A stretch of 44,427 nucleotides of DNA, the filler included, from Catajapyx aquilonaris (taxonomy: Eukaryota): NCBI GenBank assembly GCA_000934665.2. It is 2 parts of 2 records of this genome, joined end to end, with 100 filler letters (N's around TTAATTAATTAA, not from the genome) between each part and the next. Parts side by side here need not be neighbours in the genome. Positions count along the whole stretch, not along the records: positions 1 to 22,121 come from JYFJ02005915.1; 1 more part is not named here. One strand, written 5' to 3'. The notes under the pieces were generated by a model, which searched no databases, had not been told where the DNA came from, and saw only the letters and a program-made list of their open reading frames with translations. The position numbers were made by a program, and so were the translations under genes. Position 1 is the stretch's first letter. Every line of letters starts with the position of its first letter. Shown here piece after piece: positions 1 to 44,427 of the stretch.

Positions 1-89
1 GACTTTTCTTTCTGTTTCGAGTCACATAATTTTTGGATTCCCCCCCCCTCTTGCCACCCCTTCGTGCGCCCCACAGTTTGAGAACCGCT

Positions 90-312
90 GATTTAATGTT
101 ATTTTATTTTAAAAATATTATATTGAAAGTTATGGCCGCCCTTTGACAATTACCTTTTCTGCATGTAGTGGCAAATCAAGCTGTCAACAATTTGCTTCTC
201 TTTGTGATCTCGCCATCATTTCTTATTATTGTATTTGAGAAATATTATTTATTGCAACTCGCGGCCGCCCCTAGGCCAGTGCCTATTGTGCCTAATGGGA
301 AATCCGCCACTG
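90..312 (-). mobile_element. Partial hAT-like MITE, same family as 20366-20717
   Basis: Reverse complement matches 20366-20590 (CGGATTTCCCATTAGGCAC..CTGGCCTAGGGGCGGCCGCGAGTTGCAATAAAT); ends AAATCCGCCACTG. Confidence 0.75.
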
Positions 313-839
313 TATATTGTGCAAGAGTGAGAGAGGGAGAATTGTTAGTGGCCCACAATTTTCAATTTAGACAGAACTAGCACCAGAGCATAATGATGTT
401 GATGGATGAACGTGTGATGTTTATGAGATCTAGAATGATCAACCTTATGCTTGGAAGACCATAAAGGATGCATTACATACTGTATTTGCAGTTCCAGTCT
501 CCTATGCTGCGTGTCACCCAAACGCATCAGTCAATTTTCACTTGCACTATAGTGAATGATAATATAATTTTAAAAACTGATTTTGTACAACAGCTAGCCA
601 TTTTCGAACTACTTGTATAAGCGAAAATATACCATTAGTGACCTAGTGGGGTGACTCCGGACAGCAAAGATGATTTATTTTAGCATTTTAAAAAACAAAC
701 TTTTGTGTGAATAACTGTTGTGGTCTTCAATAAAGTGCATTTACTACTGTCTAATTTAATTTATTTAGAATTTTCCATCAATATGTCTTCGTGGGGCAGC
801 TGAAAAACTGCCAAAAAGCGTCCGAAGTCGTCCCATTCT

Positions 840-2971
840 ATGGTAACTGAATTTACACCATGGTATCTCTGGTTTTAATATACTGTAGAAGGCATTATGT
901 GCTCACATCAATTTATGCAATTGAAGACGTCACTTGCCAAAGTGCCTAACTCCAAGAGGTGAAATTTTTCAGGAGAGACTAAAAAGGCATATATGCATAT
1001 TTGCTCCATTCAGAGTGTCGCGGTTTATGATGCTCATGGGGCACCATTATACACACCTAGTGGCATAAGCATCATCTACTAGAAAGCAACAGGTCAGAGT
1101 CTATTGCAGGTCAAAATCAGTGAACTAGGGCCCTTTCGCAAGTGAACGCCCGCACCAACATTTCCTCTTGCAAATTTCAGTGGTATAGTCATGCCTATCC
1201 ATCTGAACACATCATATTCATAAAGTAGTACTACAGAGAAAGGTGTGACCCATTTTATTACCATCCTATGTTAATTATTATTAACATCAATCACAATCTG
1301 ATCTACGCCCAGTCAGTTGCCAAAGGGCCCAACTCCAATAGTAAGCCATGGACTGCAAAGCATCACATTCAATTTTAAGGCACTCCTGATTGACTTTGAC
1401 CCGTCATCTTCACTAGGGCTGTGAGGCCCGACTCCAAGAGTAGGAATCCGCAATAAAACGGTTATCGAAATTTTGGGAGTTGGGACCTTTGGCAAGTGAC
1501 GTCTTCAATTGCTTTTACAGAAATGTAATGAATTTTTGTCTTTCATTTCTAGAGAAATGAAACTGCCAAAAACAGTTACTTATGGAAGCCAGTTGAATTC
1601 GTGAATAGAAAACCATCTAATTTTCAGTATGCAATACTGATATTAAATCAGCAACTTTCCAAGTATATAAATCTGTCTGCTTTATGGGACAATGGTTAGT
1701 CATACAAGTTTGCTATGTCATTGCATTTGAAAGTTTATACTTGTGTACCTGAATCTAACCATTTACTTCTAACAGCACAGGTGAGAGTTACTGTAGATGG
1801 TGGCACAAACCACTGGCACAAGTACCTGGAGACACAACCCTCTGTATTGCATCCTGTTCCTGACATGATTACAGGGGATTTTGATTCAGTAACAAAGGAT
1901 ATACTGGAGCATTTTAAAAGACGAAGCTCACATGTAATTCATACTCCAGATCAGAGTGAAACGGACTTTACCAAATGTCTCAGGGAAGTGGCCACAACAA
2001 TTCAAATAAAGCGTTTGCAAGTAAGTGAATTTTGTTTTTCCTGTTCTTGCAAGTATGTAGTCTTGTAGTGGGTGTTGTGAAAATATGACACGCTACATAT
2101 GTGATACCACAGGAAAGGTGTAGAACACCACCTTTGGCATGTTGTAAAACTTGTGGCTGAGCTGCTAGTACCCTCCAAAGTTTGGGGAAAAGTTTTTAAA
2201 TTGCAATTTTGGTGAGCAGTGATTGTCCAAATTAGAAGTCCAGTAAAGGTGTTCTACACCTGTGGTATCATGCATGTATCATACTAATAGAGAGTACAAA
2301 GTTCTGATTACCAGATAACAAAAAAAATGAAAACCCGGTAAACACTGGTTCGCTTTTGTCGAGAGGATTTTCGCAAAAGTGGGAATTTCTTGGTAATATT
2401 GGATGACAAACCTAGATAGTTAAATAAATTTAGGAAGTTTAATTACAAAATTGGTGGATATTACAATACAGGAAGACAGGGAAGCTCTTGGCAGATCCAA
2501 TACTTATAGTTATTATTGGGAAATATCGAACGGATACCTCCAACTCTCCAAGTAATAAAGATCAGTACCTGCACCAAAAATCACCATTAACAATTAAACG
2601 TTTTTTTGGCAAAGAGGAACAATTCTAAGGTTCACGGCTCCAAGATTATAGATTAGCATTTGATGAAGAAGAAATATGCACCTTGTGTAACGATAAGGTC
2701 CCTAACACTAAACACCATATGATCTATGAGTGCAGGTTTGAAGATGAAGCCAGGGATCAAGCCATAGAGGAGTTCCCCAAGGTGCCAGCAGTAGCGATAC
2801 ATACAATATTAATCCAAATGCCGCGATATAAAGTGTTAGCCTCATATAAATTTTTTTGTCTAGTAATTAAGAAATTGAATTTCTGCAACATTATATTATA
2901 ACGAGGTGAGAGTCTTTCCATATGATTATCGGAAATAAAGCTAAAGCTGCTGCTGCTGCTGCTGCTGCTGG

Positions 2972-3012
<41 letters not shown>

Positions 3013-3773
3013 GAGAGTAATAATTGGGTTAGTGTATCTCCTGTATTGGGCATATAGCATAGTACCGTTAATGTCTTGTTTAGTGTACAAGCTTGGTCCT
3101 TTGTGTAATGCCCAGGTACCGTGAGCATAGGAGAGTTCACTGGGAGGTGCAAGTGCATGTGCAATGTCATTTGGTGCATTCTCCCTGGCAGGTAGTCTGC
3201 CATAAATAATTCCACTTGAGACAGAGGCATAGGAGTTACCTATTTAAATGTATTTTTTATAATTTATGAGAGTTGACCTCGTCAGGTCATCCCTCTGACC
3301 CCGCAAGGTCACTCAGGGTTGTGGTCGTGTAATACAACGGGTACAGAACATCTGTTTATTGGACCGACCAGCGTTGCTGGTTGCAACACGACTGACTCGA
3401 GTACAGAGTTCCCTCCAGGGCACCAGGCCCAAAACCAAGATACCGGCAGGTGCCCTCCTGCCATCTAGCTAGATCTAGACTAGACGATCTAGTGAGGGGA
3501 CTTAACAAATTATGTGCTGCAAAAAATTAATAGATAAAATGTGATGAATATTCTGGTTATGAAAATGAAGTGATATGGTGAATCATAGACTTGGATTATT
3601 TAATTTCAAACTTGACATTACATTCTCTGCATAAAATTCATAACCTGTTCCTCCTAGGCTATAATGGAATTTGTAATTAATTCTGAGCATGAAATTGAGT
3701 TGTTTTAAATGTGTTATAAATGGTTCTCCATCTTACTCTTGGAGACCTTGAAATTGCTGTATATTATTATTAC

Positions 3774-3811
<38 letters not shown>

Positions 3812-4091
3812 TTCTTATTATTATTATTATTATTATAATGGATACCCTGTGATAGGCCCCTTGGACCTCTTAGGGGATCATCTTTTCGTGAACCGTCTTT
3901 AATCATTGCCTGCGTGTGATGGATTTTGATTGCGGGAGGAAACGGGAGAACCCCGAGAAAACCCACGCGAACACGGAGAGAACCCATCGAAACTCTATCC
4001 ACATAAGCATCCTTTGCGCGACCCGGGGATCGAACTCGGGACCTTAGAGGTGGAAGGCTGTGGCGCTAACCACTCCACCACCGTGTTGTCC

Positions 4092-4126
<35 letters not shown>

Positions 4127-5579
4127 ATGTCATCTCCCACCCATCACCTTATCTGAATGCCACCCACTATGGACACACTAATGTAATAAGCAGGGGAAAT
4201 AAAACAAGGCGTGGAGTTGTCATATGTCATGCATTTGACACCATGGACCTCAGACAACATTATCCTGACAATGCCACACCTTAGTGACCCTCTTATCACC
4301 CCAACTTATCACATTGGGTGACCATAGAGGGTGGTGTCCAGACAAGGCAGTGAGTGGGAGTTGCCTTTTAATTTTAAAAATAGACAGTAGGTGTTAGAGG
4401 TTAATTTTGTTATATGATGTCACCTTTTTAAATATTTATATTTAAAAAATGCCTAGCATGACATGACCAGGAGGTAGATAACTACGTATAACGGGGAGGT
4501 GGAGTGGCACTGCGGAAAAGCACGTGCCCACGGTAAGGGTCACAGGTTCAATCCCAAGCCCGGGTTTTCCGTCCTTCATCTCGTATAGAGTTGGGTCGTC
4601 TCTGGCTTCATCTCGGGTGGGAGTCCTTAAGACTAACCGCCTGGGGGAACTCACAAAATGACCATATGAGACATTGCACTGCACCTTGCACTTCCCCTCC
4701 CACTCATCCCTGCCTGTGGGCCCAGACACTTCGTAAAAAGGTTCCAGTTGTGCAAGTACAATGTACATGAAGTTAATAATAAAGGTCTGTGTGATACCCC
4801 AAGAGGGGTCAAAGCACTACCCGGACCCGGAGGAGGTAGATAAGTACATAGCCTATATTTAATAAAAATACAGATTGTAAACATATTGTAAGGTACTATA
4901 ACAAATGCTTCATTTGAATGCTACTTGCTCTTGTTTTTCATTATTGAAGTTTACAAAACTTTTATTTAATATTTTTTTTAAATTTTACCCTGTGATAGGG
5001 TGGAGCTCTTTTAGGGGGGTGAAGTTTACAAAACTTAAATTGATGTTGCATTAAATACCAGTGTATTGTCGCCAGTCATTTGGCCAGTACACATTGACTC
5101 TTTGGCTGCATTATGTTCATCCTTTCTTATTTCAGTTACAGGGAGTCATTGCTTTAGTAGAAAACAGTGGGAGATTAGATCACGTGCTGGCCAACATCAA
5201 CACTCTTTTCAAAGCTCGCCAGATTTTGGATGTGCCAGTATTTCTGCTGTCCAGCAGTGCATTAACATGGTTGTTATGGCCTGGACGTCATGAAATTCAT
5301 CTGACTCCGGATTTTTACCCATGTTGGTGCAGCCTGATACCCATTGGAAATGAATGCAACAACGTCACAACTGCTGGTCTTCAGTGGAATTTAAGTATGA
5401 GTGAATAATGGACTTGCCCCTGCTGTGGATATTGAATTATTGAACTACTTTCAGATAAGGGTACCCTTCGATTTGGTGAATTAGTAAGCACATCTAATGC
5501 ATACTGTGGAGAAGACACGGTTGTCATTGAGACAGAGAAGCCCCTGCTGTGGTCAATGGGATTGCCTGGAGAAGAGTAG
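840..5579 (+). CDS. TPK1: Thiamine pyrophosphokinase 1 (spliced, ~257 aa)
   Basis: Exons 1553-1694, 1776-2020, 5136-5394 and 5455-5579 (TAG 5577-5579) join in frame via GT-AG introns. Motifs: [78 protein letters not shown]. The start is inferred as ATG 840-842 directly followed by donor GTAACT (phase 0 to 1553) and is less certain than the rest. Confidence 0.93.
923..1506. mobile_element. Non-autonomous DNA transposon (possibly Sola-like) in TPK1 intron 1
   Basis: 26-bp perfect inverted repeat 917-942 / 1487-1512 (GCAATTGAAGACGTCACTTGCCAAAG). AATT flanks may be a 4-bp TSD. Internal subterminal copy near 1316-1338. Confidence 0.7.
2096..2276. mobile_element. TA-flanked MITE (Tc1/mariner-type)
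   Basis: Inverted ends TGATACCACAGG..GTGTAGAACACC / GGTGTTCTACACCTGTGGTATCA with TA on both sides. Confidence 0.6.
2297..3010 (+). mobile_element. 5'-truncated, decayed non-LTR retrotransposon (LINE ORF2 3' end)
   Basis: CTLC-x9-H-x4-C zinc-knuckle in the 2683-2901 frame, AATAAA ~2934, (CTG)n(CTA)n tail 2947-3010, flanking direct repeat TAGAGAGTA (2288-2296 / 3011-3019). Confidence 0.7.
3267..3507 (-). mobile_element. Possible solo LTR
   Basis: GC-rich island in an AT-rich intron, TG...CA termini, AATAAA on the minus strand ~90 nt from its 3' end; TSD imperfect (ATTTA/AATTA). Confidence 0.35.
3762..3836. repeat. (TTA)n microsatellite
   Basis: Direct reading; a second tract lies at 4093-4125 on the other side of the SINE. 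Confidence 0.95.
3837..4091 (-). mobile_element. tRNA-derived SINE with V-domain-like core
   Basis: A-box TGGTGGAGTGG, B-box GAGTTCGATCC, core GTTCTCTCCGTGTTCGCGTGGGTTTTTCTCGGGGTTCTCCCGTTTCCTCCC; second copy at 22314-22531. Confidence 0.85.
4489..4830 (+). mobile_element. tRNA-derived SINE (second family)
   Basis: B-box-like GGTTCAATCCC; 20-bp flanking direct repeat AGGAGGTAGATAA(C/G)TAC(G/A)TA at 4469-4488 / 4831-4850; related copy at 36070-36335. Confidence 0.8.
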
Positions 5580-6266
5580 GTGCACTACTTCAGAAGTACA
5601 TGCTTTATCTTTTGACAAAGCACTTTATTGTACAAAGCTTAATTGAATCATTCAGTGATGGGCTGAATTTAACAGGGTACAAATATTATTATCCAGGGTT
5701 TTAAGCGGAAAATTTGTTTATTGCCTTAATTCCTTTATATTAGGATGTTGAAAATTTAAATCTTCAATTGGCACCATTGGTCACCTGCAGTATCCAAAGT
5801 TACCTGGTTCATAAAGCCATGCAAAATTGCGTTGTGAGAAAGTAAAAGGCTGCAGTGGATGTGCACTGGCATCCAAGGCAAAAAATGCTCTCTTTACACT
5901 ACTTCTTTACACTTGAATTAATTATGCTGCAGGGGTCGAAATATACAGATGAAAAGGTACAATTTGCACTCCAAATTTGTTATCTGCACTCCAAACTGAT
6001 TATTGGGAGTGCAAACTTTGCACTCCAGTTGGTCCTGCTTTTTAATGTGGCTAAATCCAGTAATGAAAAATTAAGCCCTTCGAGTAAGTGATTTGTAGAG
6101 TCCGGATTTTTAGGCACGAAAAAACCTCGAAATGGGCACGAAAAAACCCTCAAATAGGCACAAAAATGTTACTTTTGCGGGAGTATGGAGGATAATGTTA
6201 CAGAAAATAAAAAGTTAGAATAATTTTATAGTCCTAAAGTATAAGCCGGCCCTGGTGGTCTGGTGG

Positions 6267-8071
6267 CAAATATTATTAACGCGCTTCGCTAATATGGGAC
6301 ACTCCGGCCAAAAACTGGCGAAGCCGCTGCGCGCGCCATCTGTTGGCTCGGGGTGTTGTTAGCCCCTCAGCCCGCAGCCACTAGTGCAAATACGTCAATG
6401 TTTTCCAATTTAAATTAATTATTTCACAGCGTTTACGTGCATGACCCGTGCACCAAAAAATCAGAAATGATCTATATTAGGCCTACAGGTTAAGTATCCG
6501 GCTCTTTCGAGTGCTGACGCTACATGCCACTAAGGAAAATGAAACGAAAGGGAAGCTATTTGTTTGGCTCTAATTACTAACGTAAATGATAAATATAGTG
6601 CTTAACAATGGATTGGTCAAACACTTCATACTGCTGATAAATGATGTCATGCAATTCATGCCATATGACAGGTAGTGGTTGAACTTAAGTTAAGTGGAAT
6701 TAAGTCGTACAGGTTTAAAAGAAACTCCAGGGAAGAATTCAACTAACGAGGTTTTAATTATTATGCTTTACTCAACATCAGTGCACCCTATAGTGGTGCG
6801 TATTAAATTCGCAGATAATTACAATGCATTTAAATCTCATCACACATCTCACATTCAATTTTTATATAGGAATCACAGTAAAACTCTTGGATATTGTCCA
6901 CTCGTCTCTCTCTTCAAATTAAAATTGCAAATTGAAATATTTGGTGTCTAAGTTGTTCGTGACTTACCTCAAAGATAGTTATACTATGGTACACTTTTCA
7001 GGACATAGTAACAATAAATCATTTCATAGGCAATTAACCCTTAACTACTTAGGTGGAGCCGGAGTGGCTCCCACGGTATATTTAAATTTTTGCTTATCAG
7101 CTAAATTGTTATATTGGACTTTTCACATACAGAAAGTGCAGTTCAGATTATTAGGCTTCCGATAACGTAAAATCACACGCCGAGTCAGCATATTCCGACA
7201 GAAAAACAGGCCTTGTTTATGACTTAATTACATCACGTTTAAATATGGTTGAAGCCGCTCAGGCTCCATCTAAGTAGTTAAGGGTTAATTGCGTATGAAA
7301 TGATTTATTGCTACTATGTCCTGAAAAGTGTACCATAATATAACCATAGTATAACTATCTTTGAGGTAAGTCACGAACAACTTAGACACCAAATTTCAAT
7401 TTGCAATTTTAATTTGAAGAGAGAGACGAGTGGACAATATCCAAGAGTTTTACTGTGATTCCTATAAAAATTGAATGTGAGATGTGGGCTGAGAGTTAAA
7501 TGCATTGTAATTATCTGCGAATTTAATACGCACCACTGTAGGGTGCACTGATGTTGAGTAAAGCATAATAATTAAAACCTCGTTAGTTGAATTCTTCCCT
7601 GGAGTTTCTTTTAAACCTGTACGACTTAATTCCACTTAACTTAAGTTCAACCACTACCTGTCATATGGCATTAATATCATGACATCATTTATCAACAGTA
7701 TGAAGTGTTTGACCAATCCACTGTTAAGCACTTACGTGATATTTATCATTTATGTGAGTAATTAGAGCCAAACAAATAGCTTCCCTTTCGTTTCATTTTC
7801 CTTAGTGGCATGGAGCGTCAGCACTCGAAAGAGCCGGATACTTAACCTGTAGGCCTAATATAGATCATTTCTGATTTTTTGGTGCACGGGTCATGTACGT
7901 AAACTCTGTGAAATAATTAATTTAAATTGGAAAACATTGACGTATTTGCACTAGTGGCTGCGGGCTGAGGGGCTAACAACACCCCGAGCCAACAGATGGC
8001 GCGCGCGGCGGCTTCGCCAGTTTTCTGTAGAGTAGGTGTCCCGTATTAGCGAAGCGCGTTAATAGTATTTG
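6267..8071. mobile_element. 1.8-kb foldback (long-TIR, Mutator/FB-like) non-coding element, layer 4
   Basis: Arms ~6267-7037 and ~7285-8071 are near-identical reverse complements; 9-bp TSD GTCTGGTGG (6258-6266 / 8072-8080). Confidence 0.9.
7038..7284. mobile_element. piggyBac-like MITE at the centre of the foldback, layer 5
   Basis: TTAA|CCCTTAACTACTTAG...CTAAGTAGTTAAGGG|TTAA; its ~48-bp TIRs are more diverged than the surrounding arms. Confidence 0.6.
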
Positions 8072-9403
8072 GTCTGGTGGTTAGCGCGCTCGCCTCTAGA
8101 CCCAAAGTTGTGGGTTCGAACCCGGCCAAGGTCGGTGACTTTTCTCCGGGTGGTAGAAAAGTGAGAGTGCGCCTTCCTTCGGAGGGGAAGTAAAGCCGTC
8201 AGTCCCGTGTGCTTGTGACATTGCGCAAATGCACGTTAAAGATCCCCAGAGTGGCCAAATTTCCAGGAGGAGGACCACCCCCTGGCGTCGGTGTTTAGCC
8301 TTAGCAGCAGAAATAGGCCGACATTAAGCCCCACTGATAGTCCTAAAGTATAAAAGTTCACAAACCATAGCAAAACCCGAATAACAACGATAAACTGACA
8401 GGAAATCAAAAGACACAAAGTCAAGCAAGTATCACTTTCTCTGGACTCTACCGCTTATAGCCAGTTTCCACTTGCACAATATGTTGCCAAATATTTGTTT
8501 CAAATTTTCCTCTGTTTGGAACAATCCGCAGGAAATTTAGAAAAATATTTGGCATACTCGTCACGGAAACATGATTCGTAGTATTACTTCTGAACGATTT
8601 TAGTCCTTTCAGGAGCACAAAAAATACTCTGCAAAAAAAAAAAAAAAACTGCGTTTGAAGGAATATGTCAAAAAAGTCCCAAAATTGCTGCAAAAAGTTC
8701 AAAAACTATCCCAAAAAAGGCCAAATAGGCATGAAAAGTCGCAAAAAGCCAGAATGGGCAAAATAGTTCCAAAAACCACAAAATAGACAATTTTTGGCAC
8801 CATAAAACCTACATTTTCCACATCCTTCACTTATGAAATGGATAGATCTCTTCACAAAACCATCCCAACTGTAAAGGAACTAAATAGGCATTTGCCTAAA
8901 AATCCGGACTCTAGTGATTTGCATTCCAGTTGAAGGTTTGCAGTGCAAACTTTGCACCTGGACAAAAAATTTCAGATTCGACCCCTGATGCCACCAAAAT
9001 TGGCTTAGATGCTTATAGCTGTGCATATGAATACAGTATGTTCCATTCCAGTGCATGCAGTGGCTAGCAAAAAATTCCTATTCCATTTAATCCAATTGAA
9101 GGATCTGTAAAGGTTATCAAAAAATTGCTAAACCTTACAGATATACTTCAACTGGAATGATATGTATGTTCACAGATGTATGACCTGTAGAATTTGTAGC
9201 ATTGGCAAAATATAATGCATGTTACCATAAGCAACCTATGTAAAGATTTATAAAACCTTTTTTTCTTCTTCTTCTTTACTTTGGCATTTTGCCTTTGATG
9301 GCAGTTCATGAAATGGCACCTTAATGTATTGTCAACAAAAATTAGGTGCTTGTGCAATAGTAATACATACTGCATTTCAGTATTAATAGGGGAAAGGTCA
9401 TTT

Positions 9404-9650
9404 GAGGGGTGTGGTGGAAAAGCATGATAACCTTTAAAAATGTAATTTTTCAGGAGAGCAAATTTAAGTTTAATTTAATTCTCTTCACATATCATAGGGA
9501 ATGCTGGTTTTGATATAGTACATGCTGCTGTCTCGTGCATGATACTTGAACTTGTACCAAACTGTTTGTCATGTCTTTTACATAGTTGCTAGGTGTTTAG
9601 GTCAAAACTGACAAGAATGAGGGTTATCATGTTTTTCTACCACACCCCTC
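9404..9650. mobile_element. Sola2-like MITE
   Basis: ~29-bp TIR GAGGGGTGTGGT(G/A)GAAAA(G/A)CATGATAACC, GAG termini, 4-bp TSD ATTT (9400-9403 / 9651-9654). Confidence 0.75.
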
Positions 9651-11066
9651 ATTTGTTCTCAGCATCATATTTTTGGTTGTAAATTTGTGCTATAAATTTG
9701 GCGCAACTACTTAGTTCTGCTGCTTTCGCTGTGCTCCTGTTGACTGTATTTTGCTGCATGGCAGGTGTTTGCCAGTGAGAGAAAATAATAAGGATGAGAA
9801 TCTAGATAGGATGAATCACAATGGTACAAGCACCAAGTGTCAGCAAAGTGGCTGTGAGCCCCTTTCTGATCTTGTAACTATAAAATCAGAAGCTAAATAA
9901 ATTATTGCTGCTTTTCCAGGGATTTATCATTTCAATGTGGCATTCATACATTCTACAATCTACTGCATGTCAAATGAATGTGTCCAATGTAATACTTGTC
10001 CAGTCTGCTATAAAGGAGTATCCTTCCACACCAGGCCGAGAAATTAGCGACTCTGGTGACGGAACACTGCAAACCAAGTCTCCCAAACTTCCTATTCAAA
10101 TCTACGATAGTATATGCATGGTCCATCCGTTCCTTTGCATCACATCACTACTGAGGCCTGTTCGCATCCATATTGTCATTATCCATTCTAATAATGTAAT
10201 AATTTTCGCTGCAGTGTAGGGGTGTCGCTCCTCAATTTAGTCGATCAGCGGGGAGGAGGGGGGGGGGGACCTCTAAAGATCCACGCTATCAGAGGGGAAG
10301 TTGCCAGACCTGTTGGCCTATGTAGTGTATTTTACTTTATAGGAAAACAAACATTATGGAAAAGAATTTGATCCCAATAACTAACTTGAATGTTGCTTCA
10401 GAATGTAAGTACAAATCCTGCTGATACGATTAGTCAGCCCCATGCACAACCTGCACAGGATTAAATACCAAGGTGTAACAGGTCTGTCCTGCATTTTTTT
10501 ACCATTTCAACACAGACCAGCAGTGATACTACAGGATTTCAAGTGCTATTATTTGTCATGGAACTGAAATCACCAGTGTCATCTAGTGTAATTTTGCCTG
10601 AAAATTTATTACCCTTGTACCTGGTGTCCAACAAGAATTGTCGCAGCGGCAGCACACGAACTACAGTCTCTCGTGTCCTTGTGCCCGTAGATTGTAGTTC
10701 GTGCACTGCCGCTGTGACAATTCTTGTTGGACTGATAGTACCCTGCACTCATTTTGATTAAAATGCAGATAAGTGCATTTCATCTTCTCAAGAGTTATCT
10801 TACATCTTGGGGGTGGATTCAATAACATGTGCAAATAAAATGTATGAAGCATGTCCATTACAATCATGGCACATATAATCAATATGCAATCCAGCTTATA
10901 TGCATGTATTATGGAATTCACCCCCTGGTGTGCATTGCATAGGGCTATGAAGTACAGTTTGTGTTACCCCAGGGAATAATTTCACATGGTGTTTGAATGA
11001 GACTAGTTATTTGCCTGTCTAGAAATCACTGTCACATAAAAGATTGGTCACATTGTTAACATAGCT

Positions 11067-11072
11067 TTTATT
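11067..11072 (-). promoter_or_regulatory. Putative polyadenylation signal of the V-ATPase a gene
   Basis: AATAAA on the minus strand ~85 nt after the TAA stop at 11158. Confidence 0.6.
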
Positions 11073-11157
11073 TCGCCTACAAGCATAACTTCAGACCACA
11101 ATGACCTAAAGTACAGTACATTTATGTGGATTTTTAAATTCTGGAACTCCACTTTCT

Positions 11158-14100
11158 TTAGTCATCATCAGCATCGGCTATGGCCAATATGGTTTTGAAG
11201 GAGAACGGAGCAAATGGATGGCCTGTACCAGCATAGAACTTGCTCTGGAATTCGACCCTGGGAAACAAGCACTGCTTTAGATTTGCACATCTCTAGCACA
11301 TGTATCCACTTACCAATGCAATCGTAGGGTATGGAGAAAGGCTGAAAGTCCCTCCATGATAACTAAAATGCTTATGGTTAGCACAGCCCAAAATGCAAAG
11401 ATTGGATACAGCATAACACCACCTATCCAAAGAGGTTTACCAAACCCCTGTGTCATGACCATGGTCCAAAGCACTTCACTCAGTTCTGAAAGAGTTGGAA
11501 TATATTTAAGTATATTTACAGTAAAAACAAACAATTTCCAACTCAGGGAAGAGCACTAGAAACTAATTTTCACTTACGGGCATGAGCCAGACTCAGAGCC
11601 CACAGTCGCAGGTACGAAGCCGTGTGAGATATTGACTCGAGAACAAACTCTATGGTCTGTATACACTGATGTATCCAAATCTCACCCATGTCATGCTGAA
11701 CCTCTTCTCCAGGAAGGGGATCTCCATTTATTTTCTGTTAAATATAGCACCGGTTAGTGTAATGTATTTGTCCTAAGAACACATGGGTTACATACTGCAA
11801 AACACCCAGTGTTGGAACAATAACGAATGAGAAGTGGCTTGACTAAAAGCATGAAGGGAATGCATGCCAGACCCACTACCACTAAAATTTGCTGCAGAAT
11901 TTCCTGTGAAGAAAAAGTAACGTTAGTAATAGATAAGTGCCAGCTTTTTGTTTGACTAGAATATATTGTGTTCACCTGGCCAGGAAACATGTATGAGTCA
12001 CAATCATCCAGTTTTGTTTCGTCCTTTTTGAAGAGAACCATGTTGATAAAGGTGATCAAAATGGAAGGTGCACAGCCTGGGTGCCTTGCCTTTACATCTG
12101 CAAGAAATTACAGTTGACTGAAGTTCATTAGCAGATGGATAAGTGATCTTTCAACTTACCAGAGCCAGCAGAATATACCACCCACTTGAAAATGATCAGG
12201 AATAAGAGGTACACAAACAAGCACAGCATAAAGAGGATTTTTGGAATGAATTCGCAGAAGATGTTTATGTACTTGCGATAATATCTGTAATGAACAAATT
12301 TGTTGCCTATGGATTTTGATTTTAAACATGTGGAGGAGCTTACATGTTGTTCCACATGGTCAGACAGATCCCAAACATCATGTGAATGACTCCAATGATG
12401 ACAGACACTTTCATTTTGTATGCATTGAGGAACGTGATTTTATTTGATGACAACTGGAAGCAAATTCATAATCAGTTGGTGTAAGTTGCAGCACTGCTTC
12501 CATGATACTCACCGACCAAATAGGATCGATTCCAAAAGGATAAGGTGTCTTGTCATACTGATCTGTAGCTGGATCAAGCATCACTTCTGATGACCCATTA
12601 GAATAGTCATTTGTCATGTTAGCATGCCAGTGTGACCCAAATATGTTGAAGGACTTAGAGAATAGGTCATTGTAGAGAATGCCCGTATATATAGAAAAGA
12701 ACCCCATGAGGAGGATGATGTAGCGACCACCAAACAACATTTTGAACATCTGGAAAATTTGTTTTGTGAGTCTTTATATAGTATACATATAGATACATAT
12801 AGATGCCCTAATGACTACTTACTTCACCCAACTTTTGACTGCCAATCTGTTTCTCCTTGAAAACCATCCAGCCAGCAAACAATGCAAGAATGAGTCCATG
12901 ACCACAGTCACCAAACATGATGGCAAACAAGAATGGAAAGGTTATAATTGTATAAGGTGTTGGATTCACTTCTCTGTACATAGCATGCCCATAGGCATCA
13001 ATTAGGGCTTGAAATCCCTTGGTGAACCGGTTGGTGCGATTGTAAGTTGGTGGTGCTTCTTTGGTCTCCATTTGGTTCAGAATAGGTGATACTGTGCCTC
13101 CACTGCGATCCTGTGATTGTGATTTAGTCAGTTATTTGTATGGCCAAGCTCCAGTCAATACTGTACATACTGTTCCTCTGTGCAGAGCATTCTGGATTGC
13201 AACTAAATCTCCCAGTGGTACCCAACACTCTCCAATCAAGCATTTTTGAGTCACATCAATATTGAAGAGGTTCAGAGTGTGGTATATGGCTTTAATTTTG
13301 CGCACTTTCACAAGCCAATTTCTCATGTTTCGAGATGCAGCAACCAACATGCGGCGTCGATGATCCTCAGTTTGATTCAGCACCTGTAAAAATGTTTGTT
13401 GTTACACAGCAATTTCTGGGTCACAAGGAGTTGACAAAAGTGTAACTCACAGTAGTGATGTCAACCAGACGAGTCTGGACCCCTTCAACCATGGACTGTC
13501 GCTCTGCAGGAGTATCTGGGCAAGGGTACAGAGTTGCCCTGTATCCTTCACAAATTTTTCTCACTCTGTTCTTAAGTTGCTCGCCTTGGAAGAAGACTAT
13601 GAAAACACACTTGTTGACCTTGTCACCCTGAAGACAAAATAGCAAAATGTGTCTTAGGCACTTAAAATGGACAAAAAAGCAAACAAATATACTTACAGTA
13701 ACAGGGTCTTCTAGAGGCACATTGATCTCAGCCTGGCGCATAAAGACATTGCCACGACAAACCCTCCATAGCATGCGTTCAAACCCATGCACTTTTTCTC
13801 GAAGAATCACACCAGTTACAAACCTATGAGAAATCATGTCTGTTAGCAGCATTGGCCAGGTATCTCAGTGCAAATTGGGTCTTACCCCAAATGCATAGGT
13901 CCACGGCCAACCTGACTTGCAAGTGTCTCATCAGGTAAAAGAGTGGTATTGTCACGATCAATGCTGGCATCACGCTGAAATTAAATAAAATAAGCAGTAG
14001 TCAAGTGATACGTTTTCAAACCTGATCCTTACCTCATCAAAGAATACATTTGCACGCATCAAAATGTGCTTTAGCTCTGTGAGTTCCAGGTGGTTTTTTT

Positions 14101-14449
14101 TCAAGGCCTCTGCATTATGGTTGACCTCTCGCAGTTCATTATCCATTTTTTCAAAAGTTGCCTGTAATGAAAATTTTCAAGTGACTATAACGGTACTGCA
14201 TCATGAGTATGGGACAGCCAGCTAGTGCAGTTCATACCTCCAAATCGATCATTTCCCTTGGTGGGGGAGCCTCCGGCAGTTCTCCTGTGTCCAGAATGGA
14301 AATGCCTTCTTTCTGGATCTCTGTCTCAATGAAGTTCAGCTTACGTTCCATTTCATCACAGCGTCGAATTTCATTAACAAATTTTCGTTGGAATGCATTT
14401 ACGTCTGGATTCATCTGTTGGAAAACCATTATCATCATTACTACTACTA

Positions 14450-14495
<46 letters not shown>

Positions 14496-14728
14496 ACTAA
14501 AATGTCTCAATCTGTAACACCGGTTTTCGAGAGCTCGTGAACTCTAAAAAAACTAGAAAAATTAATGCCCAGCAGATACTTTTATATAGAGCTACAAGCT
14601 GACCCGGCCAATGCTCCGCTATTTATTAACAACAGTATAGCCGTATTAGCAGAATTGCCAAACAGTATAATGACAGTATAATGGCCTTCTTCGTTTCCTG
14701 ATCAGCAAGATACTGGACATAATGTTTA

Positions 14729-14789
<61 letters not shown>

Positions 14790-17596
14790 GGCTGTTATTA
14801 TTTTACCCCGTGATACAACCCTAGGCCGTTATAGGGGGTTGGCAGACCACCATACAGTTTTCTAATGGTTTTTATCTTCAAACTCCGGTGCAAAGATTAC
14901 TAGGAAATGGGGTAAGGGTTGGGGGGTTTGGGGAGGGGACACATGTGCAGGTGCATTGTCCAGCGGTGGGCCAGGTGCAGTCCCCCAGGAGGTCAGGTTG
15001 CCAAGACGCCTCCTCAGGCGCGGGTCACGACCCATTGACGCAAGCGAAAGGTGTGTTCCCGGGTGGGGATTTGAACCCGGGACCTTTCGCATAGCAAGCC
15101 GAGACGTTACCATCTGGGCCATACTGGACATAATGTGCTGACTACATAACGCCTCAGACCAACATGGCAAGCTGCCGAAAAGTTATAACTTACAGTGTGT
15201 TTCAGAGCATTAAGCAAACTTGTAGCTTATACACGCGAGCCTCAATTGCCTCTCCAAGGCTTTAGAGGAAGGTGGGGGTAATGACGACCAAAGGGTGATT
15301 ATTCCTCTTGCCTCAATGCCTCAAATTATGTATAGACAATATGGATTGATTCTGATTGCGGATACCTATCTCCTTGTTTATTATGAGAGTATGAGAAAAA
15401 TGACTGTTACAGTGTGATCAGGAAAGATGCAGCGTGGAAAAAGTTTTTTTTTTCCATTCACATTTTATCATTTTTCTCACTGAGATCTACCGTTACGTCT
15501 ACTACATGGTTGTATAATTTACATCAACGTCATTTTCATACAGAAAGGGTATTTTATTATGTAGCCTACAGTTTGGATCACTTTGGCGTTTTCACTTTAA
15601 CGCTTGAGGTGGAATTGCATGTTTTCTCAGTGTTTTCTAATAAAACACATCACTGTCCACCAAGAGCGAACAAGTAACAACTGAGCTCTTGGTCCACGGA
15701 ATAAGTTCATCAAAGGGGCGGCATTGCTCCACGGATTTCAAATGATAATAGGTTGCAAAATTAAATCTTGCATGTACAATTTCTTGTTAGAATCATATAA
15801 ACTTAACCAAAAGGCAAAGTTCCTATTGTCATTAGAAAGAATGCAATAAGCATAATTAAACTCTAGGAGAAAATTTAGGACCTTTTTGGGGCGGTTATAT
15901 TGCGCTACAACCAGAGTTATTCAATCATTCAGTAGTTAATATAGCATGTCCTATTTGTTTCCAAGTGCGATGGGATACATTATATGCTATCAAATTCTAT
16001 GATTTTAGCAAAGAAGTGGGGTCAATTGATGCCTCATATGTCGAATTAGTTCGTATCCATATAGAAATTTATTCGGAACTAGATTATCGGAATTTTGAGA
16101 AATAAAATTTGCGCAATGACAGCCTGGATTTCTGAGAATCCAGTGGACTTGTTTTCATGCGTACACAATCAATAGACTACTAAGTCAACAAAATATTTTT
16201 CGCTGAAGTGGGAGCCATTTCTCCATAATCCCATTTGAATACCCGTTAAATGTGCTTTCCAATGGTGTTAATATGGTATAACTCAGGCCCAGTTGTATCA
16301 GAAAATCTCTAATATTACGTATAGGTATTCACAACACAATCTGATGTAATCGGAGATTTTCTCCCTAATTTGTCTTGATACAACCGGCCCTCACCGCTGC
16401 ACTTGCGGGCGAGGCGCCTGAAAATAACATTCGCATGATTTTATGGATAGCTACAAGGTCAGTTATGAATCAATCATTGCTCTACTGTCCTGCCGTCTAC
16501 TTCCGTAAATCAAGGTTGATCTACACTCGTGCCGCCCCATGTGACATTTGCACTGTCCTACCTTTCATAACAACCATTATGACCCAATCTGCTGTAGTAT
16601 ATTCTCATTTTTATCAGGTTCTTATCTCCTACTGCTTCAATCATAGGTGATTAGTTGCACTCACATTTCGTAACTTGCGTGAGGATCAGCTAGGCTTTAT
16701 TTTTCCCTTTCGCCTCCAGTAGAACGATAGACCCTACATACAGTTATTTTGACGACTTTTTCAGTAAGGAGGAAAAATTACATGTCCAAAATATGCCCCT
16801 TGTCATAAATATGACACACTATATTGTAGGAGCATGCTGGGTGGGTAATACGGCAAGCCTAATCCACAAAACTGTTCGTAATAATGTGTATGGAAGAGCG
16901 AAGAACTAGTTATATTCAAAAGGGTAGAATTTTGCGGATAATTTATTGAGACTTTTCAAATCTCAAGTCATCGTGTGCAATGGGATGGTAAGTATTTTAA
17001 ACACATTATAAATCCGTTGGGATGATCCCCAATCTACAAGCCTCCCAATTGTATTCATCATTCCTCCGGGTTACCACTGACGCGGCAAGGAATTGCACTC
17101 CAGATAATTATCTAGGTCAAAATACTCTTAAGTGTGCTCTCAATCTTGCTAACAATCCACTTGTTCCAAATATGCTGCAGCGATGTAGGTTGTTGCTCAT
17201 CTGAAGACCGCATCAGAAAGTATCTTTTGGATTCAATATTTTTCCTATTCTAATTTTGAGATGGACTTTTCCAAGTCCTAGCCTGCGTCCCAGCCTGAAA
17301 CTGAGAGCTGAATACGTGCAAAATTTTTAGCAAACTATAGCACAGGTGCAATACCCACGGGCCCCACGTCTGGCAAAGATTGTAAATGGGCGTGAAATAC
17401 TACCGGAAATAGTGATAACGCGCGTGTACCTCCCATCGACCTATGGTAATTAAAATTTTCAAACCAGATAAGAACTTACATCTCTGAACTCAACTAGCCC
17501 CAGCTCTCCTAGTTCAGCTACACTGGAATATGCCGCTTCGTTTTGGATGAAGAGCTGGCACAGGGCCATCTCTTCACTCCTGAAAAGCGCACCCAT
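11158..17596 (-). CDS. ATP6V0A: V-type proton ATPase V0 subunit a (116 kDa/Vph1/Vha100 family), 16 coding exons, 815 aa
   Basis: Exons 17596-17480, 14414-14238, 14161-14033, 13974-13886, 13823-13697, 13627-13451, 13383-13171, 13110-12823, 12749-12513, 12453-12344, 12284-12160, 12097-11976, 11903-11796, 11734-11578, 11485-11314, 11257-11158 total 2448 nt with consistent phases. Motifs: [94 protein letters not shown]. Specific paralog not assignable. Confidence 0.97.
14440..14495. repeat. Compound (CTA)n(CTG)n microsatellite
   Basis: Direct reading; lies ~25 nt from the V-ATPase exon 2 acceptor. Confidence 0.95.
14726..15120 (-). mobile_element. tRNA-derived SINE with (AAT)n tail in V-ATPase intron 1
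   Basis: GGCCCAGATGGTAA..GGGTTCAAATCCC head; (AAT)n tail 14726-14800; perfect 16-bp TSD ATACTGGACATAATGT (14710-14725 / 15121-15136). Confidence 0.85.
16286..16390. mobile_element. PIF/Harbinger-like MITE
   Basis: TIR GGCCCAGTTGTATCA / TGATACAACCGGCCC; 3-bp TSD TCA. Confidence 0.65.
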
Positions 17597-18204
17597 TTTT
17601 TGGTCAATGGGCAAGCCAGCAGGCACCTCGGGACACAATAAGCAGATCTATTCGCCAGACACCACCAAGCAGCGTCAACCAGCAGAAAAGGTTGGATAGT
17701 GACTGGCAGTGACACATCGTCATATTCATTCGGTGGGAGGGGGGTGGGGATATTGTACTAGTACAATCGCTATCTAGATAGACAATTCTCGAGATTATGT
17801 GCTCACGGGTCCATCGTGTTATCGCTTGCGTGAATGGTCCCATTTCACATGCCTGGAAATACCCACGTGATGACGACAATGGAGCCACCGTGCTCTTCTG
17901 ATCCACACAGCAATTTGGCAAGAGAGGCATTCAGTACAAGTACCGACTGGCACCGTATTGTACAGTACCTGTCCCAGATATGCAGGGTGTCCATCCTCTG
18001 CCCAAGATGACGATCCGGAACATGGGGTATACGGCCGTACGGGGAAGAGTTGATGTAAATAAAGTGGAAGGCATGCTACGAATAAAAATAGTCAACCTTT
18101 GTGCTGAGTTTGGTCTGGAGTTCGAAGCTGACCATGAGAACTAATCCATCAGCTTTTCATGTCCCCCATCTTTGGATCGTCAAATTGGGTAGTCCTCCTG
18201 TCTA

Positions 18205-18611
18205 CAGGGTGTTCGATTTAAAATATTATATTAGTGGGTAGCGATTTTTTGGTACTAAGAAGCAGTGTGGTGGTTAATGGTTATCAAATGCGTTAGCTGC
18301 TAATGTTAGGTTGCGTGGGTCCATCTTTTTTAATGCTTGCAAGGGGGTCTGGCACGCAAAATAACAACAACAAAAAACCACGTTGATCAGTGGCGTTCGA
18401 TGCCAATTGTTTCAATGTGTCATTGGCTCATTGCCAATGATCTAAAATTCAATTCAATTCATAACTTCGATCGCTGATTTAATTCAGCATAATATTAGCA
18501 GTTAATAACTTTGACAACCACTAAAAGAAATTACCGCACCGGTACTTCAAAATAATCAGTTAGTGGCAAACAATCTCTGTCCGCTACTTTCATTTTAATT
18601 GGAACACCCTG
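18205..18611. mobile_element. Tc1/mariner-type MITE
   Basis: TA|CAGGGTGTTCGATTTAAAAT ... ATTTTAATTGGAACACCCTG. Confidence 0.65.
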
Positions 18612-20365
18612 TGTACGGGACATGTACTTGTGATGGCCGCACGCCATGTTAAATCCAAGGAAATTAGGATGATTGAGAGCATGACCTTTTTTCAGGCTGC
18701 CGTGCATGTATCTCAAAGTCGATCTATCTGATGGGATCAAATGAAGACATGCCTGTGGTGTAAATCAATGACTGGTTTGCAATGATACCGTAATATACGT
18801 AGCCCGTCACTGCTTTCCGCGAGAAAACAGGATGACACGAAGTTACTGCAACCAGAGAGAGTATTCATGTCACAAGCCTTTAATTGTTAATGACATTGTT
18901 GATATTGCCTAAAGCAGTATTGATGTCATTGTGAGATCAGTACTCTCCTCTGGTTGCAGCAATTGTAACAATTTACCTCCAGGTGCTGTATGAGATATCA
19001 CCACCGCAATCGTACAATAATGTACTATATGTATATAATTATAGTGTTTAGTGTTTACGTGATGATTACGTGATAAAATGAAAAATAGGGCTTGAAAAAA
19101 AAATCCCCTTCGTGTGAACAAGATGCAGTTGCAATACCTGATGAATATTCTAGTTACAGGCTTAACCTTGAAAACGAAGACAGTAGTGTGCATTCGCAAC
19201 AGAGGTAATTGTACCCCGGGTGAGACTCGGGGTGAGATACCAGAGGGCGTTTCTCGTTAGCGTAGGCTATATTTGTATTTTGATTAGGACTGGTTCAGTA
19301 TTTTTTCTTTATCTTTTCCGCATAAAGAGGTGACATTAAGCAAAAGGAACATACGGCACATACAGCACACAGTGCAAATGCCTGCTAACGCATCTCGCCT
19401 CTCCTCTTCATATTGTGACGTAGGGTTATGAGGTGTACCATTGGAAATACAATTAGCCTTACAGTAACCCCTCCCCCCCATCGCAGGTTTTTCCTTGTTA
19501 CGTCGTTAGTAATTGTTGGCTAGTGGGGGTTTTTTTTTAACCTGTAAAAGGAAGCCTCGTGAGTTTTTTTGTATTTTTTATTTGTTTATATATTTTTTTT
19601 ACATTACGAGTTCGGGGCTCCTAGTCCTAAATGAGCATAAAATGCTGGCTTATGTACGGCACAGTTTGTTCTAAGTATTGGGGTCCTTTCAGTTATCACA
19701 AAACGCCAAAAGCTGTTATTTCATGTGTATCTTTTTGCGTCCCGACCACGGTCCCGACCGAAGTACCAAATTGTTTGGTCGAATGTAGCAGCTGCATAAT
19801 ACCGGCATTATTATCATGCTAATGAGACGTAAGTGATATCAGTAACTTAGGTAAACTAATAACTACGATACGGTATTGATTCTTGATGGTTTTCAAGAGT
19901 GAAAAACATCACCTGTCTGGAGATGAAGGCTCTTCCACACGATTACCCTGTCCTCAATGCAAAATATTGCCCAAAACGATGTGTTATAGGAAGTACCCTT
20001 CAAAATGTTTTTGTGTGGAGGTGGTATTATTATTATTTTTCTTTTGTGCCAATTCTTATGAATTATGTGGTATAGGTAGCACTACTCGAGGATGGTTTTT
20101 AAAAATAAAAACAGAGCAACATCTACTGCAACATGATGCCGTATATTGACTATCTGATAGGAAATATGAGATTATGTATCGCCGCAGTGTATATTTCTCA
20201 TGTGCACACTGGCCTACATTTCATGCACAACATGGGTAGCAATATCTTCTGCGAGCTCCTTCAGAGTTATGTAAGTTATACAGAAAATCAGAAATCCTTC
20301 ATAGCCACGTTGGGAACGGAGCTCGGACCTGTGCTTTCTGTCGGCATTCGTGAATCAGGCACATC

Positions 20366-20717
20366 CAGCTCCGGATTTCCCATTAGGCACAGTAGGCACT
20401 GGCCTAGGGGCGGCCGCGAGTTGCAATAAATATTTTTCAAATACAATAATAGGAAATAAGGGCGAGATCAGAAAATAACCAAAATTTTGAGGGGGCTTGA
20501 TTTACCACTATACAAGTAGGTACAGGCAGAAAAGGTAGCCTAATTGCCGAAAGGCGGCCATATCTTACGCGGCTATAATTTAAAAATAAAATAAAATAAA
20601 ATAAAATAAACTAAACTAAAATAAAATAAAATGAAGGAGAGAACACAAGAAAAAAAATTGAATTTTGAAGCGCCATGAGGNGGCCTGGGGGGGGGGGAGG
20701 GGGTAAATCCGGCGCTG
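20366..20717. mobile_element. hAT-like MITE
   Basis: TIR CAGCTCCGGATTT / AAATCCGGCGCTG; perfect 8-bp TSD GGCACATC (20358-20365 / 20718-20725). Confidence 0.85.
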
Positions 20718-21259
20718 GGCACATCGCATCGTGTAACATGGACTGTTTTACGGCGGATGAGATGCCATTGACTCAGAGGAGGACCATACCTGACCTGCCA
20801 ACAGGGAGCATGTCTCTGATACCACCAATTTTGAAAATGACATACTGGTACTCTGACATCAAATTCCCGAAACTTTCTATCTTTGAAAGCCAGTATTTCC
20901 CATTTTCATGCAGATCCTATACAAGTATTGTGATGCCCCACCATGCTGCGTGGGTCGCCATGACATTTCATTTGCATCTAATAGCCCTCTCTGCCGCCTC
21001 CCAACTCCCCTTCTATTGCGAGATGTGACCTGCCTAGCACCCGAGGTCATCACGCACTCCGCCTGAACCCGCGAAAGGTCCAACCCAAGGCATGTAATCA
21101 ATCCACTATCCACTAGCTACGTATGCACAGTACTGCACAGCTACAATAGTATGGGAAAAATAATAATAATTATTATGTTCTTACCTCTAGAATTCCCGCA
21201 GACGGGCAGGTCCCACTACCTCCATTTCAGGAGACCCACTAACCCTTGGCTTCTCCATA

Positions 21260-21602
21260 AAATAACACGGTGTCACACATTATTGTCCACATTATTGTCC
21301 ACATTATTATGAGGTCCCGTCTGGTTCGCCAGCGACGGTACTCTCTTCCTCGAGCGGTCCTCGGACCTGACTCGCATTTCTTGGTCGGACGGGGTGCTTG
21401 GGAGAATATCCCACCCCCGTCCCTGGGTTGGACCCGGCATTGCAGTACAGCCGGGGCCAGCCCTCCTCTCCCCCACCCTTCTCACCCACCCCTACCTTGC
21501 AATCCCACTCCTTCCTCTCCTACCCCCGGCTGCCAAGGCTCGACTCAGACAGAGCCATACAAGCTGGGTAACCCCTTCCTACCAACCAACCAACCAACCA
21601 AA
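21260..21602 (+). mobile_element. Short non-coding retroposon with (CCAA)n tail
   Basis: Flanking direct repeat CCTTGGCTTCTC(C/A)ATA (21244-21259 / 21603-21618); 3' stem-loop CCCGGCT..GGCTC..GAGCC..AGCTGGG; tail 21580-21602; no pol III A/B boxes seen. Confidence 0.75.
21311..21397 (+). ncRNA. Candidate HDV-like self-cleaving ribozyme (possibly decayed)
   Basis: Manual fit to P1/P1.1/P2/P3/P4 topology with L3 TCCTCG, GG after P1', and C21386 in J4/2; three deviations from consensus. Confidence 0.55.
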
Positions 21603-21715
21603 CCTTGGCTTCTCAATAGAGCCCTCTTGAAATTGATAAATATTTTTTAAACAATATAATAATAATAATCAAAAATCAAAACTGATGGTCATACGCCACG
21701 AGTATAGGCTACTAT

Positions 21716-21826
21716 CAGGGATGGAAAAAGAACCGCTTCTTTGGGCGGTAAGCGGTTCTTTTTCTATCCCTGCACATGGAAAAAAGAAGCGCTTCTTGGA
21801 AGGAAGCGGTACTTTTTCCATCCCTG
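21716..21826. mobile_element. hAT-like mini-MITE made of two tandem hairpins
   Basis: TIR CAGGGATGGAAAAAG(A/T)ACCGCTT; perfect 8-bp TSD GCTACTAT. Confidence 0.85.
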
Positions 21827-22121
21827 GCTACTATGATCACGCGAGATTGAAAACACGATGAGTGATGCCCTCTTTTTGCTATGCGCGATGTGGACCCGCA
21901 TGTGTGCACTTCCTCTCATACCCAAATTGCTATAATGTAATAGCAAGGTAATAGTAATATGACAAAATTGCTGTAATTAATTTTGCCCATATTTCGGCAC
22001 CATCACGGAATAGTAATTTCATGGTAGCTTTAATTGTGTCATACGCGCAGTTTATTCCATCTCACACCGCCCATGCTACATGCAGTGGCGTAGGCAGGGG
22101 GAGGGGGGCAGCCCCCCCCCC

Positions 22122-22221
22122 NNNNNNNNNNNNNNNNNNNNNNNNNNNNNNNNNNNNNNNNNNNNTTAATTAATTAANNNNNNNNNNNNNNNNNNNNNNN
22201 NNNNNNNNNNNNNNNNNNNNN
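22122..22221. other. Assembly gap with artificial linker
   Basis: 44 N + TTAATTAATTAA (22166-22177) + 44 N = exactly 100 nt. Confidence 0.95.
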
Positions 22222-22313
22222 TTTGGGATGACAATGGGATGAACCAGGGATGTTCGGCTGGGACGTTTGGGACGTCCTGTGCACATCCTTGGGAGCAATT
22301 TGTGTTAGCTGGG

Positions 22314-22529
22314 GAGTTCGATCCCCGGATCGCACATAGGATATTTATGTGGATAGAGTTTCAATGGGTTCTCTCCGTGTTCGCGTGGGTTTTCTCGAGG
22401 TTCTCCCATTTCCTCCTGAAATCAAAATCCATCACAGCACAGGCAATGATTAAAGATAGGCAATGATTAAAGATGGTCAATTAAAAAATGATCCCCTAAA
22501 AAGCCCAAGGAGGCTTATCACGGGGTATC

Positions 22530-22576
<47 letters not shown>
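22314..22576 (+). mobile_element. Second copy of V-domain-like SINE with (ATT)n tail; head interrupted
   Basis: Matches the reverse complement of 3837-4035 from the B-box onwards; preceded by a ..TGTGTTAGCTGGG DNA-transposon-like end at 22313. Confidence 0.85.
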
Positions 22577-22578
<2 letters not shown>

Positions 22579-23952
22579 ATTATATATTAAATAGGTCTTT
22601 GTAGCTACAGCCTTCAATGAAATTGTATCCAGCAATCGGATTCACACGGCTTGGTTGACTTTGTCTTTGAGTCGACGTTGTTTGGATCTATTCCAATCAC
22701 CGCAGGTCGCCCCCATCCTTGTCATTGTCTTTGCATGTGTGAACCTATCACATATCAGCCTGTTTCTACCAGAATTATTCCAAGTTGTGACCTTTATAAA
22801 ATTTTGGACTCCCAATTCGCCTGTGAAAAACTTACCAGTCGGATTGAAGGCCATTGTTGCAAGTGCACTTATCAATCTCTGTCTATCTCCGCCCAAGTGT
22901 CACGAGGCAGATGTTCACGCGCTCTGAGGAAATACAAAGCAGGTTATCAGAAAATGTGCTTATCAACCATTCTTCCAAATCTGAACAGCATTCCATTCCC
23001 ACGTTATTTGGTATTCCCGAATTAACCCCCCAGCAACTGTCTCTTTAATTAGGTGACTAAAAATACATGGCCACAGTCCTTTTAACGACCTTATTGTTGT
23101 TTTCCCCCCTCTTTGCCCCCTATGATACACTGTATTGGAAGCAGAGCCACACCCGACCTATTCTATTGACCTTCATTTCTCAACTCAACCAGCACATAGA
23201 ACCCATAGTAAAAAACATGTCTTGAATACACATGAGTCAATAACTTGTTTGCCCCACGGCCGCTTAGGGAAATTCTACGAAATGTATTTCGCAAATCTCA
23301 CGTTGTCCACTGGTTTTGCATTCGAAGAAAGAAAGAAAAAATGGTACGGTCATATCGACTCTGTATGCGCGTGTTGTTTGCGGGGCTTAGCCGCCGAATC
23401 GATGTGTCCGGACAGCGCGGTTTTTGCGGAAAAGTAGCCTGGCACCTCTCCAAAAGTGCACTACTGCTTCAACATTTCGCAGCACAAGTCAAATCGAGCG
23501 CCACCGTCGTCTGTACCGCACAGTCTTCACCTGCCTTCCTACACTGGGGTATGTAAGTATATTTTGCAACAATGAGAGCAAGGACATGGTGTTGTATCGC
23601 GCCATATTGAGCCCAAATTGATCAGACCTTGAAATGTCTATCGGTACACGTGCTTGTGCGAATCGCGTGAACCTGCGTGACGCGTGACATACATGCGTTT
23701 GGTGGTCGAAACCGCTGTTCCAAGGACGAGGTGAGGCAAGGTTGCGGACACCCTTGTTATCTAACCATCCTCTTGGCCAAATATTGACAGCGACCTAGTT
23801 GCAATTTGTGACCTAATTGCATTTTGGCCCCGGATTCATTAGGACAACACCGGAATTTTAGAGGTCGGTTCTGTCCAACAATTCATTCATATCAAATTCA
23901 TCTGAATGAATCATGCCACATGTGCGGGTTTTTTCTGCTTTGAGGTGCGATA

Positions 23953-24033
23953 CAGTCACGAGAAAAATCGGTATGGTCACAGAACATGTTCTATGACCAT
24001 ACCTTTTTTTATTTATTTTTTTACTCACGACTG
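23953..24033. mobile_element. 81-bp hairpin MITE (Tc1/pogo-type)
   Basis: TA|CAGTC..GGTATGGTCACAGAAC-AT-GTTCTATGACCATACC..GACTG|TA; almost fully palindromic. Confidence 0.7.
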
Positions 24034-27000
24034 TACTCCACGTAACACTTATTATTAGTACATGTTGCTATGCATTTCTGTAACCAAATTCGCTCGAGAG
24101 AATTGCAAGGCAGCTATCAATCATTCAATACCCCCCTTCGCTTACCACCGCACTTCCTCAGCATGCATACCACGGATCATTACACCCCAGCATGATTGCC
24201 TCGCTTGCACCACATGCAAATTCTCGGCAAAAATCTAGCCTGTAACTAGTTCACAATAACCCCCTCACTATCTAGGCGGTACATGATAGTGTGTTGGTGA
24301 AAGTGAAGCTGGACAAATCGGAATGTTTGTTAGATCACCCATATTATCATATGCTTTGAATTGACCTCCAGTCGGTTCACTGACTCTGGGCGTTAGTCCG
24401 CATCCTATTTCAGATGGGGCAAAGACATATATCCATATTATGAAATAATCGAAGCAGGAAGAACCAGTACGGGGTCGAAGGTCAGACAGGTCACCCTCAG
24501 CTGTTTCACACCCTCAGAAGAACGTGCCCGTTCACAAAAACTGTTTCATCCGTTTCAAAAATTTTGACATACGTCCATTTTTTGGGAACCTCTACCCGAC
24601 TTGAGGCCACCTGCTTATATACACACAATTCATTATTAAAAAGGGCGCGTATAAGCTGCGTTTGGCGCCCTTCCAAACGCGGCCGATACACAACATGTTT
24701 ACGCTTTTCCCGCAGATATATATCTCATTGGAGGGCCGGCCAAGGAAAATCAGAGCTGTCCAGCACCTAGCGGAGGATCGTCCGAGGCCGCCCCTGGGCC
24801 AACCTATCTCCAAGGAGTCAACCCCCCCNCCCCCCCTTACTGTAGATAAATAGTTGCGGCAGACGTGCGTAGGAACGCCCCCGCATGGAGGGGCTGGATT
24901 TGCCATTCCAGCACATTAGGGTTTCAACCGAGGAGCCGAAATCATGTGAGTATTTTCGTTTTCTTTTGGGATTCAACAGCTGTTTGTAAATCAGGTTTAT
25001 TGGGTAGAAGGCCTGCATGCTAGTATTTCCTCAAAGGCCAAGGCCTTTTACGTCACTTGGGTGCTGCGGGGTTTTTTAAATTACAATGGGTGCCAGACAC
25101 TGTTGCATGTACGATGTCCAAGGAGGTACGGAGGAATTCAGACAGAAAAAAATGGTGGAATAACACAAATGGTCAGTTGCAGGTACAAAATAGTTTTTTA
25201 ATAGGAGTGATATAGTGTGGAAATGCGGCGATAACATTTTCTTGTCAGGGACGAAAGAAACCATGTGTGATGTCAAGGTGCGATATTGTATTTGAACCCA
25301 CCACATGGAAATTCGCGAGAACCAGTCGCACAATATATTCAGCCATAGAAAAGTGCAGACGTCACAATGGGCAACAATGTAACTAACAGTCTCGTGACGT
25401 AGGCTACATTTTAGCTTCGGGAATGCGAATATTGCACTTTGTTGCTAAGAAGCTAAAAATCACCCCATATGTGCATCATTAACCCCATATTTATCACCCA
25501 TGTGGTATAGGGGTATCAGCACGTCCTCATTTCCCGTGGACATAAAACAGGCATGACAACACGGGATAAAAATAATGGCTGTGCATCTGCCTCAAGAAGC
25601 CACTGGGCACAATGTGGGTCTGTGACCTTGCATATATATATTCTGACCTCTAAGGCAGCTATAGTTCGCCTATAAAATATTTTTTCCTTCTCCATCCTCC
25701 GTCAAACAAAAGGCTGTAAATTCTGCAAGCTTGGTCAATACCACTTGGCCTTGCACTTGAACCAAAGGCAATTCAACTATTCAGCTGCATGCTAATAATA
25801 GTGTCTGTCACTCACGATGGTACCGAAGAACGTGTTGGGTGGATTGCTACATAATTCCGAGCCATCCTTTGCCTCGTGATGTGTGAAATTCTATACATCC
25901 CTCCCGTTCATGTGTGGTGGCCTGATAAGCCGCCAGAGAACATGATGACGCATCGTCATTTGCCTAGTGATTCAGTAAGACATCTGCCACAAGCCATATA
26001 GGTTCCCTGCATTTTTTAATTATCCATTTGCATGTTTACTGGAAATGTACAGCAAAGATTAGGTTCATGACTCATTGCGAAACTGTGATGTCTTGGCTCC
26101 AATGCGAATAAACACAGTAGGGGACGTCGTGATAATTCCCAAAATATACTGTATTGTCGCCAAATTGCTTTACAATCCCCACAAGTTATATGCCTGAATA
26201 AGGTATGACAATCTTGCTCATCCAGTATCACAGTGTAAATTCCAGGAAAAATCGCTAATATATATTAATGAATTAGTTTATAGCTCATAGTTAAATGATC
26301 AGTGTGTGCAAGCATGTTGAAATCTAATAGTGACGATATTCCACTATTGTTCATTTCTAGCCAAATTATATAACGTGCGCAATCTCAATGTAAGTCATAG
26401 TCCGACATCAGACAATAATGATTGCGGGCAGATTCAAAAGACCGATAGGAAATCACGGTGATAACGAATATGACAAGGGCCAGTTAAATGCGTATTCGAG
26501 ATTATATCTCAAGGATCCTGCGCTATCGTCCACTTACTTCTCTTGCGGAACTCGGGATGCAATATACATTGTTTAAGTCTCACTTAGCAAGAATGTAAAA
26601 TGCCAAGTAGGTGATGATATGGAATGGCGCATGATACAATGCAAGGATTAGTCGGGGTTTATTATTCTGCACGAATATTTGAAATATGAACACTGGTTAC
26701 GACCACATGCTGCAATTGTTCTTCTACCTGTCATAAAGTTATAAGGCATCCAGGGCCAAAAGCCTCTTTGGCTGCAATAGAAACCATATCTAACCAAACC
26801 AAAATGTACTGTACGTGCTGTATACATAGGTCACCGTCATTTCATGGAAAGGAAGTTGCATGCGGAACTCGAGCTGATCAATACTTGTGTGTATCTGCTG
26901 GTAACAAAGACAATAAATTTCTTACGTCACAATTATAGTCCCCAAAATCAGCATATACCGCTATCTGTTGGAAAGAGGCAAACAAGAAAATAATGAATCT

Positions 27001-28504
27001 GTTTTCATTAGATAAGGCGTCGCGCCTCGCTCACTTCCGTCCGAATCTCGTCAGCCCTGTTGTGCAAGACAGATATCCCAGCAGCAGAGCTACAACTGAA
27101 ATAGCCTTGGATAACACACTACATGTACGATGCAGAAAGTCCTTCAAAATCCATTTGTAACGGGCCTTATTTTTGCAAAGAACGGCTTGACCTCTAAGAA
27201 AATTAGCCATATGCGCTTATTCATCTAACGTAAGTGATACACGACACTGGAATTGTAATTCCAACCGTTACTCTATACATCAGCCCCAGGCGTGGCCGCA
27301 GGAATCATTGGTAGAAAAAAAAACTGGTAAATCCAGCTTACAATCAGTTCCAGTTTATTACAAGCCACTCACCATTACGTCATTACCTGACATGTAAAAT
27401 AAAAATAGCAACCCCGTATTTTCGAACAGGAAATGCCGATGTGCTAATATTTCAACATATCGGTACCGCAATCACGAAAACTGGATATTGCAAATAATCC
27501 ACTGTAGCGACTAGTATATACGTGCGATTTAGATTCCATCGTCGATAAATGCTCGCGTGACGTTAGATCGCCTACACTATACAGTCAAACGTGCCATTCG
27601 AATCGACAGCGGCTTAATTTTTCGATAAATAACAGTCTGCAGTAACGCGATAAGCCCATAACGAATATTACATAACCATATCGACGCTCCGACCAAAATC
27701 TGTATAAATGGAAACTACAAGTTGAACGCCCTCGCTTCCGTTTCAATCCTGAACCAGCTCCAAACTCTGTAGGTCAGCGCCATAATGCCATGATACAGTT
27801 CTAGAATTGTAAACATCCACAAGTGATGGACACGGTCTAGACCTGATCCAGTTGACTGTCCATATGGCCCCAACTGTCGTACCTATTATGCAACAGAGTA
27901 ATTCTGGCCGCACAATCTGCGGTCATCTCAGCACCATTGTGCTATATCCAAGTTCGGTGACCTTATGATCCCAGTAGCGGCAAAAGGTGGGTTCCTCATT
28001 GGTGCACCGAGCCCTGCATGCAACTCCCATCCATCTTCAGGCAATTATTCCGGACTAAATCGGGCTGGCCGCATTTGGCCGACGGCACTGTGGAGTAGAT
28101 CGATTTGGACCTGGTTCCTCTCAGCCAGTACTCATCAAAAAGTTAGGCCAAAAAACCACTGCAACCGTTTCAGAGACGTTTTACCCCATTGATTTTCGGG
28201 CCGACGGTGTCCCACAGACCCGATCTTTGGCTGGGGGAGGCAGCGCGAAAATCGAAGCTGGAAGACCTTGGCTTTCAGAAGGCGAACCACACCCTCCCAG
28301 GTCAGTGCACTCGCCATAAACAAATTCCGTGGTAACCAGATTGCGGTGCACACTTGGGTTGTGGCTCTTATGTAACAGGGGTGTTTTGGCAGCCCTTCCC
28401 GCTTTTGTTCTAGTGCAGTGTCCCCCTCCGTCGGGAGCGTGGCGGGCTAAAAATGAATGGGCCGATGGCACATTAGGCAGTCGTACACTTGTTTCAGGGG
28501 CAGC

Positions 28505-31500
28505 ATGAGCCCTCCACAGCTGCAGGAGGAACAGAAGGTCGCGGGCGACTCCAATGGCTTCCCAGCACCGGATGCAGCCCAGCTGCCTCCGACGGCCAGG
28601 TTTTACATAGGTAAGATGTCTTCGGACGAAAATGTTTCGGGCAAAGTGGTGTAATCCTCGACTTTTTCAGGTGATGGCAGGGCGTCGCTGACGGACACCA
28701 GCCTCTTCGGAGGCGAGTGCGGGTCTGGAGATGATGTGGTTGGGTCCGGGGATGAGTATGACGATGAGGTGGCGGCGGAACCACCGCATGTGGTTCCTCC
28801 TGATGGCGGATGGGGGTGGGTGGTGGTTGCCGCATCCTTCTTCTGTTGCTTCATTGTCGACGGGGACATCTTCACGTTCGGGAACTTCGCCAGGCACATA
28901 CAAAGCAGCTTCAATGAGTCGCTGTCCCGGATCGCACTGGTCGGGTCACTGCAGTCTGGAGCCTACCTGCTTGTAGGTAAGGTAAGGCCTGTGACGACCA
29001 TCACCACTTTCCCATTGCAGCCTCCTACCGGGTGTTTGAGAGTTCATGAACTTTGGAAAGTTGATGAAATGGAAATAGCGACATCTTAGTTCATGCAATG
29101 TCAATCGAGTCGTGATTATGAGGACTAAAGGCGACCGAGTGATATTATCCTTGTAGATCTGCAACTTGTGAGCCTCTCTTGTGAGGCACATGGCACATAA
29201 GTAGGTGGACCTGAACACCTCTACATCTCGACTATCACTTGATTAATGTGCTATGCTCTTACTTCTCAGGTGAATTTGCTCTCACTTTTATAGTCCTCGC
29301 TGTATACTTTTCAGTTTTTAGCCTTTTACAACCAAGCAATTAAAACATACTAGGTCACGTCAGAACTAGTCATACGTGTGTGCCTACCACAAATATGCGT
29401 AGTACTCAATACGATGGGGCTGCTTTTCAGGACCATTTGTGAGTGCACTGGCAAATCGCTTCGGATTCCGGGCAGTGACCATCGCTGGCTCCCTACTCTG
29501 CACTCTGGGCTTCTTGATGTCAGCATTTGCCACAAGCTCCTTCTACTTATGCATCACCTACGGGCTAATGTCTGGTGAATAATAATAAAAAAATTCTCCT
29601 CTCCATCCCATACGAGCCAGGTCTAACTTCTGATCGTTGCAGGAATCGGCTTCGGGTTCGTTTACGTCCCGTCAGTGCTGACAGTCAGTTTTTACTTCGA
29701 GCGTCGGCGGGCTTTAGCCACTGGAATTGCAGTTTGCGGCTCTGGAATTGGCACTTTTGTCATGTCCATCCTCTCCAACTACCTCATCGAGGTTTACGGA
29801 TGGAGAGGAGCGCTGTTTGTGAAGGCTGGGTTCAGTCTCCAGTGCGCCGTTCTTGGAGCACTCTTCAGGCCATTGCCGGTGACCAAACCAGAATCATTTG
29901 ATGAGGAGCAGAGTGAGAAGCAGAGGAGCAGGAGTCGAGGAAGTGGATATGATAGTGGTGAGAGTGATGGTAAGAGGAGGAGGAGGAAAAGCAGTGCATA
30001 TGGCGCCCCTGATGTTCCTCTGCTGATGAGGATCAAGAAGGCCAGGGATGATCAGCTGAAGCAGTGTGAATCCATAGTGAGTTTCGCCAGCTCTACTGGG
30101 CCGCCCGCACTGCCTAATGAGAGGCAGAGGAGTGTGTCGCAATGCGAATATATCCCACAGGTACAAGCCACAATTATCTAATTTTGTTTCACCTGTAGAA
30201 TAAGTCCTAAATATTGTTGAATTCACACCATTCATACAGTTCTACATGCATTTATCCAAGTGTCTGCCTGGAATTTGATATAGATTTAATCAATTATTTG
30301 CCAAAAAATTGCATGGCTAAAGTATTGCCAAGCTGCATGTCCAGTATTTGGGATTGAAATTCCAGACGGATGGACTTTTTAACTGAATTAATTTCGTAGT
30401 GGAAAGTCCATCAGGGTTTATGATGCTAATTATTCCACCCCACGTAATTATATCAGTTTAATGAGGCCCTTATGTTTTACTGGCATGAAAAAAGCAACAG
30501 TTTCACCTATCCCTAGTATAAAAATGTGCAGAATACTATAGTCTGGAAAACAGCTTACACATTCTTGCATACCTTTTATTAACATTTTAAAACACCTGAC
30601 TTGCTAACCATTGCCATTATTCAATTGTGTTAAAATCTCTTGTTTCTTCACATGCTGGACTACCATGCACAGGGTTCTGTTCTCATTTTGACTACGGTAT
30701 ATTATGTTTTTCACACAACAATCACGTATCTTTCGGATCTTTGTCACAACGACTTATTTAAATATCCATTTTAGGGAAGGAATTTTTCCTCCCAGTCCCT
30801 GAAGCTCCGTATGGACAGGTGTGAACGAGGGACCAAACGTCTGAGTGTGCCAATACTGGATGGCAATTATGAATGTGATCCTGAACCAGTGATGGAGGAT
30901 GTTGAGGAGGTCGAAGAGGAAGAAGCGGAGGGGACAACAGAAAATGGAGAAGCAATCGTGGAAAATAGCAAGCCCACAATAAATGGAGTTGATGGGAACA
31001 AGAACATCGTCCAGTGTGAGAATCGCAATAATAATACACCAACCAGGCGGCAGTCAGAGGTGTCAACAGCAAGGCAAAGGCGCAGGAGGTACAGTCGGAC
31101 AGAGGGCATGAGACCTTTCTACAGAGAGGACATCTTCTTCAGTGCCAGTCTACTTCGATTGCCACAGTACACGTCCAAAGTAGGTGTTCCATATTTATAA
31201 TTGGTTTCAATGGTGTGAAATTCTGGTATGCAAGGGAAAAAAGGATTCGTTGTAACATGCAACAGGGCTCTGCATTGGACTAGTGCAGCTGGATGAGCAG
31301 CACTTATATTAGCCTACAATGCAATTCAGATTTCTGATGATAGCTACACAGAATTATACGTGGCTTGATGTCCAGTCTTACATATATTTACACTTCAGCC
31401 AAAATTATGTAATTATGTTGTTACACATAGTTCCCTCCTTTTTTTCAGACTAACATTGATGATTTCCATGCCTCGGTCACACGTGTGCCGACAATGGCAG

Positions 31501-32880
31501 AGTTCCATCGGGATGAGCAGGAGTGCCATATATGCTCCCTAGCATTTCGTAAGACATTGGGAACCATGCTGGACTGCAGCTTGCTGACCTCTCCTTCTTT
31601 TCTGCTACTCTGCTTCTGTGGATTCCTGACCATGATGGGATTTTTTGTCCCATACATGTACCTCACAGGTATATTTCTCAGTTGATTTCTACTTCAGCTA
31701 GTGCTAATCTGTTGCCTGGAAATTTTCATCTTGCAGACATGGCAATGGCAGCAGGAGTGGAAGAGGAGTCAGCAAAATATCTATTGGCACATCTGGGAAT
31801 AATGAACACTGCTTGCCGTGTGGTGTGTGGATGGATCTCAGACCATCCAAGAATAAATGCCCTATTCATAACAAATGTGGCACTAACTATAGGTGGTGCT
31901 TGCACTATTGTGTCGCCATTCCTCCATGATGACACTCTCCTGCTGATTTACAGCAGCATATTTGGTGGAGCAGTGGGTGAGTACATACATTACAGGGTGT
32001 TTCTTACTAGGTTGTCCTGCAGTCAGCATACTCTTTGGTCCAAAACGAGTCAAAAATGTAGGGGTGGGGGGGTGGGGGGGGGGATGTCAAGGAACCAACT
32101 GGTAATGAGATAGAATGATAGATAGACAACCAGACACATTGGTCTGTCCCTCCAGACAGACGGAAACATACATGGCACCTTTTTATACGGAAATCGCCTG
32201 ACAGGTGGATCTGCTCACCTTACAATAGCTGCCTAGGGAGCAGGATATAATCATGTGATAATCATTACTGATTGGATTTTGCATGGTCCCCTTGTTCACA
32301 GTAGTTATCAAATGACTTATGGATACACCCTGATACACCTTATACTGTATTAAGATATAGAGCAATTAAAGTCAACTAGGGTATAGTAATTGATCACAAG
32401 ATTTAAAAATAATAATCTCAGCTTCTATGGCCACATAACTTAAATGATTTCAAAGTGCAAGTCAACCTCGACCAATAAATATGAAAAAATTATTACAATT
32501 TCACTGTTCCGTTGAACACCCGGTGGCATTTAACAACCACGCCATTCTTTACAGCATGCTTCGCATCGCTTCGATCGATAATCCTGGTGGACTTACTGGG
32601 TCTGGAGCGTCTGACAAATGCATTTGGCCTCCTGCTGCTTTTCCAAGGTTTGGCTGCAACAATTGGCACACCAGTGGCAGCTGCTTTCTACGACTCAACA
32701 GGAGACTATGCATACTCCTTCTACTTGTCTGGCATATTGTTAGCACTGTCTGGTATACTGTGCTATCCCTTAGGGTGCATCAACAATTGGGAGAAGCGCA
32801 GGAAGGCCGGAGCACCACATGTTAAAGTAACAGCTGCATCACCGCAGTGTGAAGGTCAAAACAAAGCAGTTCCAGTCTGA
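28505..32880 (+). CDS. SLC16 / monocarboxylate transporter family MFS protein (invertebrate MCT12/14-like, long central loop), 8 coding exons, 754 aa
   Basis: Exons 28505-28610, 28671-28976, 29431-29574, 29643-30160, 30775-31179, 31449-31668, 31737-31976, 32555-32880 (2265 nt, in frame). Motifs: PPDGGWGWVVV, YFERRRALATGIAVCGSG, YGWRGA, RPFYREDIFFSASL, LVDLLGLERLTNAFG. An acceptor at 28496-28497 just before the ATG implies an upstream non-coding exon. Confidence 0.95.
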
Positions 32881-33812
32881 TTTCTACAGATGAAATTCTT
32901 TTGTACCCCAATCATCATCTATACTTAATGTAGTTAAAGGAGAAGGTTGAAGGGACATTCCAGTATCAAAAAAGTGAGCTCTTTTAAGAGACTGCACCAA
33001 AGTGTACCTTTAGAAGTGTGATATTCAATTCCATAAGTCTCAGCGATTTTTTTCTCTCATTTTTAAAGAAATATGCCAGTATAGTCTGATGAAACATGCC
33101 TTTTACTTAACTATTGTTCCTATGCAAAAAAAAAAAAAACTGACATCACAGCAGAATGCACTTGTTATTTGCTCAGTAAGCGCATGCATGCACTTTAAAA
33201 CAAGAGCTGCTCCATAATAAAATGTGTTTCTTGTAAGAAGTTGTACATAAGTAACATAGCCATGCAAACTTATGCTGCATAATGCCCTATTACAGTGAAT
33301 AAAAGTCTTTTTTCCCAAGTTTATGTGAATTATTGGATTTGCATCATGGGAGATGGGAGTATGGGAGATGAATCATGATGAGGTTTGTCATTGTTAAATT
33401 CTTAGTCAAAATCCTCAAGTTAGAGGGGTTTTCTGAGGGTGAAGTGGGGCAACACCATACACTTTTTGAAACAGATGAACTTTCAAATGTTCACTTTAAA
33501 AAACATCAGTTTGCAGGGTGGTTGTACCGGTTCTGGCCATCTTCCTAGTTAAAACTTAAATTAGTGAATCATGAAGCCTGATGCCAATGAAAAAATTAGC
33601 TAAATGTTAATTGGGAATTCCCTCAGGTGGCCTAATAGTTAGTGGCTGTGAAAGACACCCCATCTGAGCCCAAAAAAAATTACACATGCAAGCCAGTCCA
33701 CAAGTGCTGGTTTCTTGTGTAAAATGTTAAGGCACAGGGTACGATTTCATGAAAAATGGGAAGAGCAGCTTTTCAATGTACGAAAATGTTATGTCAAATG
33801 CTCATTATTTTA

Positions 33813-33975
33813 CCATATTTACTCGAATCTAAGTCGCCCCCAAATCTAAGTCACACCCTTAGTTTTCAGTAGTCAATTTTTGGAAAAATAACTGGCTTTG
33901 TACCTGATTCTAAGCATCCTATTTTTCTGTATTTTTTAAAGACAAAAAGTGTGCATTATGTTCGAGTAAATAGGG
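33813..33975. mobile_element. pogo/Tigger-like MITE
   Basis: TA|CCATATTTACTCGAA ... TTCGAGTAAATAGGG|TA. Confidence 0.7.
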
Positions 33976-34240
33976 TATGACAAAATTTGTAAGCATTATT
34001 GGTTTATTAATCTGAATAAAATTAGAGCTTAACATGTTTCCTGTGGGATCTTGCTGCTGGTCAGTTATCTCGTGGAAAAATTTTCATCCCCACAGTTTTG
34101 AGCCAGTGGGAGTTGGGAGTCATATACTGTATAGGTAAAAATGTAGCTGCTGCATCTTTTCCTCTTGACTGTTGCCAGAATCACATGTGTGGACACAAGC
34201 AAAAAGTTATGTGCAGTTAAACATGACCCTATCATACTCG

Positions 34241-35183
34241 CAAAGATGGGATTAGCGCAGCTAATCTGCCAACCGCTAATAGCGGAACTATCTTTTCATT
34301 AGCCTATTAGCGGTTTTCGCTAACTTTTCAGGTCGCTAGTGGACCAATAAGCTTCTGCTCAATTTAGTGATGCTAAATTCAAGTCCGCTAACAAAATTCA
34401 TTCGTGTTCCTGTCTAGCTGTCTGTTATTTTTGAGTTGCATTGCTTGGCCCACTTCCCCCTTTCCACTGCAGGCAGGGATTAAATTAGATCAGTTTATGG
34501 GGGACCAATCACCTTGCTTAGAGAACGCTGGGTACAGAGGGATCAAAAGGAAAACCGGGTTTGAAACCCTACAGTGTATGGCTTAACCACCGAGGTCTAA
34601 ATATTTAGGACATGCCTATCTTTTTGAGAAGCAGTAGTCTAGTTTTCCTCCGGCAAACGCAGGGGGCGAAGTGGTATAGGCTGGGGAGAGAGTCCCCCAC
34701 TTAATCCTGCAGTCTTTTGGTGGACAATGAAAAGTGAAGGCGATGTTTTTCTTCCACCTGTGGGTGAGGCTGAGGGCCAGGAAATTTTGAGAGGCTGATA
34801 TTCTTTAAAGGCTAACCACCATCACTTCCAAACAATGGAGCCAAAGAAGAATACATTTGCCAATTGCAAAATGTAAAACTTTTGTGACCCATCAACTTTT
34901 TTGCTCTTTGGATTTGTTTATTACTTTTTGTACAGGACAGTAAATAACTAAATAATTAGTATGCGTAGTGGTGCTCTCTAGGCTTTAGCAGTCTAGGTCT
35001 GTTTTTATTTTTTAAAGGGCCCTCGAGCCAAAAAAAAGGTTAAATTCACTAAATAAAAGTTAGCATTAGCTTCCGCTACTTTTCTAGCCGTTTAGCGTTA
35101 GCGATTTAGCAAAGTCAGCATTTTTTAGTTATCAGATGAGCTGTTAGCGAAGCTAAACTTTCGGTGAGCTGTGCACACCACTG
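34241..35183. mobile_element. hAT-like non-autonomous element
   Basis: Degenerate CA..TG TIRs, dense GCTAA/TTAGC subterminal repeats at both ends, TSD CATACTC(G/T) 7/8. Confidence 0.65.
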
Positions 35184-35430
35184 CATACTCTGTCAATGAA
35201 ATAATTTTCATGTTCCCACATAATTCTCCCTCTCAAGAGCAACAAATTCAAACCATGCCTTTCTTATAGCATCGCTTTCAGGAACATCTAGCACAACATG
35301 TCATGTCACCTCGACAACTGGTGGTCATTTAAAAATAAAGACATCCATGCTGTAAATATTGGCCCTGTGTATATAATGACTTACACCATCTTCCAAGAGA
35401 ATGTGTTCCTGTCCCTCATCTTCCCATCTA

Positions 35431-37312
35431 CGACAGTTGGATTTTTAAGCGGTAACACTGCGATAGTTTCAAAAGAGACCTTTAATTAACAAATTTATTA
35501 TCAGCATTCCTTCTATGTAGTCACCCCCAGGTCATTCCACAGTAATGGATGGGACAAAATTAATGAATTTTGCTTTTTCAAATATAAATTCTGTAGGTGT
35601 TTTTGAATGTTATGTAACATTGCAACAGAAAAAGTCATGGTGTTAAGATTTATGAAACATCAGATGTTGATAATTTGTTTTGGTGGTGATAATGGTGATT
35701 TAATTTCATTAAGTCGGGTAATGGACAGACAGCAAAAGGACATGCATAAGAATTGTAGCACAATAGCAGAACTCTGTTCTGTTGAGCATTTCAGAAATAA
35801 ATTTTTCAGTATGTTGTAGACCATCATGTCAACAAAATAGGTTCATTCTAAAATGAAGCTGTTGCATTTGATTGGTACAATGATAATTAATCTAGGGAAC
35901 GGATGTGACAAAGAATATTAACTGACCCAACATGTTTGTCCTTGGGTAAAAATGTGTTAAGAAGATAGGTCTGAAGTAAGGATTCATCTATTCTTCATGA
36001 AGGTCATTCCCCTGACCCCGAAATTTTGGTTGACATGTGAGTTTAAACAGCAAAACAAATATGCTTTCAAATCCCGGGTTCGATCCCAGTCCGGGGTTCC
36101 CCCCTTCATCTCGCGCAGAGTTGGGCCATCTCTGACTTCGTCTCGGGTGGAAATTTCCACTAGACTAATCCACCCGGGGGAGTTCACAAAATGACCAATC
36201 AACGACATTGCACTTGCACTTTGCACATCCCCTCCTACTTACCCTTGGAGCAAGTAACATATACATATTATATGGTTCCAAACATGGTCGTATCCCACTC
36301 CCCTGATCCCCCCAGGGCCTGATAATGGGTTACAATTATTTAAAAATAAAATTTTAAAAATAAATTTTAAAAAAAATCTCTCACTGCAGCTGCGACATGG
36401 TAATGCATGTTGTCATGCAACATGATAGGGATGGTGTTCAGGAAGTGGGGTAGCTTGCGTCGTATGGCTGGTCTCAGATGGTGTTCCAAGAAGTCGCAGT
36501 AGTACTGGGCATTGACAGTCCTGCCCGCAGGTATAGCATGACACAATATGACACCATCAGTCATATGCGATGATGAGCATCACTTTCATGGTGCTGGGCT
36601 CCTGCTTGAACTTTTGGGGACAACTCAGATGACTGTCGTTTCAGCTCCGGCTCATAAGAGCGACCCCAGGTTTCGTCCAACAAAATGATGCGATGAGTGA
36701 ATTCATCTCCCACTTGCTGACACCGCACTCCAGGTGCCTGAAGACAACTTTCATACCGACGCCATTTTTGTGCATGCAACTTTGCACATTTGCAAGACGT
36801 CCTTCAGAATATGGAGCACAGTTTTATGGACGATTCCAACTTCAGCAGCAAGCTCCCTCAGAGTCCATCACTCGTCCATGTGTAGCAGGGATGAGATGAG
36901 AACCACTTTGCACTGCTCCACACTAGGACGGCCCGGGCGTAGCTCATCCGACACTCCCTCACGCCCTTTCCGGAACCCTTCCACCCATTTGGCAACAGTC
37001 TAGTACGGTAAGGCAGCTTCTCCACAAGCTTCGACAAGTCCATGCCAGCATTCACAGGGCATTGGCATGGCCCCTCGTCATCGTGATCTTCAACCAAGAG
37101 CACAGTTCTAATGTCGATGCCATGGCTTAGGGCGGTGCACGAGGATGCAACACCTTTGAACAACCCTGTCACCATCACCAGTAGCCCAATCGGGTCCAAA
37201 CTTGACATGAACAAGCCCTCACTGTCTGAATATCACTTCTTGCGCAGAAGCCACAACCCCGTTTCCGTGCACAAGGGGAACAGGGTTGCCACTATTAAAA
37301 ATCCAACCCTTG
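35431..37312 (-). mobile_element. Decayed mariner transposon (transposase pseudogene ~36367-37110), interrupted
   Basis: Frameshifted YRTVAKWV..FRKGR..D..RPGRP, IILLDETWGRSYEPELKRQS, TVNAQYY..FL..HLRPA, MLHDN; TIRs CGACAGTTGGATTTTTAAGCGGTAAC (35431) / GTTGCCACTATTAAAAATCCAACCCTTG (ends 37312). Confidence 0.85.
36070..36335 (+). mobile_element. SINE fragment, same family as 4489-4830
   Basis: GGGTTCGATCCC B-box and shared body CCTTCATCTCG..AGAGTTGGG..TCTCGGGTGG..CACAAAATGACCA..GACATTGCAC. Confidence 0.8.
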
Positions 37313-39209
37313 TCTATGTGGTTTTATATCAATGGCAATGACTGAATGGAGGATAAATTGGCAGCCTGACATCTGGCCCATTTTTTGCAGATATTTTGTA
37401 ATAAAAATACAACAAGTTTTTACCCCAAAATATCAGCTGAGGAGCACTTGATTGAAAGATTATGACAAGTAGGGATGACGGCCTTCTCCCTTTTCTGTTG
37501 TGGCCGCAATACCTTCGAAGGGGGTGGGTGGGGGAGCCAAAGCGGCTAAGGCCAAGACCAATGAACTTTGTGCAGGTGACAACCAGTAGAAACGCCCACA
37601 CTTTGTTATCAAACACAATAGCCTAAATATCCGCACAAACAATACTGTGTGGACAAGCTTAAGATCTGCATGAGGTGGTGTCTTGCATGTTGCACGGATT
37701 TGTGAACACACAACTTCACTACATGTAATTCCATTTTCAGTTGCGGTGGAGGAACCAAGCCATGTGCCATCAGGTTACGCACATGAATGGAATGCAAGGC
37801 AGTAATCTGTGATACTGAAGCTGCAGTAAGCACACTAATAAAGAACCAGGTGAATGTGCAGTGCCCTGCTTCCTCCCTAACAGCCAAATACAGAATCATC
37901 TGGAGGGAAGCTTGTCTGTTCACTAACTGGTGCAAAGTGTAGTAAACACTGCTCGTATTATTCACAACAGATGCTTTTGCACTAAGGCTGCTCAACACAT
38001 GATGGTGATAAATTTTATTCTGGACTCACTGTCAGCCATGGTCGGGAGCCATAACGAAACGCATGTCATCATAAACATGTCCAGCCCTCCAGTGTAAATG
38101 CACCTTATAACTTTTGGAGTTGTGCAAAAAAAACAACAACATATCAACAATACACATTAGCGAATCTGGTATACCATACCCTATTCACTTCCTCTTACAG
38201 GCAATGCACATAGGAATCTCAGTTACCCACGAATGTTCAGTGAATATCATTTTTGCCCTCCTTGATATTCAGAATCTACTCAACAGTAAAATTTCCATAG
38301 GCTGTACATCCATGTAATGATTACCATGTACGCTACTGAATTTAACTTGTTACGGTACCTACTGTTCCTTAGGCCCATTGTGGCACATTCACTTGTAATT
38401 TACATAGCATTCGTAAATGGATAAACGCAGATCATTCATGTACCCTGAACATTATTTTGTATTGAACATTTCACATTAAATACATTGACCTGGCATGCCT
38501 GAACGCTCATTGAACATTCACGTGTTACTGGGTAAGCTAAGAAGACATCGGATACTGTACCATTTTGAGGGTGACAGCTGATTCAATCACAAGTTTTAGA
38601 AGAGCCATGGAGATCGCCATGTTGGATTAACTTCGCTGTAGCCAGATGATGTGGTTGATAATATACTAAAATAAATGGTATAAAACTTTATAAATCGGAT
38701 TATTTCATTACATTTCTTGCCAAATATATCATAATAATTAGATTTTTTCATTAACAAATGGTGTCTTTCAGAGGTTAGCGGCAGGATTCTGAAGCCACAA
38801 TACCGGCTCCTGGTCCCAACGAGCACAACGAGGGAGATATTCCGAAGCACACAATATAGGCTCACTGGTCGCGGCCCTCGGTTCGGACAACAGCTCACTT
38901 GGTGGCAGGAATGAGGAAATATCATATTTCATCATTCTCACCTCGAGTGCTAGTGTAAACACGTCACAACTTGATCCTGGTAATATGAACTAAATAATGA
39001 AACTACTAATAAATTATATTTAAATACTACGTAACTTTGACAAATTCATACAGTTCATATACGTATGTATCTCTTTCGTTTCAGGGAGGCAGCAATAACC
39101 CAATACATGACAGCCATAAGATGAGCCTCGCAGAGCTCTTCAGGTAGGCTACAAGTGCCATTATATGCTATGCCAAAACAGCTAGATAGTGTGTGTACAA
39201 ATATTAATT

Positions 39210-39340
39210 ATGGGTCGAATTTTCGTCCCACTGCTATAGTTACTGCTAACTCAGCAGTACCAGGCAGTACCATTTCCAACACTGGTAGGGCCTACTGATA
39301 AGTTAGCAGTAACTACCAGTGGGACGAAAATTCCACCCAT
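39210..39340. mobile_element. Hairpin MITE
   Basis: ~40-bp inverted ends ATGGGT(C/G)GAATTTTCGTCCCACTG..TAGTTACTGCTAACT; TSD unclear. Confidence 0.65.
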
Positions 39341-40361
39341 TGTTTTTTTTAAAAAGTCAAAAAAGTCAATTTTTTACTTTATATGGTAACTTATGCATAT
39401 TAGTGTAAAATTCTGCTATATTTCCCTCGTATATGATATTTACTCATGCACACAACATCCCATACATTTGCCTTTGCACTTTCTGATCATGCCCCGGTCC
39501 CATGGGTGACGGATAATCGGGGTTATTCTACTGTACAAGCATACCTTGCTTTAGCTTTACAATGTTTTACTCGAGACATTCCCATGGGATGTGACTAATA
39601 AAGGTCGAAGTAGGCTATTTAGATTTTGAGACTGTAGCCTAGGCCTACCAACTTTGATAGTGAACGCCAGTATGTGGTCAGGGATTACTTACTACAGATG
39701 AGGTCCAGGAAAGGAGCCGTCGTGGGACCAGACCAAAAGGCATTCGGCCACGACCAATGGGGCCCAGCATGAGAGGGAGCATGCACGAGCTCCGGGTAAG
39801 ACAAACTCTCTCTAATCACACATACACACAGAGAAATTGCTGGGTGAGACAATATCATTAATGAGCTTGCATTCTTTGTTCCCTCACATGTCTGCTGCTT
39901 GGGTGGCACTGTGGCATAGTGGTTAGCAAGAGTTCCGATGGGTTCTCCTCGTATTTGCATGGATCTTCTTGGGATCTCTTGTTAATTCCTGCAACTATAA
40001 AAATCCATAAAAGTGTTGCAGAGATTGAATAAGTTTGGGCATAAGTACCTAACAGGTCCCAGTAGCGCAGTAGGTCTCTCACTGGATGCGCAATTAATTT
40101 ATTTATTGTTATCTGCTGCTCATGTGTGAAATGGTAACCTGAAGTAGTGGCTATGTGAATAATTTCTGGTATAATTATCTATAGCCTACAGGAATTGTTC
40201 ACTTTGCAAACTTGCATAATTATGTGCAATAGATGACTATGCAAAATTCTTTCATCAAGGTTGGTTTACACAGTTGGATAACAAGTTCTACTGAATTTAC
40301 TTTTGTGCAATTTTATTGAAAACTGCCTAAATGAGGGAATCCATGGATTACTTACCTTGTA

Positions 40362-40470
40362 ATACATACATACATACATACATACATACATACATACATA
40401 CATACATACATACATACATACATACATACATACATTTATTCACAGCATTAGTTCCCATAGGAACCCTGGA
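40362..40470 (-). repeat. (TACA)n microsatellite, probably a retroposon 3' tail
   Basis: Minus strand reads hairpin GGTTCCTATGGGAACT, then AATAAA, then (TGTA)n. Confidence 0.7.
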
Positions 40471-40695
40471 CTTTATATAGTACTACCTAATTTAGGGTAC
40501 GTGATTCCGCACGAATAAAAATATCAAACTAAATATTATTTTTATGGAATAAATACTGAATATAATGATGAATGCAGTACTTGTGCAGTCACACGCTTTA
40601 AACCGGTGGGTTGCATTGTTAATGTTATTATTGGCATTCATTATTGCAGCACTGCTCTATTCAATCTAGAACAAAATAAAAGCCCGCCAGACCCT

Positions 40696-40771
40696 GTGAC
40701 GTCAGACTCGATGACGTCACGATGGATATTTCGTCACTGAGTCGACGTCACGAGTGCCGCTCCGTAATTGG
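40696..40771. promoter_or_regulatory. Cluster of CRE/ATF-type sites plus reverse CCAAT box (putative promoter)
   Basis: TGACGTCA at 40697-40704 and 40712-40719, CGACGTCA at 40743-40750, ATTGG at 40767-40771; 150-225 nt upstream of ATG 40921. Confidence 0.45.
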
Positions 40772-40920
40772 TCAGGACTGGGAGGGGAATCTGAGGTGGG
40801 GGGAGAGAATGGAACGTTTCTCCCTAGTTGACCCTTCATGCTTCAGACCACGCTTCAGACCTTCTGCTTTGCCTTCTGTGTGTCACGCTGTGGTTCTGAA
40901 CATTATTAAGAGAATAAAAA

Positions 40921-41545
40921 ATGTCGTACCGCGACCAGGCCAGCTGCTCGTCACCACAGATGCTGCAACAACAGCAGCCCAAGGGGGCGGCTCGTAGGTA
41001 CTACGAGGAACTGTTGAGTGCGGGCAGAGGCCCGAATCAGCCCAGGCAGGACGGCCATGGACAAATAACCCAAGCTAGGTAAAATTTGTTAATTGCCCCA
41101 CCTCTTCGCTTACAATACTAACTGTTTTATAGTGCTGAGAGCGTAGAGTGCAGTAGGCCTACTATTATATATTATGCTTGTATTCAGCATGCGTCCCAGG
41201 AAGGCATTGCAGAAACATCAGCAGGCCAGCAAGCATCACAAGGTGATGCAGAGCAGCAATAATGATCGTCCCTCCCAGCATATGCCGCCTCCCCATACAT
41301 CAGGCACAGCGAAAAGGTCTGCGTTTGATGAACTGGCCGAACATCAGGAACAGTGGGAAGAGAAGGACAGGTGTGCTACTCAAAAGGTGCACGAAGCTGC
41401 GCAGAAAGTGAGGGAAAGTGCAGCCACTTTCCGAGGATTTATGCACCACTTAGAAGCAGTTGGTAACTTTATGAAGCAGAAATACGAGGAGGAGAAGCAC
41501 CACCGTCAGTCGGTGATGGATGATGCCTACAATGCATCATCATAG
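40921..41545 (+). CDS. Candidate two-exon small protein (171 aa) with low-complexity N-half and helical/coiled-coil C-half; function unknown
   Basis: ATG 40921, exon 40921-41078, GT donor 41079, TTCAG acceptor 41187, exon 41188-41545; phases match. Upstream CRE/CCAAT cluster. No recognised family and no nearby canonical AATAAA. Confidence 0.5.
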
Positions 41546-41877
41546 ACAGCTTAATGTTCACCAGGTGTGTCAATTTGTTACTCTGGAATGTCTGGATGGT
41601 TTTTCACATTATTCACATGTAAGCTGGTTGACTGAAAAGTCCTCTCCTGTCCCTATAGGCCAGCCATAAATGCACCAATGCCAGTGCTGTTGTAATACCA
41701 GTACTCCATGCCATCATCACTGTTAGAGTAGTGTTAGTTAGAAAAAGTTTTTAAAAACATTATACATATTGCCACACTGCCCTTTGTAATGAGTCTGTCT
41801 TAGCCAGAACACTCAATATAATTATGTCAGCAGGATGACCTCTATCTACCCCTGACTTAAAATATGTTATTCAGGAA

Positions 41878-43141
41878 TCTCTGGCTTTCCTTCGTAGAAT
41901 AATTATAATTTGTACAGATCCAGATTTGGTCAGAAGCCCTTCTGAAAGTATCTTAGCAATCTTTTTTTGTCTTCTAAGGGATGCCCTATTGTTATGTATG
42001 GGGGAGGGGGGGGAGATCCATACTGACCCTGCAAAGTGCTATTCAATCAAATTAATTTTTTGTTACCAAAAAATATTTGGGGGAAGACCAGCCGATCATT
42101 TTATATTTGGATTCATGTCTGAGTTGATCTAAAGATCCTTAGGAATCAATTTATGCCTTGGGTAGAAATAGTATGTCAAGCACATAACCCGCCAGGCAAG
42201 GGAAAGAACCATTTTTGTTTAACATTCCAAAAAGCAGCAACACCATGAACATGTAAACATGATCAGTACAGATATTGTAAGGTTTTCTTTTTCAAAGAGT
42301 GTCTCAAGATCATATTTAAGGAATATTGAAATATATTACATTTGCACTCCAAGTTCAGTTACCTTTGAATAATTTATTTCTTCCGCATTGTCTTTCATAA
42401 CCTCAAACTTTCACTGTACTAAAAACACTCGTGTAATAATGACAGATGTGTTAGTATTTGAGGACCTGAACTGAACTGAACTGAATGGCTTTATTTATTT
42501 CAGTTGGTTGGCCTGCAGCAATAGGACCTTCCAGTTCGTGTGTTGTCTCTGCGTTTGGTGCGCAAGGTGCGTTTAAAAAACAAGACTTATTGTAATTAAT
42601 AATAAATCACCATTCATTTTTGCTCTTTTGTTTTGAGTGTAAGTGACCATCCCAATCCCTACTGTGCACAAAGTGATCCTTCAGAGAGCTGATGTCCGTT
42701 TTAATATGACAAGAAAAATTTATATTTCCATTACTATGCAGATCCTTGCTCCACCACTATGAGATATTTTTCTAGATATCTGCTGTAGTTTTAGGAATAT
42801 GGATTGATATCAACTATTATGTCCCTCTCCGTTACTAATGGGTCTCTTCATTTTAGTTCTGCCTAATATTTCCTACACTATCTGATTCCTCCATGCTATC
42901 CAATAAGTCGAGCAGAAAGGAAACATTTTCTCCTCTAGTCAATATTATTCAATCAACTCACTGGATGTAACTTGGCATTAAATTAATAACTCTCTGGCTT
43001 TCCTTCGTAGAATTATGATTTGACTGATCCAGACTTGGGCTGAGCCCTTCTAAAAATATCACAGTCTTTTTTTGTTTGTCTTCTAAGGGATGTCGATGCC
43101 CTATTATGATTATTATGTATGGGGGGAACGATCCATACTGA
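41878..43141. repeat. Diverged ~150-bp direct repeat (41878-42026 and 42991-43141)
   Basis: Shared TCTCTGGCTTTCCTTCGTAGAAT..GATCCAGA..GCCCTTCT..GTCTTCTAAGGG..GATGCCCTATT..GATCCATACTGA. Confidence 0.85.
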
Positions 43142-43324
43142 TACGCCTCCAGTGGTCTCCCCTCGCTCCCAACTACTACTGACCTCTGGGGTCATGCTCA
43201 CATACGCCACACCGATGCTATCAGAGTCATTTTCCACCCAGTGCAGTCCTGTAATATTGATTCCTTGCTGTCACCCTATTGGTCATGGGGTACTCAGCCT
43301 CAAAACTAAAATTAAAGCAATATA

Positions 43325-43739
43325 ATAGATGTCAAATGTCAAAGAAAATGATCTGCTTTGAGTTGATTTTGCGGCAAACTGGGTCCGCCATCTTTAGAGA
43401 GCTCTAACTACTCGAATGTTATTGCTTGGTTTACAGCTTGCTCATCAAAAGCCTTGGCCAGCATTTAGTGGGCTGCAGCCGAAAAGTTTCTTTGAGCTTG
43501 TAGCAAGACGCAAATCCTTTGCTCCTTAACATCAGCCATTTCGAAAAATCTCAGAAACACAAGAACACGGTGTCAAGAAAACTGCCGAAACTCAGAAACA
43601 TGTGCACCTATGAAGATGATATTTTTCAGATTAATACTGAGCTGAAAGGTGCATCTAGCGCCCCCTAGCATCACAAGTTCGTACCTCTACTGGTTTGCAC
43701 GGTATATCCAAAATCCGGAAAATTTTGGATCACACCTCG
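43325..43739 (-). mobile_element. Internally deleted mariner relic
   Basis: TA|CGAGGTGTGATCCAAAATTTTCCGGA TIR at 43739; ATG 43539 MADVKEQRICV, then frameshifted MLAKAFDEQAV..TFE*..KDG and IIFFDI. Confidence 0.75.
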
Positions 43740-44082
43740 TATCCAGTACTTTGCAGTAATTCGATCACTAAGGTCCAGTACTTTGCAGTATTTCAATTAC
43801 TGAATGCCAGTGTTCCAATGATTAACAGAATAGTGATTATTACTGGTGAATAAGTATTTCAATCACTGGTATGTAGTACTCATGAGTACTTGAATTCCTC
43901 ATGCCAATGTTCCAGCAGTGATAAATATATAGTGCTAGTGATTCATTATTTTAAGTATCACTTGATGTATAAAAGCTATATTACATGTATTATAATGACA
44001 CCGGGTGCAATATGTAACAACCATGAAAATTTATTCAATTGGTACATATAAATTTGTAGGAATTTAGAGCGTCACTTTACAT

Positions 44083-44427
44083 CAGTGGTTCCCAAAACCA
44101 GGAGGGCGTGAGAGGATTTCAGGAGGGGCGTGAGGCCATGAGAAATACGTAAAATAATGTTAACATGTTTCCGCTTGGCGCTGCTGGAAATATGAAGGGA
44201 CCAACTTTTCTCCTTGCTTGTATCCGATGTGCTTACAGTGTAGGAATATTCCACTGTACTTTGTCAGCTACATTCACCTAAACTTTGTGACCTTGAACCC
44301 AAAAAAATTTCGCCTGCGGCGGGCTTATTGGTCCATCTGTTGTTGCCCCTACTTCAACAAATTTTCATTCCTCAGTTATAAAATTTACTTTCAAGAAACT
44401 CTTGCTGAAATTTATTAGGGGGGGGGG
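44083..44427. mobile_element. Probable hAT/Charlie-type MITE left end (runs off window)
   Basis: CAGTGGTTCCCAAA terminus; a similar right-end TTTGAGAACCGCTG is seen at 76-89. Confidence 0.4.

What the first reader, a model, noticed from the sequence alone, without database searches (positions are those of the whole stretch)
21311..21397. HDV-like ribozyme fold at the 5' end of a short non-coding retroposon
Seen: P1 GAGGTCC(21311-17)/GGTCCTC(21356-62); J1/2 is exactly one hairpin CGTC-TGG-TTCG-CCA-GC-GACG (21318-37); P2 GTACTC(21338-43)/GGGTGC(21392-97); P3 TCT/AGC around L3 TCCTCG (21347-52, as in HDV UCCUCG); GG(21363-64) placed for P1.1; P4 ACC/GGT; C21386 at the catalytic position. The host element has a ~16-bp TSD, a 3' stem-loop and a (CCAA)n tail but no pol III boxes. 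Known: R2, RTE and other non-LTR elements use 5' HDV-like ribozymes. Inference: a ribozyme-headed SINE-like family that self-excises from host transcripts. This copy has a T-T pair in P1, T-C in P3, CGGA instead of CGAA, and 51 nt of leader upstream of G1, so it may be inactive.
Basis: partly seen in the sequence, partly recalled or inferred. Interest (0 to 1): 0.8.

Follow-up and report, generated by a model that had tools for sequence, protein, structure and literature searches.

The report
Possible self-cutting head of a retroposon
A short, many-copy jumping element in this arthropod-type genome starts with a stretch that matches the published blueprint of hepatitis-delta-type self-cutting RNAs, a known way for such elements to free themselves from host transcripts, but the match is imperfect and cutting is unproven.

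Summary
Laying contigs of four DNA runs (one sample) shows a high-copy family. Its shared sequence begins at 21308-21311, the proposed cleavage site, and ends at about 21600. The 51-nt leader is private to this copy.

The head carries every fixed nucleotide of a published HDV descriptor: G1 paired to C, L3 UCCNCG, GG for P1.1 and J4/2 CRRA. It also has a hairpin filling J1/2, as in mosquito Agam-2 ribozymes. With relaxations it is the only such match in the window, and 14 of 200,000 shuffles match.

It passes only with three relaxations at once: a U-U in P1, a 2-bp P3 and 2 extra nt before P2'. The family does not repair these. Rfam finds no ribozyme family. Stronger local hairpins compete. 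The proposed catalytic C is T in 22-31% of family depth. No family alignment, RNA data or cleavage test could be obtained.

Verdict: probably (about 0.5) a weak or partly decayed HDV-like ribozyme heading a non-autonomous non-LTR retroposon. That would be a new member of a known kind.

The parts
21244..21259 (.). Left target-site duplication, CCTTGGCTTCTCCATA
   Evidence: family D2. 15 of 16 bases identical to 21603-21618.
21260..21310 (+). 51-nt leader inside the TSD. It is private to this copy and contains a 12-nt unit repeated 3.1 times (21271-21308).
   Evidence: tandem repeat. In one search table 2 the depth here is 31-87, like the unique flanks, not like the family.
21311..21602 (+). Body shared by the high-copy retroposon family (about 290 nt, GC 0.62)
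   Evidence: summed contig depth is 2,667-22,709 in bins 21321-21586, against 20-193 in the flanks. Alignments start at 21308, 21311 or 21316 and end at 21597-21600. One search gives the composition.
21311..21317 (+). Proposed P1 5' strand. The cleavage site would lie 5' of G21311.
   Evidence: It pairs with 21356-62 in 6 of 7 positions; T21315 faces T21358. G21311-C21362 satisfies G1-Y.
21318..21337 (+). J1/2 folded as a single hairpin (P1.2-like peripheral domain)
   Evidence: -6.1 kcal/mol. One search gives the published role of P1.2 in Agam-2 ribozymes.
21338..21343 (+). Proposed P2 5' strand (extendable to 21337)
   Evidence: It pairs with 21392-97(98) in 6-7 bp including 2-3 G-U. Duplex energy -5.2 kcal/mol.
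21344..21355 (+). Proposed P3 (TCT/AGC, 2 of 3 pairs) enclosing L3 TCCTCG 21347-52
   Evidence: L3 matches the fixed U19 C20 C21 N C23 G24 of the published descriptor. C21348 reads A in 2.6-10.7% of family depth.
21356..21364 (+). Proposed P1 3' strand (21356-62) followed by GG (21363-64) for P1.1 with C21348 and C21349
21365..21385 (+). Proposed P4 (ACC/GGT, 3 bp) with a 15-nt loop
   Evidence: P4 is variable or dispensable in R2 ribozymes.
21386..21391 (+). Proposed J4/2 CGGA with catalytic C21386, then 2 extra nt (CG) before P2'
   Evidence: CRRA. In one search, C21386 reads T in 25, 31, 30 and 22% of family depth in runs X1 to X4.
21392..21397 (+). Proposed P2 3' strand
   Evidence: In a 120-nt context G21392-94 pair downstream with probability about 1.0.
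21351..21374 (+). Competing local hairpin HP2 (9 bp, CUCG loop). It sequesters P3', P1' and the P1.1 Gs.
   Evidence: -10.5 kcal/mol. One diverged contig table 7 keeps it through a paired change, C21355 to T with G21369 to A.
21387..21422 (+). Competing hairpin HP3. It sequesters J4/2 and P2'.
   Evidence: -24.1 kcal/mol
21425..21463 (+). Hairpin HP4 in the element body
   Evidence: -25.2 kcal/mol
21525..21568 (+). 3' stem-loop (outer 7 bp, inner GGCTC/GAGCC). Likely the recognition site for the partner reverse transcriptase (inferred).
   Evidence: -21.4 kcal/mol
21581..21602 (+). (ACCA/CCAA)n microsatellite tail
   Evidence: period 4, 5.2 copies, 100% matches
21603..21618 (.). Right target-site duplication, CCTTGGCTTCTCAATA
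   Evidence: family D2

Best explanation
The insert 21260-21602 is one copy of a few-hundred-copy, non-coding, non-autonomous non-LTR retroposon. It has a 16-bp TSD, a 3' stem-loop, a (CCAA)n tail and no pol III head. The first 87 nt of the family (21311-21397) are an HDV-like self-cleaving ribozyme of the large type with a base-paired J1/2 (P1.2), or a weakened descendant of one.

Proposed mechanism (inferred): the element has no promoter of its own and is read through from host transcripts. The ribozyme cuts 5' of G21311 as it is transcribed, before the strong downstream hairpin HP3 is made. The 5'-OH RNA is then copied by a partner LINE that recognises the 3' stem-loop and tail, so copies begin at or within 3 nt of G21311. 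The copy in this window carries a 51-nt leader inside its TSD. That leader would be either an uncleaved co-transcript or extra bases added at the 5' junction.

Shown: the family exists, its 5' boundary is at 21308-21311, all fixed nucleotides are present, and the fold is rare in shuffles. Inferred: cleavage, co-transcription and the partner LINE. Given the U-U in P1 and the 2-bp P3, activity is probably weak. I put activity at physiological Mg2+ at about 0.3.
For:: family depth is 2,667-22,709 against 20-193 in the flanks. 9 of the 32 listed contig pieces start exactly at 21311. Loose ends with low agreement (0.57-0.65) lie before 21308 (2-4 contigs per run) and before 21311 (4-6 per run), so the flanks differ from copy to copy at that point.

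the published descriptor fixes G1-Y, C20C21 with G36G37, U19, C23, G24 and CRRA. All are present.

this is the only hit on both strands of the 44,427-nt window. 14 of 200,000 shuffles hit, 2 of them at index 0-3.

with the looser motif TYCNCG, 19 of 40,000 shuffles reach the real score and 3 of 40,000 do so at index 0-3.

it is the top-scoring of 3 motif-bearing places in the window.

a structured J1/2 helix is a known activating feature of the Agam-2 HDV-like ribozymes, and J1/2 here is exactly one hairpin.

natural R2 ribozymes tolerate P1 mismatches (about a quarter of elements) and a P3 mismatch (the jewel wasp element, which is active). Cleavage at the element's own 5' end goes with variable 5' junctions, as seen here.

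the commonest substitution in the 290-nt family falls on the predicted catalytic C (chance 0.0034), and 2 of 3 substitution polymorphisms fall on the 13 fixed nucleotides (chance 0.006). This marks those positions as special, although its direction is ambiguous.
Against: The fold passes only with all three relaxations at once: 0 hits in each of 7 stricter settings and 0 with the strict descriptor.

One search lists no family variant of 10% or more at T21315, T21358, T21344, C21355 or 21390-91, so the consensus keeps the defects. A U-U mismatch in P1 left a sunflower ribozyme without in vitro activity except at high Mg2+, and a P1 mismatch left the horseshoe-crab R2 ribozyme without in vitro cleavage.

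T replaces the catalytic C in 22-31% of family depth, while none of the other 14 CpG sites reaches 10%. That looks like a subfamily which spread with a dead catalytic base; C to U abolishes cleavage in R2.

Rfam gives no HDV-type match at E<=10 on 451 or on 117 nt.

The nested part of the fold is worth -12.3 and P2 -5.2 kcal/mol, against an MFE of -34.9 for the same 90 nt. HP2 (-10.5) and HP3 (-24.1) sequester P1' and P2'.

One diverged contig keeps HP2 by a paired change but lacks the UCCNCG core (table 7).

Some copies share TAT, or a short duplication, upstream of G21311, so the boundary is known only to +/-3 nt.

My relaxations were chosen after seeing the candidate. With no sequence motif, 247 of 3000 shuffles score as well.

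All four runs come from one sample.
Confidence: 0.5

Rival explanations
1. Chance look-alike. The head of this retroposon is a GC-rich chain of ordinary local hairpins (HP1 21311-45, HP2 21351-74, HP3 21387-22, HP4 21425-63). These would serve RNA stability, or binding of the partner's protein, or act as an internal promoter. The family's sharp 5' end would be a transcription start. The 51-nt leader would be junction filler from 5'-end joining.
For: The MFE fold of the whole element is a hairpin chain with z = -2.9 (0 of 200 shuffles fold as well), and each hairpin is strong. A loose HDV descriptor finds some fold in 1281 of 3000 shuffles and at 2,512 starts in the window. No Rfam ribozyme hit. 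The consensus keeps the P1 and P3 defects, and T at 21386 is common. HP2 is kept by a paired change in one diverged contig that lacks the L3 core.
Against: All 13 descriptor-fixed nucleotides are present in the right order and spacing, starting at the family's first base. That occurs in 14 of 200,000 shuffles, and in 2 of 200,000 at the terminus. J1/2 is exactly one hairpin, as in Agam-2 ribozymes. No pol III head, tRNA or small-RNA homology explains a fixed start. The 90-nt head alone is not unusually stable (z = -1.0, 33 of 200 shuffles fold as well). The top polymorphism landing on the predicted catalytic C is a 0.3% coincidence under this reading.
Confidence: 0.35
2. Relic ribozyme. The head descends from the 5' ribozyme of the partner LINE by internal deletion, as in R2 SIDEs. 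The present consensus no longer cleaves, and the element spreads as uncleaved or otherwise processed read-through RNA.
For: The core nucleotides are intact, but the P1 mismatch, the 2-bp P3 and the 2-nt spacer are fixed in the family. The T variant of the catalytic C is abundant. This copy carries a 51-nt leader inside its TSD. SIDEs show this route of origin.
Against: About half of the laid contigs are at least 99% like this copy (80 of 162, 138 of 268, 103 of 214 and 94 of 190), so the family is young. Its copies still begin within 3 nt of G21311, which needs some end-defining step. A dead relic would not be expected to keep all 13 fixed nucleotides.
Confidence: 0.1

Closest known systems
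R2 SIDEs (short internally deleted elements) of Drosophila (Eickbush and Eickbush 2012, PMC3414825; abstract seen)
   Same: Short non-coding non-autonomous non-LTR elements made of a 5' HDV-like ribozyme joined to a LINE 3' end. They are propagated in trans and show variable 5' junctions.
   Different: SIDEs insert site-specifically in rDNA and are rare. This family is dispersed: this copy lies between protein-coding genes. It has a 16-bp TSD, a (CCAA)n tail and a few hundred copies. Its partner LINE is unknown.
drz-Agam-2 HDV-like ribozymes of Anopheles gambiae (Webb et al. 2016, PMC4908430; Results section read)
   Same: A large HDV-like ribozyme with a base-paired J1/2 (P1.2) domain between P1 and P2. 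That they are tied to retrotransposons is recalled, not from a call.
   Different: Agam-2 has a 12-bp P2 and short single-stranded linkers beside P1.2. Here P2 is 6-7 bp with G-U pairs, there is no linker, P1 has a U-U and P3 has 2 bp. No sequence-level comparison was possible, and Rfam gave no hit.
L1Tc/NARTc Pr77 ribozyme of Trypanosoma cruzi (PMC3383444, PMC3185411; abstracts seen in the listing)
   Same: An HDV-like ribozyme in the first ~77 nt is shared by an autonomous LINE and its non-autonomous derivative. It frees the element from co-transcripts at dispersed sites.
   Different: The host is a protist with polycistronic transcription. Pr77 is also an internal promoter. The element here is in an arthropod-type genome and has a microsatellite tail.
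R2 ribozymes with defective stems (horseshoe crab, jewel wasp; Eickbush et al. 2013, PMC3774820; sections 12, 16 and 18 read)
   Same: Natural element populations whose ribozyme carries a P1 mismatch (horseshoe crab, no in vitro activity) or a P3 mismatch (jewel wasp, active).
   Different: Those are autonomous rDNA-specific elements, and many of them cleave upstream in 28S sequence.

Membership tests
HDV-like self-cleaving ribozymes | Strand order of the nested double pseudoknot: P1, J1/2, P2, P3, L3, P3', P1', P1.1, P4, J4/2, P2' | tested here: met
   My descriptor scans recover this order starting at 21311.
HDV-like self-cleaving ribozymes | G1 paired to a pyrimidine at the base of P1 (G1-Y35) | tested here: met
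   G21311 pairs with C21362.
HDV-like self-cleaving ribozymes | P1 of 6-7 continuous base pairs | tested here: not met
   6 of 7 pairs, with an internal U-U at position 5 (21315 opposite 21358). No repairing variant reaches 10% in the family. Mismatches occur in about a quarter of R2 ribozymes, but at the top of the stem.
HDV-like self-cleaving ribozymes | P3 of 3 base pairs | tested here: not met
   2 of 3 pairs; T21344 faces C21355. Zero hits when no P3 mismatch is allowed.
HDV-like self-cleaving ribozymes | L3 with conserved U, C and G, and two C that pair with GG after P1' (P1.1) | tested here: met
   UCCUCG at 21347-52 and GG at 21363-64. L3 is 6 nt; from the descriptor's numbering I infer 7.
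HDV-like self-cleaving ribozymes | J4/2 CRRA with the catalytic C, leading directly into P2' | tested here: inconclusive
   CGGA at 21386-89 fits CRRA, but 2 extra nt precede P2', and C21386 reads T in 22-31% of family depth.
HDV-like self-cleaving ribozymes | P2 of at least 5 bp | tested here: met
   6-7 bp with 2-3 G-U, -5.2 kcal/mol. HP3 competes for its 3' strand.
HDV-like self-cleaving ribozymes | Match to a curated covariance model (Rfam) | tested here: not met
   No HDV-type family at gathering score or at E<=10 on 451 nt and on 117 nt.
HDV-like self-cleaving ribozymes | Helices supported by compensatory changes among relatives | not testable with these tools
   No family copies could be fetched. 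The family is near-identical.
HDV-like self-cleaving ribozymes | Mg2+-dependent site-specific self-cleavage, abolished by mutating the catalytic C | not testable with these tools
   Needs a bench assay. No RNA run was listed.
Non-autonomous non-LTR retroposon (SINE-like / SIDE-like) | Target-site duplication flanking the insert, and a 3' simple-repeat tail | tested here: met
   16-bp TSD, 15 of 16 identical. (ACCA)5.2 tail.
Non-autonomous non-LTR retroposon (SINE-like / SIDE-like) | Many dispersed copies with different flanks and no coding capacity | tested here: met
   depth about 100-fold over the flanks, with loose ends of low agreement. No Pfam hit and no protein homologue for the open frame.
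Non-autonomous non-LTR retroposon (SINE-like / SIDE-like) | Partner LINE sharing the 3' end (and, for a SIDE, the 5' end) | not tested
   No genome is held. No reverse-transcriptase ORF in the window.
Canonical SINE | Pol III head derived from tRNA, 7SL, 5S or an snRNA | tested here: not met
   No tRNA. No Rfam match to any small RNA at E<=10.

The most novel reading that the evidence does not exclude
The family carries natural on and off alleles of its own ribozyme. The commonest substitution in the whole 290-nt element is C to U at the catalytic base, and a minor one removes a P1.1 cytosine. This would mean that ribozyme-dead lineages spread or persist preferentially, for example because copies with a live ribozyme would cut the host transcripts they land in and are purged. 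Copies such as this one, with a 51-nt leader inside the TSD, would then be retrotransposed uncleaved co-transcripts. That would be a direct genomic record of a conflict between host and element over a self-cleaving RNA.
Probability: 0.12. Interest if true: 0.65.

Novelty: new member of a known kind. Interest (0 to 1): 0.38.

Why it matters
If the head cleaves, this is a dispersed, several-hundred-copy, ribozyme-headed non-autonomous retroposon in an arthropod-type genome. It would extend a design known from rDNA-bound R2 SIDEs and trypanosome NARTc. It would also give a compact natural test case for two questions: how much stem damage an HDV-like core tolerates in vivo, and whether hosts select against live ribozymes inserted in their transcripts, using the C/T alleles at the catalytic base. 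If it does not cleave, it is a useful warning: a full set of descriptor nucleotides at an element's first base can still be a look-alike.

Tried and rejected
Own genome: none is held.

Copies inside the window: none; the element is single-copy there.

Earlier notes of this scan: no look-alike by sequence or by relatives. Notes on the same genome mention other SINE families but not this one.

Metagenome scan with a 21-mer gave 4 loci. They share only the 21-mer and are chance matches in unrelated contigs.

Viral contigs: 3 scans, 0 hits. Prokaryote genome contigs: 2 scans, 0 hits.

Protein search with the open frame 21309-21602, hoping for mis-called ORFs from other copies: 7 candidates, none at E<=0.001.

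No RNA holder was listed among the sequencing runs, so expression and RNA 5' ends could not be examined.

An alternative P1 using GGACCT 21363-68 (perfect 6 bp with 21312-17) was rejected. It leaves no UCCNCG loop or P1.1 in register.

A tRNA, 5S or snRNA head was rejected.

Coding function of the stop-free frame was rejected: no Pfam hit, no homologue, proline-rich low complexity, and in C-rich sequence one open frame of three is unremarkable.

Ruminski 2011 and Webb 2009 are not held. What I say about RTE and Baggins ribozymes rests on the passages of the review PMC6765202 returned by a term search and on recall. No supplements were opened.

Full report
**What is in the sequence**

- P1 is GAGGTCC (21311-17) against GGTCCTC (21356-62). 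Six of seven positions pair, and T21315 faces T21358.
- The 20 nt between P1 and P2 (21318-37) fold as one hairpin (-6.1 kcal/mol).
- P2 is 21338-43 against 21392-97, with two G-U pairs.
- P3 has two good pairs and a T-C mismatch.
- L3 is TCCTCG (21347-52). GG follows P1'. C21386 opens CGGA.

The insert is bounded by a 16-bp target-site duplication with 15 of 16 bases identical (21244-59 and 21603-18). It ends in (ACCA)5.2 and has a 3' stem-loop at 21525-68.

No tRNA and no Rfam family accounts for the head. Rfam gave nothing at gathering score in the whole window and nothing relevant at E<=10 on 451 nt or 117 nt.

The window is animal-type DNA. It holds exons of a thiamin pyrophosphokinase gene, a V-ATPase a-subunit gene and an MFS transporter gene, and no reverse-transcriptase ORF. 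Earlier notes of this scan call the genome arthropod-like; I did not test that.

**The family**

No genome is held for this window, and the element occurs once in the window. Four DNA runs hold the locus, all from one sample and one study. I laid their contigs on 21150-21700 at 80% likeness.
- Summed contig depth is 20-193 in both flanks, and 31-87 over 21264-21301.
- Depth then jumps to 2,000-4,638 in the bin 21302-20 and stays at 2,667-22,709 up to 21586. It falls back to flank level after 21605.
- Of the 32 contig pieces listed, 9 begin exactly at 21311. These are the same few contigs recurring across the four runs.
- Loose ends lie before 21308 (2-4 contigs per run), before 21311 (4-6 per run) and before 21316 (1 per run). 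Their consensus agreement is only 0.57-0.65, so the upstream DNA differs from copy to copy.
- About half of the laid contigs are at least 99% like this copy (80 of 162, 138 of 268, 103 of 214, 94 of 190).

So this is a young family of roughly a few hundred copies; that copy number is a rough reading of depth ratios, not a count. There is no 3'-biased depth gradient, so most copies are full length.

The 51-nt leader (21260-21310), including the 12-nt repeat found, is private to this copy although it lies inside the TSD. Some contigs carry a short duplication of the first ~7 nt upstream of 21308 (table 7).

**Is the fold more than chance?**

It depends on how much prior knowledge goes into the test.
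- A loose descriptor with no sequence motif finds some HDV-like arrangement in 1281 of 3000 dinucleotide shuffles of 21311-21430. A score at least as good as the real one occurs in 247 of 3000 shuffles, and in 43 of 3000 at the first four positions. The same descriptor gives 2,512 starts on the two strands of the window.
- The most telling test uses nucleotides fixed in a published descriptor: G1-Y, P1.1 C20/C21 with G37/G36, L3 U19..C23 G24, and J4/2 CRRA (Yamagami et al., PMC6326823, passages read). The candidate has all of them. If at most one mismatch is allowed in P1, one in P3, and up to 2 nt before P2', it is the only hit on either strand of the window. Only 14 of 200,000 shuffles hit, 2 of them at the first four positions.
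- With the looser loop motif TYCNCG, 19 of 40,000 shuffles reach the real score. The candidate is the best of three motif-bearing places in the window.

I chose these relaxations after seeing the candidate, so the true probability is larger than these fractions. It still looks small.

Two further points were not in the statistics. J1/2 is exactly one hairpin, which is the activating P1.2 domain described for large Agam-2 ribozymes (PMC4908430).

**What speaks against a working ribozyme**

- The fold needs all three relaxations at once. Each of 7 stricter settings, and the strict descriptor, gives 0 hits.
- One search lists every variant that reaches 10% of depth. None lies at the P1, P3 or spacer defects, so the family consensus keeps them.
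- According to the R2 survey (PMC3774820, sections 12 and 16), P1 mismatches are uncommon. A U-U mismatch left a sunflower ribozyme without in vitro activity except at high Mg2+, and the horseshoe-crab R2 with a P1 mismatch did not cleave in vitro. The same paper also reports that about a quarter of R2 ribozymes have mismatches at the top of P1, and that an active wasp ribozyme has a P3 mismatch.
- Energetically the fold is weak. Its nested part is worth -12.3 kcal/mol and P2 -5.2, against an MFE of -34.9 for the same 90 nt.
- Local hairpins HP1 (21311-45, -12.9), HP2 (21351-74, -10.5) and HP3 (21387-22, -24.1) tie up P1, P1' and P2'. In a 120-nt context G21392-94 pair downstream with probability about 1.0. 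Cleavage would therefore have to happen in the short time before HP3's 3' strand is transcribed.
- One diverged contig that joins the family at 21370 keeps HP2 through a paired change (C21355 to T with G21369 to A) and two extra loop bases. It does not keep the UCCNCG loop (table 7; read by hand, a single contig).

**The catalytic-C polymorphism**

Within the family only three substitutions reach the listing threshold.
- C21386 to T: 25, 31, 30 and 22% of depth in runs X1 to X4.
- C21348 to A: 2.6-10.7%.
- C21483 to A: 0.2-13%.

There is also a 1-nt length change in a C run at 21572 (35-56%). T21509 is private to this copy, since the family reads A.

C21386 is the proposed catalytic base, and C21348 is one of the two P1.1 cytosines. 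The family has 15 CpG sites and only 21386 shows 10% or more C to T, so plain CpG decay does not explain it.

On its face this is evidence against the ribozyme. A lineage with U at the catalytic position seems to have spread, and C to U abolishes cleavage in R2.

Under the no-ribozyme reading, however, it is a coincidence. The chance that the top polymorphism falls on that base is 0.0034, and the chance that 2 of 3 fall on the 13 fixed nucleotides is 0.006. I therefore treat it as double-edged. It also motivates the most novel reading: that ribozyme-dead copies are tolerated or favoured.

**Mechanism and rivals**

My best reading (confidence 0.5): the head is an HDV-like ribozyme of the P1.2-bearing type, or a weakened descendant. 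It sets the 5' end of a promoter-less, non-autonomous non-LTR retroposon by cutting read-through transcripts 5' of G21311. A partner LINE then copies the RNA from the 3' stem-loop and tail. Only the anatomy, the family boundary and the statistics are shown. Cleavage, co-transcription and the partner are inferred.

The main rival (0.35) is a chance look-alike within a chain of ordinary hairpins, with the 5' end set by a transcription start.

A smaller rival (0.1) is a dead relic of a LINE ribozyme.

**Comparison with what is known**

[quoted passage not shown] So are their non-autonomous derivatives: R2 and R2/R1 SIDEs (PMC3414825, abstract) and NARTc (PMC3383444, abstract in the listing). A review states that some non-autonomous SINEs use HDV-like ribozymes, and that hundreds of intergenic ribozyme copies sit between conserved downstream and variable upstream sequence (PMC6765202, passages).

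If real, this is a new member of that kind. It differs by being dispersed, by its (CCAA)n tail, and by defects that are fixed in the family. Membership is not established: the tests for a continuous P1, a 3-bp P3 and an Rfam match were run and not met, while covariation and cleavage could not be tested.

**Limits**

All family evidence comes from one call on contigs of one sample. No individual copy sequences, no RNA data and no partner LINE could be obtained. The two primary papers on retrotransposon HDV-like ribozymes were not held.

Noticed in passing
window 21309-21602 (+): An ATG at 21309-11, right at the family's first bases, opens a frame with no stop through the whole element (98 codons, proline-rich). 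The other two frames have 1 and 2 stops. There is no Pfam hit and no protein homologue. This is probably an effect of C-rich composition.
   Followed up: partly
window 21716-21826: Just downstream of the insert lies a 54-nt unit repeated 1.9 times. It is built of nested inverted repeats (27-nt arms, 93% complementary) and looks like a small foldback or MITE-like repeat.
   Followed up: no
window 21300-21316 (family 5' end): Some family contigs carry a short duplication of the first ~7 nt of the element directly upstream of 21308, and one lacks T21315. This is the kind of 5'-junction variation described for elements cleaved at their own 5' end (table 7).
   Followed up: partly
window 21370 (variant contig): One contig joins the family at 21370 with a different but related upstream head. 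It keeps hairpin HP2 through a paired change and a 2-nt loop insertion, but it lacks the UCCNCG loop. It may belong to a sister family.
   Followed up: partly
window 1700-5405 (+), 11757-13864 (-), 29627-32877 (+): Exon-sized ORFs match thiamin pyrophosphokinase, the V-ATPase 116-kDa (a) subunit and an MFS transporter. The retroposon lies between the last two genes.
   Followed up: no
window 22122-22165 and 22178-22221: Two 44-base runs of N (assembly gaps) lie 500 bases downstream of the element. Single N occur at 20681 and 24829.
   Followed up: no
window 21159, 21185, 21191, 21302: The sequenced sample differs from the window in the unique flanks and in the leader: a 6-nt deletion and three substitutions. 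It is therefore another individual or strain that also carries this insertion (tables 3, 4 and 8, record 17).
   Followed up: no
window 28634 (+), 25561-25574 (-), 43864 (-), 4019 (-): Other weak matches to my loose HDV descriptors. All score far below the candidate (25, 23 and 19 against 38) or lack the L3 motif. I take them as chance.
   Followed up: partly
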